A stretch of 64,000 bases of DNA from the IMG/VR virus record IMGVR_UViG_3300014204_000112, positions 64,001-128,000 of that record; one strand, given 5' to 3'. The notes beneath the pieces are model-generated. The model was given only the letters and a program-made list of their open reading frames with translations. It had not been told where the DNA came from and did no database searches. This DNA is from a virus (taxonomy: Duplodnaviria; Caudoviricetes). Below are positions 1 to 64,000 of the stretch, piece after piece (positions within the stretch are counted from its first letter, which is position 1; every line of letters starts with the position of its first letter). Both the position numbers and the translations under genes were made by a program.

Positions 1-1
1 C

Positions 2-1153
2 AAGGAGGATCTCAAATCTCTGAGATTAGCTCTGCATACTCTTGACGTTTCTATCGACAGCAACACGACTACTCTTAACAATTCATTGGCCCAATTGACC
101 AATATGAAGGAGGACCTGTCGGTCCTAAAGGATGCTCGTAAAAAGGAACTCGAAGAACGTATCGCTCAATTACAAGCTGACAAAGAACTGTATCAGAAAA
201 ATTACAACGAAATGACGGTAGCCGCGACAGCTTTGGACAAAGCAGTCGCTGCAGCAAGAGAAGCAAGAACAGCAGCCCAGTTGACCATTGCTGATTGGCA
301 GAAGAAGCTTCAGATTTACGAGAGCAATAAGTGCCCGCATTGTTTGTCAGATCTTACTGACGAGGGGCATTCGAAAATAAAGGACGAGATCGTTTGCAAG
401 AAAACCGAACAGGAAAAATTACTCCCAGTCCTTGCTAAAAAGGTTCAGGAAGCAGAGATGACTTTGACAGAAAAGAACGGAGAAAAGGAATTCGCCAGAA
501 ACCAGTTCTACAAGGTCGAAGCTATTCTGACACCATTGAAACGAGAGCTTTCATCCCTGTCGATAGATGAAATCGAAACTGAAGGTTCCGAATACATAAA
601 CGGAGTCATCGAATCGATCAAGAAGACGCTCGAAGAAGCCAGAATCGAAAAAGGCAAGATCTCCGAACAGATCAAGATCTCTCAGGAAATGGAGGACATC
701 CTTTCGGAGAACGGAATGAAACGTCTGCTAATGAGTCAAATCGTTCCAATTCTCAATAAGAAGATCCTAAGAACTGCAAAGATCCTCGATTTTCCATTCG
801 CTTTCGAATTCAACATGGACTTCGATCCTATCATAACCCAATTGGGAATACAGGTTGACATAGACTCTCTTTCTACTGGCGAACAAAAGAAAATGAATCT
901 GATAGTTTTGTTAGGCATCATTGAACTCATCAAGCTAAAGCACCACAGTGTCAATTTGCTATTCCTTGACGAAATATTCTCTTCCCTGGACGTGGAGTCC
1001 ATTTACCAGGTAGTCGACCTGCTGAAAACGTTCTCGAAAAAGTATCGAATGACCGTTTTTGTAATATCGCACGATCCGCTTCCTGAGGAACTATTCGATC
1101 GAAAGCTGTCAGTAAAGAAGATAGATCACTTCTCTGACATAGAATTCTCGTAA
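2..1153 (+). CDS. gp46: SbcC/Rad50-like recombination nuclease ATPase subunit (T4 gp46-like), 5'-truncated by the window edge
   Basis: Frame is open from nt 2; coiled coil with Zn-hook CPHC, ABC signature LSTGE, Walker B LFLDE and H-switch ISH. Confidence 0.92.
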   Translation, partial: KEDLKSLRLALHTLDVSIDSNTTTLNNSLAQLTNMKEDLSVLKDARKKELEERIAQLQADKELYQKNYNEMTVAATALDKAVAAAREARTAAQLTIADWQKKLQIYESNKCPHCLSDLTDEGHSKIKDEIVCKKTEQEKLLPVLAKKVQEAEMTLTEKNGEKEFARNQFYKVEAILTPLKRELSSLSIDEIETEGSEYINGVIESIKKTLEEARIEKGKISEQIKISQEMEDILSENGMKRLLMSQIVPILNKKILRTAKILDFPFAFEFNMDFDPIITQLGIQVDIDSLSTGEQKKMNLIVLLGIIELIKLKHHSVNLLFLDEIFSSLDVESIYQVVDLLKTFSKKYRMTVFVISHDPLPEELFDRKLSVKKIDHFSDIEFS

Positions 1154-1179
1154 ACCGATTCACTACTTTTAAGTAAAAG
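1152..1179 (+). promoter_or_regulatory. Putative early/middle promoter AAAC-N18-TAAAAG
   Basis: The same bipartite motif recurs upstream of several non-structural genes (see findings). Confidence 0.45.
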
Positions 1180-1198
1180 ATCATACAAAAACAGTACG

Positions 1199-2083
1199 AT
1201 GATAGTATTCAAAGCAAAATCATTTGGCGAAGCATATAGGGATTCGCTAGCCCATGTCATGAAATACGGTCCAGAAAATGGTGCCAGAGGCACTAAAAGT
1301 AAGGAAATTTTGGACGTGGCTCTAGTCGTTGAAAATCCCGCACTGTGTCTTTACACTAACCCAGCCAGAAGCTCGCAGTTCAAGTACATCGCTGCAGAGT
1401 TCCTCTGGTATTACATGGGAAGAAAGGATGCAGCTTTCATTACGAAATGGGCCAAATTCTGGGATCAGATAAAGAACGATGACGGATCGTGTAATTCAGC
1501 TTATGGAAATTTGATATTCAACATTAAAAACGAGCACGGAATGTCCCAATACCAATGGGCAATGCTGAGCTTAATGAAGGATCCAAATACCAGGCAAGCT
1601 GTCATGCATTTCAACATGCCGTTACACCAGTACGAAGGAAATAAGGATTTCGTTTGTACGATGTACGTGAACATTCACATTCGTGACAACAAGTTGAATC
1701 TCAAATTGAACATTCGTAGCAATGATGCTCTATGGGGAACCCCAACGGATGCAGCATTCTTCTGTTCATTACAGATGCAAATGCTCAGTCACCTGAGACT
1801 TACCTATCCGGACCTTCAATTAGGAACTTACACGCATGTAGCCGATTCGTATCACGTTTACGACAGGCATTACGAGCTTACCGAGAAAATGTTAGAATCG
1901 GATTTCGTTCCGTGTGAATTACCTCCGGTCATGAATGATCTAATCAATCTCGATGGAACTCCAACTGGAGACCTAATCACTTTATTCAATCACGTTGACA
2001 CAGGAAACCCAGAATTTTTACTTTTCCAGGACGGCGAAGATATTTACAAATGGATTCACACAAACATTACTAAGACAAAATAA
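1199..2083 (+). CDS. Thymidylate synthase-superfamily enzyme, dCMP hydroxymethylase (T4 gp42)-like
   Basis: Motifs NSAYG, DPNTRQA, DFVCT (catalytic Cys), RSNDALWGTPTD (Asp at the dCMP/dUMP specificity position) and HVY. Confidence 0.8.
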   Translation: MIVFKAKSFGEAYRDSLAHVMKYGPENGARGTKSKEILDVALVVENPALCLYTNPARSSQFKYIAAEFLWYYMGRKDAAFITKWAKFWDQIKNDDGSCNSAYGNLIFNIKNEHGMSQYQWAMLSLMKDPNTRQAVMHFNMPLHQYEGNKDFVCTMYVNIHIRDNKLNLKLNIRSNDALWGTPTDAAFFCSLQMQMLSHLRLTYPDLQLGTYTHVADSYHVYDRHYELTEKMLESDFVPCELPPVMNDLINLDGTPTGDLITLFNHVDTGNPEFLLFQDGEDIYKWIHTNITKTK

Positions 2084-2536
2084 ATGGCATCTAGCAGACA
2101 ACCGCTCATCGATCAAGTTTACATGGACATGGCTAAAATTTGGTCGAAATTATCTCATGCTTCGAGAAAGAAAGTAGGAGCATTGATCGTTAAAAATGGC
2201 ACAATCATTTCCGACGGTTACAATGGAACCCCTTCTGGTTTCGAAAATGAATGTGAGGAAGTGCTCAATGACGAACAGGGCAATTTCGTTGGTTATCAGA
2301 CGAAGTGGTACGTTCTTCATGCAGAGGCTAATGCCATCCTAAAGATCGCAAAGTCTACTCAGAGTTGCGAGGGTGCCACCATTTATCTTACCTGTTCTCC
2401 ATGTGCAGAATGTAGCAAACTTATCCTGCAGGCAGGAATTAAAAGATTGGTCTATGACGAAGAGTATCGGGATCTAACCGGTTTACAGCTTCTTCAGAGG
2501 GCAGGAATCGAAATCAAAAAAATGGAAAATGGATGA
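2084..2536 (+). CDS. dCMP deaminase
   Basis: Motifs VGALIV, GYNGTP, HAEANA and the zinc motif PCAEC. Confidence 0.95.
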   Translation: MASSRQPLIDQVYMDMAKIWSKLSHASRKKVGALIVKNGTIISDGYNGTPSGFENECEEVLNDEQGNFVGYQTKWYVLHAEANAILKIAKSTQSCEGATIYLTCSPCAECSKLILQAGIKRLVYDEEYRDLTGLQLLQRAGIEIKKMENG

Positions 2537-2934
2537 TCGACGAAACTACTCGTGTACTACAAATTGTTTTCGTAAGTGATCAGAAACAATTCATTCAAGT
2601 ACTACAGAAAAAAAGAAAATCAGATTATTTACTGAATGTCAATAAAATAATACGGGACAAGTTTGGCCATGAAATCGTGGTTCCGAATAAGATCCAAGCA
2701 TTCTTGATCAATTACGAGATTAAGAAAATCATTGACAAAGCAGTAAACGTTCGGAACCGTAAGTACGAGAGAATCGTTTACATCAATTCGAATTTAACGC
2801 CAAATACGATACTGAACACAATTGACTTTCTGACTAGCACGTATGGAGAGGTTCATTTCGAACCATTGTTAATCGATTTGGAAGAGGACATTTCTCCGCA
2901 TATCAACATAAAGACAATAAAAAAGGGGCTATAA
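2533..2934 (+). CDS. Hypothetical protein
   Basis: ATGA overlap with the upstream gene; 133 aa. Confidence 0.7.
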   Translation: MIDETTRVLQIVFVSDQKQFIQVLQKKRKSDYLLNVNKIIRDKFGHEIVVPNKIQAFLINYEIKKIIDKAVNVRNRKYERIVYINSNLTPNTILNTIDFLTSTYGEVHFEPLLIDLEEDISPHINIKTIKKGL

Positions 2935-2948
2935 AGCCCCTTTCTTTT
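2920..2948. terminator. Bidirectional intrinsic terminator
   Basis: aaaaggggct-ataa-agcccctttt between convergent genes. Confidence 0.85.
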
Positions 2949-2967
2949 TATCTATTGAGTTCCTGAG

Positions 2968-3669
2968 TTATGCTCCAGTCTGATCGTCTTCCTGTCCGGG
3001 TTCGGTTCCTTCGTCTTCCTTAGGCTCTCCACCTTCTTCTTCGTCTTCAGGTTTGCAAATCTTCTCGACTGCTGCACACAATAAGTCGCAAACTGCGTCC
3101 TTTTCGATTTCCATTTCTTCGGCGATTTTGTCGATGAGCTCATTGAGATCATCTCCGAATTCGTCCATTACTTTTTCTAACTGTTCTTCGTCTACTTCGT
3201 AGCCAAGATCAGGAGTTTCTTCGGTGTTGTCACCGCCCATTGCGCCAAGGTCATCAACAGGTTCTTCAGCTTCATTTGGCATCTGATTCATCTCGTCGAA
3301 GTTTTCGTTCACGAATTGTTCAAATCTCATGATTCTACCTTCTTCTACGGACTCGGTTGCGATTGTTGGTTTTGCGTACATAACTTCAGTTGGTTTTTTC
3401 TTTGCGTCTCTGGATACTTTGTCACGGGTGACTGCTTTCCACGTGGTATCGTAATTTGGCTGATTCATTTCTTCTCCAGTTTGCGGGTTATGCAAATTTC
3501 CTTCGAAGTCACGATTTCGTTGCACTATTCTTTGATATTTATTCAAGGACTTGCGCTTATTTCCCTCGAAATCACTTTTTTCATTGGGTCCACCAAAAGG
3601 AGGTTTCTTTGGGTCCATGTACTGGTCCATTGATGGGTGGTCTCTCCTATTTACATCGAACATGTCCAT
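2968..3669 (-). CDS. Acidic hypothetical protein, probable internal head protein
   Basis: Internal motif RIMRFEQFVNE and a Glu/Asp-rich C-terminus; downstream of the tail tube gene. Confidence 0.65.
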   Translation of the reverse strand: MDMFDVNRRDHPSMDQYMDPKKPPFGGPNEKSDFEGNKRKSLNKYQRIVQRNRDFEGNLHNPQTGEEMNQPNYDTTWKAVTRDKVSRDAKKKPTEVMYAKPTIATESVEEGRIMRFEQFVNENFDEMNQMPNEAEEPVDDLGAMGGDNTEETPDLGYEVDEEQLEKVMDEFGDDLNELIDKIAEEMEIEKDAVCDLLCAAVEKICKPEDEEEGGEPKEDEGTEPGQEDDQTGA

Positions 3670-3687
3670 TTCTTATATCTTAATTTT

Positions 3688-4290
3688 TTACTGACCAACT
3701 CTGGTTTCGACGTAACGGTCAGCAACGAACGGAACAGTTAGGGTAGCGATCTGATCCTGTAAGTAATCTAACTGAAGTTCATTGAACTTTGCAGTATCGA
3801 GGAACACTGGAGAGAATACGAATTCCCTGTAAATCAAACCGGCCTTATTGAACATCGTTATCTGAACGATAGCTGGGTTAGCACTCGAACCTGCGTAATC
3901 ACGTTTTAGTCCCTGAGCACCGGTCATAGGATCGTAGATCAAATTTGCCCATGCTCTGAATGCATTGTAAATGTAGTTGTCGTTATCGTCATTCAAGTTC
4001 AATGAGAATTCGATTGTAAACTTCGACAACGTGGTTGCAGGTTTTGCAGCAGAGTATGCTCTTTCTGCAAACTTGTACCTCTGAACCTGTAGAGGACCTC
4101 CAGCATTACCGGAAAGTTCAGGTAATGGCCCAACCTTATTAACATGCTCCAAACTGAGGTTGTTGTTGAATCCAATCTTAGTCGAAACTGCCGGTGGAGG
4201 GGTAATTATTACTTCAAACTGGTTGAGGTATAACGGTTCGTATCTTCCAGGACCAGCTGTGTGATTTTTGAAATGAGGTAGACCAGCCAT
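3688..4290 (-). CDS. gp19: Tail tube protein (gp19-like)
   Basis: Pattern EP..NQFEV, W..LIYDP.TG..GLKRDY, LDY and F..D typical of T4-like tube proteins; 200 aa; ATAAATA upstream. Confidence 0.8.
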   Translation of the reverse strand: MAGLPHFKNHTAGPGRYEPLYLNQFEVIITPPPAVSTKIGFNNNLSLEHVNKVGPLPELSGNAGGPLQVQRYKFAERAYSAAKPATTLSKFTIEFSLNLNDDNDNYIYNAFRAWANLIYDPMTGAQGLKRDYAGSSANPAIVQITMFNKAGLIYREFVFSPVFLDTAKFNELQLDYLQDQIATLTVPFVADRYVETRVGQ

Positions 4291-4356
4291 CTTGTATTGT
4301 GTTTTTTGTTTATTTATTTATTCGTGTCTTAATGAATTCCATGAGGATGAAAGTTA

Positions 4357-5274
4357 CTACTCTTTCTTAGTCACGTGTTTCCTGTTTTTATATATCTCCT
4401 GTTTTACTCGAGCAAAACGTTCTTCTTCCCTGCTCACACGTATGCCGCTCATGAATTTCAACTTATCGCGATACTCAACTTCTTCTTCGGATTTAGGAGT
4501 CACGTGCTTTTCACCGACTGTGAACGTTAAGTCAAGAGTAGGAAGAACTTGCACTAGCAGATTCATTTCGTCTTTGGTTGTGAACTCGTCAATTTCCATC
4601 CGTTTGGATGCCATCAGGCCAGTTTTAACTTCTAGCCATATCCTTTTCGAGTTGTCCAAAGTTTCGTCTCCTAGCTTACGCACTAAGTTTTCCGAGATCT
4701 TATGCCGTATCCTAACGTTTGCACTGGACACCTGGCAGTCTATCATTCGTATCTTCTCACCATGAACTATCACGGTGTACGTCTCGGGTCCCTTGGAATC
4801 AGCAGGCTCATTAGTTTTAGCAGGTTCATTAGTTACCTCATCTTTCGGATTGGGTGAACCAGGAGCGCTTGGTTTGCTAGGTTCGCTTGGTTGATTCACA
4901 GGTTTCTGTGGAACGGTTGGAACCTGAGATACTGGCGCTTCTACTTTTTGAATAGCAGTAGGTCCAGTGGTCTGCAGAGCAGTGTTTTCGACAGAACCGA
5001 GCATAGCTTTTGCTTCGGAAACGTTTCTGAATTTTGCATCGATCACGGCATTTATCTGTTTTAGGAGAGTAGTTAGCGTATCAATTGACGTGTACTTGTA
5101 ATAGGTGGCCAGACCCTGAGCCTTGGTGTAATGCAGATCTGGATAAACGGAGGTTTCGTGCAGCGTTATTTCCTGATCGGTCTGATCCCACGTGGGCTGT
5201 TGTCCAACTCCTGTGCTTTTCCAAGTTATCTTGAAACTAGCAATGGATTCAGCAATTACTCCGTTCCCTATCAT
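4357..5274 (-). CDS. Hypothetical two-domain protein with a Pro/Thr-rich linker
   Basis: 305-aa ORF in the late operon. Confidence 0.7.
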   Translation of the reverse strand: MIGNGVIAESIASFKITWKSTGVGQQPTWDQTDQEITLHETSVYPDLHYTKAQGLATYYKYTSIDTLTTLLKQINAVIDAKFRNVSEAKAMLGSVENTALQTTGPTAIQKVEAPVSQVPTVPQKPVNQPSEPSKPSAPGSPNPKDEVTNEPAKTNEPADSKGPETYTVIVHGEKIRMIDCQVSSANVRIRHKISENLVRKLGDETLDNSKRIWLEVKTGLMASKRMEIDEFTTKDEMNLLVQVLPTLDLTFTVGEKHVTPKSEEEVEYRDKLKFMSGIRVSREEERFARVKQEIYKNRKHVTKKE

Positions 5275-5277
5275 TTA

Positions 5278-5610
5278 TTATCCGATTTCTTTGTCACCCC
5301 GAAATTCTTTACCCTTGTTGGATTTCTTTTTCTTAGGATCGACAGGTTTGTAATTCGCCCAAATCTCATTGTAGATTCGGCAGGAAGCTCCCATGAAGTT
5401 AACGATACCGATGTATTTCTTTCGGTCGTCTCCGTGCATTTTAGAGATCTTCTTTCCGATCGTCCGAGCATCGCCGAGATCGAGTTCTTCGTCGTCGGCT
5501 TTTCCAACTAGGTCCTTAAGGGAATTTTCTTCCCTAACGGGCTCTACTGGAACCATCGACGTCGAAAAGGACTCAAACGTTTGGTGCACTTTATTTGACG
5601 GCTTGGTCAT
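5278..5610 (-). CDS. Hypothetical protein
   Basis: N-terminal KVHQTFESF motif; lies in the operon. Confidence 0.65.
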   Translation of the reverse strand: MTKPSNKVHQTFESFSTSMVPVEPVREENSLKDLVGKADDEELDLGDARTIGKKISKMHGDDRKKYIGIVNFMGASCRIYNEIWANYKPVDPKKKKSNKGKEFRGDKEIG

Positions 5611-5620
5611 CGTGAGATTA

Positions 5621-6037
5621 TTATTTTTTGTAGGACGATACCTTCTTTACCTGAGGATTAGGTGTAACTTTTCCGATTGGGAGGTTTGCCATGTTAGGCT
5701 TCACTTCTTTCGAAAGAGGTTTTCCCTTGATGACCAGGTTTGTATTGGCCTCGGTTGCTACCATTTTCTTTGGTTCGGAACCCTTTTTCGTAGGAAGAGC
5801 AGTCGTACCGGTTTTCACGCTTTTCGAAGGAACACTACCCTTACCCTTAGGCATGTCAGCCATTTCAGGTTTTACGGTTTTTGTGGTTGCTTTTCCTTTA
5901 CCAGCTGGAAGGGCAGAAGTTTCAGTGCCTACTGACTTCGTGATTTGTTTACCTTTAGCGGGCGCTCCCTTAGAAAGTTCTTGGTTCATCTTTTTTTCCA
6001 AAAGATATTCCTCATAACTTAAAACTGACTTTGACAT
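5621..6037 (-). CDS. Lys-rich repeat protein, possible DNA-condensing internal protein
   Basis: N-terminal VLSYEEYLLE followed by about six ~19-aa (L/M)PxxKG repeats. Confidence 0.65.
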   Translation of the reverse strand: MSKSVLSYEEYLLEKKMNQELSKGAPAKGKQITKSVGTETSALPAGKGKATTKTVKPEMADMPKGKGSVPSKSVKTGTTALPTKKGSEPKKMVATEANTNLVIKGKPLSKEVKPNMANLPIGKVTPNPQVKKVSSYKK

Positions 6038-6075
6038 GTCGATTTCATTATTTTATGCGATTGATTCTCGCTAGG

Positions 6076-7788
6076 TTATTTATCAATGCTTGGTTGATAA
6101 TTCTTAGTAAATAGCCAGTTGCCGCATTCGAACGTTCTATAACGACCAGCATCGTGCATTATTTCAACTGCCGTCCTGGTGTCAGTGGAGTCCTTATCCA
6201 CCAGTTTATGCTTCATGAAGTTCATACGATTCATACGAATGCCGTCGATTACCCATGAATGACTTGACGTTCTTCTTTCCAGGATGAATCCTAATTTTGA
6301 ATAGACTGATCTAGTAGGATCCGGCGATATGTCTATGTCACAGTAGCTTATCAAGGTCTCTGGATTGAATTCGCGAACGAACGCTGTAAGAAGTTTTGAT
6401 GCTCCGCCAATTACCGATATTCCCAATTTGGTGCAAAGTCTATCGACTTCCCAGCGTTCATTTTTTCTAGTAAACGTCATGACTGAAGCTAGTCCAGCTT
6501 TATCGCTAAGACCGAAGGCAACTGTGCAGTATTTTCCGCCTTTTAGGTGATTTTCCTCACAGAACGAATATGCTGTTGAATTCGGTATTCTCGAGCATTC
6601 GTACTTCCGAGCGTACGTTACTGCTGATTTGCCCAACCAATTCAGGATCATGCTTTTTACGATCGCCGGTTTTAATTTCCAATCGTCCTCCCAAACGTTG
6701 AATATTCGTATACCACTCGATAATGCTCTTTGACTTTTATCGAAATGATACTCTTCCGATTTTTCCATCTCGCTATGCCAGTACGTACCGTTTACTTCTA
6801 TTCCGATTTTTAAGTCCTTAACGTATATGTCAATTTCCGATTTTTTTAGAACGGACTTGCAATTCAGTAGAATTTCGTTAGCCTCGTAATTTTCAATGAC
6901 GAAATTTGCAATTTGCTTCTCCAAATTGGAACTCATTGAAATGACTGATCTATTGCAAATTATGCAAGGATCAATGTTCATTCGGAGTTTGGAATTCACA
7001 GTACAACCGGCTGCTATGAACTCTCCACCGCATCTATCACATTTTAACTTGTACGTTTGTGTTTGTGGTAAGTATTCAACGATCGACATTTCGAATTTTG
7101 CAAGCTTCTCATTGGCGATCCGCATTGACGTTCGTTTATTTGAAACTTGTATTTTCTCTATGATACCTCTATTTTTTGCTGCGTTTTCGAAACCATATAC
7201 TTTAATATTGGTTAGTTTGGTTTTTTCCAGACTGAACATATTTATCGTTCCATTTCGATCCATTGTTGTTCTCTGCTGACGATCATGTATTTCTTTATTC
7301 TGTAAGGCATGCTTTACTCCATATAATTTCATTGAGGTTTTTTCACCAGTTTCGCGAAGTGTACCCTTCCAATTATGGTCTACTCCATACAAGGCAAGCA
7401 TGGTTTTTTTATACTGATCCTTTGTTGATTGTAACTTAGTTGGATGGTCGACTCCGTACTTAATGAATGTGTTTTTGCGTAACGTGCTTAACCGATTGAT
7501 ACTGATACATTCCTTAGCTCCACATGTCTTAGCGTATCCCTTGGAATAATTGATAAACGCTTTCAATTTTCCACACGTGCATAGACCTGATGTCTTTGGA
7601 TTTGAAATAGTATACAAAATTTGGTGAGGGTCATCTGGTACCTGCAATCTATTAGACAAAAACTTTCGTAGGTTTGAATTATTTCGTATTATCGATAGCT
7701 CTTTTTGTATTCTTATGTTCTGCTCTTTTTTTTGAATGAGCGACTCTGTTAAGTATTGTAGGTATCCATTATTGTCCAGGGGTTTCAT
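6076..7788 (-). mobile_element. Free-standing homing endonuclease gene, Hef-like (PD-(D/E)XK/Vsr-type)
   Basis: KYGV(D/E)HP-type repeats, CxxC pairs, EIDIY..IGIEVNGTYWH and WEDDW; AT-rich; downstream of the major capsid gene. Confidence 0.85.
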
Positions 7789-7794
7789 ATCGCC

Positions 7795-7830
7795 GATAAT
7801 TAGGTTTTAATTTATTTATACTAAATATCG
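7795..7830 (-). promoter_or_regulatory. Late promoter TATAAATA (7813-7820) in the loop of an imperfect hairpin upstream of the endonuclease
   Basis: Minus strand reads cgatatttag-TATAAATAaattaaaac-ctaattatcg. Confidence 0.65.
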
Positions 7831-7850
7831 TGTAATTTTTGCAAATTCAC

Positions 7851-7883
7851 ATGAAAAAAGCTCCACATGGGAGCTTTTTTCAT
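7851..7883 (-). terminator. Intrinsic terminator after the major capsid gene
   Basis: atgaaaaaagctcc-acatg-ggagcttttttcat. Confidence 0.85.
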
Positions 7884-7908
7884 ATATCAATTAAGATTTA
7901 GTATCGGT

Positions 7909-9600
7909 TTAGTATCCAGTTGAAGGAGCAACTGAACCAGTAAGTACGCCAAGACCGTTAACGGTAATGGTGATGTACTGGGTTTCAGGATGCCAACCTG
8001 CTTCTGTGATAGCGTACCTTGATTTCAAACCAATCTTTGGTGAGAAGGTACCTTCTGCGATTGTCTGGAGAGATTCTGCCATGATGTATGGGAGGAACTT
8101 AATACCAGGTTCTTCGTCAGCGCCCTTACGAGCGATGTGGATACGGTTGTCACCGAATTTCAGGTTAGGATCAACGTACACGGTAAGTCCGTGAACTTTA
8201 CCAGCTGGGTAAAGCTGACCAGGTCCCGAAGGAAGGTCATTGTTGAATGGAGCGAATGTGTAACCTGCTACGTCAGCAAGAGCTGAAGCAACACGACCGT
8301 TGGTTACGATGTGGGTTGCGGCACCGAAACGACCCCTGTGGTAAATAAGGTTAGCCATTTCGAGGATCTTCGTAACAACCCTACGCTGTAGCGTTGAGAT
8401 GTTTTCGAATCCGGAACCTACTGTTAGGTCGAGGTTGGTAATACCCGAACCCTCAATTGCATTGATGTTCGTTGTGTGAGCTGCGCCGAGGACGAAGCAA
8501 CGGTCAACCAATTTCTTGTTGATCGACTGAGCAACTTCGTTAACTGCAACGTTTTCCAACATGGAAATAACGTCAAAGTTCCATACGCGGTTGAGGTCCT
8601 GGATCTGCTCAACGGTTGCTGAGATAGCTACCTGATCACCTTTAGCTTCGATGAACTTGGTGAACATTTTGAGACCCATCTGGCGGAACTTGCTTACTTC
8701 AGCAACTTCCCTCTTCATTCCTTCGATCTGCGTGCCGTTTGCACCGAGGTAAGGACCATTCCATGCATCAGTTGCATAGTTGTCATCGCTCGATGTGGTG
8801 AAACCAGAAATATGGTTTTCCAGTGCGGATGCAAGACCGGGAGTGTTAGCTGCTAGCAGGGTGTAGGTCTTTACGACTGCTGCACCACCGATAGTAATGG
8901 TAGTAAATACTTCGCCGGTTTTAACGTAGTCGTTGATCTTCTTCGTTCCGTCACTACCGTCGCTGACGACTTTCCACATACCGACTCCGTCAACACGTGA
9001 GAAGCCGATGAATGAAAGGGTTAGAGCGTTACTATCAACCGTAATGGTTGCGGTATCGCCGCTGATAAGCTGTGAGAAGGTTCCACCTGCTGTAAGAACA
9101 GTGTCTCCCTTTACTGCTTCGATCTTAATTACGAATGGATCGTACTGCTGATCGAGGTTACCACCCTGGTACACGTAGTCCAGATATGGAAGGAATCCGA
9201 CAGGAGCGTCCATAGGAACAACTCCTACGAGGTCGAAACCGATTGTTTTTGCTGCTACCTGAATTGCTACAGGAAGTAAGCTAGGGAACTTGTCACCGGA
9301 ACCTGAGTTCGAGTAACTCTGTTTTGCACCGCCGATGAATGGGGTCATAGTGTTAACAGGAGCATGAATGCTACCCATTGCACTGATGGAACCAGGCTGC
9401 TGAAGGAATAAACCAGGGGCTACGGATTCGTTAACTGGCGAACCAGTGTTGTCGAAGATTGCATGGTAGTGAGCTACGTCAACTAACCAAGGGCGACTCT
9501 TCATAACTGCTGCGTCTGCACCATAACTCTCCAAAACAGGTATCCAAGTATCCTTGATTGACTGATCATTCAGTCTCTTGAAAATTCTTGTTGTTGCCAT
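7909..9600 (-). CDS. gp23: Major capsid protein (gp23-like)
   Basis: Motifs DLVGVVPM, TVEQIQDL, EVAQSINK, YVDP, PYIMAES and FSPKIGLKSRYA; VNES maturation-like site; strongly biased codon usage. Confidence 0.93.
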   Translation of the reverse strand: MATTRIFKRLNDQSIKDTWIPVLESYGADAAVMKSRPWLVDVAHYHAIFDNTGSPVNESVAPGLFLQQPGSISAMGSIHAPVNTMTPFIGGAKQSYSNSGSGDKFPSLLPVAIQVAAKTIGFDLVGVVPMDAPVGFLPYLDYVYQGGNLDQQYDPFVIKIEAVKGDTVLTAGGTFSQLISGDTATITVDSNALTLSFIGFSRVDGVGMWKVVSDGSDGTKKINDYVKTGEVFTTITIGGAAVVKTYTLLAANTPGLASALENHISGFTTSSDDNYATDAWNGPYLGANGTQIEGMKREVAEVSKFRQMGLKMFTKFIEAKGDQVAISATVEQIQDLNRVWNFDVISMLENVAVNEVAQSINKKLVDRCFVLGAAHTTNINAIEGSGITNLDLTVGSGFENISTLQRRVVTKILEMANLIYHRGRFGAATHIVTNGRVASALADVAGYTFAPFNNDLPSGPGQLYPAGKVHGLTVYVDPNLKFGDNRIHIARKGADEEPGIKFLPYIMAESLQTIAEGTFSPKIGLKSRYAITEAGWHPETQYITITVNGLGVLTGSVAPSTGY

Positions 9601-9617
9601 TTGTTTTTGAGGCTTTT

Positions 9618-11603
9618 TTATGATTGTGCTCTGCGCTTGAGAGCTTCAATGTACGCGTTGGAATAACCACGCTGTACTTGATTTACTTGATCTATCGATA
9701 CGTAACCCTCTTTACCTTGGTTTTCGTTGATAGCTGTGTTATTTATATTTGCACTTTGTGCAATTCTTTCATTGATTCCCCTTAGATCGCGAGTGTCCCA
9801 GAAAGCTTTCGCTTGGTAAGGAGTGTTGATCACTACGGTTGAAGCTTGAGCGGCGATCCAATTGAGTTCGACTTCGTTCATCTTCTCGTATAGAGGTTTG
9901 TACTTTTCTGGCATGAAGCGAATGTAAGTAGGAGTATTCTCTGTCTGTTTGTTCATTACTGCTTCCATGATGTTGATCACTTCGGATTCATTGAAGAACA
10001 CTGCTCCACGTAGTGTCTCAACGATTGCGGTCTTGATGTCCGGTTCGAGAGCGTAGAACTTCTGTTTGTTTTCAGTAGTCAAAAGCTTCAGGAACGGGTA
10101 TTTGCTTTCGAGAACGGCATTTGCTGAATTCGATTTGATGTTTGCAAGGATTCCGTCAACTGCTGAAACGAGGTCTTCTACTGGAGAAGCATCCGTCACG
10201 TTAACTTTGCTTTCGTTTAGCTGAGCGACATCGGACAGTAACCTACGCGTTGTGAGCTTAGTGTTAGGACCAACTTTCTGGTTCATCGTTTCAGCAACGT
10301 ATTCCGTGTAAGCGATACCCTTCTGGATGTTTCCGCCGAGGTATTCAGCATACTTGATAGCTTCGTTCAAACTCTTTGCTAGGTAATTGGAGTAATTCAA
10401 GCCCTTTGACGATTGCTCAGCAACGTATTCGGTGTACTGAATTCCCTTATCCAACTGTTCAGCTAGATAATTACCGAACTTGATACTCTTCTCTGTCATT
10501 CCGCCAACGTATTCAGCGTAATTGATGTTCTGGTTCAGTTTTTCTCCCAGGTAGTTAGAGAAGTGGATATTCTTTTCGGTCATTCCTGCTAGGTAATCGC
10601 TGTAGTCAATCACGTGATTTACCTTTTCGGCAACGTGTTCTGTGTAACCAATTCCCTTGTTCAACATTGTCGATAGGTAGTTGGTAAACTCAACGATCTT
10701 TTCCATTTCGCCAGCCAGGTAATTAGTGAACTTGACCAATTTCTCGGTAACCGGAAGGTCATCAGTTTTTTCGCTAAGAGCTAGCAAACCAGCGTTATTG
10801 TTATTGATGCTTTCACGAAGGGATTCGATTTGCTTCTTAACAACTTTTGAATACTGGTTATATTCTTCTCTTGTTACTAAGTCATTAGCCATTTGCTTTT
10901 CGTTATTTTGTAGAGTCTTGGTTTCAGGATTATTTATTTTGTAAACTCTCACAGAATCCTCGAAGTTAAAGCTTTCGGAAACATCCATCAAGTTGTTTGT
11001 TACCGAATGAGCCTTAAGGAAATCTAGGGATTCGAAGAGCATAGTGTAATTACCCTGTAGGTTTTCCGCAACCTGAGACAGGGCGGCTTGTGCGAACCCG
11101 GGCTCGGCCACGAGGTCGTACGTAAATATTTTATGAAGTTTGACCTTGCCGTTGTCAAGAACTTGACCGGCAGCTCTCGAGGAAATCGAGATTACACAAC
11201 CTGCTAGAACTAAGGTTTTTGCGATTCTTCCGCTAGGTGTATCGAGAAGTTTTACTTTGATCTTTACGCTGTTGGACGCTTTATCATGGTCCAATGCGAG
11301 GATAACGTGAGACACGTTCTTTAGCGAAACGTCGAAGCTCTGTGGGTGATCGAGCTCCCCGAATAACTGGCCTTTCTTGATCTTCTCAACCAAATAGGTG
11401 AGATGAGGAAGGTATTCAGCTTCCTCGTAAACGCGGTTGTTATCGTTCTTCTGGCCAAAAACCGCACAAGTTCCGTCCATAATGATGTCACCGGTTTCAG
11501 TCGTGGTGACACCTAACGGTGTGTTCGATCTTTCTAGAATAAAGACAACGTCCTTAGGTAGTAAGGTCGGCGTTTGTAGATTTACTGCGGTAGTACTAGT
11601 CAA
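9618..11603 (-). CDS. gp21: Prohead core protease (gp21-like) fused to a scaffold-like repeat domain
   Basis: Motifs NDNNRVY, GELDHP, VSHVI, LLDTPSG, ISSRAAG and TYDLVAEPGF; TTG start; directly upstream of the capsid gene. Confidence 0.9.
   Translation of the reverse strand: MTSTTAVNLQTPTLLPKDVVFILERSNTPLGVTTTETGDIIMDGTCAVFGQKNDNNRVYEEAEYLPHLTYLVEKIKKGQLFGELDHPQSFDVSLKNVSHVILALDHDKASNSVKIKVKLLDTPSGRIAKTLVLAGCVISISSRAAGQVLDNGKVKLHKIFTYDLVAEPGFAQAALSQVAENLQGNYTMLFESLDFLKAHSVTNNLMDVSESFNFEDSVRVYKINNPETKTLQNNEKQMANDLVTREEYNQYSKVVKKQIESLRESINNNNAGLLALSEKTDDLPVTEKLVKFTNYLAGEMEKIVEFTNYLSTMLNKGIGYTEHVAEKVNHVIDYSDYLAGMTEKNIHFSNYLGEKLNQNINYAEYVGGMTEKSIKFGNYLAEQLDKGIQYTEYVAEQSSKGLNYSNYLAKSLNEAIKYAEYLGGNIQKGIAYTEYVAETMNQKVGPNTKLTTRRLLSDVAQLNESKVNVTDASPVEDLVSAVDGILANIKSNSANAVLESKYPFLKLLTTENKQKFYALEPDIKTAIVETLRGAVFFNESEVINIMEAVMNKQTENTPTYIRFMPEKYKPLYEKMNEVELNWIAAQASTVVINTPYQAKAFWDTRDLRGINERIAQSANINNTAINENQGKEGYVSIDQVNQVQRGYSNAYIEALKRRAQS
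10279..10740 (-). repeat. Eleven tandem 14-aa repeats (xIxYxxYLAExxxK) in the protease-scaffold fusion
   Basis: Repeats run from LVKFTNYLAGEMEK to GIAYTEYVAETMNQ. Confidence 0.85.
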
Positions 11604-11622
11604 CTCCGTGAGACTTTTTTGA

Positions 11623-11630
11623 TATTTATA
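11623..11630 (-). promoter_or_regulatory. T4-type late promoter TATAAATA
   Basis: Exact T4 gp55 consensus about 20 nt upstream of the protease gene. Confidence 0.75.
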
Positions 11631-11667
11631 ACGGGCCCACTATTAAAACAAGGGGTACCCGCTATCG

Positions 11668-12567
11668 TTATTTATCAAAGTCTCTAAGTAATTCTTTAAG
11701 AGTTGCTAGCTTATCGTCACTAATTTTTGAAAGGTCTGGCTTTTTGACGGTGATGTTGAATATGTATGAGCCTCGTTTGCCGAATGCCGAGACTAAACCC
11801 TGTTCAGGGATTCTCACCTGTATGTTGGAAAGGGTAGGCGAATTGATTGAGTTGATCTTGTACTTTTTGCCGAATGGATTTTGGAGAAAAAGTTCATTTG
11901 TGAACAGTATGTCGCTAAGAGAAAGTTCGACGGTTTGGACCAAATCTGAAGCATCAGTTATCTCGAGACCTTCCGTGTCGATGATGATCCGTATGAAAAG
12001 ATCGCCAGTAGCTTCTCCATGGTGCCTTCTGTGAAACACATCGTCGAAGCCATCGATTTCTTGGCTTGAACCAGCATACCGCATTCTCACGATTATTCCG
12101 AGCTTTCCGCCGATCAGAGCAAGAGGATAACCATTGGTAGACAAGTTCACCTTGTACCTAACGGTCTTGTGCTCGATCTTGGATTCAGAAAGGCTTGACT
12201 TGGAAATCTGATAAGAAACTGAATCCTCGATGCCATTCATCAGTTCGGATATTTTGAAATGACGATCAACATGAATGTTCAAATGTTCGAGGTCCATCAT
12301 CGAGAAAGCAACATTTCTGAATCTCGAGTACGGGTCGTTCGCTGGGTTAGCTGTTACTGGATGGTCGAGTTGGTAATCGTACTCTGCTCGTTTCTTCTTA
12401 TCACTAAGAGTGGAGTAGGCTTCATTGATTTTCTTGAAATGTTCCTCTCCATTCGGATTTTTGTCCGGATGATATTCCTTGGACAGCTTTCGAAACGATT
12501 TCTTTATGTCTGTGTCCGACGTGTTACGCGCGACCTGTAGGATAGAATAATAGGTTTCGGCTTCCAA
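11668..12567 (-). CDS. dnaJ: DnaJ-family co-chaperone
   Basis: J domain YYSILQV...YHPDKN...[10 protein letters not shown]; DnaJ C-terminal motif GDLFIRI; no zinc finger. Confidence 0.9.
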
Positions 12568-12643
12568 ATCTGTTCGTACTTTTTTAGTATATTACTACTT
12601 AATTGAACATTTGGTTCAAAAGTCCTTAAAATAATCCGCTTTC

Positions 12644-15205
12644 ATGCTGATTTTCACCTACTATGATGAAACTTCTAAATTTGTTTTCATGAAATCCATG
12701 GAATCAGTTAGTCGAGCATTAGATAATGCGAAAACAATTTCCTTAGTTATCTTGTCAAATAGTCAACCATCAGCGAAAGAAATTTCGCAATTGAATACTT
12801 GGTTCTCTACTACTTCCGTGATAAAACCTACTAGAGTTAAGGAACCGGATACTGCCATATCAGGTAAGCCAAATACGGAATTTGTGGAAATTCTATTAAC
12901 TTATTCAGCTTACGATCAATTGTATGTCGACCCGAATATCATTCTGACAAATAAGTTAATCATCCCTATTGATACTTCACTATTTTTCAAACAGTATAGG
13001 GGTCAGCTCTCAACTAAGCTAGTTTATTTGAAGGCAGGCACGCAATTCAACACGGCATTTTCTACGATAAGCAAGGGAAAATGGATAACGAACATAACCG
13101 ACATGGAATTCACGTACGTTGTTCACAATAATTTCTTGATTCCAAAGAAAGTACATCCGAACAGTATTCTTAACGGAAAAGCATTCAGTGAGTCGGCGAT
13201 AACGAATATCGTAATAACTGATCAAGCAGCGATGGATATTAGCAATGTTGACTTACAGAATAGCAAAATACAAAAAATTCTAACTCAAGTACTTCCATCC
13301 ACTGGGACTCGAATACTGTCACGAATTTTGAAAAAATCGGAGAGTAGCGAACTCGTACCTTTCTCAGCACTGATCGGAGAAAATAAAGAGGTTGCAATCA
13401 TGAAGCCCAAACCGAAATCTGTCATCAAACATATCGTAATGGAACTGCCATTCTACGATAAAACTTCGGGAGGAATAAATCGGTCGCTGAGAATAGTGAT
13501 GGAGCTTCCGTATTACTCAAAAATATGTGGAGGAGTAAGAGACAGCGTTTTAATAGCACAACAGTTTACTCCTACTGCGGAATTACGGTTTCAGCGGTTA
13601 ATCTCTGAAAGTAATCCAGCTGAACTATCAACTAAATGGTCAGTTGGATTACCTGATGAATCTTTCCCTACTTGCGATATTTGCATAACGTATTCTGATA
13701 ATCTGTACCTTGAAAAATTAGTGAACTTGCCACAAGTTGGAAAAGTTTACATTCTCATGCTGTCATACGGAATGAACCTTCCAGTAGAGAGAGCTAACGT
13801 TTTGAATCCAAAGGTAACCGTTCTGTGTTCGAGCAAAAAACTCGAGAAAGCAATATCTGAAGAAAAAGTAAAGGTATACCGTCTCGGTCTAGGTTTAGAC
13901 ATGTCAGCAATGTACGTTGATAAGGAAATTAAGAGAAAGAAGTACTTGGCCATCCTTTACAATAACATGCTAATGAAAAAGTACACCACTGCTGTGGAAG
14001 TAGCCAACACCTTGTATAAGAACAAAATCATAGATGGCGTGATAACGTTTGGACGAGAAGAGGGATATTCCAATTTCCCAAAACCGATCGGCCTGGTAAA
14101 ACACTATGCTAAAGCAACGCCGGACCAGATCCGTGAAATTTTCAATACATGTCAATGCTTTCTTATGCCTTCAGTTACTGAGGGTCTAAACTTAACTCCA
14201 ATAGAGTCCACTCTTTGCGGTTGCCCTGCCATACTATGTGATGGAGCAATTAACGAAGTGTTCTTCGATCGAGTAAACTGCTTCATCTCCCCACCGGAAG
14301 ATACGAGCACAATGGTCGCTTTGTGTACTGAAGTAATGAATAAGTTCAATAAGTATTCCAATGCTTTTAGAAAAGACATGCAATCTCTCGTAGATACCAT
14401 GACCTGGCCAGCAGTTTACGATAAACTAACGACAGTACTATTAGAAACCGAACCAAAAAACGTAGTCATAATTCCAGTTCACAATCAGTTAGATTACCTA
14501 AAGTCTTGTGTTAAAACCGTTGTAGAAAAAACCGACAATTTGAAACTTATCATTGTCAATGACGGTTCGACTGATAAGGAGATCAATTCTTGGGTGCAAG
14601 CGAACATTGACTGCACGTTAATCAATCACGAAACTCCTCAGGGCTTTTCTGCTGCTTGCAATGATGGAATCGATTTCGCTATGAAAAATTTCGATTTTCA
14701 CTGTTTGTGCTTGCTTAATAGTGATACTGAGATTATTACGGATGGATGGTTCGATAAGATAGAAAGAGAAATGCGTAGACATGATCTCGGAATCGCTGGG
14801 CCGGTTAGCAATAATGCGGTTTGCCAAACTGTACGGGAACCGTTTACTTACATGAAAAATATCGAAACCAAACCAGTAATCTATACTCCGTTAGTTCATG
14901 GGTTCTGTTACTTTATCAGAAAGGACGTCATAACTAAAATCGGAATGCTGGATGGCATTCTGTTTCCGCATTACGGTAGTGAGGACGATTATTCGCTAAG
15001 ATCCCTACGTTTCGGTTTTAGAAGCGCAATTGTAGGATCTGTGTTCGTAAAGCATAATGGTGAAGCTAGTTATTCTCCTAGTAAGAGAGCTGAACTATTA
15101 AAGACCAGTGTTCCTAACTTATCCAAACGTTGGGGAAATGCGCACGTAAGCGAATGCGTTTCTTTAGCTACTCAAGCCTTCAAAAAACTAAACGAAGATC
15201 TATGA
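12644..15205 (+). CDS. Multidomain glycosyltransferase (GT-B/GT4 plus GT2)
   Basis: GT4 motif PSVTEGLNLTPIES..CGCP; GT2 motifs IIPVHNQ, VNDGSTD, GFSAACN, LLNSD and SEDDY. Confidence 0.88.
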   Translation: MLIFTYYDETSKFVFMKSMESVSRALDNAKTISLVILSNSQPSAKEISQLNTWFSTTSVIKPTRVKEPDTAISGKPNTEFVEILLTYSAYDQLYVDPNIILTNKLIIPIDTSLFFKQYRGQLSTKLVYLKAGTQFNTAFSTISKGKWITNITDMEFTYVVHNNFLIPKKVHPNSILNGKAFSESAITNIVITDQAAMDISNVDLQNSKIQKILTQVLPSTGTRILSRILKKSESSELVPFSALIGENKEVAIMKPKPKSVIKHIVMELPFYDKTSGGINRSLRIVMELPYYSKICGGVRDSVLIAQQFTPTAELRFQRLISESNPAELSTKWSVGLPDESFPTCDICITYSDNLYLEKLVNLPQVGKVYILMLSYGMNLPVERANVLNPKVTVLCSSKKLEKAISEEKVKVYRLGLGLDMSAMYVDKEIKRKKYLAILYNNMLMKKYTTAVEVANTLYKNKIIDGVITFGREEGYSNFPKPIGLVKHYAKATPDQIREIFNTCQCFLMPSVTEGLNLTPIESTLCGCPAILCDGAINEVFFDRVNCFISPPEDTSTMVALCTEVMNKFNKYSNAFRKDMQSLVDTMTWPAVYDKLTTVLLETEPKNVVIIPVHNQLDYLKSCVKTVVEKTDNLKLIIVNDGSTDKEINSWVQANIDCTLINHETPQGFSAACNDGIDFAMKNFDFHCLCLLNSDTEIITDGWFDKIEREMRRHDLGIAGPVSNNAVCQTVREPFTYMKNIETKPVIYTPLVHGFCYFIRKDVITKIGMLDGILFPHYGSEDDYSLRSLRFGFRSAIVGSVFVKHNGEASYSPSKRAELLKTSVPNLSKRWGNAHVSECVSLATQAFKKLNEDL

Positions 15206-15930
15206 TAAATGTCATTCAGTTACCTGCGGAACATTATCTTAATGCAATAGAAAAAAATGAACCCTTCTCATTTTCTAGGTTCGGTGACGGTGAAGTTTTG
15301 TGCATGTTGCGCCCGGAATTTTATAAGAATCGGCCGCAGTACAAGGATTGGATATTCACATGTGGTATCGAATTGAAACAGATTTTCAAAAACAAGTATG
15401 ACTATTACCACTGTTTTTTAGATTGCACATTTTGGAATAGGGGACCACACCCAGGAGACGATTTCGAAATTTTTCTTAACGAAACTTGCCCAGACTTTCT
15501 ATTTTACGATGGCGAAATCTGGCAGAACCTTTCATTCTCTGGAGAAATTACGAAAATAACTAGAACGATTTCTCCGTATAATCCAGTTTTCATCGGTGGA
15601 AAGCACCTGGCAAATATGAAATACGTTACTGGGATGGATCACAATATTGAGTTGATTGCTATCGACGATAATAACGGGTACTTAGAAAGAGATCAAGTAA
15701 AGGATGCTATACTGAAAAAAGTAGAAGAAGGACATCGCCTTTTTTGTTTTAGTGCAAGCGTTCTTACTAAAGTGTTGGTGGACGAGCTTTATCCAGTAAT
15801 CGGAGATTCGTGCTTCTTAATTGATTTCGGCAGTATGTTCGATCCGTACTGCGGGATTCTATCCAGGTCGACTATGGTGTCCGTTGGATTTGAAAAATTT
15901 CAACCGTACACCACTTTGCGCTTATCCTAG
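15202..15930 (+). CDS. GT-D fold (DUF1792-like) putative glycosyltransferase
   Basis: Motifs FSRFGDGE and IDFGS; start moved to the ATG overlapping the upstream stop. Confidence 0.7.
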   Translation: MINVIQLPAEHYLNAIEKNEPFSFSRFGDGEVLCMLRPEFYKNRPQYKDWIFTCGIELKQIFKNKYDYYHCFLDCTFWNRGPHPGDDFEIFLNETCPDFLFYDGEIWQNLSFSGEITKITRTISPYNPVFIGGKHLANMKYVTGMDHNIELIAIDDNNGYLERDQVKDAILKKVEEGHRLFCFSASVLTKVLVDELYPVIGDSCFLIDFGSMFDPYCGILSRSTMVSVGFEKFQPYTTLRLS

Positions 15931-15968
15931 TGGCAGTATCGTAGTATAAAAGTAAAAATATCAATGGC

Positions 15969-16544
15969 ATGGCAGCAAAAACTTCTTTTTATAGCGAATC
16001 TGAATTAGCTGAACTCGGATTCAAAAGCTTTGGAAAAAACGTGTTAATTAGCAGGTATGCTAGGTTTTACGGAGCATCGAGAATAACATTGGGAAATCAT
16101 GTTAGGATCGATGATTTTTGCATAGTCAGTGCCGGTTCGGAAGTAATATTTGGGGACTACATACACATTGCGTGTTATGCGTCAATAATCGGTCAAGGAA
16201 AAATAGTGCTAGAAGATTTTACGAGCGTTGCAGCAAGAAGCACAATTCTTTCTTCGTGCGATGATTTTTCTGGAGCGGCACTGGTGAATCCGATGATCTC
16301 TGAAGAATTCCTCAACGTACTACATGCTCCAGTAATCATGAAAAAACATTCAGTAATTGGAGTCGGTACGGTTATTTTACCAGGAGTAACTCTCGAAGAA
16401 GGTTGTGCAGTTGGAGCTATGAGCTTGGTGAAACGTGACATTCCAGCATATCAGATATGGGTAGGAAACCCAGCCAGGTACGTCAAAGACCGTTTACCTG
16501 CATTAAAAAAATTAGAAAGGGAATTCCTAGATGCACAACTCTAA
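15969..16544 (+). CDS. Hexapeptide-repeat sugar N/O-acyltransferase (VioB-like)
   Basis: FYSESEL..LGFKSFGKNVLISR, RIDDFC, DDFSG and GNPAR; left-handed beta-helix repeats. Confidence 0.88.
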   Translation: MAAKTSFYSESELAELGFKSFGKNVLISRYARFYGASRITLGNHVRIDDFCIVSAGSEVIFGDYIHIACYASIIGQGKIVLEDFTSVAARSTILSSCDDFSGAALVNPMISEEFLNVLHAPVIMKKHSVIGVGTVILPGVTLEEGCAVGAMSLVKRDIPAYQIWVGNPARYVKDRLPALKKLEREFLDAQL

Positions 16545-17454
16545 GATAATTGGAACAGGTCATTTCGTTCCAAAAACAATCCTCACCAATGAAGAAATTG
16601 TCAAGTTCGTAGACACGACTGACGAATGGATAGTAAAGAACACCGGCATAAGACAACGGCATATTTGCAGCAAATGGGAATCAACTTCGTTTTTGGGCAG
16701 TAATGCTGGATCCATTGCAATGGCTAATGCTTCAATAAAACCTGAAGAAATTGACGTGGTGATAGTGGCTACCACAACGCCAGAGAAATTGTCTCCATCA
16801 ACTGCTTGCATCATAAAAGACATACTCGGTCTTAACAATGCGATCGCATTCGATATTTCTGCTGTTTGTAGTGGGTTCCTTTTTGGAATGTCCATAGCGA
16901 ATGAGTACATTCAATCCGGAAAGTACAAAAATATTCTGGTGATAGGAGTAGATGCATTTTCGAACATAACTGACTGGACTCACAGGCACTGTATTTTCTT
17001 TGGAGACGGGGCTGGAGCTGTAGTAATGAGTCGGTCTGAAGAAGCTGGTTTTCTTGGGTTTACTCTGTATTCTGACAGTCTGGACCGTGCTGGCTTCTAT
17101 TGTAATCCTGGAGAAAAGTTCGTAATGAATACTCGGTCAGTGTATGATACTGCTACTCGAGTAATGCCAATCGCAATACAGGGAGTCCTCGATCAAGTGG
17201 GAATGACCATTGATCAAGTCGATTACTTGGTTCCACACCAACCGAGCATCAGGATTCTCACCGAGGTCGCAAATCGAATCAACATACCTGTAGAAAAGGT
17301 AATGATGAACATGGACAAGTATGCTAATACAGTTGCTGGAACCATTCCAATCTTGCTAAACGAAACCTGGCATAATTACAAAAAGGGCGATATTATTCTA
17401 TTTGCCGCAATCGGTTCAGGCTGGACGTATGGTGCAGCTCTTTATCGAGTATAA
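16531..17454 (+). CDS. fabH: 3-oxoacyl-ACP synthase III
   Basis: Catalytic triad contexts AVCSGF, HQPS and YANT; also FGDGAGA. Confidence 0.93.
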   Translation: MHNSKIIGTGHFVPKTILTNEEIVKFVDTTDEWIVKNTGIRQRHICSKWESTSFLGSNAGSIAMANASIKPEEIDVVIVATTTPEKLSPSTACIIKDILGLNNAIAFDISAVCSGFLFGMSIANEYIQSGKYKNILVIGVDAFSNITDWTHRHCIFFGDGAGAVVMSRSEEAGFLGFTLYSDSLDRAGFYCNPGEKFVMNTRSVYDTATRVMPIAIQGVLDQVGMTIDQVDYLVPHQPSIRILTEVANRINIPVEKVMMNMDKYANTVAGTIPILLNETWHNYKKGDIILFAAIGSGWTYGAALYRV

Positions 17455-17468
17455 AAAATGAGAACAGT

Positions 17469-18140
17469 ATGAAAACGATGGTAGTATTCGGTGGTACTGG
17501 TGGCTTGGGAGCAAAGCTCGTACCGCTATTAAAAGAAAGGCTTGATGAAACCGGAATACACCCAGCATACAATGTTATGGTCCTTGGGTCAAAGGACGTT
17601 GACGTGACAAATTTGTCTGAGGTCAAAGCATTTTTTGATCAATACGATGTTGACATTGTTCTGAATATGAGCGGCAAAAAATACGATGCATTCTTAAGCA
17701 AGATAACCGAAGAGGATATTCCAGAAATAGAAAGCATGTTAGCTGTTAACATGATGGGAAACGTCAACATTTTAGCTGGATGTTTACCGAACATGATAAA
17801 CACGAAATGGGGGAGAGTAATTGCTATTTCGTCAGTATTCGCCGAACTTAACGTTCCAAAGAATTCTTTGTACTGCGCATCGAAGGCATTCGTTGATCGA
17901 TTGATAAGCACAGCAAATAAGGAAAACATCAAATTTGGAGTAACCTGCAATACGATTCAACTTGGGTATTGGGATGGTGGAATGGGCCAACGTATTGACT
18001 TGAAATTTCAAGAATTGGCAAAGGAAAAGATCGGTCTGAAAAGATGGGGTTCAATTCCTGAATTGTACAATACCGTAAATTACATCATAGACAATGAATA
18101 CGTTTGCGGTAGTAATTTAAGAATCGACGGCGGCCTATAA
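17469..18140 (+). CDS. SDR oxidoreductase (FabG-like)
   Basis: Rossmann motif GGTGGLG, catalytic YCASK and C-terminal IDGG. Confidence 0.9.
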   Translation: MKTMVVFGGTGGLGAKLVPLLKERLDETGIHPAYNVMVLGSKDVDVTNLSEVKAFFDQYDVDIVLNMSGKKYDAFLSKITEEDIPEIESMLAVNMMGNVNILAGCLPNMINTKWGRVIAISSVFAELNVPKNSLYCASKAFVDRLISTANKENIKFGVTCNTIQLGYWDGGMGQRIDLKFQELAKEKIGLKRWGSIPELYNTVNYIIDNEYVCGSNLRIDGGL

Positions 18141-18970
18141 TGAAATTAGCAGCAGGCTACATAGTCTTTGACGGCTTGGAGACTCTAGAAGGTTCTATCA
18201 AGTCCATTCGTAGTAATGTCGACGAAATCATCGTATCCTATCAGAAGATTTCATGGGGCGGAACAGAATCTTCTCCTGATTTAATCCAGAGACTTGAGGA
18301 GCTACGGGATCGTAAACTGATAGATCACATCATCGAATTTACTAAGTTCCGACCTAGCATCCTGAGAACTCCTGGTGAGGTACTCCAGGCAAAGAAATTC
18401 GAGCTGAACAAACGACAAGATTGTTTGTCCTTGGCTCTTTCCCATAACTGCTCTCATTACCTATCAATGGACGCTGACGAATTCTACAGAGCAGAAGAGT
18501 TCAAGGAAGCAAAGAGGCAGATCGAATCTGAAAACCTCGATGCTACTGCAGTTCATTACATCAATTACATTACTCCGACTCTAAACCGAGGATATGCAAG
18601 GTGGTTAGTTCCATTCATTTATCGAATCACGCCAAGGACCAGGCATCATGTCATGCAAACTCATTTTTCCGGAATTGATCCAACTCGTGGAATGATAGAC
18701 GACACGTATGCAAAGTGGAAAGTTTTCGAAAAGGATACGATCTCAATGCACCACATGGAAATGCTTAGAAAGGATTTGACTGGAAAGTATCTTGCCTCCA
18801 GTAGATTCTTTCCCAATCGCGCACTTCTTCCGATTCTGGAAAAGGACGTCAGAGAATCTGTAGATTCTGGCGTTTTGAAATTCACAGCATCTCATCTTGG
18901 GGATACTAGCAATCCAAGGGACGGTCAACCTCTTTTCGAATGCGAAAATGAATTCGGACTGAATCTTTAG
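18140..18970 (+). CDS. GT2-like glycosyltransferase
   Basis: Motifs SIKSIRSNVDEIIV and SMDADEFY (DxD). Confidence 0.75.
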   Translation: MKLAAGYIVFDGLETLEGSIKSIRSNVDEIIVSYQKISWGGTESSPDLIQRLEELRDRKLIDHIIEFTKFRPSILRTPGEVLQAKKFELNKRQDCLSLALSHNCSHYLSMDADEFYRAEEFKEAKRQIESENLDATAVHYINYITPTLNRGYARWLVPFIYRITPRTRHHVMQTHFSGIDPTRGMIDDTYAKWKVFEKDTISMHHMEMLRKDLTGKYLASSRFFPNRALLPILEKDVRESVDSGVLKFTASHLGDTSNPRDGQPLFECENEFGLNL

Positions 18971-19773
18971 AACTTACTTATCGTAACTGATCTCGAAAGG
19001 ACCATTGGTTTTGCAGCTTCTACTGCTGCAGTCATTGCTCCAGCTGACGCTGGCATTTTGAGGTCTATCGTGCTGGCCATCACCTTTAATAGGGCGAATA
19101 ACGGTTCTCCAAGAACTGCACTGTTCTGGATCTTGCTAGGTCCGAGAATGGTGTTCTGACCGTCAATGTGCACGGTTTTTGCAGAAACGGTTGCTTTCGA
19201 ACCCGTGGTTACTCTGACTTCAGAATCCGAAACAATTCGAATAACGTTTCCCTCTAAGGCGATCGTAGAAAGGTCATCCTTGTGTTCAATGATTATGTTG
19301 GAAGTTTCGTTGTCAATTCTGACAAACGATTTCTTAAGTTCCATTTGGAGTCCGATCTGTTTGTCGAACCAGAACTTGATCTCCTCATCTCCATCAAATA
19401 GGATGAAGTGGGCTCCCTCGTATTTCTTTCCACCCTTTCTCAATTGTTCCTTGATGTCCTCTCCGATTTCCTGTATCTGAATGTACTCTGGGCTGTAAAT
19501 ATCTCCAGTTGCGAACTGCACCTTCACTATTGCTCCGACCTTTGGGATGGAAATTGATCCGCCTCTAGCGTCCTGCCCAAAAAACATTGGTTTCGCTGCA
19601 GGCACTGCCCAAGGTATGTCTTCGACTGGAATGTCATCGAATACCGAAAACACTCGGACACGGCAACGACCTTCGTACTGTGGATCGTCAATGTCCTCAA
19701 CTTTTCCCAAGTAAGTAGAAATGAAGGTTTCCTCACTCGGTACGCCAATTAGATCGCTATCTGAATATTTCAT
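18967..19773 (-). CDS. gp5: Baseplate hub/spike protein (gp5/VgrG OB-fold), no lysozyme domain
   Basis: GKVEDIDDP..GRCRVRVF, IPWA and IPKVGAIV.V.F, followed by beta-helix-like repeats. Confidence 0.85.
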   Translation of the reverse strand: MKYSDSDLIGVPSEETFISTYLGKVEDIDDPQYEGRCRVRVFSVFDDIPVEDIPWAVPAAKPMFFGQDARGGSISIPKVGAIVKVQFATGDIYSPEYIQIQEIGEDIKEQLRKGGKKYEGAHFILFDGDEEIKFWFDKQIGLQMELKKSFVRIDNETSNIIIEHKDDLSTIALEGNVIRIVSDSEVRVTTGSKATVSAKTVHIDGQNTILGPSKIQNSAVLGEPLFALLKVMASTIDLKMPASAGAMTAAVEAAKPMVLSRSVTISKF

Positions 19774-19786
19774 GCTTGTCTTCTAC

Positions 19787-21661
19787 TTAGTTTGAATTTT
19801 CGGATTCAGGGTAAACGTCTCCCAAATCGGCAATTTTTTCAGGTTGTTTAACGTCAGGATAAACGTCTCCTAACGGTTCTACTGGTTTAACTGATTCCTT
19901 GTCAGGATACGCAAGGCCTATTATTGAAGCTTCTTCTTTTTCTGGATTTCCTGGATATACATCGCCTATTTCAGAAACGCTAGGACTTGTCAGGTCTCCT
20001 TGATATACGTCTCCGATTTCAGCAACCTGATTGGTAACTGGATCAATTGGGTAAGCATCTCCCATGTCAGAAATAGCAGGGGGAAGCGGCGGATCTGGAT
20101 AAACGTCTCCGATGTCGCTTACTGATGGAGTCTGTTGATCTTGGTAGAGATCTCCCATGCCTGAAATCGCTGGAGCTGGAGGTTCATCGGGATAAACATC
20201 TCCAATTGTCGAAGTTGCTGGAGCTGGAGGTTCATCTGGATAAACGTCTCCAATGTTAGGCGCTGGAGGAACTGGAGGTTCATTTGGGTAAACATCGCCA
20301 ATATTTGAAGCAGGCGGAACTGGCGGTTCAGTTGGGTAAATATCTCCAATTGTAGCCACCGGTATTCCAGGAGGATCCGTTGGATAAATGTCCCCAATAT
20401 TTTGAACTTCTAGCGTAACTTCGTCAGGATAGAGATCTCCAAGAGTATTAACCGGGGGTCCAGGTAAAATTGTTGGGTAAGTATCACCTAATGCAGCAAT
20501 TGCTGGTGTTACAGGAGTTCCCTGATAAGCTGAACCTATGCTTGCGACTGGAGCTTCGCTGGAATCTCCAGGATAAACGTCCTGATTCAGGTTACTGACC
20601 AATGGCGGACCTACAACTGGATTTCTACCGGTCAAATTTCCGCTAACATTATTCATGTCAGTCATGAATGCATTGAATCCTGAATAAGCATTTCCGATTA
20701 CCTTGGTTTCAACTATCGTTTGAATTTCGTTTAGCACGGATCCAACTATCGCACCAGGAAGTCTAGTAGCGGCTTGCATGAATCTCGTTATCGAACTATT
20801 AAGCGAATCCAGTACTCCAGAGAACATTCCCATCTGCCTGAATGCATGCGCTTCGGCCAAAGAAACTGGTTCCTGAATGACCCAACCAACGTTTATGTTG
20901 AAGGACGGAGCGAACGATTTTTCTTCGGTTGCAGTCTTGTGATCGGATTGACTTCCTCCCATGAATCCGCTAAAATCGAATTCGCACATCTTGCATCTGA
21001 ATTGAACTATCCTCAATCCTGAAGTAAGCTCATTTCCGTCCGCTTTGTAAAACTGCCCAGACTTATCGACTATGTCCCTAATTTCTACTAGGTCAATCAC
21101 CATGTCGAACCATCTTAGATTCTCTGGAACTCGGTATGCTAACCGTTCTTGATCGTAAATTGCGTATCGATAGTTTTCCGCCATTTCAGTTAATGGCTGC
21201 TTTATCGAATCCAAGCAGTTGACGATCACGGTAGTTTTCTGATTTCCTTCCTTAACTCTGTGCATAGATTTCCAAAGATCGCCTATCCCTTGGATGGATT
21301 GAAAATACCATGGAGAATCCTGAACTTGCTTTAGCTTCAATTTGAATTGCTTTAGCGCTAGCTGTGGATCCATTCCTGCATTGAAAGGATAACCACGATA
21401 ATACTCGTTCAACCAATCTTCAGTTGAGTACTCAACTATTTCGTTCGGACTTTTTGGAGAGAACGATGCGTCTAAGTTTTGAATTTCCTGAACAGTTTCT
21501 TTTAACAGTGAGGAATTAGTCAAGCCATCGAACCGAGGATACTGCTCGGACGGTGGAAAGAAATCGATCCTAAACGTTAGAAAAACCGGATCCTGAAAAT
21601 CATCGACCGACGATTTTATGAACAGGTTGGTTTTCTTTATTTCTTCTATTCCTCTAGCCAT
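19787..21661 (-). CDS. Virion structural protein with a C-terminal Pro-rich repeat region
   Basis: Located in the baseplate operon; N-terminal globular domain followed by about 17 GDVYP repeats. Confidence 0.7.
   Translation of the reverse strand: MARGIEEIKKTNLFIKSSVDDFQDPVFLTFRIDFFPPSEQYPRFDGLTNSSLLKETVQEIQNLDASFSPKSPNEIVEYSTEDWLNEYYRGYPFNAGMDPQLALKQFKLKLKQVQDSPWYFQSIQGIGDLWKSMHRVKEGNQKTTVIVNCLDSIKQPLTEMAENYRYAIYDQERLAYRVPENLRWFDMVIDLVEIRDIVDKSGQFYKADGNELTSGLRIVQFRCKMCEFDFSGFMGGSQSDHKTATEEKSFAPSFNINVGWVIQEPVSLAEAHAFRQMGMFSGVLDSLNSSITRFMQAATRLPGAIVGSVLNEIQTIVETKVIGNAYSGFNAFMTDMNNVSGNLTGRNPVVGPPLVSNLNQDVYPGDSSEAPVASIGSAYQGTPVTPAIAALGDTYPTILPGPPVNTLGDLYPDEVTLEVQNIGDIYPTDPPGIPVATIGDIYPTEPPVPPASNIGDVYPNEPPVPPAPNIGDVYPDEPPAPATSTIGDVYPDEPPAPAISGMGDLYQDQQTPSVSDIGDVYPDPPLPPAISDMGDAYPIDPVTNQVAEIGDVYQGDLTSPSVSEIGDVYPGNPEKEEASIIGLAYPDKESVKPVEPLGDVYPDVKQPEKIADLGDVYPESENSN
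19790..20585 (-). repeat. About 17 tandem 15-16-aa repeats (IGDVYPxxPPxPxxxx)
   Basis: Visible in the translation, and in the DNA as ggataaacgtctcc-like units. Confidence 0.9.
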
Positions 21662-23208
21662 TACACTTTAACTGTATTTTTTGCGGTAGGAATCATCCAA
21701 TGACGCCTAGATAAAGTTACTTCAGTTTGAAACTTTCCGTCGTAATACGAATAGTTGACTGACCTAACGTAGTAAAAATCGCTCAGGGCTTTGTCAAGTA
21801 TCATTGATTGAGGTTTACTGTCCAATGCAGGTATTCCAGTTTTGATGGTATTAAGCATTGGATCGTTGGTTCCATCGTCTGCCATTGTGTTAGCCATCAT
21901 CGCAGATGCTTTCGACATGTAAAGGTTGACACGTACTCTACTTCCACGCATTAGATTCACGCTGAATCCAGGAAGCGTCACATTCAAAATATTTTTTTCA
22001 GTTTCCAACCAATTATGGTGATTCAATAGTTCTGCGAACTTGTAAGAAGCATGAGCATTGTTGTAATCTATTCCGCTCCAAACGTTGGTAGAAATCTTTG
22101 GCCCATCATCTGGTTTTTCTACGGAATTGGTGTATTCGGGAATCTGAACAGTTTGTGGTGCCATGCCATCGTTCGAAACAGTTGAGGTCAACGGTTCTGC
22201 AAAATGGATTCGGTAATTGGCATCGTCCTGTTTGCTAGAATCTCCATTAGCTCCATGTTCGTACCAGTAAACGTATTTTCTGACAGCGTTTTTCTTTACG
22301 ATTTCTCCGTGATTGCTATCGATAGAAAAGTCCTTGATGAAAAATTCGGTCTGATTAGCTTCTGGGTAATTCGTCAAAATCATAGGAACTTCAACTTCTT
22401 CCTCTACGTTCTGTTCAGGATCTTGCCTACGTTTATCGATAACTGACTGATCCAAAGCTTGCCAACAAGTATCGATCTCTTCGTCCCTGCTGAATTGCTT
22501 TTCAACGTTCACAAAATTCAAAATGTAGTATCGATCTATGAAACAATCGAAAAAATTGCTATCGTCTCGATAAGCAAATTTCGAAACGTGATTCAAGAAT
22601 GATTTATACGTGTAATTCGGCATGATCCAAGTCATCGTATCGTTAGTTCCTTCTGCTTGGTTATCGGCGAATCCCAATTGCAATTCTCCAGCAACCTTTT
22701 GCATTACCTGTAATGAAGTCAGGTTAGCGTACGATTTGGAATAGTTTCCATAGAGAAACGGAACGTTCAACTCTCCGCTCAGGGTGTACACGATGGAGGT
22801 TGAATTAGGAATTGGCATGGACGAAATCGAAGTTATTAAAAAATCGGCAGCCATCGATTTCAGTTTCTTTAATGGGGACTGTATGAATACGCTGACGATT
22901 ATGTTTGATAGAGGGTAACCACGAGATGTAAAAACGTAACCGTTATCAATGATTGTTATCGAGATGGTCGGAAGTAGACCTTCTTGCCATATTTTCAAAG
23001 CTTTCACTGAATGCTTTGCAAGCCTAACTGCTCCGATCTGAACGACAGGTTCCATGAGACCTTCCCTCTGTTTGAAACCTGAGAGATTTCCCCTGAACAG
23101 TTGACGATCATTATCCTTAGCCTTACTACTTTCGAAATCTGCGTACTCGATTAAAGTTGGACGTATTGTAGCAGCCGATCGAACCAGTATCTTATTCTTT
23201 TCGGCCAT
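21661..23208 (-). CDS. Putative baseplate hub protein
   Basis: Lies between the gp53-like and gp5-like genes; motifs LQLGFADN, DTMTW and FIDRYYILNFVN. Confidence 0.55.
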   Translation of the reverse strand: MAEKNKILVRSAATIRPTLIEYADFESSKAKDNDRQLFRGNLSGFKQREGLMEPVVQIGAVRLAKHSVKALKIWQEGLLPTISITIIDNGYVFTSRGYPLSNIIVSVFIQSPLKKLKSMAADFLITSISSMPIPNSTSIVYTLSGELNVPFLYGNYSKSYANLTSLQVMQKVAGELQLGFADNQAEGTNDTMTWIMPNYTYKSFLNHVSKFAYRDDSNFFDCFIDRYYILNFVNVEKQFSRDEEIDTCWQALDQSVIDKRRQDPEQNVEEEVEVPMILTNYPEANQTEFFIKDFSIDSNHGEIVKKNAVRKYVYWYEHGANGDSSKQDDANYRIHFAEPLTSTVSNDGMAPQTVQIPEYTNSVEKPDDGPKISTNVWSGIDYNNAHASYKFAELLNHHNWLETEKNILNVTLPGFSVNLMRGSRVRVNLYMSKASAMMANTMADDGTNDPMLNTIKTGIPALDSKPQSMILDKALSDFYYVRSVNYSYYDGKFQTEVTLSRRHWMIPTAKNTVKV

Positions 23209-23209
23209 G

Positions 23210-23953
23210 TTATGCTAGCTTATTTTTTATCAGAGTTTCTTTTAGTTTTGCTCTAGAAACTGGTTCAGGACAATCTTCTTTCTTAACGTTGGTAACGTCA
23301 GATCCAAAAATGATCTTTCCATTAGCCAGTTTAACTCCACTGTCAAGCGCTACGTTTGGTGGAACTGGCGCAGAATTAGCTGCTTGGTAAGCAGAAGTCA
23401 ATGGTCCAGTTCCGGAGAAGTTTCCTCCTTGTATTATATTCGCTAATTGCCCGTTGAACCCTGTAAAGTTTCCGCTCTTCAATAAAGATTCAAGCTTTGC
23501 TAAATTACCGGAAACGGCATTTCCTCTCTGCAGCAAGTAAGCTAAGCGAGCTTTGTCTTTTCTGGTCTTTGGAGCAAGAACAACGTTAGTAGGCTTCTTT
23601 CTTATGCCGGTCAATCCAGCTGGAGTTCCTCCCAATCCCGTGCTCGCGCCAACGCTTCCAAATTTATTCAAATCCTCCGAGCTTGGAATCCTAATGATGT
23701 CGCCCGTGTTTATCGAAAATGGATTGGAATACCCGTTGTACTTCAAAAGAAGGTCAGCATATCCCTGATTCTGATAAAAATAATTGGCGATCAAGTCTGG
23801 GCGCATTGCTGTTTCTTCAGATACAACATAAGCCTTTCCTGTGTTCAATCTAACTCCAAGAAAAGAGACAGCCCTACGAATAAGGTCAACTACCACATCA
23901 CCGTTAGGCTTTGTGAAATTAGGTTTATTCGCTAATGTTTTTAAGTTAAGCAT
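23210..23953 (-). CDS. gp53: Baseplate wedge protein (gp53/LysM-like)
   Basis: RPDLIANYFY...LLKYNGYSNPFSINTGDIIRIP. Confidence 0.8.
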   Translation of the reverse strand: MLNLKTLANKPNFTKPNGDVVVDLIRRAVSFLGVRLNTGKAYVVSEETAMRPDLIANYFYQNQGYADLLLKYNGYSNPFSINTGDIIRIPSSEDLNKFGSVGASTGLGGTPAGLTGIRKKPTNVVLAPKTRKDKARLAYLLQRGNAVSGNLAKLESLLKSGNFTGFNGQLANIIQGGNFSGTGPLTSAYQAANSAPVPPNVALDSGVKLANGKIIFGSDVTNVKKEDCPEPVSRAKLKETLIKNKLA

Positions 23954-23962
23954 ATCACCACG

Positions 23963-25996
23963 TTAAGTTTTATCAGCTGCCCTATCGAAGTACAACCAGA
24001 GAAGCGAATCGTCCATCTTTCCATCTTGCGATTGATCGCCGGACACTTTGCCATTACCATCAACTGCAGCGTACCTATATGATTTTCGTATTCTGTTACG
24101 ATAACGGTCGAACGAATTAGTACCGAGAGTTTGAACGATTGACTGTTGTTCCTCTGTCGATAATCCTTTGGCTACTGCTGCCCAATCCTTATTATTCACT
24201 TCGCCAAACGTATCGTTAGCGGACGAAGGATTTCTCATCTTGTTGAACATCATCTTAGCTTCTCCCAAGTTGAACATTCTTTCGATGGACACCTTGTCTC
24301 TAGGCTTTCCTTGTGCCAGTTTCACTGTGAATGTGCAACCGGTTGGAAAATCATCAGGTCCCATTTCTTCGTCGAACTGCATTGTGCAATTGCTGCATAC
24401 CAAGTCTCCCATTACCATTATCGGATTCATTGGATTTCCTACGACCAAGTGCCATTCTCCTATTGGTCTATCAGATAAAGCCGATTTGATGGAGATCAAT
24501 TTAGGAATAGCGTCTGCCAATAGAGAAGCTGTTCCAGCTTGTAAAGTTTTAGCAGTAACCGCGCTCAATTTACTAAGATCTCCGCCCAATGCACTAGAAA
24601 ATATTTCTTGGCTAGATTCAACCGTTTGCTGCGTTGCTGATTTGATAGCATTTAGGATCGGAGATAATTTGTGAACAATTTCACCAAGGTCCCCATTGAA
24701 GTTAGTTCCCCAATCAGTTAACAATTTTCCCATAGTTTGAGTCATATTCTCATCGAATTTCACTCCAAGACGAGGAAAGTACCTAGCAAGCTGACCAAGA
24801 AACTGAGCATCATTGTACGTTAAGTTCAAGAAGCTAGAGATCAAATCTAGAGCTACTATCTTTGGACTAAGCCCATTGAACGAACGAAAAGAGTAATGGA
24901 AACTCAAGGTGAATGGGCTGTTCCAACCGTCCTGCATTCCTCTTGCTCTCCTTGTTGAGCTATTGATGACATTGACTGGACCATAAAGTCTATTCCAATA
25001 AGGTCCTTCTGACGTGTAGAGTTTTCTAGAGTATTCCTGTAATCTGGATTCTTGCTTGCTCAACTGTTGCAATTGAGTGTCTTCTCCGTTTAAGCCAACG
25101 TACAAAGCTTCCAGAGCTCCACCGACTTTTTCGAGACCCTTTATGTTTGAGAAAATGTTAACGATATCAGTGACAGTTACTTCATTTCCTTCTATCATTT
25201 GTGGTTCGTCAACTGTCAAGGTTTCCCAACGTAATCCCCAGTTCATTACTCCGATTTTCGAAAGAACGTTATCCGTTCCCTCTCCGAACCAAGTGACCGC
25301 CTGCGCGATCGGAACAGGATTCTTTTTTCCAGGAACACGAATGAGGTCATCGATAGGAAATGGATACCTACGCAAGGTTATCAGCCTATTGTTAGGGATC
25401 TTTCCGTAATTCTTACAGAACATGAAGTCCGTCATTGCGTACGGTTGAAAACCGGTCACGCTGTACATTGATTGCGAGCTAGCCCAGCTAATGATTGAGC
25501 TTGCAGTAGGATTGGCAAGGGTCGATGCATTCTTTATGGCATACGATTTAGCAGATAAGGCATAGTGATCCTTGAGAGCTAGGTTATCATTGATTGCTTT
25601 GTTAATGGCATCAGGAGATCTATTTTCGGCAATGGCTCTCTGTGCCATATCCTGATCGCTACGTATCTGGGCAGTAAGATCGTTCTGAATCGTGTTGTTT
25701 AGTTTGTCTGTGTATGGGTCAACCTTATTCTTTGAAGCATAACCAATAAAGTGAGCATCCGGTTGATAGACGGCACCGTTTATGAACTTGGAGTACTTAA
25801 AGATGGAGAACTTATTGAAAATGGAATCGACGTCAGCTGAGATGAGAGAACCTCCCGAAGAGGATTTATCACTTCTGTAACTGTCAGACAAGTCAATCAC
25901 CAAATCTTCCTTTGGGACTCTAGCCAGAGCTTCGAGGTAATTTATCCCGCTGAATATTTCTCCAACTGAGGTATTTGGTCCAATCGGTTTACTCAT
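23963..25996 (-). CDS. Baseplate/tail structural protein
   Basis: 677 aa at the head of the baseplate operon, behind an ATAAATA motif; WHLVVGNPMNPI and GPDDFPT. Confidence 0.55.
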   Translation of the reverse strand: MSKPIGPNTSVGEIFSGINYLEALARVPKEDLVIDLSDSYRSDKSSSGGSLISADVDSIFNKFSIFKYSKFINGAVYQPDAHFIGYASKNKVDPYTDKLNNTIQNDLTAQIRSDQDMAQRAIAENRSPDAINKAINDNLALKDHYALSAKSYAIKNASTLANPTASSIISWASSQSMYSVTGFQPYAMTDFMFCKNYGKIPNNRLITLRRYPFPIDDLIRVPGKKNPVPIAQAVTWFGEGTDNVLSKIGVMNWGLRWETLTVDEPQMIEGNEVTVTDIVNIFSNIKGLEKVGGALEALYVGLNGEDTQLQQLSKQESRLQEYSRKLYTSEGPYWNRLYGPVNVINSSTRRARGMQDGWNSPFTLSFHYSFRSFNGLSPKIVALDLISSFLNLTYNDAQFLGQLARYFPRLGVKFDENMTQTMGKLLTDWGTNFNGDLGEIVHKLSPILNAIKSATQQTVESSQEIFSSALGGDLSKLSAVTAKTLQAGTASLLADAIPKLISIKSALSDRPIGEWHLVVGNPMNPIMVMGDLVCSNCTMQFDEEMGPDDFPTGCTFTVKLAQGKPRDKVSIERMFNLGEAKMMFNKMRNPSSANDTFGEVNNKDWAAVAKGLSTEEQQSIVQTLGTNSFDRYRNRIRKSYRYAAVDGNGKVSGDQSQDGKMDDSLLWLYFDRAADKT

Positions 25997-26064
25997 TGAA
26001 TGTGTCCTTATTTCTGATTATTTATTTAGGACAAACCGGAATGAGCTAAAGTAAGATGAAGTAA

Positions 26065-26838
26065 CTAATGATTAACGTAAAATAAGTGATCTAGGATCAT
26101 CCGATCATCTCGTGAAATCAAGATCAGGTTAGGTATTTCATTCCACCTTCTTTCGGCATTTCCGCCGGTTCCCCTAGCCAGTTGAACGGTTATTGCTTTC
26201 TGTTTCAAATAACTCAGAGCCTCATCGTACTCGCCGTAATTCACGAGATTTTCGACTTCTGTTGCATCGCTAGGAGCGAGCTGAACTCTGTAAATTATCG
26301 GCCATCTTTGTGGATTAGCTTGGGCTCTCATTTTTAACATTTTGATGATGCCATTGTATTTCTTTCTGGCTGCGGTTTCTGTTCCCTCCTTAGGTAATAG
26401 ACCAACATGAAATAGTTCGTCGAAATCTGCCCAGTCAGCAGCTTCTGCAGGTTCCTCGATGAAAGAATCGATTCCTAAACAGTCAGCTAATCCGAAGTAC
26501 CATTTTGGTTGAGCAGTTGATAGTGATTCGTTAAAAGCAGCAAATGAGGTTATTGCTCTGTTAGATTTCATTCTCTCGTTAATTTCGTCTTTTTCGTCAT
26601 GCTCAACATAAGCTTCCAAGTTATCACCATATAGCCCAGGAATAACTGTCCTGTTCTCTCCATTTATTTCAATTGCTCTTTCTAGCGTTACTTCGTACCG
26701 TTTCACATCCGGTTCGTAACGAGTCGAATAAACTTCGCTCACCTTAGCCTTCGCACCGGCAATTGCTTGAAATAGCTCGCTCTTTAATTCTTCGCCATCC
26801 GCTTTTATTCTAACTACGTCGTCAACGTTAAATTCCAT
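26065..26838 (-). CDS. Hypothetical protein
   Basis: Internal motif AITSFAAFNES. Confidence 0.65.
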   Translation of the reverse strand: MEFNVDDVVRIKADGEELKSELFQAIAGAKAKVSEVYSTRYEPDVKRYEVTLERAIEINGENRTVIPGLYGDNLEAYVEHDEKDEINERMKSNRAITSFAAFNESLSTAQPKWYFGLADCLGIDSFIEEPAEAADWADFDELFHVGLLPKEGTETAARKKYNGIIKMLKMRAQANPQRWPIIYRVQLAPSDATEVENLVNYGEYDEALSYLKQKAITVQLARGTGGNAERRWNEIPNLILISRDDRMILDHLFYVNH

Positions 26839-28438
26839 TCTTTGGAGTCTTATTTTCGTTAAGGAACTGTGAGAAGTTCATTATTGTCATATTGTCCTCG
26901 TAAACACTACGATGCTTCTTTTTCTTCTTTTTCTTTCCCATGTTGAAATCACCAGATCCTAACGAGTTTTCGGTAGGAACTCTAATTGCACCAGCTCTGC
27001 TTATCGAACCGGGAACTTGCATAGAAACTCCAGGAGCGACTCCGCTGTCTCCATCTTCTGTGATAGGAGCAATTGCAGGTTTCTTATCCAGGACATTTGG
27101 TCCAGGGATGAACATCCTAGAAATAGCATCAGCTTTCATCTCTCCTTCTCTTCCACCGAACAAGCGGCCTATGAACTTGGCTGCAGTGTTCAATGTTTTT
27201 GCATAGGCTCCATGAGTCTTTTCTCCAAAATCGGCCCATGCTCTTCCAGCAGATGTCATTTCTGGTTGAGCTGCAGGAAATGCACCGAGAACCGAAGTCA
27301 ACCACTTCCTGAATTTCATTAGTGCAGAAGAATCGGCAATTTGTTGACCAGTAACAGGCAGAGTAGTCAATTCGTGAAGCTTGAGTTTTGTGTTGAACTT
27401 GTAATGAATTCCCTTAGCTTTTCCAAGGTCCATTGACTTGTCCCTTACTCTATTGAGAAGCTCGTCAACCATTTTGGCAAGCTCATCAGTCAAGTACTGA
27501 ATGATTTCGGAAATTGACTGAGTATGAAACTTATTGTTCGTTCCGCGTAGACCATTGATCTGCTTTTTGATCTGATCGGCTTCTGAGTAAATTTCTTCCT
27601 TCGTGGTAAACAGTTTGTACCTCATGTCAAGGATCCTACGTAAGATCACAGCTTCCTGTTTGTTACGTAAAGCTTCTTCCTTTACTCGATTGAAGTTTTC
27701 TTCTCCAATCTCGGTTTTTATGGTCTGTTCGGCTTTCGCCTTCGCTTGCTTTTCTCCAGTCTGTACTTCAGGCGGGTACATTTCGATGACTTGATCAGCT
27801 GAGTCAAATGCATCAATGATTTTCCTAGCGCTGTCAAATTTTTCTTCTTGATCGGAATCTGGGCTTTCGACTATGGAGATTTCAGGTTTCACCTTATCTC
27901 CAAGGGTTGTCAAAAAGTCCATGTACTGACCGGCGAATTCCATTTTTAGAGCAGTGATTGCTTGAAGAACTTCGTCAGCGATGCGCTTAATTTCTTCGCT
28001 GTTTATGAGCTTAAATGCAGAGTAAACTTTTTCTAAAACCTGAATCCTAGCAGCTATCCTTATTTTTACAAGCATCAGTTCTTCTAACCTAGCAGTATTG
28101 ATAGGATCGTCCGACATTATTGATTGAATTTCGGAATCAACGTCGGCTGCTCTGCTTTTACAGTAAGCTATGTAGCGCTTGATTTTTTCCTTGGAGAATT
28201 CGGTTCCTAGTTCTTTTTCGAAGATTGGTCTCTTTAGGTCCTGGGCAATATCAACTATTCCTCTTTCGAGAAGCTGGTCTATCAGGTAATCGACTTCGTT
28301 CCAATTATCACTAGCCTCGCCACCAGTTTCTTTCTTGTCACCGACTTTGGCTAGAGCGTCCCCAATCTTGATGATGTCAGACTCTAGTAATAAATCCTCG
28401 AATTGTTGAATTCTGTTTATCTTTAGAAACATTCTCAA
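26828..28438 (-). CDS. Helical hypothetical protein, probable head-internal protein
   Basis: N-terminal IQQFEDLLLES and C-terminal IMNFSQFLNE motifs; poly-Lys tract. Confidence 0.7.
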   Translation of the reverse strand: MRMFLKINRIQQFEDLLLESDIIKIGDALAKVGDKKETGGEASDNWNEVDYLIDQLLERGIVDIAQDLKRPIFEKELGTEFSKEKIKRYIAYCKSRAADVDSEIQSIMSDDPINTARLEELMLVKIRIAARIQVLEKVYSAFKLINSEEIKRIADEVLQAITALKMEFAGQYMDFLTTLGDKVKPEISIVESPDSDQEEKFDSARKIIDAFDSADQVIEMYPPEVQTGEKQAKAKAEQTIKTEIGEENFNRVKEEALRNKQEAVILRRILDMRYKLFTTKEEIYSEADQIKKQINGLRGTNNKFHTQSISEIIQYLTDELAKMVDELLNRVRDKSMDLGKAKGIHYKFNTKLKLHELTTLPVTGQQIADSSALMKFRKWLTSVLGAFPAAQPEMTSAGRAWADFGEKTHGAYAKTLNTAAKFIGRLFGGREGEMKADAISRMFIPGPNVLDKKPAIAPITEDGDSGVAPGVSMQVPGSISRAGAIRVPTENSLGSGDFNMGKKKKKKKHRSVYEDNMTIMNFSQFLNENKTPKNGI

Positions 28439-28440
28439 AA

Positions 28441-28905
28441 TTATTTCATTTGTAATAGGTACTGAACTTTGTTCTTCAGGCTGAGCATTTCGTCAACTAT
28501 ACTGAAGAGCTCAGAATCCTTATCTCTGTCGAATATCTGGTAGAACATTTCTCTGAGAATGCTGTCCACCAATTGCCAAAATGCTGGCAAAGCAATCTCA
28601 TAATCGTAAAGCATTACCGAAGCTTGCCCGAATTTCAACTTATCTTTACCGTACTTCCCTGCGATCGCTTCGATCAGCACATCCATCTGGCCGATGAACG
28701 TATCATAGAACATGTCAAAATGCCTGTGTTCAGTATCGAATCCGGTCTGAAGATGAATAATTTTAGCTTGATCAGCTATCTGAAACAACGAGAGCATGAA
28801 AACTGCTACTGTTGATTCTTTTTGACCCTGTGGCTCGGTTACGTCAGGCGCATCCTGTTCCAACTGAGGATCTTCCGGAACAGTTAAAGCTTCGATCTTA
28901 AACAT
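28441..28905 (-). CDS. Ferritin-like four-helix bundle protein (DUF5856-like)
   Basis: KIIHLQT...EH..FD..Y, D..IE..AGKYG and DEML...NK..YLL. Confidence 0.65.
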   Translation of the reverse strand: MFKIEALTVPEDPQLEQDAPDVTEPQGQKESTVAVFMLSLFQIADQAKIIHLQTGFDTEHRHFDMFYDTFIGQMDVLIEAIAGKYGKDKLKFGQASVMLYDYEIALPAFWQLVDSILREMFYQIFDRDKDSELFSIVDEMLSLKNKVQYLLQMK

Positions 28906-29089
28906 TTTTCTGTGTACGAATTTTTTGATTTTTCTCCCACTTGGCGAACGGAATCACCCAGAAATTACGTTCGACTTTGCTTTTTACGTAATCGTAAACT
29001 GGGTTACCCTCAGGGTGCTGGAGTACAGCATTCTTCAAAGGTTCCTTACCTGCACGGTAATTCTTAGCGTTCTGGTGAGTTTTTTCCAT
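28898..29089 (-). CDS. Small hypothetical protein
   Basis: Follows an ATAAATA motif and overlaps the next gene. Confidence 0.55.
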   Translation of the reverse strand: MEKTHQNAKNYRAGKEPLKNAVLQHPEGNPVYDYVKSKVERNFWVIPFAKWEKNQKIRTQKNV

Positions 29090-29191
29090 ATCAGGATTAT
29101 TTATTAGCGGAGCCTACAAATAAACTGGTATCAAAACTTTATTTCAAGTGTTAATAAAATAGATACATAAAACTGTAATAACGTAACGTTA

Positions 29192-30763
29192 ATGAAATTT
29201 GAAGATTTAACCCAAGAGCACATCCAGACGATTTCCCAGTTATACAGGAACACGGAACTCAGTTGGGATGAACGAATGAATAGATTGAGCAACTACCTTA
29301 ACAAATCAGAACGCACAGTTGCCAAATGGTTATCCCGATTTGGATTGACCGAGCGATCTATAATCGAATCACCGCAGTTAATAAAAGCAAAGGAACGCCA
29401 GCTTGGTGAAAAGAAGCGGTTCCTGATTACTTGGGCTCAAAACGATACTCCGGTAAACGAAGCTTTCATTTCCAACATGGAAAAGTACGCGGACCATATC
29501 GATGCTGACATCCACGTGATTGCCGGCCGATACAAGAATCCAACCTCAATCTTTACTGATAAGAATTACGACACCTGGGCGGAACGCATAGAGGAATACC
29601 TAGATGCTAACCGACACAATGTTCACAAGCACATGTGGATCATGTCAGACATCAAGATTCAACCGACTGCAACAGACCCGATGACGGGTCTTCGTGGTTT
29701 AACTGGAGTGAACTCTTGCGTGTTTGGATCGCCAAAGGTTCAGTTCGAGACCGTTCCTGTTCTCGAAGGAAACCTTCCGAAGATCATGATGACCACCGGA
29801 GCTTGCACAGTAAGGAACTACACCGACTCCAAATTAGGAAAGAAGGGAGAATTCCATCACACTTTGGGATTTGTCATCATTGAAATCAAGGATGATTCTA
29901 CATTCTTTGTTAGGCAGATAACTGCTACAGATGATGGAAACTTTACTGACCTGAACACAAAAGTCCAGTACGATTTCGAAAAGCAAGAAAGCTCCATCAG
30001 CAAGGTGGACAAGCTTGCAGCAATCATTTTCGGAGACATCCACTTCGGCCAGCATGATCAAATGGTAGTCGACAAGACTTTAGAATTCATGGAGATCATG
30101 AAGCCAGAAAACGTTGTTCTTCATGACGTGTTCGATGGGCTTTCGATAAATCACCATGACATCAAGAATCCGTTCATCCAGTACGAACGCGAAATGAATG
30201 GGACTAATTCCCTAAAGGACGAAGTTGAGTCAATGCTAGAAGGTCTCGAAGATTTCGATGGAACTTTCAAGACCATCATCATTCGTGGAAATCACGATGA
30301 CTTCCTGGATCGTTGGCTGCAAACGTCGGACTGGCGAAAGAATGGAACCTTGAAGAACTCTCTCGAGTACATGGAATACGCTTCGCTCATTCTCAGCGGA
30401 AAAGCCAAGAGCGGAGTCATCCCGTACCTCATCAAGCAGAGATTTCCAGATTTCATAACTCTTGATCGCAATGACAGCTATGTCATTAAGGACTGGGAAC
30501 TCGGACAACACGGAGATCTTGGAACGAATGGAACGTGCGGTTCCATCAATCAATATAGGAACCTGAACACAAAAATTATTGTTGGTCACTATCATTCACC
30601 TGGCAGGAAGGACGGCGCACTCGCCGTGGGGACTTCGACCAAGTTAAGAGTTAACTATAACTTCGGACCTAGCAGTTGGCTGCAATCACATGTGATAGTC
30701 CATGAGGACGGTAAGGCTCAACATATCAACTTCACGAATGGGGAATTCACGACCCTATTATAA
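29192..30763 (+). CDS. T5 A1-like metallophosphoesterase/nuclease with an N-terminal HTH-like segment
   Basis: AQNDTP, TTGACT..NY and HH.LG, plus calcineurin-like motifs GDIH, HDVFDG, GNHD, HGD and GHYHSP. Confidence 0.78.
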   Translation: MKFEDLTQEHIQTISQLYRNTELSWDERMNRLSNYLNKSERTVAKWLSRFGLTERSIIESPQLIKAKERQLGEKKRFLITWAQNDTPVNEAFISNMEKYADHIDADIHVIAGRYKNPTSIFTDKNYDTWAERIEEYLDANRHNVHKHMWIMSDIKIQPTATDPMTGLRGLTGVNSCVFGSPKVQFETVPVLEGNLPKIMMTTGACTVRNYTDSKLGKKGEFHHTLGFVIIEIKDDSTFFVRQITATDDGNFTDLNTKVQYDFEKQESSISKVDKLAAIIFGDIHFGQHDQMVVDKTLEFMEIMKPENVVLHDVFDGLSINHHDIKNPFIQYEREMNGTNSLKDEVESMLEGLEDFDGTFKTIIIRGNHDDFLDRWLQTSDWRKNGTLKNSLEYMEYASLILSGKAKSGVIPYLIKQRFPDFITLDRNDSYVIKDWELGQHGDLGTNGTCGSINQYRNLNTKIIVGHYHSPGRKDGALAVGTSTKLRVNYNFGPSSWLQSHVIVHEDGKAQHINFTNGEFTTLL

Positions 30764-30780
30764 ATCAAACCTCTTCACAT

Positions 30781-30808
30781 GAAAAAAGCTCCTTACGGAG
30801 CTTTTTTC
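30781..30808. terminator. Bidirectional intrinsic terminator
   Basis: gaaaaaagctcc-ttac-ggagcttttttc between convergent genes. Confidence 0.85.
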
Positions 30809-30811
30809 GTT

Positions 30812-33079
30812 TTACATCATTGCTCCTGGCGGAACGTTAGCTTTACCTTTTCCCCTGATCAGAACACCATTTTTATCTTCGGCTAAGTATTCTGCCACTC
30901 CACCGAATTTCTTTACGATTTCTGATTCTTCATGGCCGACCAAACATTCGATCGTTATGAAGTTATTCACCGGATCAACCGTATATTCAATCTGTTTCTC
31001 AGTCAATGCATCAGCAATATCTTGGAGCTTGTCTGCGTCTATCTTGTAGAATCCGCAGTACGGATTGACTGATTCCATTATAGGTAGAGCACTAGTTCCG
31101 GAGGTACCGCTAGAACCTGAAGTTCCTGGGCTAAGTTGAACTGGCATTCCATCCTGATAGTATTCCTGTTTCTTTTCCTCGAGAATCAAATCAACCGTAT
31201 CGTCAATCTCAATCACTGGAACTCCAGGTGATTTGAATTGAGATAGGTCTACTGTTTTCGATTCATTCAATTTTTCGCTTAGGTCACGGTTCATGTTGAA
31301 GAATTCTGAATGAATTGCATTTGGAGCTGCTGACTTGAATGCCGTGTAATCATTGTTGCGAACTGCATCCATTATAGATTCTTTGACTCCAGCGGTAGGA
31401 AGTTCCATCAGCCTTAGATCTTTCTTCAAGTTCAAGTTTCTCGAACGCTTACGCGCAAGTTCCAACTGAAGAGCTATGTCTCGTATCCTGCTCTTGTTTG
31501 CGGCTACGATGTTAGGCTCGTATTCCGGCCGAATTTCCTTTAGTAAGCTTTCAACTTCCCCGTCCGGAACAATAACCAGTCCTACCATGAAACTAGGATA
31601 GAGATTCACTAACTTGTGAAGAGCATTGACTATGGTTTCTTTTTTGAAAGGCTTTGCTTTTGAAGTAGCTCCACAGTGAACGCATACTAACAGGCAAGGA
31701 AGCCCATTCTCGTTGAACAAACCCTGTGCCGATTTTATGTGCCCTGGGTGAATGGGTTGAAAGTCAGAGATGATCAAGTTTACCGGTTTAGTTCTCCTAT
31801 CCTCAATTCCTTTGAAGCTCTCAAAATAACCAGGTTCCTTATCTTCACCAACGAACTCTTTGAATGTTGGAAAGTAATTTTCGTAAATTGCATCTCCCAT
31901 GATTACTTTGCTAATTTTGTCTACCTGAGTGTTCAGGTTGTCTTTCATCTCCTTCGTGAAGAACGATGAGCTTACCCTAATTTTTTTCTTCCTAAACATG
32001 TTGAGGAATACTCGATAGATTTCCTTGAAGTTCGGGTTCGATTCGATTATTTGAGTCACTCTTGCATCGTTCACCAATCCGAAATTAACGTTGAAGTCAT
32101 CTCGTTGTAGGAATTCAGGTATTTGAATGTCAAGGTCACGATACTTTTCTCCGAACTCCTTTATGAATTCTAAGTAAATGTGATTGACCAAGGAAATGTA
32201 CTTTTCTTCGTATGTTTCTCCTGCGACCTTGATTCCTCTAAGTTCGCTGAGCGAGTACTGTTCAATGAAGTTCATTAGGTCGATCACGATGATCCAGATG
32301 TAGTCATCGCTTTTCTTTTGGTTCTTGTCGCTGGCCCTTGCCTTAGCGTTAGCTTGAAAAGCTGGGTCGACCAGTTTCGCTAGGAATACTGGATCCTCAG
32401 TTTTCTTACCTTCCTCGTAGAACCTGAAAACGATTCCCTCAATGTCCTTGTCCAAAGAATCACGAAGGAATGTTGCTTCCATTTTCGGATTAAGGACTGA
32501 CATGATGTACTTCGTGAACGAAACTGTCTTGAACTTTTCGACAAGTTCGTCGAATGGAGTGTAAACGAATTCCTGAATTTTCTTCTTCTGTTCGTCCGTA
32601 AGTTTTCCCTGGAAAATGATTGGCGGTCTTTCGATTCCCAATAGGTCAGCCCATTTGTTCAATTCGTCCCTGCTCTGAACTGTTTCGGAAATATTTCCTC
32701 CAGCGTTCAAAATGTGGATGTAACTTAGAATGAGCTTGTTCTTTGGTAACCTATCGTACGCTATCACCTGAGCTTTCTTGTCAGCAAAGTACTCCATCCC
32801 GAACATGTACTGAACTGGAATCTTTTCGATAGTTTCCGGCGAGAGACTTTCGAAGTACTGAACTGCCGGTTCGAAATAACGACTTAGAACTCTATCGATG
32901 TACGAGAGCTCGCCGTTACGTTTGAAGTACTGGAATTTTGATGAGTTAGGATCAAGTTTCACGCCAAAGAAGGCTCCGTCCATCTTCTCATTAATGATGA
33001 CGGATTTATTAAGGAGATTCTCTATGAATGCCTTACCTTGCTTGTCTAAAACGTCCTTTAAGTGCGATAGTCCTGGCAT
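30812..33079 (-). CDS. RNA ligase-like nucleotidyltransferase fused to a HIGH-family (cytidyltransferase-like) domain
   Basis: Ligase motifs EKMDG (I), EGIVFR (IV) and AKLVD (V); C-terminal FQPIHPGH. Confidence 0.7.
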   Translation of the reverse strand: MPGLSHLKDVLDKQGKAFIENLLNKSVIINEKMDGAFFGVKLDPNSSKFQYFKRNGELSYIDRVLSRYFEPAVQYFESLSPETIEKIPVQYMFGMEYFADKKAQVIAYDRLPKNKLILSYIHILNAGGNISETVQSRDELNKWADLLGIERPPIIFQGKLTDEQKKKIQEFVYTPFDELVEKFKTVSFTKYIMSVLNPKMEATFLRDSLDKDIEGIVFRFYEEGKKTEDPVFLAKLVDPAFQANAKARASDKNQKKSDDYIWIIVIDLMNFIEQYSLSELRGIKVAGETYEEKYISLVNHIYLEFIKEFGEKYRDLDIQIPEFLQRDDFNVNFGLVNDARVTQIIESNPNFKEIYRVFLNMFRKKKIRVSSSFFTKEMKDNLNTQVDKISKVIMGDAIYENYFPTFKEFVGEDKEPGYFESFKGIEDRRTKPVNLIISDFQPIHPGHIKSAQGLFNENGLPCLLVCVHCGATSKAKPFKKETIVNALHKLVNLYPSFMVGLVIVPDGEVESLLKEIRPEYEPNIVAANKSRIRDIALQLELARKRSRNLNLKKDLRLMELPTAGVKESIMDAVRNNDYTAFKSAAPNAIHSEFFNMNRDLSEKLNESKTVDLSQFKSPGVPVIEIDDTVDLILEEKKQEYYQDGMPVQLSPGTSGSSGTSGTSALPIMESVNPYCGFYKIDADKLQDIADALTEKQIEYTVDPVNNFITIECLVGHEESEIVKKFGGVAEYLAEDKNGVLIRGKGKANVPPGAMM

Positions 33080-33091
33080 AATCTTTATTTT

Positions 33092-33646
33092 TTAGTCTAA
33101 CGGACCGAATTTTCCGCTGCTCATTGCCTGGCCGAAATCACGTTTTCCATGAGAATCGAGGCTGATACTTATGTGAGTTATCTTTTCTCCAATCTCAGGA
33201 TTTGCTTCCAAGTACGAAATCAGTTCTTCAGGTTTGATGTCTTGCGATGTTGTGCTTCCACCCTCTGCTGCCAGGAGTTTTTCAATTTCGTTGTACCTTA
33301 ATTCTCGTCCACTTGCTTGCCAAATGTAGAAAGTCACTTCCTTCTGATTGCCTTCCTTGTAATAGCTCTTGTAGAATTCGTCTATCTTCAAGAGCTCGTC
33401 GGAAATCTGCTCGAACGCCTGTTCGGGTCCAACTTCCTTAATGATTCCTGGCCGATCGGAAATGATTGTTGCAACATGCGAAGCATGCCCGTGAATGTCC
33501 GCTGGATAGTGGATAGTTTGCAATTTTGGACAGAGACCGATGATAGTTTGCAAGTCTGCTAAAAACTCAGTTGCAGGTTTTCCCTTGAATGGGGTTTCTA
33601 TCGATTCGTTGATCTCGGAAAAGTTCTTTACGAATTTCTTAAGCAT
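33092..33646 (-). CDS. Hypothetical protein
   Basis: N-terminal FVKNFSEINES; ATAAATA upstream. Confidence 0.65.
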   Translation of the reverse strand: MLKKFVKNFSEINESIETPFKGKPATEFLADLQTIIGLCPKLQTIHYPADIHGHASHVATIISDRPGIIKEVGPEQAFEQISDELLKIDEFYKSYYKEGNQKEVTFYIWQASGRELRYNEIEKLLAAEGGSTTSQDIKPEELISYLEANPEIGEKITHISISLDSHGKRDFGQAMSSGKFGPLD

Positions 33647-33665
33647 TACCGTTTGACAATTTTTG

Positions 33666-34325
33666 TTATTTATTAGGCGGAATACCTAAAAGCCTATAAC
33701 ATTCGGCTGTGAATGCCACATCCGAGTCATCGTTGAATCTCTGTGTGGTCTCGTTAAAAGTGTTTGTGATGAAACTTAAGCTGTTGTTTCGATGCTGATT
33801 CGATAAGAATTCCACTCCGAAATCGAGAAAATGCCCGAGCTGATGGTACTCTTCTTCGGTTGAATGAGCTCCATCGAACATGTCCTTTCCGCGATTGTCG
33901 TTAGTTTGCCGATCTACCGCGATGACGATTGTCTTGCAATTCTGATAAAGTTCGGAACTGAGGAGCGCTCGGTACTCGTCTCTTGCGCGATTCGGAGTCA
34001 ATCGATTTCGCAATACTGCCCATGCATAAGCTGAGATGATTGCCCTGTCGAAGATCCAAGTATGTCCTTGGTACTGAGGGCGTAGGTTCATTTCCATGAT
34101 GGACATGATGTTTCCCAAGCTAAAATAATGTAGGGCCGGAGTTGCATCGAGATCTTGCAATCCCAACGTTTTTATGTGGTTTGCGAAATAGAACTTGTAG
34201 TACTCAACTCCGAAGAATACTGGATCCAACGGATACTGTTTCTGTTGTTCTTTTAACTTCGCTAGGAAGTTCTCGATGAGATAAGTTTTGCCACATGAGC
34301 GTGGACCTTCTACGAATAGTATCAT
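33666..34325 (-). CDS. Thymidylate/dNMP kinase-like P-loop protein
   Basis: P-loop VEGPRSCGKT and IFDRAIIS. Confidence 0.7.
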   Translation of the reverse strand: MILFVEGPRSCGKTYLIENFLAKLKEQQKQYPLDPVFFGVEYYKFYFANHIKTLGLQDLDATPALHYFSLGNIMSIMEMNLRPQYQGHTWIFDRAIISAYAWAVLRNRLTPNRARDEYRALLSSELYQNCKTIVIAVDRQTNDNRGKDMFDGAHSTEEEYHQLGHFLDFGVEFLSNQHRNNSLSFITNTFNETTQRFNDDSDVAFTAECYRLLGIPPNK

Positions 34326-34858
34326 GTCAAACGAATTCTTTCTGGTTTTCCGAGGTGCCGTATGATTTCGATTGCGGGCAGTGGCAGCTCGAAGATCTTT
34401 GTCTTGTCCACGAAAAATATTGTAACTTGCAATTTTGAACCGCTAAGGACCGTAGCGTACTTTGTTAGTTCGGATATTGAGTCCTCGTAAATGGTAACGC
34501 TTTCGATGGTAGGGTTTTCGGAAAGGATTTGCTTCAGAACGTCCGCTTTATCTCCGTCCCTTTCGCAGAAGAACACTTCCGTGAAGTTGCAACCCTGTTC
34601 GGAAAGCAATCGTAATACTTGTTCCTTGTTCACCAATTTTCGGTGAGTGATCAAGTAATTCGGATTTCCGTTCAATCTGGTCTTTTCGACAACGTTCTCG
34701 ATTGCCGGAATGTGAAAGTCCGGAGATAATGACCTTTCCGAATCGTACCACTCGTACATGGTCTTGCCTTTCGGCTCTAACGAGGCGAAGTTCTGAGTTC
34801 TGAACATCGTGTCGTCAAAATCGAATATGTTAATGTGTTTTGGGTTGTTCATCTTCAA
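34322..34858 (-). CDS. HAD-superfamily phosphatase (Swiss Army Knife HAD-like)
   Basis: Motifs FDFDDT, LITHR, conserved Lys and YEDS. Confidence 0.75.
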   Translation of the reverse strand: MKMNNPKHINIFDFDDTMFRTQNFASLEPKGKTMYEWYDSERSLSPDFHIPAIENVVEKTRLNGNPNYLITHRKLVNKEQVLRLLSEQGCNFTEVFFCERDGDKADVLKQILSENPTIESVTIYEDSISELTKYATVLSGSKLQVTIFFVDKTKIFELPLPAIEIIRHLGKPERIRLT

Positions 34859-35201
34859 GCAGATATGTTGTTTCTGGTGTTACTACTGTTATTCGTTCCT
34901 GAAATAGCTGAACTCTCAAAATTTCTCCGAGAGCTAAGGCCTTCTTTAGAATCTGCTCTTCTGTTCTTGGAAATCTCGAATAGTTAATATATCCAACAAT
35001 CACTCTAGGTTCCCAACCATTTATGTATCGAAATTCAGTTGGAGTGATTGACACGCAATCTCCTAGACCTCTATCGTCCAATGTATTGACGAACTTGTTG
35101 CAGATTTCTCGAACTTTCTCTATTGGGTGAATGTATTCACCGTATCCAGATCGAAGGCCGACCCAAATTTGAAGATTGAACGATTTCTCAGTTCTCATCA
35201 T
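34830..35201 (-). CDS. Hypothetical protein
   Basis: 123-aa ORF in the operon. Confidence 0.65.
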   Translation of the reverse strand: MMRTEKSFNLQIWVGLRSGYGEYIHPIEKVREICNKFVNTLDDRGLGDCVSITPTEFRYINGWEPRVIVGYINYSRFPRTEEQILKKALALGEILRVQLFQERITVVTPETTYLLEDEQPKTH

Positions 35202-35263
35202 TATAGTTTACTTCTTCTACTGATAAATAACATAGTAGTTTAACAATATCACACAAATTTCGC

Positions 35264-35734
35264 ATGGACAGATCGCTAAGACGCTCACGAGAATACGATG
35301 GCAATAGGTATCACCTTATCAGGGACTGCGTTCAGCAGCAAAAGCCTTTCGCCATATACAATTTTACGTCAATGAAGCAGTACAACGAGTTCCTGAACGA
35401 TCTGGACACGTTCGAAAAGCTCAATTACGTGATCCAAACGATCACTTCGCTGTCCAAGATCGAACAGAGAATTCGAATGGTGTACCCAAGCATCTTCGTT
35501 ACTAACGAGGGAACCGCAGTATCGCTCGACGAGTTCAAGGAAATCATCAAAGGTTCGTTAGCTCACTACAATTTAGACTCGATTGTATGCCTGTACGACG
35601 GAGCAGTCTCAGTTTTCTATCGTAACGGTGACCACCACACCATCGGTAACACCATTTACGGAAGTAACCAGATCAACGAATTCCAAAGCGATTTTTATCA
35701 GATAGAAAGCATCTATTACACCTTCCTGACGTAA
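35264..35734 (+). CDS. Hypothetical protein
   Basis: GATAAATA at 35222; codon usage matches the phage. Confidence 0.7.
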   Translation: MDRSLRRSREYDGNRYHLIRDCVQQQKPFAIYNFTSMKQYNEFLNDLDTFEKLNYVIQTITSLSKIEQRIRMVYPSIFVTNEGTAVSLDEFKEIIKGSLAHYNLDSIVCLYDGAVSVFYRNGDHHTIGNTIYGSNQINEFQSDFYQIESIYYTFLT

Positions 35735-35766
35735 AACTTCCACTTAGTTTTAGGTAAAATACTAAG

Positions 35767-36207
35767 ATGGAAGAGGAAAAACCAAAAAGAACGTTAGCTG
35801 AGGTCTTTCGTGACAAGCGAGAGTCATTCTCAGGAGAAATACAGACTGGGATTAAGCTTTTGAGCAACATCAAGAACATTCCGGATGTCCAGGTCACATT
35901 TTTGAGCATGAGACAGCGGCTTCTTGAAGAAAATCACACCCTCTTGGAGCATTTCACTCAGTTGAAGAAGCGGTATCGTGAAAAGAAGGGAGAAGAGTGG
36001 GCTGACGCATCAAAAATCGGGCAAATTCGTTACCAGTCGACCGAAAAGGCGACAATTGTTGACGGAAAGACCGCAGAATTACGAGAAAGGCTAGAACAGT
36101 TAGAAAATCAGATAAAATTCTACTCGGAGTCCATCACGACGGTGGATTCGGTTCTCTGGGGCATAAAAGACCGTATTGCCGCACAGAAAATCCTCGACGG
36201 CAGTTAA
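35767..36207 (+). CDS. uvsY: Recombination mediator UvsY-like
   Basis: 146-aa helical protein directly upstream of uvsW; C-terminal WGIKDRI pattern. Confidence 0.65.
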   Translation: MEEEKPKRTLAEVFRDKRESFSGEIQTGIKLLSNIKNIPDVQVTFLSMRQRLLEENHTLLEHFTQLKKRYREKKGEEWADASKIGQIRYQSTEKATIVDGKTAELRERLEQLENQIKFYSESITTVDSVLWGIKDRIAAQKILDGS

Positions 36208-36222
36208 AATCATCGACTATGC

Positions 36223-37812
36223 TTGCTAATATTTGACGTAGCTGCGGACAAGCAGCACCTTCAGTTGGTACATCACGATACTCGTGGTGAATTAAAGGAT
36301 CTGCAGCTTTATTTCAAGAAAAGGCAACAGGGTTACTTCCACAACATACTTTACAAGCGTAAGTTATGGGACGGTTACGATAAGTTCATCGATGATCAAC
36401 ACCGAATAGGCATTGGGCTATGGAGAGAAGTCTATTACTTCGGCGAGAAGTACGATTACGAGGTAGAAATTCGTGGTCTCGATGGTCTTCTCAACTTAGA
36501 ATTCACCAAGGACAAATCCGATAAGTTCGCATCCGTCATGCTCGACGGAACCAACCCGCAAATAGAAGCTTACGATTACCAGCTAGAAGCGCTCCATCGT
36601 GGACTAAAGTACAAGTTCTGTGCTCAGGAATTGGCCACCTCAGCAGGTAAGACTCTCATCTTCTTCCTTTACCTTTCGTTCCTAAAGCGAAAAGGAATCA
36701 TATCGAAAGATAAGAAGGCAATCCTTATCGTTCCGAAAGTTTCGTTGGTGAATCAGACAGCTGATGCTTTCGAAACGGAATACCAAACAGGATTGGTCAA
36801 TTGGAATATTCATAGGATCGGAGGTAAGAACGAATTCTCGGAAAAGAAATTCGCCGAATGCGATTTGGTCATCACGACTTACCAGAGCGTAATCTTAGAC
36901 GACGGGACTCCACCGAAGAGAGGAAAGAAGAAAATAGAACGACGTACTAAGCCAGAGTTCTTCAAGAACTTCAGCGTAATTTGCATAGACGAAGCTCATA
37001 CTAGCCGAGGAGATTCGATTCGAAACATTCTTTTGGCCAGCACGAATGCTGAGTACAAGCTCGGACTTTCTGGAACCATTCAGATCGAAGAACAGTTCTC
37101 GGACTTCTTCAAGATTCAAGAATACCTTGGGCCTTTGAGCATGAAGGTTAGGGCAAAGTTCCTAATGGACAACGATTATTCTGCGGACGTTCATGTAAAG
37201 ATGCTGAAGCTGAAGTACCCAAAGGACGAAGTGTTCGTTCAGAAGTACGCCGAGTTGAAAGCAATGGAAGTCAGGCCTCCAGGAAAGGTGATGTACGATA
37301 TGGAAAAAGAATTCATTATCTCGTACGAGCCAAGAATCAATTTCATCGCTAAGATGTGTGAGACTTTACCAGGAAACAAGCTTGTCCTTTTCATCAATGT
37401 CAAGGACAAGTACGGCCAGAGAATTCAAGATAAAATTCGCGAGACCAACGAAAAAGTTTACTACATCGATGGTGGAGTGAACGATGACGATCGAAGGGAT
37501 TACCGGGAAATCCTAGAAGCCAATACTGGCATAGTGTTGGTTGCTTCGTTCGGAACCTTTTCCACAGGTATCAACTTGAAAAACGTCAACTACATCATAT
37601 TCGCAGAAAGTTACAAGTCAGAAATCACGGTTCGCCAATCGATCGGTAGGGGAATGCGTAAGCTAAAAGGAAAGTACAAGATCACTATTTTGGATCTGGT
37701 CGACGATCTCGACGGTTACATAGTCAAGCACGGAAAGATCCGGGAAAAGATCTACAAGGAACAGGAATTCACGACATCTAAGCACGAATACGACCTGACT
37801 CCATTCAGATAA
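36223..37812 (+). CDS. uvsW: SF2 helicase UvsW
   Basis: Motifs WDG, YQ, ATSAGKT, DEAH, GLSGT, FSTGIN and QSIGRGMR. Confidence 0.92.
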   Translation: MLIFDVAADKQHLQLVHHDTRGELKDLQLYFKKRQQGYFHNILYKRKLWDGYDKFIDDQHRIGIGLWREVYYFGEKYDYEVEIRGLDGLLNLEFTKDKSDKFASVMLDGTNPQIEAYDYQLEALHRGLKYKFCAQELATSAGKTLIFFLYLSFLKRKGIISKDKKAILIVPKVSLVNQTADAFETEYQTGLVNWNIHRIGGKNEFSEKKFAECDLVITTYQSVILDDGTPPKRGKKKIERRTKPEFFKNFSVICIDEAHTSRGDSIRNILLASTNAEYKLGLSGTIQIEEQFSDFFKIQEYLGPLSMKVRAKFLMDNDYSADVHVKMLKLKYPKDEVFVQKYAELKAMEVRPPGKVMYDMEKEFIISYEPRINFIAKMCETLPGNKLVLFINVKDKYGQRIQDKIRETNEKVYYIDGGVNDDDRRDYREILEANTGIVLVASFGTFSTGINLKNVNYIIFAESYKSEITVRQSIGRGMRKLKGKYKITILDLVDDLDGYIVKHGKIREKIYKEQEFTTSKHEYDLTPFR

Positions 37813-37813
37813 G

Positions 37814-38194
37814 TTAGCCCTTATGCTTGCTTATTTCTATAGCCTGTAATTGTTTCATGGCTTTTTCCTTACTTAGGTGAGTGCCTAATACCTTTTTTCC
37901 GGACTTATCTAAAACGACCCACTTGTTACCGCGCTTACGAACCATTTCGTTCATAACGAAACTATCGAATGATTCGACTATTTGCTGAGCCGGAACCGAC
38001 TGAGTTTGCTGAATCGGTTGGTTAGCGACAGCTTGAACAGGAGGTTGAGTACGTTTCAAAAGATCTGAAACTTTCGTTCGTATCAGGTCGAGCTTTTGCA
38101 TTTCTTCCTGAGTGAAGGTCTTTTCATTGAGATCTTCTTCGATTAACGAAACGTATGCTAAGAACGAATCAAGTTGGGTGTTGTCCATTATCAA
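37814..38194 (-). CDS. Hypothetical protein with a basic C-terminal domain
   Basis: ESFDSFVMNE followed by VRKRGNKWVV..LGTH..KEKA..QL.AIE. Confidence 0.65.
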   Translation of the reverse strand: MIMDNTQLDSFLAYVSLIEEDLNEKTFTQEEMQKLDLIRTKVSDLLKRTQPPVQAVANQPIQQTQSVPAQQIVESFDSFVMNEMVRKRGNKWVVLDKSGKKVLGTHLSKEKAMKQLQAIEISKHKG

Positions 38195-38790
38195 ATTGAT
38201 ATTTTTGATGCTATCACTATCCCTAGGATAAGTTTAGTGTAAATCAGTTGAAATTGATAGTAAGTTAAGATGATCTGGTACTCTTCTCTGTCTAGGCCGA
38301 CTAATCCCTTACCTAATGCTAGCTTTACCAGCTTGTTGATGACTTCGGTCAATTGAGCATGGCTTCTAACTAGGCCGCTTAGTATTTCACCAGACGTTGA
38401 ATAGCTTAGTCGAGTACGATTGTCCTGGATTTTGGAAGACCATTCTTCTGCGAAATTGACTCCATCCCTCTTCGTGAGAAGGTCCGTGGAATTGATCGCT
38501 TCGTCAATCACCTTAGTTGTATGATCGAGAGCCGTGATCTTTTCTGCTATCTCGTTAAGCCAGTTCAACTCCTGTTCGAATATCATGATGGTCATTGAAC
38601 TTTGGTCGGTCTCGTAAACGAACTTAAGTAATTTAGGATCAACTGTTTGAGTAGGATAAGGCGAATCATCAGCAGCCATTGGTTTGAACAGATCGCCTGC
38701 TTCAACTTGAAATTCATTGAACGGGAAGTTTTCAAGGAAGGGGTACTTTCTCTGCACTACGTACGCCTGTTTACTCACAGAAGTGATCAT
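38191..38790 (-). CDS. Hypothetical protein
   Basis: 199 aa; ATAAATA upstream. Confidence 0.65.
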   Translation of the reverse strand: MITSVSKQAYVVQRKYPFLENFPFNEFQVEAGDLFKPMAADDSPYPTQTVDPKLLKFVYETDQSSMTIMIFEQELNWLNEIAEKITALDHTTKVIDEAINSTDLLTKRDGVNFAEEWSSKIQDNRTRLSYSTSGEILSGLVRSHAQLTEVINKLVKLALGKGLVGLDREEYQIILTYYQFQLIYTKLILGIVIASKISI

Positions 38791-38861
38791 TTGGTCAGTC
38801 TTTTTTTCTTATTTATTTAGTACATTAAAACTTAAATTGGATTCACTTATACAATACCAGT

Positions 38862-40361
38862 ATGAATCAAACGTTAGAACAACAGATAAAGTCATTGGAT
38901 TTGAAGCAGAACGCTATCAAGATTCTCATCAACTCCTTCTACGGTGCGTTCGGCAACCGGTATTTTTACTTCCATAATAACGACATAGCTCAGTCAATCA
39001 CCTTACAGGGACAGGACCTCATCAAGTTCTCGATCAAGGCAATCAATCATTACTTCATGAACATGTGGCATGTCGATACCGAACTTCACGAAAAGCTCGG
39101 CATTCTCGGTCGTCCAATTTCCAAGATCGAAAAGGAAGCAGCAATCTACACGGACACTGACTCCGTTTACTCGTGCATCGAGTATGCAATCAATTCGATT
39201 CAAAACGACCTTCAATTAACTGACGAACAGGCTTTTCAGTTCTGTTTGGACATCAATGCTTACAGGCTCCACGGTTACTTTGAACGCTGTTTCGAAAAGT
39301 ACGCTCAGCACTTTAACACGAAGAATCGTCAGAATTTCGAGCTAGAAAACATATCTCGTGCAGGAATTTGGGTCGCAAAGAAAAAATACGTTCTCGAAGT
39401 TGTATCGAAAGGAACCAAGCTTCTTCCGAAACCGTACCTAATGATCAAGGGACTCGAAGCTGTTCAATCCTCATATCCTATTTGGGCACGTCAGAACTTG
39501 CAGAAAATTTACTGGATCCTTCTGGCAAAGGGATACGATCTCGATCTCGAAAGGGATCTCATTCCAGTAATGAAGGAAATGAAAGCCGAGATGGAGACAA
39601 TGCCCATCGATGAAATCGCTTTCAACTTCTCAGTTCGGGTTTACGAGGAACACCTACGAAGCTTACTACCATTGGTGATGGAAAAAGGAATGCCGATTTA
39701 TGGTCGTGCCTCTGCCTACCACAATCACGTAATACAGAAAACGAACAACCTGAAATATCCGTTCATTCGTAGCGGTTCCAAGATAAAGTTCTACTATGCA
39801 GCACATAATGAATACGATTTCGACGTGTTCGCATATGCACCTGGAGCCTTTCCTGAATTCGCAATGCCGATCGATCGTGAACACCAATTCTTCCGCCTAA
39901 TCGTGGAACCGATCAACAAATTGTTACTCGCAATAGGTTTCAGCGAACTTAGTTCGAAGCTTGCACGACACGTAGAAGTAATAAAATCAAGAAGCAGAAC
40001 TAAAGCTTTCACTGATGACGAGATCTATCCTCTGTACGTTGTGAACTCCGAAACTCTTGATTTCACGCCAATTCCCGAAAGCGTTCAGCATTTAGTTGGC
40101 CATCCGGAAATTGACATTCCGCCCGAGTTATTCCCTACCTTCATATCTTCGATTTCAATGTACGGTCTCTCGACCGTGATCGTTCCAAAACATGAACTTC
40201 AAAAGTACCGTGAACGTATCGCAAAGAAAAAAGGAATGACGATAACCGATCCATTCGAAATACCATACGAACTTTCTGGCATTATATCGACAAGATCGAA
40301 ACGAAAAACAAGAAACGCTCAAGCCGAGAATCGACTTCTGGACGAAACGAGGTCTGAGTGA
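38862..40361 (+). CDS. gp43: Family B DNA polymerase, C-terminal subunit of a split gp43
   Basis: Starts at motif B KILINSFYG, then SITLQGQ, YTDTDS, KKKY and IKGLE; no exonuclease domain or motif A. Confidence 0.9.
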   Translation: MNQTLEQQIKSLDLKQNAIKILINSFYGAFGNRYFYFHNNDIAQSITLQGQDLIKFSIKAINHYFMNMWHVDTELHEKLGILGRPISKIEKEAAIYTDTDSVYSCIEYAINSIQNDLQLTDEQAFQFCLDINAYRLHGYFERCFEKYAQHFNTKNRQNFELENISRAGIWVAKKKYVLEVVSKGTKLLPKPYLMIKGLEAVQSSYPIWARQNLQKIYWILLAKGYDLDLERDLIPVMKEMKAEMETMPIDEIAFNFSVRVYEEHLRSLLPLVMEKGMPIYGRASAYHNHVIQKTNNLKYPFIRSGSKIKFYYAAHNEYDFDVFAYAPGAFPEFAMPIDREHQFFRLIVEPINKLLLAIGFSELSSKLARHVEVIKSRSRTKAFTDDEIYPLYVVNSETLDFTPIPESVQHLVGHPEIDIPPELFPTFISSISMYGLSTVIVPKHELQKYRERIAKKKGMTITDPFEIPYELSGIISTRSKRKTRNAQAENRLLDETRSE

Positions 40362-40377
40362 ACAAGAAAACAATATT

Positions 40378-40653
40378 ATGAGTACTCAACATGAAATAGC
40401 CATCGATGTGATAAATGACCACATCTTTAGTAGTGAACCGTTTTCGTATGAGGAAGTTACAGAAGAGATAGTGGAAAAGGGCGGTATTCTCCGAGTTTCA
40501 ATTGGGGTTACAATTGGAATGTATTTGAAGAAATTAGTAATGCTGAAGGTCATTTCATTTGATCCCAATACTTCAACATTTAAAGCCACTAAACCTGAGC
40601 ATATTTTAGCTTGCAAAGGGCCAAGAACAAAGAAGCAAACACGGCGGGTATAA
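40378..40653 (+). CDS. Small AT-rich hypothetical protein
   Basis: 91 aa; base composition differs from the flanking genes. Confidence 0.5.
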   Translation: MSTQHEIAIDVINDHIFSSEPFSYEEVTEEIVEKGGILRVSIGVTIGMYLKKLVMLKVISFDPNTSTFKATKPEHILACKGPRTKKQTRRV

Positions 40654-40755
40654 CTACAAAAGCTGCGTACAACAGAGCCATGAAGATCTTGCAAAAGAAA
40701 CTGACCAATGCCGTACACTCAGGAAGAGATACAAGAACAGGTAGAATTGTAATAA

Positions 40756-41877
40756 ATGCAAAGAGAAGAAGTCGTACAGTTCATTAGGGTCGTTCTCGCC
40801 AAACGATTTCACGATAGTTTTGAGAAGCAGAAGATAGACGATTCTAACGATCGTAAATTGAACTTCGCTTGTCCTATCTGCGGCGACTCGCATAAAAAGG
40901 CTTCAAAGAAACGAGGAAATCTCTATTTCGATACGGAAGCTTACAAGTGCTTCAACAACGGGTGCATGGCATACATGTCTCTCGGAGAGTTCGTAGCAAA
41001 AATGAGTCGCGAACTCGGCATCATGCTTCCGAGCTTCGTTGCTGAGATCGATTACAAGCCCACAAAAATAAAGAGGACTGAAAATCCATTCCTTCGATTC
41101 ATGACATCCGACACCAGCGAATTCATCACCATTTCCGAAGTCATCAATCGTTTCAACTTAGTTCGTTTGGACCAGACAGAAGAGCATACGAATGCATTGT
41201 CCTACATCAAGGGCAGGAACCTTCACCTCATAGACGATTACGGGGACTTCTTGTACACTGACAATTCTGACAATAAGATACTTATCTTCAACTTCGACCG
41301 GCGATCTGGGAAGCTCCTGGGATTCTCAATGAGGAGCCTCGACCCTAAGGCTGAACGCAAGTACATTATCAAATCGTACACGGACCTGGCAAACATATTC
41401 CTTCAGCGAGAAATCGACAAGGATCTCGTCGACGATGCGAACTACTTGAACAATTACTTCAACATTCTCAATGTGGATTTCAGCAAGCCGATATGCTTGA
41501 CCGAAGGTCAGTTCGATTCGATGTTCGTACGCAATTGCATAGCGACTACTGGCGTAACTAAAGCCAGAAGCATACTTCCATCCTTGGGAGCAAAGGCCGG
41601 AATTCGAATCCTATTCGATAAGGATAGGGGCGGAAAGGACGAAATGATGAACTTGATAAAGCAAGGTTACTCCGTTCTGTTATGGAATAAGATACTATCC
41701 TACCTTAAGAAGGTGTGCCAGACTGATTCGGAACTCATCCAGATAACCGAGATTAAGGACATCAATGATCTTTTCAATTTCCTTAAGGCTAGAAAGGCCG
41801 ATTACTCTATCAAGGAATTCAACGATTGGCTAGAACATTACTTCAGCGACAGCGTGTTCGACATCGCGTACCTTTAA
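40756..41877 (+). CDS. gp61: DNA primase (gp61-like)
   Basis: Zinc domain NFACPICGDS..KKRG and CFNNGC; TOPRIM motifs TEGQFDSMF and FDKD.GG; KDIND. Confidence 0.92.
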   Translation: MQREEVVQFIRVVLAKRFHDSFEKQKIDDSNDRKLNFACPICGDSHKKASKKRGNLYFDTEAYKCFNNGCMAYMSLGEFVAKMSRELGIMLPSFVAEIDYKPTKIKRTENPFLRFMTSDTSEFITISEVINRFNLVRLDQTEEHTNALSYIKGRNLHLIDDYGDFLYTDNSDNKILIFNFDRRSGKLLGFSMRSLDPKAERKYIIKSYTDLANIFLQREIDKDLVDDANYLNNYFNILNVDFSKPICLTEGQFDSMFVRNCIATTGVTKARSILPSLGAKAGIRILFDKDRGGKDEMMNLIKQGYSVLLWNKILSYLKKVCQTDSELIQITEIKDINDLFNFLKARKADYSIKEFNDWLEHYFSDSVFDIAYL

Positions 41878-41924
41878 TTCCAAAGGTGATCATATAAATA
41901 ATCAAAATGATCACCTTTGGAATT
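41876..41924 (+). promoter_or_regulatory. Perfect 18-bp hairpin enclosing the late promoter TATAAATA and occluding the translation start region of the HNH gene
   Basis: aattccaaaggtgatcat-ataaataatcaaa-atgatcacctttggaatt; ATG at 41926. Confidence 0.85.
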
Positions 41925-41925
41925 T

Positions 41926-42579
41926 ATGGTAAAGCTAACAACGGACATAAGTAAGTCCATTATTTCTGAATACTCAGAAAATACTTCCATTACTTTACGA
42001 GAATTAAGTTCAAAATACGGAATTCATCATGTTACTATTTCCGCATTTTTGAAGAAAAATGGTATTGCCATTAGGCGAACTGGCGCTAGAATAGGCCATC
42101 CTGTAAAAGAATCAACACGTCAGCTTTTTTCTAAATTGCATGCTGGTAATACATATACAGTAGGTCGTAAACAAACAAATTCCACCAAATTAAAAATTAT
42201 TGCTACTATGTGGAAGGTCGATTACTCGGCTCTTTTACAGTATCCAAATGCAAATAAAGTTAAGTTGATAATTCAGTGGATGAATTCAAGTAGAAATATG
42301 CTAAATTTCGAAATTTCAACCAGACTCACTTTTTTAGATCACTTTTATAAGGATGAATCTTTTAATAGAATTTGGGATATTTGGATCAAAAACGGTAAAA
42401 AGCAAGAATACAAACCAAGTATAGATCATAAAATTCCATACACTCGAGGTGGAACATGTGATTTTGCAAATCTGCAAATAATTACCTGGTTTGAAAATAG
42501 AGCAAAAGGTAATATGACAGAGTCTGAATGGGAGATTTTTAAGAAGGTAAATAACCTAAAATGCGATCTTTTTATATGA
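41926..42579 (+). mobile_element. Free-standing HNH homing endonuclease gene
   Basis: N-terminal HTH and NUMOD-like segment; PSIDHKIP..RGG...NLQIITW.EN..KG; AT-rich. Confidence 0.85.
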
Positions 42580-43088
42580 AGACTCGAGAATCAAATGGAA
42601 TTAAAGACTTTCTAAAACCGAGAAATGGAGAAAAGCGGCCAAGACAAGGATATTTCAAACCAGTAAACACGGAAAAATACATGGGAGATATTTCTCGAAT
42701 TATTTTTAGAAGTTCATGGGAATTCAAGTTCTTGAAGTGGTGCGATCTCAACCCAACCATCCTACGATACTCTTCCGAACCAATCGGAATCATTTACTAC
42801 AATCCATTGGACAAACGACCCCATCGATATTACGTCGATTTTTTCGTTATCACCAAGGATCAGGATGGTGTTGAACAGAAGTGGCTTATCGAGGTGAAAC
42901 CGAACAAGTACATCGTTCCGCCAAAAGCCCCGGACAGAATGACCGACAAACAGACTGCGAATTACGTTTGGGCAGCAAAACAGTACATAATGAATCAGGC
43001 GAAATTCGAAGCTGCTAAAGCTTTCGCTGAGCAGAAGGGAGTTAAATTCGGGATCATTACTGAAAACTTTCTGTTCAAATCCATATAA
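42576..43088 (+). CDS. gp4: Head completion nuclease (gp4, TnsA-like)
   Basis: QGYFKP.N..KY.GD, RSSWE, YSSEP, YYVDF, IEVKP, NQAK and ITE. Confidence 0.9.
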   Translation: MKTRESNGIKDFLKPRNGEKRPRQGYFKPVNTEKYMGDISRIIFRSSWEFKFLKWCDLNPTILRYSSEPIGIIYYNPLDKRPHRYYVDFFVITKDQDGVEQKWLIEVKPNKYIVPPKAPDRMTDKQTANYVWAAKQYIMNQAKFEAAKAFAEQKGVKFGIITENFLFKSI

Positions 43089-43096
43089 AAGAAGTA

Positions 43097-43744
43097 ATGA
43101 AACTCAAAGTAATAAAGGACTTCATAGATCTCGACCAAATAGAACCATTTCCATACGAGGGGACCTCTTACTATTTCGATACGGAGAGAGTTCCGGTTAA
43201 TTTTGCCAGGTTACTCCCAGGGTATTTTTACACGTTCGTTTCGATTGCAAATGCAGTCGAGGATGAGCTGCTTAGTTTGGACGAATATCAAATTGGCCCA
43301 AAATCAAAGAAGCCGTATTTTGATCGTCGCCCAATATTTTTATCCCTTGGTCAGGAAGGGCCGATGGAAGTTGGGCTGAACGTTAAGTTGATGCCTTTCA
43401 AACTCAGAAGGTGGTTTCTTCAAAGGTACTTGAAGCACATCTATCCAACCATGGTAAAGCTAGTGGATGAATCTGGCGATTTAGCAACGCTGAATTCTCG
43501 CATTAGAATGCAAGAAACTGCATCTCTTTATGGGATCAACCGACAATTCGTTAGGGCCATATCCGAACAGACAGGCCTTAAATTAGAATTCCTGGTTGAT
43601 AAATATACAAGAGGTGAAATGGGGAATCCGTTAGCCCTAATCGATTGGGACCAAATTATTAAAATGGGTCGGTGCAATTACATTCACGACAAATCGATAC
43701 TGTCTAAGACCCCAATTTCGTACTTCTTGACAAAATTTACATGA
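43097..43744 (+). CDS. Putative DNA end protector (gp2-like)
   Basis: PGYFYTF, YFDRRP and GLN; located between gp4 and the portal gene. Confidence 0.55.
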   Translation: MKLKVIKDFIDLDQIEPFPYEGTSYYFDTERVPVNFARLLPGYFYTFVSIANAVEDELLSLDEYQIGPKSKKPYFDRRPIFLSLGQEGPMEVGLNVKLMPFKLRRWFLQRYLKHIYPTMVKLVDESGDLATLNSRIRMQETASLYGINRQFVRAISEQTGLKLEFLVDKYTRGEMGNPLALIDWDQIIKMGRCNYIHDKSILSKTPISYFLTKFT

Positions 43745-43750
43745 TAATAC

Positions 43751-45445
43751 ATGGCAGGATTTTTAGAAGGTAACCCAATGAAATCTCTCAGGTCCAGATT
43801 AACGGAACTGAGCAGGTTCGGCCTTAAATACGACGACTTACTTATTAAGAACTCGCAGGCAATCGGTTTTATCGAAAGCCAATTGGGCGGTTCCGGCGGT
43901 GGTTTTGCTACCGACGATTTAATGAGGGCAACGGTCGCCCTAGCGGACACAACTTCCGCCTTGAAGACCAAAGCGATCGCATTCTTTCAAATGGACTACG
44001 TTTCCAAGCGTGAAAGATTGAGGGACATCGCATCCAGCGGAGAAATCGAATTCGTTCTTGAAACAATTACTGACGACGCTATCGTCTACGATCCTGACAA
44101 CCGTTTCTGTTATGCAAACGACCTCATCGGGGAAATGCAATACTTGGGAGACAACAAAAAGAATCGTCTCGAGTACCAGGAACGAATCGTCAATGCTTAC
44201 AATTCAGCTTTTTCCAAAATTTACAGTCGCTGGGGATTCGATCAGGGAATTTCAGCATGGCAGTATTTCTATCAGTGGCTGATTGAAGGACACCTAACAT
44301 TCGAAATCATTTACGACGATGTATTGAAGCCAACTGAAATCATTGGTTTCAAGGAACTTGACCCAGCCAGCCTCTATCCTGAATTGAAAAAGGATAATGA
44401 AGGCAAGATGGTCCTCATGTGGTCCCAGCGTGATCCTCTTACGAAGCAAATAAGAACATTAGCCGACTCACAGATCATTTACATATCGTACTCGAATCAC
44501 ATGAGGACGAAACGTGTAAGCTTTGTTGAACGTTTGGTGAGATCCTTCAACATGCTGAGGATCATTGAGCACTCGAAGGTCATTTGGCACACAATGCATG
44601 CTCCTATTCGTCTCGTTACTACTGTTCCTATTGGAACCAAGTCAATGCAGAAAGCTAAGGAGGACGTTCGTGAATTCACGAACACTCTGAAGGAAGATAT
44701 TTACTTCGATGGAGAATCTGGAGAACTGAAAGTTGATGGTAAGCCAAACATTCTGTTCTACAAGAACTATGTGGTTCCAGTAAACGATCAGCAACAGCAA
44801 GTAAAGATCGAATCTCTCGAATATGCAGGTCCAAATCTTTCAGGTTCGGAACTTCTCAAGTACTTCCATGAAAAACTGAAGATGGATTCGAAAATTCCTA
44901 ACTCCAGGTACACTGAGGGTGGCGGAACGTTCACTTTATCAACTGAAGGTATTTCCAGGGAAGAAATTCGTTACAACAAGTTCATTTTACGTTTGAGATC
45001 AGCTTACAAGGAACTTATCACCAAACCTCTGTACTTGCAGATGTGCATGGACGTCAAGGAACTTCGCAACGACCCAAAATTCAAGAACTCCATTGGCGTA
45101 ACTTGGTACGATGATAACGTATTCGAGGAAATCAAGAACCAGGATCTCTTGAACAAGAGAATCGCAGCAATCAATGCTCTGAAGGCAATCACGAACGACG
45201 AAAATCGTCCGTACTTCTCGTCAGACTTCCTCGTACGGGAATACTTGAAGTTAAGCGATCAGGTAATTCAGAAGAACGCAGACTACTTGGCAAAATCAAA
45301 GGGCAAAACATCGGAAGGTCAACCAGCTGAGGTTGAAGTTCCTGCTGGTGGTCCTCCTCCTGCAGCACCACCTCCTGCTGAAAATCCAGAAGAAGGTGGA
45401 GGTGAAACTAAGAGTGAAATGGGAACTCCTGAAGGAGGTCTATAA
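43751..45445 (+). CDS. gp20: Portal protein (gp20-like)
   Basis: EIEFVLETITDDAIVYD, WLIEG, ELDP, FNMLRIIE, SKIPNSR and ISREEIRY.KFI.RLR. Confidence 0.92.
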   Translation: MAGFLEGNPMKSLRSRLTELSRFGLKYDDLLIKNSQAIGFIESQLGGSGGGFATDDLMRATVALADTTSALKTKAIAFFQMDYVSKRERLRDIASSGEIEFVLETITDDAIVYDPDNRFCYANDLIGEMQYLGDNKKNRLEYQERIVNAYNSAFSKIYSRWGFDQGISAWQYFYQWLIEGHLTFEIIYDDVLKPTEIIGFKELDPASLYPELKKDNEGKMVLMWSQRDPLTKQIRTLADSQIIYISYSNHMRTKRVSFVERLVRSFNMLRIIEHSKVIWHTMHAPIRLVTTVPIGTKSMQKAKEDVREFTNTLKEDIYFDGESGELKVDGKPNILFYKNYVVPVNDQQQQVKIESLEYAGPNLSGSELLKYFHEKLKMDSKIPNSRYTEGGGTFTLSTEGISREEIRYNKFILRLRSAYKELITKPLYLQMCMDVKELRNDPKFKNSIGVTWYDDNVFEEIKNQDLLNKRIAAINALKAITNDENRPYFSSDFLVREYLKLSDQVIQKNADYLAKSKGKTSEGQPAEVEVPAGGPPPAAPPPAENPEEGGGETKSEMGTPEGGL

Positions 45446-45571
45446 TGGGAGCAAAGAAACAAGGCAAAAAAGGCAGGACGAGATATTCGTTCTGCCATTT
45501 TTATGAGTACTATCTTAATAAGTTGGGTAAATTCAAGCAGCCTAATCACGTGGTGAAGGCTGATCCGGATC

Positions 45572-45946
45572 TTAATCCTCGTATAGGGCTGCAAACGACC
45601 GTCGACCGTTGATGGAAATGTCCAATCCCAACCCTACCTTATACAAATCGGAAACATCGTCAAGATTGAAAGCAGTTGGAACTATTTCGAACTGTTTTGC
45701 GAGCATAACATAGTCCTGAATCTGTTCAGCGGCTTCCTTTTCCAATAAATTCAATGGGTATCCTTCGAATTCGAATAAGTATTTCGTAGCATCGAGGCCG
45801 AACGAAGGTTCTCCCAAAACTTCTCCTTTTTTCGTGAGGATAGTCATTCTAACTTGCGTGATCGTATTCTCGATGTCATTTCTTGACTCGAAAACTTCCG
45901 GTATGTAGTTCGGATCGTCCGTTGCTCTGAAATAAAAGTCAGTCAT
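45572..45946 (-). CDS. gp25: Baseplate wedge subunit (gp25-like)
   Basis: LTKKGEVLGEPSFG....YLFE. Confidence 0.82.
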   Translation of the reverse strand: MTDFYFRATDDPNYIPEVFESRNDIENTITQVRMTILTKKGEVLGEPSFGLDATKYLFEFEGYPLNLLEKEAAEQIQDYVMLAKQFEIVPTAFNLDDVSDLYKVGLGLDISINGRRSFAALYED

Positions 45947-45947
45947 G

Positions 45948-46679
45948 TTAGAAGTGGACTAAGTAAAGCCAGTCTGGAGTATTTTCTCCCTTCATCATTT
46001 CAAGAACTGCCGCGAATTCAGCATCAGCTTTAGTAACGAAGGTATTGTAATTCGGTCTTATGCCGCCTGGCAGATTGTAATCGAAACTGGTAAGAAGTTC
46101 GCCAAGACGAGTCTTTGCTTTGGCCCTTACGTACCTCTGGAACATTTCGTCCTCATAAAGGTACTGCTCTTCGATCTTTTTTGCTACTTGCATTACCATT
46201 TTAGTTGGGGTTCTGCCAGTTATGGAAACGCATTTCGTATTCTTGTTGTAATCGAACGCTACTGTGTCGAGAATGAAGTTCTTGGTGATGTCAAGGAAGG
46301 AGAACAGAACTGTCCTGTACACCAGGGATTCGCCAATGAACGGCGTCAAGAAAACTTCGGATCCAATGAACTTGTTTTCTGCGAAATCACGGTCAATCGT
46401 TCCGAATATGGAATTTCCCTTAGGTTCCTTCACTTCGTGAACAAACTGAACGCAATCAGGCATCCTTATCGTCCTTGACTGTTTGAACCTATTGTTGGCG
46501 AGTAATTCGTTTGGAATCAAAAGGTATCGAGGCTCAACTGCATGCCTCCAGTTATCGTAGAAGTATCGTTCTGCGTTTATAATGACTCGCTCTATTTCCG
46601 CGTCCGGAATCGAATACGGGAGAGCCTTTGCCAACGTAAGTTCATTCTTGATGTCGATTAAGAGTTCGGCTCTTGTCAT
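45948..46679 (-). CDS. gp13: Neck protein (gp13-like)
   Basis: 243 aa; FDYN, YV.AKAK..LG and NLPGG...N. Confidence 0.7.
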   Translation of the reverse strand: MTRAELLIDIKNELTLAKALPYSIPDAEIERVIINAERYFYDNWRHAVEPRYLLIPNELLANNRFKQSRTIRMPDCVQFVHEVKEPKGNSIFGTIDRDFAENKFIGSEVFLTPFIGESLVYRTVLFSFLDITKNFILDTVAFDYNKNTKCVSITGRTPTKMVMQVAKKIEEQYLYEDEMFQRYVRAKAKTRLGELLTSFDYNLPGGIRPNYNTFVTKADAEFAAVLEMMKGENTPDWLYLVHF

Positions 46680-46695
46680 TATTCGTAGTTAATTT

Positions 46696-47160
46696 TTATG
46701 CTGTCGCTCCGGCCGGATTCATTGGTTGGCCTGCTGGATTTCCGCCTATTCCTGGAGAATTCTGTGCAGCTTGAGCTGCAGTAGGAGCGGCTGTGGTCGT
46801 TTGAGTTGTTGCTTTTGATTGCTCTGCTGCTAGCTGTTGTTCCAGCTGATTTTCTTGTAATTGCAGGTCACTATAAGCTTTCTGAGCTTGAGTCAGAGCT
46901 TCTAACGCTTGCTGAATCTTAGGTTTAAGCGCGTTCAATTGTGTCTGAATAGAATTTGCGTCCTCATTGATTGGATTATCGACTGTTGCAGAATAATCCG
47001 GAACATTTGTCGTAAGAGTAGTTAGATCAGCTTTCTTTACTTGATCAACGAACTTTTCTTTCTTCTGTGGATCGACGTTGTCCCCCTTCAATGCAGTCTT
47101 TGGATCCTGTAGGGTATCTGTTTTTGAAAACTGGTCGAAGTTCATTACTTTATCTGCCAT
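46696..47160 (-). CDS. Hypothetical coiled-coil protein
   Basis: N-terminal KVMNFDQF. Confidence 0.65.
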   Translation of the reverse strand: MADKVMNFDQFSKTDTLQDPKTALKGDNVDPQKKEKFVDQVKKADLTTLTTNVPDYSATVDNPINEDANSIQTQLNALKPKIQQALEALTQAQKAYSDLQLQENQLEQQLAAEQSKATTQTTTAAPTAAQAAQNSPGIGGNPAGQPMNPAGATA

Positions 47161-47178
47161 TTGGTTCGATACTTTTTG

Positions 47179-47928
47179 TTATTTATTAGACTCTCCTTGG
47201 AGGTACTCATTGAACGATTTGACATGTTTCTTTTTGGTCAGTTCGCCAGGGTTCCTTCTGAATTGAGTCACGTTGTTCGAAGGGTTAAGGTCCCATCTCG
47301 AATAAGGAGCCGAATTAGTCCATTGATTTGGGATTGCTCCGAGGTTGGTGCTGATTGGGGTCGGAGACACGTTAGGACCTGTGCTCTGATCGAAAGATGC
47401 AGCAGGCACCGAATACGTTCCGCTAGCTTCTTCCGAAACTATCTTCCACATTTTTTCTTTGTCCACCTGTCTCGGTAAACCAGCAAAGAATTTTTCCTTA
47501 TCCATGTTCTTAATAAATTTTCGCATGTCGGTACCAGACACACCCTCAGGTCTCTTCGTGGTAATACGGTTGATTTTGCCTATATTTCCAGCGAATCGTT
47601 CAACCGTGTCAAACCTATTCATATCCGAGTCTAATGAATAAATGTTCAGAACGCAGTCCTTAGCATCATCTTTCTTTCCAAGCAAGTCAATGAATCCGTA
47701 AGCCGTTTTTACTGGAGAACCCTTGGCCAAGTCGATCGATACTGACTTATCGTCTGAGAAGTACTCCTTCAACATCTGTACGGCCATAGCACCGGTCACT
47801 CCATCCATTTCTATTGGAGAAATGAACACGTGTGTTTCATCATTATGACCAGCTATCTTTTTGATGGCTTCATAATGACCTACATGAGGTGGCTTGAACT
47901 TTCCAGTGATGATTCCGACTTTCTTCAT
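47179..47928 (-). CDS. HIGH-family cytidyltransferase-like protein
   Basis: GKFKPPHVGHY and VSGTDMR; C-terminal KHVKSFNEYL. Confidence 0.8.
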   Translation of the reverse strand: MKKVGIITGKFKPPHVGHYEAIKKIAGHNDETHVFISPIEMDGVTGAMAVQMLKEYFSDDKSVSIDLAKGSPVKTAYGFIDLLGKKDDAKDCVLNIYSLDSDMNRFDTVERFAGNIGKINRITTKRPEGVSGTDMRKFIKNMDKEKFFAGLPRQVDKEKMWKIVSEEASGTYSVPAASFDQSTGPNVSPTPISTNLGAIPNQWTNSAPYSRWDLNPSNNVTQFRRNPGELTKKKHVKSFNEYLQGESNK

Positions 47929-47934
47929 CGACGA

Positions 47935-48456
47935 TTAGACTTTTAAGTTCTGTGAAGCACGGATCAAGCACTCTGCCATGTAATGCGTGCATTCCTTCAG
48001 GAACGTTTCGTAGGTCTGATTAGGATCTTCCGACGTCTCGTAGAGGTGAGCTTCCTTGATGAGAATTTCGTTACAGATTTGCTTGATTGCATTCTTTGCA
48101 TTCTCGGATAAAGTGTCCGGGTGATCTGAACAACCTTCGCAAGGCTGAGTCATTTCTTCTGGTTCCTTAAGCATATCCTCTTCGTTCACTTCTTCAGTAT
48201 TATCCTCCTGCTCTTGATCTTCATCTTCTCTGATAGGAGTTTCAGCTACGTGCGATTGAAAGTCCTGAAAGCTTTCGAAAACTTTGTGCTTTTCGAGTTC
48301 AGTTGTCATTTCTTGTTCATTATTTTGATTTTCATCTGCTGAATCCTCACCAGAAATCCGTTCCTCTGTAAGAGTAGCATTGTCTTCATCCGTTATTTCA
48401 GGACCGAACTTCTTTAATACGAATTCAGGGAGTTTGAATTTTCCGAATTTCCCCAT
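47935..48456 (-). CDS. Acidic hypothetical protein
   Basis: Motif VFESFQDF; GATAAATA upstream. Confidence 0.65.
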   Translation of the reverse strand: MGKFGKFKLPEFVLKKFGPEITDEDNATLTEERISGEDSADENQNNEQEMTTELEKHKVFESFQDFQSHVAETPIREDEDQEQEDNTEEVNEEDMLKEPEEMTQPCEGCSDHPDTLSENAKNAIKQICNEILIKEAHLYETSEDPNQTYETFLKECTHYMAECLIRASQNLKV

Positions 48457-48547
48457 ATACTTCAGCTATTTACGGTTATTTATCCGAAGAAATTACCTTC
48501 TTCCGGATAAAATCCGTATAGCCTCGGTCATGTTGGTTAGCGGGTTG

Positions 48548-48919
48548 TTATGTGGCATTAAGGGAGCATCGGTAATTCTAACCAGTGGGTTACTTCCTCA
48601 ATATTTCTACCACTTTCAGTCAACCAAAAAAACTGACCTTTATCTCGGTAGTCTAAACCATCTTCTAAATCATTCATTTCACAAACGTGCCATCTTCGTA
48701 TATCATACATTCCTTTATCAATTCCACTTACAAGTACATATTTACCATATTCAGGTAAATCTCTATATGTTTCAATTTTTTTGGTGTCATAATAATTTTA
48801 GCCACATAACAACGTGTATAAAACGTTGCCTTTCGTGGTCTTTTTTTAGTTTATACTAAATTTATAATTTTGTTCATTCTATTAAGTTCTATGTTGGCAA
48901 CGTTTCATACACGCAGCCG
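48548..48919 (+). mobile_element. Integron-like gene cassette 1 (gene inverted relative to its attC)
   Basis: Begins at G|TTATGTGGC (48547); its attC begins with the exact reverse complement GCCACATAAC (48801). Confidence 0.75.
48558..48790 (-). pseudogene. DUF551-like cassette gene with a frameshift in an A7 run
   Basis: Frame reads ..RDLPEYGKYVLVSG...EEVTHWLELPMLP*; the ATG at 48790 is out of frame by one A. Confidence 0.6.
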
Positions 48920-48925
48920 TTATAC
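48804..48925 (+). repeat. attC-like site 1 (122 bp)
   Basis: ACATAAC...CGTGTATAAAACGTTGCC / GGCAACGTTTCATACACG...GTTATAC; arms 17/18 complementary. Confidence 0.78.
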
Positions 48926-49138
48926 AACATTTATAAAATCCTCTATCCTTTGATTAACCCTCTTTAACTTTGAGTGATTTTCATCATTGTGATAAATCAA
49001 TTTTTTTCTACAATATTTTTCGTAGTTGCGTCCTCGTTCAGAGTTCATCCATTTTTCTTTTTGTAATAATCGTTCTTCGAGAATTGATTTTATTTGTTTT
49101 AAATCACTCAAAGTCATCGTTTCAATGTTTAATTCCAT
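48920..49138 (-). CDS. Cassette 2 hypothetical protein (72 aa)
   Basis: Likely start MELNIE at 49138 (the longer ORF call runs through the attC); the stop overlaps the GTT core site; AT-rich. Confidence 0.65.
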   Translation of the reverse strand: MELNIETMTLSDLKQIKSILEERLLQKEKWMNSERGRNYEKYCRKKLIYHNDENHSKLKRVNQRIEDFINVV

Positions 49139-49239
49139 ATAAATAAAACGTTGTATAACAAGGCATATATGTAATACCCTATTAAGGTTTGTACTATATT
49201 TTAAAGTTTCTGCATCAGGTACTGTATATATACCGACCG
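48920..49239 (+). mobile_element. Integron-like gene cassette 2
   Basis: Begins at G|TTATACAAC (48919); its attC begins with the exact reverse complement GTTGTATAAC (49150). Confidence 0.75.
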
Positions 49240-49245
49240 TTATAA
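49153..49245 (+). repeat. attC-like site 2 (93 bp)
   Basis: GTATAAC...GCATATATGTAATACC / GGTACTGTATATATAC...GTTATAA; all four arm mismatches are transitions. Confidence 0.72.
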
Positions 49246-49268
49246 GCAAGGCGGGAAGTTTTTCATAT

Positions 49269-51245
49269 TTACTTTATTGATAGGCAGTCCTCTTTCGCCT
49301 TTTTCGTGATCACCAGGTGATCTCCTTCTTTGACCGTATTGTCTACATAGGCCTCGGCTATGAGGTCTTCCAGGTGTGACTGAATGACTCGTTGTAATGG
49401 TCGAGCTCCGAACTTTTCATCGAAACCCTTTTCGATAAGGAACTCTTTTGCTTTGTCCGTGATTTCGACGAAGTAACCGTTCTCTTCAACTCTTTCCTTC
49501 AGGCTTGCAAGTTCGATGTCAATGATCTTTCCGATGTCGTCTTTCGTGAGAGAGTTGAACGTGATGATGTCATCGATACGATTGATGAATTCTGGGGCGA
49601 ATTGCTTGCTTACTGCCTTTCTTAGAACTTCGTTTGCAAGTTGCTTTTGCCTTTCTACTTGGTCGGCAGTTGCGAAACCTATTCCAGTTCCAAAATCTTG
49701 CAAAGTTTTGATACCAACATTCGATGTCATAATGATCACTGTGTTCTTGAAGTCGACAGTTTTACCCAAACCGTCAGTCAAACGACCATCATCGAGAACT
49801 TGGAGTAGCATGTTGAATATGGATGGATCAGCTTTCTCAATTTCGTCGAGAAGGACCACTGAATATGGTTTGCGTCTTACTTTTTCGGTCAACTGGCCTC
49901 CGCTTTCGTATCCAACGTATCCCGGAGGAGCTCCAGTGATTCGACTGCCTGAGAATTTTTCGCTATATTCGGACATGTCAATGCGGATCAGAGCATCTTC
50001 TGAGTTGAATAGGAACTTTGCTAACTGTTTTGCTAGCTCGCTCTTACCTACACCGCTTGGTCCAATGAAAAGGAACGTACCGATGGGCTTTTTCTTTGAT
50101 TTTAAGCCTGCACGTGAACGTTTTATCGCTCTCGTTAGCTTATGGATGGCATCGTCCTGACCGACTATGAATTTTCTTAGGGATTCTTCCATTCCAGCCA
50201 ACTTTTGTATGTCAGTTCCAGTCATTTTGCTGACTGGGATGCCAGTAATGTTCGAAACTAGCTTAGCAATATCGTCTTCGTTCACTGCAAGGCGATTCGC
50301 TTTAAGAGTTTTTTCCCATTCTCTTTTTGCTTCCGCTATTTCTTCGGCAACCGCTAATGCTCTATCACGTAATTTCGCCGCAGCTTCATACTGCTGTGAA
50401 TTGACAGCATCGTTCTTTTGTTTGATGATTCCTGCTAGCTTTTCTTCGAGATTTTTGATGTTTGCGGGAACAACCACACCGCTTATGTGAACTGTCGCTC
50501 CAGCTTCGTCCATCAGGTCGATTGCTTTGTCCGGAAGCCACCGATCTTGAATGTATCGTTCACTGTACTTGACGCAAGCGTCCAATGCATCGACTGTGTA
50601 CCTCACGGAGTGATGGTCTTCGTACTTTTCTTTGATATTCTCGAGGATTTCTCGAGTTTCTTCCGATGTCGGAGGATTTATGATGATCTGTTGGAACCTA
50701 CGGCTTAAAGCGCCATCCTTTTCGATGGAATTACGAAATTCGTCGATAGTTGTAGCTCCAATGCACTGAATTTCACCACGAGCTAATGCAGGCTTGAGAA
50801 TATTGGCAGCATCGAGCGATCCGCTAGCTGCTCCGGCTCCAACTAGAGCATGAACTTCGTCAATGAACAGAATCATGTTCCTATTGTTCTGAACTTCCTG
50901 AATTATCTGTTCCATGCGCTGTTCGAACTCACCGCGATACTTAGTCCCGGCAACGAGGTTGGCAAGTTCGAGAGCAATGATTCTTTTTCCCAATAGAACC
51001 CTTGGACAGGTCCGGTTAGTGATCATTGCTGCTAAACCCTCCACTATCGCAGTCTTACCTACTCCAGGTTCGCCAATTAGTAATGGATTGTTCTTTTTGC
51101 GTCTCGAAAGTATCTGACTACACCTTTTTATCTCGGCAATTCGCCCAACAACTGGGTCAAGCTTACCGTCGAGTGCAAGTTGAGTCAAATCCTTACCAAA
51201 TGCGTCTACTAGTGGAGTTTTAGTATTTTGCGCTATCTTTACCAT
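49269..51245 (-). CDS. clpC: ClpC/ClpA-family AAA+ ATPase lacking the N-terminal Clp domain
   Basis: GEPGVGKT, FIDEVH, UVR M-domain, GPSGVGKS, GAPPGYVGY, LLDEIEKA and the IGF loop. Confidence 0.92.
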   Translation of the reverse strand: MVKIAQNTKTPLVDAFGKDLTQLALDGKLDPVVGRIAEIKRCSQILSRRKKNNPLLIGEPGVGKTAIVEGLAAMITNRTCPRVLLGKRIIALELANLVAGTKYRGEFEQRMEQIIQEVQNNRNMILFIDEVHALVGAGAASGSLDAANILKPALARGEIQCIGATTIDEFRNSIEKDGALSRRFQQIIINPPTSEETREILENIKEKYEDHHSVRYTVDALDACVKYSERYIQDRWLPDKAIDLMDEAGATVHISGVVVPANIKNLEEKLAGIIKQKNDAVNSQQYEAAAKLRDRALAVAEEIAEAKREWEKTLKANRLAVNEDDIAKLVSNITGIPVSKMTGTDIQKLAGMEESLRKFIVGQDDAIHKLTRAIKRSRAGLKSKKKPIGTFLFIGPSGVGKSELAKQLAKFLFNSEDALIRIDMSEYSEKFSGSRITGAPPGYVGYESGGQLTEKVRRKPYSVVLLDEIEKADPSIFNMLLQVLDDGRLTDGLGKTVDFKNTVIIMTSNVGIKTLQDFGTGIGFATADQVERQKQLANEVLRKAVSKQFAPEFINRIDDIITFNSLTKDDIGKIIDIELASLKERVEENGYFVEITDKAKEFLIEKGFDEKFGARPLQRVIQSHLEDLIAEAYVDNTVKEGDHLVITKKAKEDCLSIK

Positions 51246-51329
51246 TTATTTCCTTTTACAATTTTCGAAATGCCATCTGTACATGCCATTAGTTTTTCCA
51301 GAAACTCCGCAGTATGGGCAAGTTACCAT
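51246..51329 (-). pseudogene. C-terminal zinc-finger remnant of a homing endonuclease
   Basis: [26 protein letters not shown] matches the CPxCG...MxRWHFxNCK tail of phage homing endonucleases. Confidence 0.65.
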
Positions 51330-51447
51330 CTATTCGTTGTCCTCTACGATACGGAGGTGAAGTAACTACAAGTTGAACAGATTTATCATCAATCTGTTTC
51401 ATCATTTCAATAGTATCTCCACAATATATTTTATTGATTTCTAACAT
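51289..51447 (-). pseudogene. Truncated N4-C/N6-A DNA methyltransferase (N-terminus only)
   Basis: [33 protein letters not shown], then a stop after 52 aa. Confidence 0.75.
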
Positions 51448-51463
51448 TCTACTATTTTATCTC

Positions 51464-51763
51464 CTATTCTAACGTATATCTTATTTCTTTAGGAGCATTA
51501 ATAATCTTTATTGATTTTCTATCTACTCCCCTCATCAACTGTTCTGCCATATCTTCAATAAGAAGATTAATAAATAAATCATCAAAGTTAGGCATCATAT
51601 TATAAACTATATTATCACCTTCTTTTGTAACATATTTCCATCCTCCAAAATGATCATTATCCTTTATTAATATGATTTCCCCGTCAAATTTGACGATGAG
51701 ACCATGTTCTTCACCAACCATACTAAAATGGTCTTGGATGTATTTTTTTAATTCCCTTTTCAT
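51464..51763 (-). CDS. AT-rich hypothetical protein
   Basis: 99 aa inside a foreign-looking block. Confidence 0.6.
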   Translation of the reverse strand: MKRELKKYIQDHFSMVGEEHGLIVKFDGEIILIKDNDHFGGWKYVTKEGDNIVYNMMPNFDDLFINLLIEDMAEQLMRGVDRKSIKIINAPKEIRYTLE

Positions 51764-51875
51764 TTTACAACTATATTTTTTATATTATCGTATTTCTTAT
51801 CAGCTATATTCCTATTCTTAAATCTTGGATCAAAAGTAACTTCTATTCCGTTATTAATTCACCAACTCTTCACGA

Positions 51876-52508
51876 CTAATCCCACCACCCTTTCAGACCG
51901 CTCCCGTCAAACCATTTATACCAAAGATTCTCAGCTTTTTTCTCTTCATCGGTCATATCTTTGATATACTCAGAATAATCATCGTAGTCTTGACCTTCGA
52001 GGATTCTGAACAGTTCTTTCCAAGTATCTTTTTCGATTTTACGAGATAATTCAAAAAGGGCCTTATTTTTGACTTTTTCTTCTTCAGTTTCATCGTCGAG
52101 AAGAGCTACCATTCCTTTTTCGTCTGGTTCTCCGAAATTCCAACGACTTACGAGCTCGTATCCCAACTCCTTTTCTGCAAGTTCAATAAAGTCATCCTCG
52201 ATGTGATGTTCGAGAATTTCGATTGCCCTATGCATTTTTTCAATCTTTTTGTTGCGAGATTCTTCGATTTCGTAACCGTAAAATTCCAAGTAGTTTGCAT
52301 TACGCTCCAGGTTTTTCTTGAGCATACGAAGTGCACCATTGCTGTCGAACTTGTAGTTATTCCAGAGTTCTTTCCTGAATTGCCAAACGTTAGTGCAGAA
52401 ACGCGGAATATCGTACCTGCACAGGTCGATAAGCTTCCAGTACCACCGATTGTGGATCCGGAGCTTCCTGAGGCTCTTTGTAAATGTGTCCGCAAATACG
52501 ATATTCAT
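51876..52508 (-). CDS. Hypothetical protein
   Basis: 210 aa ending in GWWD. Confidence 0.7.
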   Translation of the reverse strand: MNIVFADTFTKSLRKLRIHNRWYWKLIDLCRYDIPRFCTNVWQFRKELWNNYKFDSNGALRMLKKNLERNANYLEFYGYEIEESRNKKIEKMHRAIEILEHHIEDDFIELAEKELGYELVSRWNFGEPDEKGMVALLDDETEEEKVKNKALFELSRKIEKDTWKELFRILEGQDYDDYSEYIKDMTDEEKKAENLWYKWFDGSGLKGWWD

Positions 52509-52525
52509 GATTAGTCATCTTTTTA

Positions 52526-52975
52526 TTATTTACCTTCGGCATCGATGGCGTGCCGATCTTCGGCTATTCCACGTAAGAAGGCACGAATGTTCATCTTAGT
52601 TTCATGTTTCAATTTTCTTCTGAACCTATGTGCTTCTCTGTCAACTATTTCGTTCATCAGTGCATACGCTGCTTGATAGAACCATTGCGAATGAAAGCCT
52701 CTATGGTTGTCAACGTAAACCATGTAATCTTTCGAGTCGCTTTTGATCGTGATTATGAGGTCCTTTAGAACTATGAGCGTTTCATTGTCAACCCTGTCGT
52801 ACCGAATTGCTTCAGGATGCTTCTTAGCTTCGCCAACGACGAGATCAAAAATTTCTTTTTGCTCGAAATTCAAGGTTTTCATGGCGGATTTCTCCAACAT
52901 GTGTCTACGCTTGATACGTGTTTTAACGTTCATGCGTTTTACTTTGTATTGCAATTTTTTTAGCATTTTGTGCAT
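52526..52975 (-). CDS. Hypothetical protein
   Basis: TATAAT upstream. Confidence 0.65.
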   Translation of the reverse strand: MHKMLKKLQYKVKRMNVKTRIKRRHMLEKSAMKTLNFEQKEIFDLVVGEAKKHPEAIRYDRVDNETLIVLKDLIITIKSDSKDYMVYVDNHRGFHSQWFYQAAYALMNEIVDREAHRFRRKLKHETKMNIRAFLRGIAEDRHAIDAEGK

Positions 52976-53004
52976 GATATTGCTTTGTACTATTATACCA
53001 AAAA

Positions 53005-53379
53005 TTACGCCTTATGGAAAAAATTGTGTAAATCATTTTCAGTAACAACAGTCTTCTTTGGCAGTTCGAATTCAACGAACGACTCTCTAACTCTCATGCT
53101 TTCAACGTGCTTCCATAAGCTCGGAATGTCATAGCAGATTGGATTTTTATCGATGTCCCATGCTTGAACTTCCTTTGAATCAGAATTTCTCTCGTAGAGA
53201 TACCAATCAATCCATTCGGCTGCGTCCCTGCCATAATATACATTGAACAGCAAGCTTACTGCTCCAACCCATCCGTCCTCGTAATGCATTAAATCAACAC
53301 CAAGTTCGGACAAATCAAAGCTCTTTTTGCTTTGCTTTTCTAGCGTAGTTATTAACAGTTCAAATACTTCAAGTTTCAT
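53005..53379 (-). CDS. Hypothetical protein
   Basis: Motif WIDWYLYE; lies in the operon. Confidence 0.65.
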   Translation of the reverse strand: MKLEVFELLITTLEKQSKKSFDLSELGVDLMHYEDGWVGAVSLLFNVYYGRDAAEWIDWYLYERNSDSKEVQAWDIDKNPICYDIPSLWKHVESMRVRESFVEFELPKKTVVTENDLHNFFHKA

Positions 53380-53579
53380 CCTAATTCGATTTTAGGTGTA
53401 TTGTCTAATTTTTCAAGAAAGTCCTCAAGCCCAGTTTCGATTCCTGCAGCTATGAGAAGCTGTAAGTCAGCAGGTCCATTGATCTGCTTGTTTTGCTGAG
53501 CGATAGCTAATGCTTGGACTATGCTTCCGGCATATTCATTTGCTAATGCAGGTAAGTCAATGTTATCTGGTTTTTTCAT
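53376..53579 (-). CDS. Hypothetical protein
   Basis: Overlaps both neighbours. Confidence 0.55.
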   Translation of the reverse strand: MKKPDNIDLPALANEYAGSIVQALAIAQQNKQINGPADLQLLIAAGIETGLEDFLEKLDNTPKIELG

Positions 53580-54087
53580 TCAGTATGCCAATTATTTTAT
53601 CAACGTTATCGCGTAGTCGTTCGATCGTAGCCGACCAATCGCCTATCAGCCAAATGTGATTTTCCTTCGTGATGTAAGGGTATTCAGTTGTCATTTCTTC
53701 GAAATACGGACCGATGTTCATATCATCAATCGCTACCCATGTTTCAACTTCGTCAGCATGCTCTTCGAGCCAGTCCCTTATCTGGTAAGCTCTGTCGTAT
53801 GGCTGAGCTGAACTAAGTTTAGCTTTTCGCTCGTGAGTAGCTCCAATTATCACGTTAGGAATGTTGTAGAACTCGAAGAACAGTCCAAGTTCCTCAAGCG
53901 TGTAGTGCTTCTTCCAATCTGAACTGATGACTACCTTTGCATCCGTACGTTTGATTATTTCTGACAAAGCGTCACAATCTTCCTTTTCCCATGAGTAAGG
54001 GAGCTTGAGGTTCTCATTTATCCTAGGTCCTCTTTCCCAAAAGCCGTAAGCGAGTGGACCGTCTATGTCTACAAATATTACTTTCAT
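53563..54087 (-). CDS. HAD domain protein (HAD_SAK_2-like)
   Basis: Motifs FVDIDG, VISSDW and WVAIDD. Confidence 0.8.
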   Translation of the reverse strand: MKVIFVDIDGPLAYGFWERGPRINENLKLPYSWEKEDCDALSEIIKRTDAKVVISSDWKKHYTLEELGLFFEFYNIPNVIIGATHERKAKLSSAQPYDRAYQIRDWLEEHADEVETWVAIDDMNIGPYFEEMTTEYPYITKENHIWLIGDWSATIERLRDNVDKIIGILNEKTR

Positions 54088-54299
54088 TAGTCTATCAGAT
54101 CATGTAATTTTATGACGAACATTGAATAGAGGTTTCTCCTGACCGTCTGCATGGTAGGGTGCTTCTCGCGAGTCAATTTCGCTAGGAACAATTCAGCAAG
54201 CTTGTCAGCGCCTACTAACTGTTGTGGATCATCGCATGTCATGATGACTTTCTTTACCCAACGGTATATGTCCTTGTTCGATTTACCTTTTGCTGCCAT
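54087..54299 (-). CDS. Hypothetical protein
   Basis: Lies in the operon. Confidence 0.55.
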   Translation of the reverse strand: MAAKGKSNKDIYRWVKKVIMTCDDPQQLVGADKLAELFLAKLTREKHPTMQTVRRNLYSMFVIKLHDLID

Positions 54300-54300
54300 T

Positions 54301-54702
54301 TTACTTTACCTCAATGTTAGTTCGTCCATCATTCCAGTACTCGGGACCTCCGTAGTACACAAAAATTTCTTCACCGGCCTTTATGTCTCGATTAGCAAAG
54401 AACTTAAACGTTCGACGGATTTCATCAGAAACCCAATACGCTGAAGCATTGTTGCTATGATTGTACATTGACCCTGCACCCAATACGACAACCTGTTTTG
54501 TTTCAGGAGTCATTGGTCCGTTGGGATAGTTAAATCGATAGTCCTGTAAAAGTGGATTGCTTTCGAACGGTTTCAAGCACAAGTCCAGAAATGGGCATTC
54601 TTCTATCAATTCGCCTGCACTTATATCGTCTATTGCGAACACTCCGAACCTGTGAATTGGGCTTAAAGCTACCTTTATCTTTCGACTTACGAACAGTTCC
54701 AT
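54301..54702 (-). CDS. SET-domain protein-lysine methyltransferase
   Basis: S.IH.FGVFA, YNHS..A and RDIKAGEEIFVYYG. Confidence 0.9.
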   Translation of the reverse strand: MELFVSRKIKVALSPIHRFGVFAIDDISAGELIEECPFLDLCLKPFESNPLLQDYRFNYPNGPMTPETKQVVVLGAGSMYNHSNNASAYWVSDEIRRTFKFFANRDIKAGEEIFVYYGGPEYWNDGRTNIEVK

Positions 54703-54924
54703 TTAGCTGATGAACTCGATTATTTTTCGATCGAGATCTCCTGCTACTGTGTGAGCTCCGTACTTAGAACAGAAATGCGTGATCAGAGCTCCTCCGTTGA
54801 ATTCGAGATACTGAACGCTCGTCTGATCCTGGTACTCTTTCATCCATCGGTAAGCGTGCATTCGTATGCATTCCTCGTAAATCAGATCTTCAGTGTATAC
54901 TTTTGGTTCCGGTTTCATTGACAT
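54703..54924 (-). CDS. Hypothetical protein
   Basis: Lies in the operon. Confidence 0.55.
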   Translation of the reverse strand: MSMKPEPKVYTEDLIYEECIRMHAYRWMKEYQDQTSVQYLEFNGGALITHFCSKYGAHTVAGDLDRKIIEFIS

Positions 54925-54927
54925 AAG

Positions 54928-55107
54928 CTAAATGTATTTTTCCTGAGTGATCGCATGGATCCTCTCCTTTTGTTCTGGAGTCAATATGTGACGGATGCCC
55001 CATAATGCAACGAGGTCCTTTGCGAGTTCCTCATCGTAATACGTGCTTCCTTTGTCTTCGTTGATAGTAATAAGGATTCCAGCTTCCTTCACAGTAGTAT
55101 GACTCAT
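54928..55107 (-). CDS. Small hypothetical protein (59 aa; below the ORF-track cutoff)
   Basis: MSHTTVKEAG...QEKYI*; fills a gap in the operon. Confidence 0.5.
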   Translation of the reverse strand: MSHTTVKEAGILITINEDKGSTYYDEELAKDLVALWGIRHILTPEQKERIHAITQEKYI

Positions 55108-55142
55108 ATCGATTTAAGAATTTTTTTCATATCGATATTATA

Positions 55143-55298
55143 CTACTGAACTGGTTGTTTGGGTTTAGCTTTGACCTGTGATTTTTTAGGTCTCGGAGGT
55201 TTCTTTTTCGGGTTCTTACCGAATATGTACGGATCGCCCATCTGTGTGATTGCAGCTTGCTGCATGAATTGGGTGAAATTTTCGACGATCCGTCCCAT
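55143..55298 (-). CDS. Small basic protein
   Basis: MGRIVENFTQF...; start moved to the ATG just after the upstream stop. Confidence 0.55.
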   Translation of the reverse strand: MGRIVENFTQFMQQAAITQMGDPYIFGKNPKKKPPRPKKSQVKAKPKQPVQ

Positions 55299-55300
55299 TG

Positions 55301-55768
55301 TTATTTCAATTGTTGACCGAATACCATAGCTAAAATGATTCCGGCTAATGCAGTGAAGATGATCCAAAGGACTCTAGTCACCGTGGTTTTGAAGGAAAGG
55401 ATTTCCTTGTGCTCATCAAGCATTTTCTGGTATTCCTTTTCTTCAGCTTCTTTTTTTGTTTTGAAGGCTTGAAGATCGTGATGTTCAGTAATTAGTTTTT
55501 GAAAATCCTTTTCTTCCGCTTCTGATTTCTTTCTGAATTCGGTGTTCTTATTGACCCGGACAACGATTCCATCCTCAGGGTCAAGTAGCTGACGTTTTAT
55601 GGCACGCAGGTCCTCTTTCATGTCTTCCTGAGTCGAATCAATGTTGGTGATCTTTTCTTGGATCGCCTTCAATTCTCCATTTGGAAGCTGTTTCTTTATT
55701 ATTTCTAAAGCATCAAGGATCTCATTCATCAAGAGATTAACATCGCCATCGCTGCGAGAACCTGCCAT
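55301..55768 (-). CDS. Coiled-coil protein with a C-terminal transmembrane helix
   Basis: VLWIIFTALAGIILAMVF; internal ~24-aa duplication. Confidence 0.7.
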   Translation of the reverse strand: MAGSRSDGDVNLLMNEILDALEIIKKQLPNGELKAIQEKITNIDSTQEDMKEDLRAIKRQLLDPEDGIVVRVNKNTEFRKKSEAEEKDFQKLITEHHDLQAFKTKKEAEEKEYQKMLDEHKEILSFKTTVTRVLWIIFTALAGIILAMVFGQQLK

Positions 55769-55803
55769 TTTCTAACCGAATTTTTTAGTAAAAGTGAGTG
55801 TGC

Positions 55804-56088
55804 TTAGTCTACTGCTGGAGTTTCCTCAGGTTTCTCTCCATCTTCTGGTTCTGCTGGGGTTCCAGCGGCTGCATCAGTATCGTCGAGAACAGTAACGTCA
55901 TCTCCGCCTTCCGTTTCGGTAGCAGGCATTTCCATTTCTGGAGTTGCAGGTTCAGCTGGCATATCTCCACCAGGAGCGGCCATTCCGCCAGATTGAGCTG
56001 CGCAGAATTCTTCGAAATTTAAGATTTTGGTTGAACCTCCAAGATTAGCACCGTCCATGTTAGGTATGTTCATGTTATTGCTGTCCAT
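55804..56088 (-). CDS. Acidic low-complexity protein
   Basis: Motif KILNFEEF; GATAAATA upstream. Confidence 0.6.
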   Translation of the reverse strand: MDSNNMNIPNMDGANLGGSTKILNFEEFCAAQSGGMAAPGGDMPAEPATPEMEMPATETEGGDDVTVLDDTDAAAGTPAEPEDGEKPEETPAVD

Positions 56089-56131
56089 ATTCGTTAACGT
56101 AATTTGGAGTTATTTATCCTGAAGGAGTGGA

Positions 56132-56160
56132 ACAATTTGAGCCTCGCTCTCCCAAATTGT
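56132..56160 (-). other. 3'-UTR hairpin whose loop is complementary to the 5' leader of the same gene
   Basis: acaatttg-ggagagcgaggct-caaattgt. Confidence 0.65.
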
Positions 56161-56161
56161 A

Positions 56162-57085
56162 TTAGGCGGTCAATTTAGTCGAACAGATAGGGCAGGCTTT
56201 CCAGTGGCTTTTCACTTTAGCGCCGCAGTTCGGACATTTTCTACGAACCTCTCCGACCTCGATCGGTTTCGTACTTTCCGGAAGAATCCGGTAAGAATAA
56301 GTATTACAAGCCCACGAATTGAAAGATCCGTAAGTGTCGACCAATTGCTGGTCTGACTTACCTCCCTGTTCTATCCTGCCGGTCTCCAATGATGATTTTG
56401 AAAGTTTACTTCTGACTTTCGGTCCTCGTGGTGAGTCATCTGAAAAACTGTCGCAAAAGTTCAAAGAATCCTGGGAAACATTGTTGCTGCAAGATAAGCT
56501 AGCATTGTTCATGTAATTGCTTACATTCAGGTCGCCAGTCATGCTTGCATTGGCATTGTTTGTGGTGAAAGAGCTTCCTGAGCCAGACACTCCTCCTGTG
56601 TTCGTGGTACCGAAGAAATAGTCATTACGATACAGAGGTTGAGGTGGGCTGATTGTGATCGTTCTTGCTCCGTAAATCCACTGTGTCGTATGACAACCTG
56701 GGTAAACGACCTGTTCATCAAAGAATTCGATCTTCACGAGTCCATTCAGCTGGGCTGCTTCGACTGCTTCGACGGAATTTTCGATTTCGTAGGTGTTGAA
56801 TAGGAACTTGTGATCAACATCAAGAAACCTTTCGAGATATACTCTCTGTCCAGGATTCACGACGATTCCACCACTGGAGACGTTAACTCCATTGATCATG
56901 ATTTTTGCAAGAACTCTTGTTGTTTTGGGGTTCCACAATTCGATCTCGAACGTTGATCCGTTCTTGAGGTAAACATTTGAATCGTAGAGTCTGAGGCGAT
57001 TTCTGTTCACTGTAATGTGAGCAATTGGCCAATTATTGACATTGGAGCGACCCACGTTTAGGGTGCTCGATTGATTTTGGTACAT
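56162..57085 (-). CDS. Hypothetical protein with a C-terminal double zinc ribbon
   Basis: FEIELWNP, LERFLD, ETGRIE.G and CPNCG...CPIC. Confidence 0.8.
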   Translation of the reverse strand: MYQNQSSTLNVGRSNVNNWPIAHITVNRNRLRLYDSNVYLKNGSTFEIELWNPKTTRVLAKIMINGVNVSSGGIVVNPGQRVYLERFLDVDHKFLFNTYEIENSVEAVEAAQLNGLVKIEFFDEQVVYPGCHTTQWIYGARTITISPPQPLYRNDYFFGTTNTGGVSGSGSSFTTNNANASMTGDLNVSNYMNNASLSCSNNVSQDSLNFCDSFSDDSPRGPKVRSKLSKSSLETGRIEQGGKSDQQLVDTYGSFNSWACNTYSYRILPESTKPIEVGEVRRKCPNCGAKVKSHWKACPICSTKLTA

Positions 57086-57103
57086 AGCTTTGGTGCATTA
57101 TTT

Positions 57104-57177
57104 TTGCTCATCTCATTGTGACCGTAGTCGATCACTCGAGGGCCCGCAGGCTCGAGACGAACAGAAGAGCGAGGCTC
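57104..57177 (-). ncRNA. Putative cis-regulatory three-way-junction RNA leader
   Basis: Stem UGUUCGUCUC/GAGAUGAGCA encloses hairpins GCC-UGCG-GGC and GUGAUCG-ACUA-CGGUCAC; the G.U pairs work only on the coding strand. Confidence 0.6.
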
Positions 57178-57190
57178 TATGTTCCGATAC

Positions 57191-57219
57191 TATTTATACC
57201 AATTCTTGAAATTTAGTTT
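57191..57219 (-). promoter_or_regulatory. Overlapping AAAC-N17-TATAAA and late TATAAATA promoter
   Basis: aaac-taaatttcaagaattgg-TATAAATA, ending 13 nt upstream of the leader. Confidence 0.65.
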
Positions 57220-57290
57220 TGAAAACTCCTCGTCCAATTTTCCAGTGGAATGACCTTGTCTCAAAAGCGTTGTCCAGTCACCTATACATG

Positions 57291-57521
57291 TCAATCTTGC
57301 TTACCGCTGATCTGGAGAACAGAGTCCATCGGTACTGACCTTCTAGCGAGGAGGTATTGTAAAGCTTTTCGTATCACGGCAGCAATGTATGAACGACCAT
57401 CGTACTTACACTGGTCCCACAACGAAAGATCGTCGTAAAAACAGAATGGGCCATTGATACCTCTCAGCATCTGGCTGAGCTCGTGGCGATCAGCCGGTTT
57501 GTGTCCTTTGAATACTACCAT
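57291..57521 (-). CDS. Hypothetical protein
   Basis: 76 aa. Confidence 0.45.
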   Translation of the reverse strand: MVVFKGHKPADRHELSQMLRGINGPFCFYDDLSLWDQCKYDGRSYIAAVIRKALQYLLARRSVPMDSVLQISGKQD

Positions 57522-57533
57522 GATGGTTTTTGT

Positions 57534-58010
57534 TTATACTGTACCACTTTTCAAAGTGCCCCGTACTTTCATGATCGCTTTTCCGAGTAAGTTAAGACCT
57601 GGCCATTTGCTTGGTTCCACTCTGATCGCATGATCTGCGTCCATGCCGATTCCCCAGATGCTGTCTACGGGACTCGCTTCTACTATGATTGATTCTCCAG
57701 TATCCATCAGAGCTTCCTTCAACTCGGGATTCTGGGTGAATTTTAGCATGTTACCTTCGTACACGATCCTTTCCTTGTTCTCATCCCATAATTGAGCATT
57801 GAACCCTTGAATTTCACGTCCCAGTTGTTTCTGAACTCGCGGATTGTTCGTTTGCATTATTCTAGCGGCAGTGTTCGGATCTCCCATTAGCATTGCTTTC
57901 TGGTACATCATGTACTGCTCAGCAGTGCAGAAAGTCTTTCCGTTTTCTGTGAATTCGCTCTTGTACCATTGCGAGAACGGACCGTTCCAAAAGAAGTGAT
58001 ATGTTGCCAT
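57534..58010 (-). CDS. NADAR family protein (YbiA-like)
   Basis: FSQWY, TAEQYMMYQKA, LGR, KFTQN, VEASP.D.IWGIG and GLNLLGKAIM.VR. Confidence 0.92.
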   Translation of the reverse strand: MATYHFFWNGPFSQWYKSEFTENGKTFCTAEQYMMYQKAMLMGDPNTAARIMQTNNPRVQKQLGREIQGFNAQLWDENKERIVYEGNMLKFTQNPELKEALMDTGESIIVEASPVDSIWGIGMDADHAIRVEPSKWPGLNLLGKAIMKVRGTLKSGTV

Positions 58011-58011
58011 G

Positions 58012-58491
58012 TTAGGTGTGGTCTAGGTGAAATTTTACTGCATCGAGCATTGCGTCTAATGAATCGTGAACGTACTCGCCATTGTCCAACGATGTTTGTA
58101 TCTTAACGTCCATATTACGAGGATAATTTGGGTCAGTTCCAACGAATATCCTGCGTTCTGACCAAGTTTTTCTTTTTTCTCCAAGTCTACCCCATCTTCC
58201 ATATTCAAATAGAGTGATGGGATTAGTGGATCCTTCTGCGAACCAAAACATAATGATGCCAGCTAATGCAAGGTGATGATGCTCCCAAGTTATCTGTTCC
58301 ATCGTGAGTTTTGGCTCATTGATGTCGAAGTACGGTCTCCTTGGGCTCATGATGATAAGCTGTGGAACCTCTATCACCTTTTTTATTGCTATTGCTTGCC
58401 AATCCGGACAATTGCTTATCCCACCAGCAAGAAACAGAGTTCTTTTCGATCTGTCCTTTAAGTAATCCGGTGCTATGAGTATTTCTGCCAT
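58012..58491 (-). CDS. Nucleoside 2-deoxyribosyltransferase-like protein
   Basis: FLAGGIS.CPDWQ, PRR, QITWE and PITLFEYG. Confidence 0.85.
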   Translation of the reverse strand: MAEILIAPDYLKDRSKRTLFLAGGISNCPDWQAIAIKKVIEVPQLIIMSPRRPYFDINEPKLTMEQITWEHHHLALAGIIMFWFAEGSTNPITLFEYGRWGRLGEKRKTWSERRIFVGTDPNYPRNMDVKIQTSLDNGEYVHDSLDAMLDAVKFHLDHT

Positions 58492-58492
58492 G

Positions 58493-58963
58493 TTAGTAGT
58501 ATGCGACTATATCCGTGGATCCAAAATGAACCCGAGCTTTTACGTTTATTTTTGCATCCTCTGGATGTGAATCCCAGTAATGATACGAGTACTCTCTGTT
58601 TTGATACTTGACGATTGCGTCTCTGCTATGTTCGCCAGTCTCGAAATTGGTCAAGTGAGCGAACACTCTTTCCATCAATGGCAACGCGAAACCTGGTTGA
58701 TCGTGTTGAGCAGCAATTCGTTCTTCACGCACAGCTTTTTCGTGGTCCAATAATTCTTTTAACGTTACTTCCGTTGTAGGAAGCCACTTGATCTCCGTTT
58801 TCTTTTCAATCGGAGCTAAAGCTTCGATTATTGCTTTTTTGCATTCGGGGCAGTACTCTTTATCCTGATATTCTTTCGGAATGCCTATTGCGTTATAACT
58901 GCCAGACCATTGGAACACGTACTGTGCTCCGCAATTTACACAATAATGAATTGCAATTCTCAT
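58493..58963 (-). CDS. Hypothetical zinc-binding protein
   Basis: CVNC...YCPEC. Confidence 0.65.
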   Translation of the reverse strand: MRIAIHYCVNCGAQYVFQWSGSYNAIGIPKEYQDKEYCPECKKAIIEALAPIEKKTEIKWLPTTEVTLKELLDHEKAVREERIAAQHDQPGFALPLMERVFAHLTNFETGEHSRDAIVKYQNREYSYHYWDSHPEDAKINVKARVHFGSTDIVAYY

Positions 58964-59007
58964 GCTTCACGTATTTTGAAGTTATTATACCAAAAGTGAG
59001 ATGAAAG

Positions 59008-59568
59008 TTAACGGATGTTCTCCATATCCTCGAACTTGGACAGAATGACATCGACATCGTCCTTCAATCCTGGAGAAACATCGACCATTTTGCTACCTAA
59101 ACTAACTGCACCGTGCCAAATGACGTCGAACTCTTTCGTTCGAGCTACACTAGGATCCTGTTTTTGAAGGTTGATGATGTCAACCAGTACAGTTTGTAAC
59201 AGCTCTTCAGCTGCACGCAAATTGATGGCTTTAGGATCTTCTTCCAAGAATCCGAGATATTCTGTCATCTTTTCTGCCATTTCTTGAAGTTCAGGATGGG
59301 CATCGACAGATGGAGTCGTGCTCTGCGGAGCGCTCGATTTCTTTAATGAGAATTTTGGAACCTTTACTATTACTCCTTCCGATCCGGTCAATTGAATTTT
59401 TGCGAAATCACCGTTAAGTTCTACGACTTGACCTTTTCCCCTGTAAGATTCAACGTAATCACCTTCTTCTATTTCTGGATTATCTGCGTTCTTTGCAAAT
59501 TCGGCTTCTGGATTTTCCATGAATTGATTTACGTCGAATTCTTCGAAAATCATCGTGTGTTTGCGCAT
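59008..59568 (-). CDS. Hypothetical protein
   Basis: N-terminal KHTMIFEEF; TATAAATA at 59588-59595. Confidence 0.7.
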   Translation of the reverse strand: MRKHTMIFEEFDVNQFMENPEAEFAKNADNPEIEEGDYVESYRGKGQVVELNGDFAKIQLTGSEGVIVKVPKFSLKKSSAPQSTTPSVDAHPELQEMAEKMTEYLGFLEEDPKAINLRAAEELLQTVLVDIINLQKQDPSVARTKEFDVIWHGAVSLGSKMVDVSPGLKDDVDVILSKFEDMENIR

Positions 59569-59586
59569 GATGATGGAGTATTTTGA

Positions 59587-59721
59587 TTATTTATACTCCA
59601 CCTTCACTCTGGACCTGAATTCTATTGGAAATTGATCTCCTGCTGCTTGGAATAGGTCGGCGAAGCATCCATCGACTAAATAAGTTACAGCCCAATCGTC
59701 CGGAGTCCTTACTGACCACAT
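59587..59721 (-). pseudogene. Displaced original 3' end of the DinG-like helicase
   Basis: SVRTPDDWAVTYLVDGCFADLF...* duplicates SIRHKDDWAVTYLVDGCFSDLF in the helicase. Confidence 0.85.
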
Positions 59722-59725
59722 AATC

Positions 59726-60493
59726 TCAATGTTCTAAATATTTCCAATTGCTAAATTTTGAACTTAATAATCTATATCTAATTGTCGTTACGGCTAACAT
59801 CAGTTGGTTAGAGGCATCGTGCAAACTTTCATAGATGATTTCGTCTATTTGAATTCTTTTTTTATTTGGTCCCGGCCGATTTTTGCTAGCTTTTCCAATA
59901 TTGCATTTATGTTCTTCAGTAAATGGTTTTTTAGACTTTCCCTTAAGCCTATCGGAAATTGTCTTCCTGCCAATTTCGCTCTTACTGTATTCTATCAGTT
60001 TTTTAGTAGCTATAGACCTACCGTTGCGTTCTTTTTCGGTATACCCATCAGTCTGCCATCTTTCACTTTTAGTTTTTGCTGCCTTTTTGCCACTTAGCAA
60101 TCTGCGTGATTTATCAATTCGAAAATTAATATCTCTCATGAGTTGACAAAATTCAGGTGATCGTTTTTTGCCAGTATTTGAGAGTTTTCGTTTTTCAATT
60201 ATTTGCATTCGATTTGGATGATTAGTTAATGTATCACCGCCTGTTCCACCACTTGCTATATTATAACCATTTACTTGAGAATTTAAGTTTTTAATCCAAA
60301 ATTTTTCTCTTTCACATAGGCTCTTTTTATTATTACATGTTTCTAAGACTTCCTTTTTAAAATTTTCCAATCCGTATTTTTTAATAGCTAATTTTATAAT
60401 CTTACCAGAACCGAAATAATTCGCTCTATCTTTTTCATCCTTACCTATGTAAAATTTTCCAGTTATTAAATTCGTAATTTTATAGATTTGCAT
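59726..60493 (-). mobile_element. Free-standing GIY-YIG homing endonuclease (Seg-like, NUMOD3)
   Basis: IYKITN...FYIG, YFGSG, E..WI and GYNI..GG; AT-rich. Confidence 0.9.
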
Positions 60494-60524
60494 GTGAGTT
60501 TGTTTTTATTTATATAACTCACAT
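60492..60524 (-). promoter_or_regulatory. 9-bp hairpin enclosing TATAAATA and overlapping the start codon of the GIY-YIG gene
   Basis: atgtgagtt-a-TATAAATA-aaaaca-aactcacATG. Confidence 0.8.
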
Positions 60525-60531
60525 AATGGTT

Positions 60532-62274
60532 TTACTTACGTACCATAGTTAATCTATTTTTAATTAAATCATCGTTGTGCAAGTCAGACTCACGAAATAA
60601 ATCCGAAAAGCAACCGTCGACCAAGTAAGTGACAGCCCAATCATCTTTATGTCTAATACTACGACCTAGTCCCTGCAGTACGGAAATTTGTGTCTTCCAG
60701 GTGTACCACTTTTGCGAGAACTTGAGCTTTGCAGCTACATACTTGTCACCGAGATGGGGGTACGGAACTTTCATGAACACCTGGAAGCGAGAAAGTTCGT
60801 CGATTAGGTTCAAACCTTCGAGCAAGGAAGGACCCATGAGGACCAGTCCCTGTTTCTTCTTCATTTTCTTCAGCATCGTGTCCTTCTCTTCCGATCCTTT
60901 GTACAGCAGGACCCTCTTGCTCACATTTTTGGGTAAAGCCTTCCACAATTTCTGGCCAAGCTCATAAGAACCAGTGTGAATTATTCCGGAATCCTCTGGG
61001 TGTGAGTTAAGTATGTTCACGAGGGTGTTTACTCCCCATTCGAAGTTATCCTCTAGGAATCTGGCAGACATTTTCTTGCCTGGATAGTAAATGATTGGCG
61101 AATTCTCCCAATTGAAATGAGAATCCATCTTGAAGTACTTAGCATTCTTTATTCCGTGATTGCGCATGAAGTCTGCTGGATTGCCCATCGTTGCAGTCAT
61201 TAACAACTTGAAACCGAATTGATTGAAGAAGTGTTTTCCCAAGAGGTAGTACTCATCGATGCAGTTAAAAACTATGCTCGTATCGTTCGGGTTTTTCACC
61301 ATCTTCTCGACTCCGACCTTGTCAATGATCTCGCAGTAATCTTCGAGCTTGCAGTGAACGTCCTTGCACCAGTCAGTGAGATTGAACACGACAAGCCAAT
61401 CCTTAGGCACGTCTCGTCCTTCGAATTCCCTTCCTGCTACTTCGCGAATGTCTGCGGTTGCTCCGACTACTCTCTCGTAAATCTTAGTGATTTCTTTCAG
61501 TTTTTCTAGCAGAACTCGGTTATCTTCTTCAGCGTACACATCATCGACTAAAGCTGTGAGCCTTTCGATGTCAATTCGTGGAAGTCTCAAGCCGATGTCG
61601 AACATGTCGCTTATCAGCTTCTCAACTTTCTTGTAGACTTCTCTTGAAACTATTGGGCTGAAATGACTTTGGGCGATGTCGAGTATCTTGTGAGCTTCAT
61701 CGCATACGACGAAGTCCCTCTTTGCAAATGGTGGCTGCTTGCCGTTCTCTACTTGTTTCTTGTCAACGTAATTCCTTTGAATGAGAGCGTACGGATAGGT
61801 CAGTAAAGCGAGAGGAGATCTGATTGCTTTTCTTCTTGCCATCAAGTAACCGCAGTGCTTGAAACAGGTCAAGGATTCGGCAGCATCGTAGGAAATTCCC
61901 TTGCTCTTGCAGTCTCCAACTGAGAACTTCTCGCCGTTGACCGCACAGTTGTAATTGTCAACGCCCTTTATGTTTCCCCAGTTCCATAACTGCATTTTCT
62001 TGAAGTCATTGACGTACTGCTGGTGGAGAACTAAATCTGACGCTAGAATGTAACCTCGTTTACTGTGATTTGTTAACACGCCTGCGACTATCATAGCGAT
62101 CCAACTTTTTCCACTCCCAGTAGGAGCATCCAATAAATAAATTCCATTTGGATTTTCAAAATAAGATTGAAGTATATCAATGATAATTTCCATTTGTTGT
62201 GGTCTAAATTTAAAATTAGAACCTAACTGCGTTTCTGTGAATTTCAATATTTCCTTTTCGAAATCAATTTCCAT
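60532..62274 (-). CDS. DinG/XPD-like SF2 helicase
   Basis: RPQQ, APTGSGKS, Cys cluster, DEAH, MTAT, EGLNL, KVPYP and QGLGRSIR..DD.AVTY. Confidence 0.9.
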   Translation of the reverse strand: MEIDFEKEILKFTETQLGSNFKFRPQQMEIIIDILQSYFENPNGIYLLDAPTGSGKSWIAMIVAGVLTNHSKRGYILASDLVLHQQYVNDFKKMQLWNWGNIKGVDNYNCAVNGEKFSVGDCKSKGISYDAAESLTCFKHCGYLMARRKAIRSPLALLTYPYALIQRNYVDKKQVENGKQPPFAKRDFVVCDEAHKILDIAQSHFSPIVSREVYKKVEKLISDMFDIGLRLPRIDIERLTALVDDVYAEEDNRVLLEKLKEITKIYERVVGATADIREVAGREFEGRDVPKDWLVVFNLTDWCKDVHCKLEDYCEIIDKVGVEKMVKNPNDTSIVFNCIDEYYLLGKHFFNQFGFKLLMTATMGNPADFMRNHGIKNAKYFKMDSHFNWENSPIIYYPGKKMSARFLEDNFEWGVNTLVNILNSHPEDSGIIHTGSYELGQKLWKALPKNVSKRVLLYKGSEEKDTMLKKMKKKQGLVLMGPSLLEGLNLIDELSRFQVFMKVPYPHLGDKYVAAKLKFSQKWYTWKTQISVLQGLGRSIRHKDDWAVTYLVDGCFSDLFRESDLHNDDLIKNRLTMVRK

Positions 62275-63202
62275 AGCTTAAAAACTTTAAACATTTTTCA
62301 ATACACATCGAAGGTTCTTTTAAATAATCGCTCTCCCAAATCGTTAATATCTTATACCCCAATCTATTAGCAACTCGACGCTTTATTATGTCTTTTTTCC
62401 AAAGATCATTAGCCGACAATCCATTACGAACTATCGTATTTTTTGAAAATTTCTTCGGATTGGCGTGCCAGTAATCTCCATTATACTCTATTATTTTTTT
62501 ATGTTCTATATCGCATAAATCAAAATAGTAATACTGTACGCCATCAAATATCTTCAATTGGTTTTTTCCGAACAACAGAGGCTTTCCTAGTTTTTCTTGT
62601 AAAGTTTCAGCCAATTGCAATTCTGAAGAAGACGTTACTTTCCAAACTTTTGTTTTTGGAGATTTAGAAAATTTTCCAGCACGGTACTGGGTTTCCATTT
62701 TTGTGCTCCAACTCGCATTAGTTTTCTCATATCGTTCCGTTCCAACTTTTTCCCCGTATTTTTCAATGTATTTTCGTTTAAGACGAGTACTTTGCCTTTC
62801 TTTTAAGGCTGAGATTGCATCTGTTTCAGAATATCCCTTGTCCAAGAAATACTGGATAGTTGTATTAGATTTGTGATTTTTTACTTTTTTCTCTTGTACT
62901 ACTTGAAATTCTCTAACCTTATTAATGGCTTCGATATTAGAATAACCTCTAGCTTTCCAAAATTCAACGGTCACTGGAAATTTTATTAGATTTCCACACA
63001 ATTTAGAGCACGTTTTATGAGGATACCCGAATCTAACGAATGGCGTTTCGTTTCCACACACAACGCATATTCCTTCGTTAGGAATTTTCAAATATTCATC
63101 GTAATACTCCTTAGTGGTTATTTTGTGTGTGTATTTAATGTGTTTTGATAAACCGTTGACGGTTGTAAAATTCCTATTGCATAATTTACATGAAGTTTCC
63201 AT
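62264..63202 (-). mobile_element. Free-standing homing endonuclease (Vsr-like/EDxHD-type) with zinc fingers
   Basis: C2H2 finger, CVVCG..TCS..C, FWxxRGYS repeats, IIEYNGDYWH.NP and IWESD; AT-rich. Confidence 0.85.
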
Positions 63203-63297
63203 GCTTCTTTATTTTTTATCTATACAACAGGTTAAGGAAAAAATTTCCACTTCCAGTAAATGCATTTAGAAATTTACACAAGTGATTCGAAGAAAGG

Positions 63298-63642
63298 TTA
63301 CAAGGGTCCCAATGAATTGGTGGGAAATTCGTAGCATGGAGTTTCTTTTTCCACCAACGTGCAGGCAGTTCCGGTAGGGCTTATGACGCCGTGGCAGTAA
63401 CCGTAGTACTCATAAACTATTTGACCTGCAAAGAAATCACGTGGAAGCCATGGACATTCTTCTTTGGTCACATCCCGAATAAGCAGGCGGGCGGATTCAA
63501 GGGTGGATGATGTATCTGATTCCTTGGATAGTTCCTTTATCTGGGCTGATAGTTCGTCAGACATATCGTGTGCCGGCGGGTTTCCATTTACTGATGGCCA
63601 AGGGTACGTAGGCTTCATCGTTGGGTTGTTTGGATCGTTCAT
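63298..63642 (-). CDS. Hypothetical protein
   Basis: 114 aa; ATAAATA upstream. Confidence 0.55.
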   Translation of the reverse strand: MNDPNNPTMKPTYPWPSVNGNPPAHDMSDELSAQIKELSKESDTSSTLESARLLIRDVTKEECPWLPRDFFAGQIVYEYYGYCHGVISPTGTACTLVEKETPCYEFPTNSLGPL

Positions 63643-63662
63643 GGTGTTATTTATTTGGGTTG

Positions 63663-63742
63663 TGCCCAGAACAGGAATCGAACCTGCACTCTTTCGAACT
63701 GGTTCCTAAAACCAGCGTGTCTACCAATTTCACCATCTGGGC
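63663..63742 (-). tRNA. tRNA-Leu (anticodon TAG), CCA not encoded
   Basis: Acceptor stem GCCCAGA/TCTGGGC, D loop TGGTAGAC, anticodon arm CTGGT-TTTAGGA-ACCAG, long variable arm and TTCGATT. Confidence 0.93.
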
Positions 63743-63773
63743 AAAAAACAAGCGGAGATTGCTCTCCACTTGT
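63743..63773 (-). terminator. Intrinsic terminator-like hairpin directly upstream of the tRNA
   Basis: acaagtggaga-gcaa-tctccgcttgttttttt. Confidence 0.65.
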
Positions 63774-63792
63774 CTGTAGTTCCAGTTAAGGA

Positions 63793-63999
63793 TTAAACAA
63801 GTTCGGCTTTTTCGGTCATCTCGAACGTGAAGTCTAGAGGAGTACCGTCAAGCACCAGGCTGAGAGTGTTTTCGTCGAACGATTTGAATTCGGTGAACCA
63901 CTTTTTGGAAAGGATCAGCGAGAACTTGATCTTTGCGATTTCCTTCAGAACATTGCGGCGTGCTTTGTTCAAGTCGTCGGATTTCTTTGTGATGTAGTT
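63793..63999 (-). CDS. C-terminal fragment of a hypothetical protein, truncated by the window edge
   Basis: Open frame ..KEIAKIKFSLILSKKWFTEF..AELV*. Confidence 0.6.
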   Translation of the reverse strand, partial: NYITKKSDDLNKARRNVLKEIAKIKFSLILSKKWFTEFKSFDENTLSLVLDGTPLDFTFEMTEKAELV

Positions 64000-64000
64000 C

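Follow-up and report, generated by a model that had tools for sequence, protein, structure and literature searches.

Integrons, in which an IntI integrase recombines attC-bounded gene cassettes at an attI site, are regarded as bacterial devices whose single-strand recombination depends on a domain unique to IntI. Clusters of attC sites lacking an integrase (CALINs) have also been reported in phage genomes (Qi et al. 2023, PMC9892861), in a study that used classical attC detectors and IntI1, showed that IntI1 recombines 5 of 6 phage-borne attC sites, and did not report a cognate phage recombinase, arrays or an inverted gene orientation. A different kind of shuffling is documented for the PeSLs of T4-type phages, mobile promoter/stem-loop cassettes that flank small accessory ORFs in the hyperplastic regions of large lytic phages, such that relatives differ by whole ORF modules (PMC2839356, PMC4122927). 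PeSLs are near-identical direct repeats holding an early promoter and a stem-loop and recombine by homology, with no dedicated recombinase.

We examined a locus downstream of clpC in a 214-kb phage contig (Duplodnaviria; Caudoviricetes; IMG/VR record IMGVR_UViG_3300014204_000112), within a 64,000-nt stretch covering positions 64,001 to 128,000 of that record, here called the window. The locus is an AT-rich block (27-33% GC against 42-45%) that replaces an outer-membrane-protein-like (OMP-like) gene found in the closest relatives and holds two units on the coding (minus) strand, each consisting of ATAAC, a 3-5 nt bulge, a long hairpin, GTTAT+x, a small ORF, and then x'+ATAAC, where x' is the complement of x (Table 1). 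The original prediction, that these are two integron-type cassettes bounded by attC-like sites, with cassette-specific pairing of the ends, genes inverted relative to their sites and no integrase nearby, was confirmed in its sequence features and supported in each of its main points. Comparisons were made with loci in other contigs, designated L followed by a number.

Table 1. Features of the two-cassette block, in window coordinates; sub-positions on the minus strand are given in the direction of that strand where so written.
Position	Strand	Feature	Positions within or paired with the feature	Homology and other observations
48541..49258		AT-rich block, 718 bp	Left edge at 49258/49259	Replaces 889 bp of an L001-like ancestor
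49239..49258	-	Stub: last ~20 nt (ending in TATAAC) of a truncated third cassette	Joined to ATGAAAAA, the start of the replaced OMP-like gene	Homology to L001/L002/L009 and L297 ends at 49259; the segment has no counterpart in those relatives; cassette ends of the form ..TTGCTTATAAC followed by G occur in recombinase-linked arrays
49147..49251	-	attC-like recombination hairpin 2 (palindrome 49153-49245)	Core TAAC 49242-49239; 5' arm 49234-49218; 3' arm 49178-49162; GTTATACAAC 49159-49150	70 bits, E 1.2e-11 (minus strand); 21.9 bits (plus strand)
48920..49138	-	ORF2, 72 aa, function unknown; cargo of cassette 2	Stop codon TAA inside the terminal core	40 homologue clusters at 63-94% identity; no family found with Pfam, PHROGs and Atlas
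48919..48932	-	3' end of cassette 2 (x' plus ATAAC)	Complementary to 49159-49146, just after the cassette's own hairpin; 14 nt with one mismatch, which is a G.T wobble on the minus strand	Homology with L081, L082 and L107 ends exactly here
48798..48931	-	attC-like recombination hairpin 1	Core TAAC 48922-48919; arms 48913-48896 and 48830-48813, 18 bp; loop 65 nt; GTTATGTGGC 48810-48801	59.5 bits, E 1.9e-9 (minus strand); 22 bits (plus strand); 76% identical to a hairpin of array 2 in the same genome
48558..48797	-	ORF1, DUF551-like; cargo of cassette 1	Open from stop to stop; proper ATG at 48790 out of frame because the A-run at 48776-48782 has 7 A where 8 bases are needed; stop 8 nt before the end of its core	Pfam DUF551, E 1.5e-3, residues 14-77; 56 homologue clusters; P0048 and L086 read MTPKKIETY in one frame
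48544..48556	-	3' end of cassette 1 (x' plus ATAAC, then AAC); right-hand junction with the phage backbone	Complementary to 48813-48801, just after hairpin 1; 13 nt, perfect	Same TAATGCCACATAAC end kept in L085, after which the sequences diverge; homology to L001 resumes at about 48547

Both ORFs are real, with homologue clusters at 61-94% identity. A megablast of the region against GenBank phages returned no match, and an Rfam search of 46-52 kb gave nothing relevant. Hairpin 1 folds far better than shuffled sequences as DNA (z = -4.5 on the minus strand), and the block as a whole gives z = -5.7. Hairpin 2, the stem of which has two mismatches and two wobbles, does not beat shuffles on its own (z = +0.9), although its orthologues in L081, L107 and L094 form clean stems with compensatory changes. 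A perfect 13-nt inverted repeat is not by itself significant genome-wide (11 observed against 6-15 in simulations), and the significance of the locus comes instead from covariance-model hits, family-wide end pairing and the boundaries of homology.

A covariance model (R1) was built only from 43 hairpins that lie next to a 267-aa tyrosine recombinase in other phage contigs. RNAalifold on these sites predicts 25 pairs, 17 of which have compensatory changes, with G.T invariant at two positions, and TAAC and GTTA are invariant in 251 sites and in both window sites. The sites fall into two sharp length classes of about 88 and 126 nt. Model R1 hits the whole 214-kb genome only five times: at the two palindromes of the original prediction, in a strand-specific manner and with hairpin 2 as the best hit, and at three sites in a second array outside the window. 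In 80 recombinase loci, 280 hairpins lie upstream on the recombinase strand, whereas only 3 lie on the other strand and 2 downstream, and a conserved attI-like TAAC followed by TAT.ATATATA lies about 60 nt before the recombinase ATG. The recombinase is encoded beside arrays in 225 IMG/VR contigs, including relatives of this phage: the contigs of two ClpC relatives, which hold L017 and L020, also hold the recombinase with arrays (loci L136 and L153). No tyrosine recombinase (PF00589), serine recombinase or Y1 transposase was found in the present contig, which is 83% complete, and tblastn of the recombinase against it gave only noise (E above 3); neither the recombinase gene nor the attI-like site is present in the contig. 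With two sites 350 nt apart and no PF00589 match in 214 kb, the locus satisfies the operational definition of a CALIN.

The two ends of each cassette pair with one another beyond the core. Across 186 cassettes, ends of the same cassette match at 6.95 of 10 positions, with a run of at least 5 in 63% of cases; across a hairpin the corresponding figures are 3.6 of 10 and 1.6%, and for random pairs 2.5%. The window cassettes score 9/10 (cassette 2) and 7/10, against 2/10 across the hairpins. Such pairing, as the original prediction argued, implies crossover at the core. The hairpin-2/ORF2 unit occurs in L081/L082, L107 and L093 with different flanks, homology running from TATAAC to TATAAC. L081 and L082, two near-identical contigs, differ by exactly one 436-nt unit with ATAAC at both junctions, so that relatives gain or lose units exactly at the core, although this was the only clean unit-sized indel to qualify among 80 recombinase loci, which include few near-identical pairs. 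The orientation of the genes, inverted relative to the site, is the rule in phage arrays (110 to 3). In cellular genomes, by contrast, the same hairpins sit on the non-coding strand after each ORF (8 to 1), and the structure therefore does not depend on being part of the mRNA.

Based on these observations we favor, with reasonable though not full confidence, the explanation that the block is a two-cassette remnant, plus the stub of a third, of an integron-like site-specific cassette system used by phages. These are probably phages of Bacteroidota, and Bacteroidota genomes use the system as well. Read on the coding strand, a cassette begins with a recombination hairpin (an R-box TAACG pairing with TGTTA, a 3-5 nt bulge on the 5' side and a stem of about 20 bp with fixed G.T wobbles), continues into GTTAT plus about 6-9 cassette-specific bases and a small gene, and ends with the complement of those bases plus ATAAC. 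We infer that a circular cassette carries the complete folded site and that a tyrosine recombinase exchanges one strand at ATAA|C (G|TTAT on the other strand), leaving the hairpin at the head of the cassette and the matching R-arm at its tail; no excision or other recombination event was observed directly, and the chemistry, the strand that folds and the source of the enzyme remain inferences. The cassettes here would have been placed either by a recombinase acting in trans, from a co-infecting phage or the host, or by import as a fragment of an array. The block appears to have since decayed, with a deletion at the left edge, a degraded hairpin 2 and a frameshifted ORF1, so that this copy looks like a relic. 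The left edge is not at a core but is a break inside the truncated third cassette and the start of the replaced gene, so general or illegitimate recombination was involved at least once. This reading explains why an AT-rich pair of small genes replaces a conserved gene downstream of clpC.

We consider it somewhat more likely than not that large phages, probably of Bacteroidota, run their own integron analog, in which a short Xer-like recombinase captures and reshuffles hairpin-headed cassettes on folded single-stranded DNA, and that cassettes oriented this way also spread in trans into recombinase-less phages such as this one. If so, single-strand cassette recombination does not require the IntI-specific domain, and phages have a dedicated site-specific route for acquiring accessory genes. 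An active enzyme would give a concrete mechanism for the turnover of small accessory genes in hyperplastic regions, would offer a test of whether the I2 helix is really needed for hairpin recombination, and would allow mobile phage accessory genes, among which counter-defense genes would be worth looking for, to be found by their boundaries alone.

Another hypothesis, which we consider unlikely, is that the hairpins are regulatory modules, such as promoter/terminator or RNA-processing stem-loops like the PeSLs, that genes are shuffled only by homologous recombination between similar hairpins, and that the recombinase linkage is incidental. In phages the hairpins are on the coding strand and would be part of the mRNA, and the loops carry a conserved motif. 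Moreover, most homology blocks shared between arrays are the hairpins alone, and hairpin 2 plus its leader precedes a different ORF in L094, so exchange by homology within the hairpins happens too; homology-block ends are not enriched at the downstream ATAAC. However, hairpins 1 and 2 share only the cores and an 11-mer, which is too little for homologous exchange, and cassette-specific end pairing is unexplained by homology-driven exchange. The polarity and adjacency to a recombinase, the conserved attI-like site and the non-coding location of the same structure in cellular arrays also argue against this hypothesis, and a scan found no excess of sigma-70-type promoters and no T-run terminators at the hairpins.

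It is less likely still that these are classical integron attC sites recombined by a true IntI integrase of the host, one of the two sources of enzyme suggested in the original prediction. The system shares with integrons folded imperfect hairpins with AAC/GTT R-boxes, matching cassette ends, arrays of promoter-poor small genes and a tyrosine recombinase with an attI-like site at one fixed end of the array, and in cellular members each ORF is followed by its site. R1 weakly matches the bottom strand of the aadA1 attC in a class 1 integron with the same polarity (16.9 bits), the strand with the special structural features corresponding to the attC bottom strand, but R1 finds only this 1 of about 6 classical attC sites even with filters off. 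The enzyme linked to the sites is Xer/IntI-like but not a classical IntI: it lacks the IntI-specific insertion (the I2 helix region), only 34 residues standing opposite residues 176-257 of VchIntIA, and TIGR02249 scores 155 bits, in two stretches, against a cut-off of 265. A bulge and G.T wobbles appear to stand in place of the classical extrahelical bases, and in phages each hairpin precedes its gene, both window ORFs lying on the hairpin-sense strand. The phages studied by Qi et al. include a phage of Bacteroidota, Polaribacter P12002L, in which R1 finds four sites of this family; those at 38-39 kb and 32 kb do not match the two sites whose primers are listed, the only two that the main text reports for this phage. 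The one site of this type that was tested, P12002L_attC1, which looks like this family, did not recombine with IntI1.

We regard as very unlikely that the units are single-strand transposons or MITE-like elements (IS200/IS605-type, or PATEs) moved by an HUH Y1 transposase that inserts 3' of a short target such as ATAAC. Insertion after a fixed pentanucleotide, a subterminal hairpin, the lack of target duplication and the strand-specific structure would fit, but no PF01797 match was found in this contig, the gene consistently next to the arrays is a tyrosine recombinase of the Xer/IntI kind, each unit has only one hairpin, and hairpin sequences vary freely with compensation, unlike transposon ends. 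That the palindromes and end repeats are chance features of AT-rich DNA, as the chance-level count of inverted repeats and the weak fold of hairpin 2 might suggest, is refuted by the model E-values, the compensatory changes in orthologues and the fold of the whole block.

The distribution of the cassettes was examined further. A 16-mer scan of viral contigs returned mostly chance hits, 3 of the 35 being real. A metagenome scan with the clpC-end pattern gave one more relative, L297, which carries the OMP-like gene and no cassettes. R1 found no sites in the clpC-neighbor loci of eight relatives (L001, L003, L004, L017, L020, L037, L040 and L041), so the clpC-downstream spot is not a regular array position. 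In the ClpC relatives L153 and L136, the platform of attI-like site and recombinase gene lies upstream of genes syntenic to window 59.3-62.5 kb.

The window derives from a single 213,922-bp IMG/VR virus contig of 42% GC, which CheckV rates as 83% complete. All genes around the finding lie on the minus strand, the order being a 658-aa ClpC-like ATPase, the block in question and a 173-aa acidic protein (p173), and the block has a GC content of 27-33% against 41-45% for its neighbors. The repeats on which the original prediction of two integron-type gene cassettes with attC-like sites was based are present: a perfect 13-nt inverted repeat around ORF1, a 14-nt repeat around ORF2, whose single mismatch is a G.T wobble on the minus strand, and an 18-bp hairpin between the two ORFs. 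Hairpin 1 folds much better than shuffled sequences (z = -4.5) whereas hairpin 2 does not (z = +0.9), and the whole 831-nt stretch folds as four consecutive long-range domains with z = -5.7. However, a perfect 13-mer inverted repeat is not unusual in 214 kb, and the case therefore rests on other evidence. The coordinates of the features are collected in the table.

Coordinates of the cassette block, its surroundings and related features in other sequences
Feature	Sequence	Coordinates	Strand	Remarks
ClpC-like ATPase, 658 aa	window	51245-49269	-	
Stub of truncated cassette 3, 20 nt	window	49258-49239		
Model R1 hit (hairpin 2)	window	49147-49251		70 bits
Model R1 hit (hairpin 1)	window	48798-48931		59.5 bits
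Hairpin loop, example	window	49217-49179		also alignment A2 columns 40-75
ORF1 start ATG	window	48790		out of frame with the conserved DUF551-like frame
A-run of ORF1	window	48776-48782		7 A
Hairpin just upstream of the 173-aa gene	window	48466-48520		conserved in L001 and L297
Acidic protein, 173 aa (p173)	window	48456-47935	-	
Second cassette array	L084	3040-4600	-	own genome 202,040-203,600, outside the window
Three R1 hairpins of the second array	L084	4459-4600, 4036-4178, 3262-3394		genome 202.3-203.6 kb
Unit with a 26-bp stem enclosing a 55-aa ORF	L084	3492-3732		
HNH endonuclease gene near the second array	L084	5782-6411		
Region compared in ClpC relatives carrying the recombinase	L153 and L136	L153:9326-11958 and L136:4086-8567		against window about 59,300-62,500
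Four R1 sites	L287 (Polaribacter phage P12002L, NC_028924)	38026-38099, 38870-38945, 39113-39254, 32214-32290		
Two copies of a different ~50-nt direct repeat preceding small ORFs, followed by a tRNA-like sequence	L107 (reverse complement)	about 509-560 and 855-905, and about 960-1040		downstream of the ORF2 cassette in the 219-kb contig

Comparison with relatives shows that the block is a replacement. The closest relatives (loci L001, L002 and L009, with ClpC 92% identical) match the window at 91-94% nucleotide identity up to 49259 and again from about 48547, and between these points they carry 889 unrelated bp with a gene for a 206-aa signal-peptide, OMP-like protein. A further relative, L297, has clpC, the OMP-like gene and p173 with nothing else. 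The window keeps only ATGAAAAA of the OMP-like gene, so the left edge is a break inside a gene and inside a truncated cassette, while the right edge coincides with the ATAAC core. The clpC-p173 interval varies in all 50 relatives examined. The hairpin just upstream of the 173-aa gene lies outside the cassette block and is probably a regulatory or terminator element of the backbone.

The two genes are real and travel with the sites. ORF1 is DUF551-like and ORF2 has no family, and both have many homologs at 61-94% identity in metagenomes. In L081 and L082 (Logan contigs) and L107 (a 219-kb viral contig), ORF2 is preceded by the same hairpin 2, and homology to the window runs from the TATAAC before the hairpin to the TATAAC at the end of the ORF and then stops, with three different flanks; the hairpin-2 stems differ by compensatory double changes. 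L081 and L082 are near-identical except for one 436-nt unit (hairpin plus ORF) with ATAAC at both junctions. In L085 the ORF1 homolog keeps the 3' core, and the sequences diverge right after it. In loci L083, L086 and L087 the same genes sit in tight operons without any cores.

The contig of L094, which carries an ortholog of hairpin 2, has at least 12 consecutive units of the same build, directly followed by a 267-aa tyrosine recombinase. The recombinase carries PF00589 plus Phage_int_SAM_4, and its best NCBIfam matches are XerA and integron integrase, all below cut-off, with the integron-integrase match split in two. Against VchIntIA (2a3v), only 34 residues stand opposite residues 176-257, the region that holds the IntI-specific insertion, and IntI1 on plasmids aligns with the recombinase only over residues 1-177. 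Relatives of this recombinase are encoded in 225 IMG/VR contigs, including those that hold L017 and L020, which are ClpC relatives of this phage. In the best 80 loci, 280 hairpins lie upstream of the recombinase on its own strand, three lie on the other strand and two lie downstream. Between the last cassette and the recombinase ATG there is a conserved attI-like sequence starting right after TAAC.

Analysis of 251 unique sites gives the consensus AT(T/G)-4N-(A/C)TAAC, then G(G/T)TT, the stem and loop, then T-GTTA(T/G). Site lengths are sharply bimodal, at about 88 and about 126 nt, with hairpin 2 falling in the first class and hairpin 1, at 116 nt, sitting just below the second; minor classes occur near 79, 115 and 190-200 nt among the recombinase loci (L127-L206), which suggests discrete hairpin lineages or a length constraint. 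An alignment of 43 diverse sites gives a consensus of 25 pairs, of which 17 have compensatory changes, with two invariant G.T pairs and a 4-nt bulge beside the R-box; the structure is therefore strand-specific. The hairpin loops carry a conserved A/T-rich motif (roughly AAAnTTTAAATTTAnnAC) that is shared across hairpin families, and which could be a promoter, a binding site for an accessory protein, or part of the recombination site.

To examine whether the window sites belong to this family, we ran a covariance model (R1), built from those 43 sites and from none of the window's, over the whole genome of this phage. Apart from weak opposite-strand echoes, it gives exactly five hits up to E = 5, two of which are hairpins 1 and 2 and three of which lie in a second, larger AT-rich cassette array outside the window (L084). 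This array has matching cassette ends, and one of its units has no ORF; it also contains a truncated radical-SAM-like ORF (CNFKCPYC), and a small palindrome of the form TAAC-CGC..GCG-GTTA sits at its end.

In 186 cassettes of recombinase-linked arrays, the sequence after hairpin n is complementary to the sequence before hairpin n+1, well beyond the core, with a mean of 6.95 of 10 positions and a run of at least 5 in 63%. The two sides of one hairpin are no more complementary than random pairs (3.6 of 10, with 1.6% against 2.5% for random). The window's cassettes score 9/10 and 7/10, and the across-hairpin comparisons score 2/10. This is what a strand exchange at the core on one side of a folded site predicts, by the same logic as attC R''/R', although no excision or integration was observed, and the folded strand and the cleavage position within ATAAC are inferred.

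Qi et al. 2023 (PMC9892861) reported 17 CALINs in phage genomes and IntI1 activity on five of six phage sites. Their Polaribacter phage P12002L, a cultured Bacteroidota phage, has four R1 sites, flanking a DNA methyltransferase gene and a Mom-like gene, which do not match the two sites whose primers they list, and the one site that they tested which looks like this type did not work with IntI1. PeSLs, the promoter/stem-loop cassettes of T4-type phages, are the nearest phage-specific analog, but they work by homology between direct repeats. Full-text searches found no paper describing hairpin cassette arrays beside an insertion-less Xer-like recombinase in phages.

On a class 1 integron, R1 weakly matches the bottom strand of the aadA1 attC and misses the other sites, so the hairpin-sense strand corresponds to the attC bottom strand, but the site class is distinct. 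Cellular homologs of the recombinase (40-50% identity) are mostly from Bacteroidota; the assignment of the phage's host to this phylum is indirect. They have R1 sites downstream of the gene on the opposite strand (47 of 48), with ORFs on the other strand, each followed by its site. Phage arrays have the ORFs on the hairpin-sense strand, 110 to 3, and the original prediction's remark that both genes are, unusually, inverted relative to their sites therefore describes the phage norm. In both kinds of array the recombinase sits at the same end of the array in site terms, which also shows that the conserved structure does not depend on being part of an mRNA.

No tyrosine recombinase, serine recombinase or Y1 transposase is found in this contig. 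In L153 and L136, loci of ClpC relatives that carry the recombinase, the array and recombinase platform lies directly upstream of genes syntenic to window positions about 59,300-62,500, and it is not present at that place in this genome. The most economical reading has two steps: first, cassettes entered near the present right junction, either by recombination in trans, the source of the enzyme being inferred, or as a fragment of an array; second, a deletion removed the rest of cassette 3 and the OMP-like gene. However, a single illegitimate replacement cannot be excluded. Decay is visible, in that hairpin 2 has lost two pairs and ORF1 needs one more base in its A-run to read MTPKKIETY, as its intact homologs P0048 and L086 do; L085 likewise has one more base. 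The difference in ORF1 may be a real frameshift, a slippage site or a homopolymer error in the assembly.

Follow-up and report, generated by a model that had tools for sequence, protein, structure and literature searches.

The mRNA of a single gene in a Caudoviricetes phage (IMG/VR record IMGVR_UViG_3300014204_000112) contains two RNA structures, namely a three-way junction in the leader and a long-range helix, P0, by which the first bases of the predicted transcript pair with the 3' untranslated region (UTR) directly past the stop codon. As shown by the comparison of homologous loci, both structures are real and specific for the sense strand, and in hundreds of large and huge phages they have been preserved by compensatory mutations; on this comparative evidence they are under purifying selection and linked in cis to one gene, and apparently they have not been described before. 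A first-pass annotation of the window (i.e. the whole 64,000-nt stretch analysed, positions 64,001 to 128,000 of the record) had proposed a cis-acting system selected on the sense RNA, with a structured leader and a 5'-3' fold-back, and this core proposal now has strong comparative support. With regard to function, we hold it to be somewhat better than an even bet that the structure forms a cis-acting closed late mRNA, the 5' end of which is kept paired, probably protecting the complete message, and the junction of which probably binds a factor.

The gene, its promoter and its product

The gene occupies positions 56162-57085 of the minus strand, on which all the features of the message lie, and it was on this strand that the promoter, 12-mer, junction, open reading frame (ORF) and complement were found at the coordinates first assigned to them. 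It is preceded by the T4-type late-promoter-like octamer TATAAATA (57191-57198), which matches exactly the element found at -13 to -6 before the start of T4-type late units and of which the 64-kb window contains eight copies against 2.4 expected, a number reached in none of 100 shuffles. In T4 late promoters, the distance from the octamer to +1 follows a spacing rule, by which the start of this transcript is predicted at G57185, after a 5-nt spacer. Since the hexamer GGAACA, one of the strands of P0, begins exactly 5 nt past TATAAATA, the transcript's first base is itself predicted to be paired; for this promoter-to-helix spacing only the window's own locus was used, the version based on all loci being blurred by over-extended duplexes. 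At the other end of the leader, an A-rich, unstructured spacer with the ribosome landing region (57086-57104) is, according to the fold, not sequestered by the junction, and a short upstream ORF starting from ATG 57098 is not conserved in relatives. Downstream of the gene, a second late-promoter-like octamer, GATAAATA (56111-56118), is placed for the next gene (ATG 56088); a scan of 55700-57500 for intrinsic terminators found none, and therefore none between the 3' arm of P0 and GATAAATA.

The 307-residue product (P0001) has just sub-threshold zinc-ribbon matches in Pfam and no informative PHROG. In the family alignment the N-domain is conserved, the low-complexity insert varies and the C-domain contains a single CxxC...CxxC ribbon, so that the double zinc ribbon initially read from the sequence is reduced to a single, C-terminal one. 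In the AlphaFold model, residues 17-125 and 233-270 together form an Ig-like beta-sandwich, and the low-complexity insert (129-229) is disordered. Foldseek against the PDB and a wide VIA-align search returned generic Ig-like folds alone (Z of about 6), and in BFVD the model matches uncharacterised proteins from giant viruses, nudiviruses, iridoviruses (some of them ICP-18-like immediate-early proteins) and WSSV (wsv390), with Foldseek E-values down to 6e-11, which may reflect an old virus-wide Ig-like module. The family is made up of hypothetical proteins in at least 197 clusters; tblastn against IMG/VR yields more than 480 relatives, and in INPHARED the members belong to Prevotella Lak megaphages and to uncultured phages of 460-735 kb (blastn of the locus itself against INPHARED gave no match). 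Among the contigs of prokaryote genomes, just two MAG contigs, phage-like, carry a family member.

In some relatives, a SHOCT domain takes the place of the zinc ribbon at the C-terminus. One of them, L252 (from LR745206.1, 634,780 bp, the gene occupying 1138-2160 of the locus), has no ribbon and yet keeps the junction leader, as a weak match (18.7 bits) to the covariance model R1 described below, and a 5'/3' helix of 8 bp, behind which a terminator lies; thus, the RNA tracks the N-domain of the protein rather than its zinc ribbon.

The three-way junction of the leader

Folding, covariance modelling and covariation all lead to a 59-nt three-way junction at 57105-57163. It is closed by P1 (UGUUCGUCUC/GAGAUGAGCA, 57163-57154 with 57114-57105), which is followed by P2 (57153-57149 with 57144-57140; loop UGCG), the linker J2/3 (UCGA, 57139-57136), P3 (GUGAUCG/CGGUCAC, 57135-57129 with 57124-57118; loop ACUA) and the linker J3/1 (AAU, 57117-57115). 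The fold is more stable than those of dinucleotide shuffles (z = -2.56), with P1 and P3 as they had been drawn in the first-pass annotation; its version of P2 has to be replaced by the five pairs supported by the family alignment, one of which is an A.C mismatch in the window. For the same reason, the claim that all non-Watson-Crick pairs are G.U on the sense strand stands for P1, P3 and the extension of the long-range helix, and fails for P2. The distance from P1 to the AUG, given as about 18 nt, is 19 nt by recount.

Conservation of the leader extends well beyond the closest relatives. In these (81% protein identity), the leader, taken from promoter to AUG, agrees at about 97% of its positions and the 3' element without any difference, and the DNA upstream of the promoter is unalignable; in distant ones (32-50% identity), single-sequence folds yield the same leader shape. 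The shared order of elements is P1, P2 without a linker, U-N-G-A, P3, R-A-W, the 3' strand of P1 and an open A-rich spacer of roughly 18-35 nt to the AUG. In the consensus derived from a 28-sequence alignment, 14 of the 15 pairs exhibit compensatory changes. The covariance model R1 finds exactly one match per locus in 53/53 loci, always just upstream of the gene, and further matches in 33/40 additional loci, including LR756504, LR756500, LR756501 and LR745206 and extending to phages of 462-735 kb. In six whole records of 214-636 kb there is one match per genome, that of the 214-kb genome from which the window comes being at 57106-57159 (55 bits). In the R1 alignment, 94.1% of the cells are paired, compared with 70.9% in shuffles and 37-50% in controls with slid partners, and 14 of the 15 pairs have changed on both their sides. 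Three positions of the leader often have G.U (33/45, 23/46 and 39/45), a pair that the opposite strand cannot make, and the fold can therefore be assigned to the sense strand. Among the unpaired bases, 47/47 distinct sequences agree in the U, G and A of J2/3 and in the middle A of J3/1, and both the length and the sequence of the loops change freely; only about five unpaired bases are invariant overall.

No Rfam family explains the leader: at the gathering threshold, Rfam 15 finds just a tRNA (63663-63742) in the window, and at E <= 1 no leader match is obtained in eight diverse loci. Nor is an element of this type mentioned in the main text of a paper that presents over 10,000 candidate structured RNAs of viruses. 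With respect to its tertiary structure, the G-A ... R-A bases that flank P3 could make tandem sheared pairs in the manner of k-turn or k-junction motifs, which is to be taken as a lead only. As a separate observation, the AU-rich leaders of two Lak homologues (L250 and L251, from the Prevotella Lak-C1 and Lak-B4 megaphages) are missed by R1, although their minimum free energy folds contain the same three-way junction; both genes have in-frame TAG codons, fitting the recoded stop of Lak phages.

The helix between the two ends of the transcript

In the window, the 12-mer GAGCCUCGCUCU (57177-57166) lies 13 nt after TATAAATA, and its exact complement AGAGCGAGGCUC (56150-56139) is found 11 nt past the stop codon, as had been noticed at the outset. 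They are the sole two copies in 64 kb and make up the best inverted repeat of the region. The proposed extension of this perfect core to 15 bp by UCU/GGG wobble pairs was likewise borne out, bringing the core strands to 57163-57177 and 56139-56153, the latter starting 8-11 nt past the stop codon. The minimum-energy fold of the whole 1060-nt mRNA contains the pairing of 57177-57166 with 56139-56150 and adds a second, distal part (57184-57180 with 56130-56134), in which GGAACA (57180-57185), the predicted first six bases of the transcript, faces UGUUCC (56129-56134). P0 is therefore a two-part helix of about 21 bp, consisting of GGAACA/UGUUCC (including G57185-C56129), a 2x4 internal loop and then the 15 pairs with the wobble extension, with a duplex energy of about -38 kcal/mol. 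The distal part is kept in all class-A relatives, one of which (L034) has a G.U in it.

When 5' UTR-3' UTR complementarity was scored for the 117 ORFs of the window, this gene stood out clearly with 38 (mean 17.6, sd 3.3; next best score 26), and none of 2000 shuffles attained its value. The 3' arm had also been described as displayed in the loop of a local hairpin, ACAAUUUG/CAAAUUGU (56131-56160). Class A does retain the core of this stem, in which one U-A pair is exchanged for A-U; however, at -4.9 kcal/mol the hairpin is weak, the minimum-energy fold lacks it, and it competes with distal P0. As P0 extends to the predicted +1, the 3' strand of the hairpin more probably pairs with the first bases of the transcript, the hairpin being an alternative.

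Further evidence for P0 comes from relatives, in which its position is constant (5' arm beside P1, about 85-108 nt before the AUG; 3' arm about 9-16 nt past the stop) and its sequence is not. At least 15 unrelated versions of the arms occupy this position, such as UAGAGCCUGAC/GUCAGGCUCUA (L013 and others), UUAGAGCCUCUC/GAGAGGCUCUAA (L130 and others), CUGGGGAGCC/GGCUCCCCAG (L114 and others), UGAAACCUUGUU/AACAAGGUUUCA (L047 and others) and UGCCUUUUACC/GGUAAAAGGCA (L066), arms of 18 bp on each side in both L088 and L091, and AAGUGGUGCCUAAC (L194), CACCUUAACUUA (L087), AUGACCUUGUG (L246), CUCACUUUGUU (L248) and GCUGUUCG (L252), each with its complement. Cognate arms score 28-41 compared with a mean of 16-17 for non-cognate ones, values that 0-6 of 2000 shuffles reach in nine classes; the score was that of an ungapped helix, since an unrestricted duplexfold energy matrix proved too noisy. 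Within classes, changes are compensated or go to wobble pairs, as a register shift with matched changes in L020, a U:A to A:U swap in L046 and G.U pairs gained in L034, L048, L092 and L245. By symmetric scoring, the mismatches comprise 13 G.U and 3 A.C. Thus, in homologues both the junction and the 5'/3' complementarity, the loss of which would have spoken against the system, are kept, with compensatory changes in each.

If small loops are allowed, many of the helices measure 19-25 bp, and the range across lineages is 8 to about 25 bp. Some lineages have no P0. In classes H and I, a local hairpin occupies the site of the 5' arm; in class G, L031, L077, L247 and Lak, P1 is 10-12 bp long. A paired transcript start thus appears to be the common denominator, and the 3' UTR is its usual but not its sole partner. 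In classes G (L058, L074, L084 and similar) and H (L041, L045, L056), the P3 loop reads UUCACGG(A) or UCACGAG, and a complement to it occurs in the 3' terminator hairpin's loop or past the stop (UCACGG/CCGUGA and UCACGAG/CUCGUGA); a kissing contact of this kind could replace P0. The match of the P3 loop with the terminator loop is recurrent, but it does not rise above shuffles and was rejected.

Possible functions of the closed message

In the mechanism that we favour, transcription from TATAAATA would begin at the predicted G57185, the first ~21 bases of the transcript would pair with the 3' UTR, and the junction P1-P3 would sit two bases beyond P0, followed by the open ribosome landing site. 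P0 would leave no single-stranded 5' end, and 5'-end-dependent decay (by RppH and RNase E, or by RNase J/Y) could then not engage. Since the pairing partner is not transcribed until the stop codon has been passed, protection would be confined to complete transcripts, and because both arms lie outside the path of the ribosome, translation need not melt the helix. End protection leaves the invariant bases of the junction unexplained, which suggests a bound factor: most likely, the junction would be a docking or architectural module, and the simplest guess is that the encoded protein itself docks there, the SHOCT variant indicating that the zinc ribbon would not be required. Several points weigh against this mechanism. 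Since protection of an end needs neither the invariant bases nor the three-way shape, it accounts for just part of the element; in the window's class no terminator follows the 3' arm, and the message may run into the next gene, in which case P0 would not protect a 3' end; moreover, the hosts probably span phyla with different RNases.

Individual features of the message have counterparts elsewhere. 5'-Terminal stabiliser stem-loops, e.g. in the leader of E. coli ompA, provide a paired 5' terminus, as is found in all the phage lineages, most of which obtain the partner strand from 1 kb away. hok/Sok-type mRNAs (tac/fbi) are closed at full length by base pairing of their 5' and 3' ends, a looser parallel that the first-pass annotation had drawn and that, among its suggestions, comes nearest to the architecture found; these mRNAs encode a small membrane toxin, have an antisense RNA and are activated by 3' trimming, whereas the phage gene encodes a 307-residue Ig-like protein and its short leader ORF is not conserved. 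The closest documented case for P0 is the hbs mRNA of B. subtilis, in which a 14-bp helix that joins the 5' UTR to the 3' UTR modulates cleavage by RNase Y (Braun, Durand, Condon 2017; PMC5737220). The phage message has a helix of the same kind within one mRNA, with its 12-bp perfect core and about 21 bp in total; it differs in that the extreme 5' end is paired, beside a conserved three-way junction, and in that it covaries across hundreds of phages, but hbs, a single bacterial gene, has experimental support, and P0 is known from sequence comparison. Pairing of 3' and 5' UTRs in the same mRNA also occurs in icaR of S. aureus, another looser parallel, where the 3' UTR contacts the Shine-Dalgarno region and represses translation (PMC3868564); in the phage message, the 3' arm pairs instead with 57185-57163, about 80-100 nt before the AUG, at the start of the transcript.

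Intramolecular pairing between 5' and 3' UTRs is known from only a handful of bacterial messages, from one species each, and the phage case contributes at least 15 versions from hundreds of phages. It therefore offers a natural and well-replicated system for the role of closing a prokaryotic-type mRNA, be it protection from decay, quality control of complete transcripts or recruitment of factors; arms and junction are compact enough to be transferred to reporters. It also marks a near-universal, uncharacterised gene of huge phages as being under unusual post-transcriptional control.

The junction and the end-to-end helix might also act as one recognition platform, which a phage factor, a universal host factor or the encoded protein itself would read, stabilisation or translation being thereby reserved for messages that are complete and paired at their ends. 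We put this forward tentatively, as a possibility well short of even odds; if true, it would be the phage counterpart of the eukaryotic closed-loop mRNA, from jumbo phages of 200 kb to megaphages of 735 kb.

Rather doubtful is a feedback operator, the autoregulatory leader of the initial suggestions, in which the protein would bind the junction, or the junction together with P0, and feed back on its own translation or stability. Such operators are well known from the leaders of ribosomal-protein genes and from T4 gp32, gp43 and RegA; the strict association of the RNA with one gene family, once per genome, the resemblance of the invariant junction bases to a recognition site and the presence, in most members, of a zinc ribbon beside basic residues would fit with it. 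Yet the ribosome landing site lies outside the junction, L252 keeps leader and helix with a SHOCT domain in place of the ribbon, and the generic Ig-like fold has no known RNA-binding relative.

A licensing switch of the hok/aapA type, in which the 5' arm would mask the ribosome landing site or start codon until its stronger 3' partner is transcribed, is unlikely. Short matches between the 5' arm and the ribosome-binding site (RBS) do exist, namely UCUGG/CCAGA in three class-C members, UGCCUUU/AAAGGUA in L066 and ACAUAG/CUAUGU in the window, where (57083-57185, minus strand) ACAUAG of the distal P0 strand (57183-57178) complements CUAUGU across the start codon and, with GG/CC, gives eight pairs with one mismatch, which is not significant alone. 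However, the best helices between the 5' segment and the initiation region are of 5-8 bp and are reached by 100-985 of 1000 shuffles in most classes, so that this test does not support hok-like masking of the RBS; the few better scores, including that of the window, stem from promoter DNA upstream of the predicted +1, and in the window the P0 core shares no bases with the anti-AUG hexamer.

Processing of P0 by RNase III, for which the flanking stems of rRNA and the T7 sites are precedents, or joining of the ends by a phage RNA ligase, a processing stem and a circularisation substrate having been among the initial suggestions, is very improbable. It is true that P0, in the window's class and several others, extends over about two helical turns with an internal loop, and that the phage encodes, as was then noted, an RNA ligase-like protein, namely a 755-residue protein with an N-terminal RNA_ligase domain (PF09414, E = 7e-9) at 30812-33079 (minus strand). 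However, the helix varies in length from one lineage to another and is exchanged for a local hairpin in some, the two ends of the message belong to opposing strands of the helix, which is not a geometry for nick sealing on a template, there is no bulge-helix-bulge, and nothing links the ligase gene to this message.

A metabolite riboswitch in the leader, another of the initial suggestions, is very unlikely: the element is a compact, conserved 5' UTR junction absent from Rfam, but it combines its few invariant unpaired bases with variable loops, has no alternative terminator and no expression platform overlapping the RBS (the spacer being open), and precedes a gene whose product has no metabolic signature. 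That the arms are inverted repeats of the DNA, as in an invertible or mobile cassette, or arose by chance can practically be discounted, even though perfect 12-bp inverted repeats bracket the gene and not its promoter, since the mismatches are biased to sense-strand G.U, the helix begins at the predicted +1 with its other arm just past the stop codon, the inverted orientation occurs in none of more than 80 loci, no recombinase is found among the flanking ORFs checked, and the existence of at least 15 covarying versions excludes chance.

As to the surroundings of the gene, a NADAR-domain protein (PF08719, E = 3e-54) is encoded two genes upstream (57534-58010, minus strand). A GIY-YIG-type homing endonuclease (phrog_314; 59726-60493, minus strand) is located directly downstream of a DinG-like helicase (phrog_2488; 60532-62274, minus strand), and exact copies of TATAAATA are present around these two genes, at 59588-59595 and 60507-60514. 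On the other side, a Lon-like ATP-dependent protease (phrog_4871, E = 9e-242) is encoded at 49269-51245 (minus strand).
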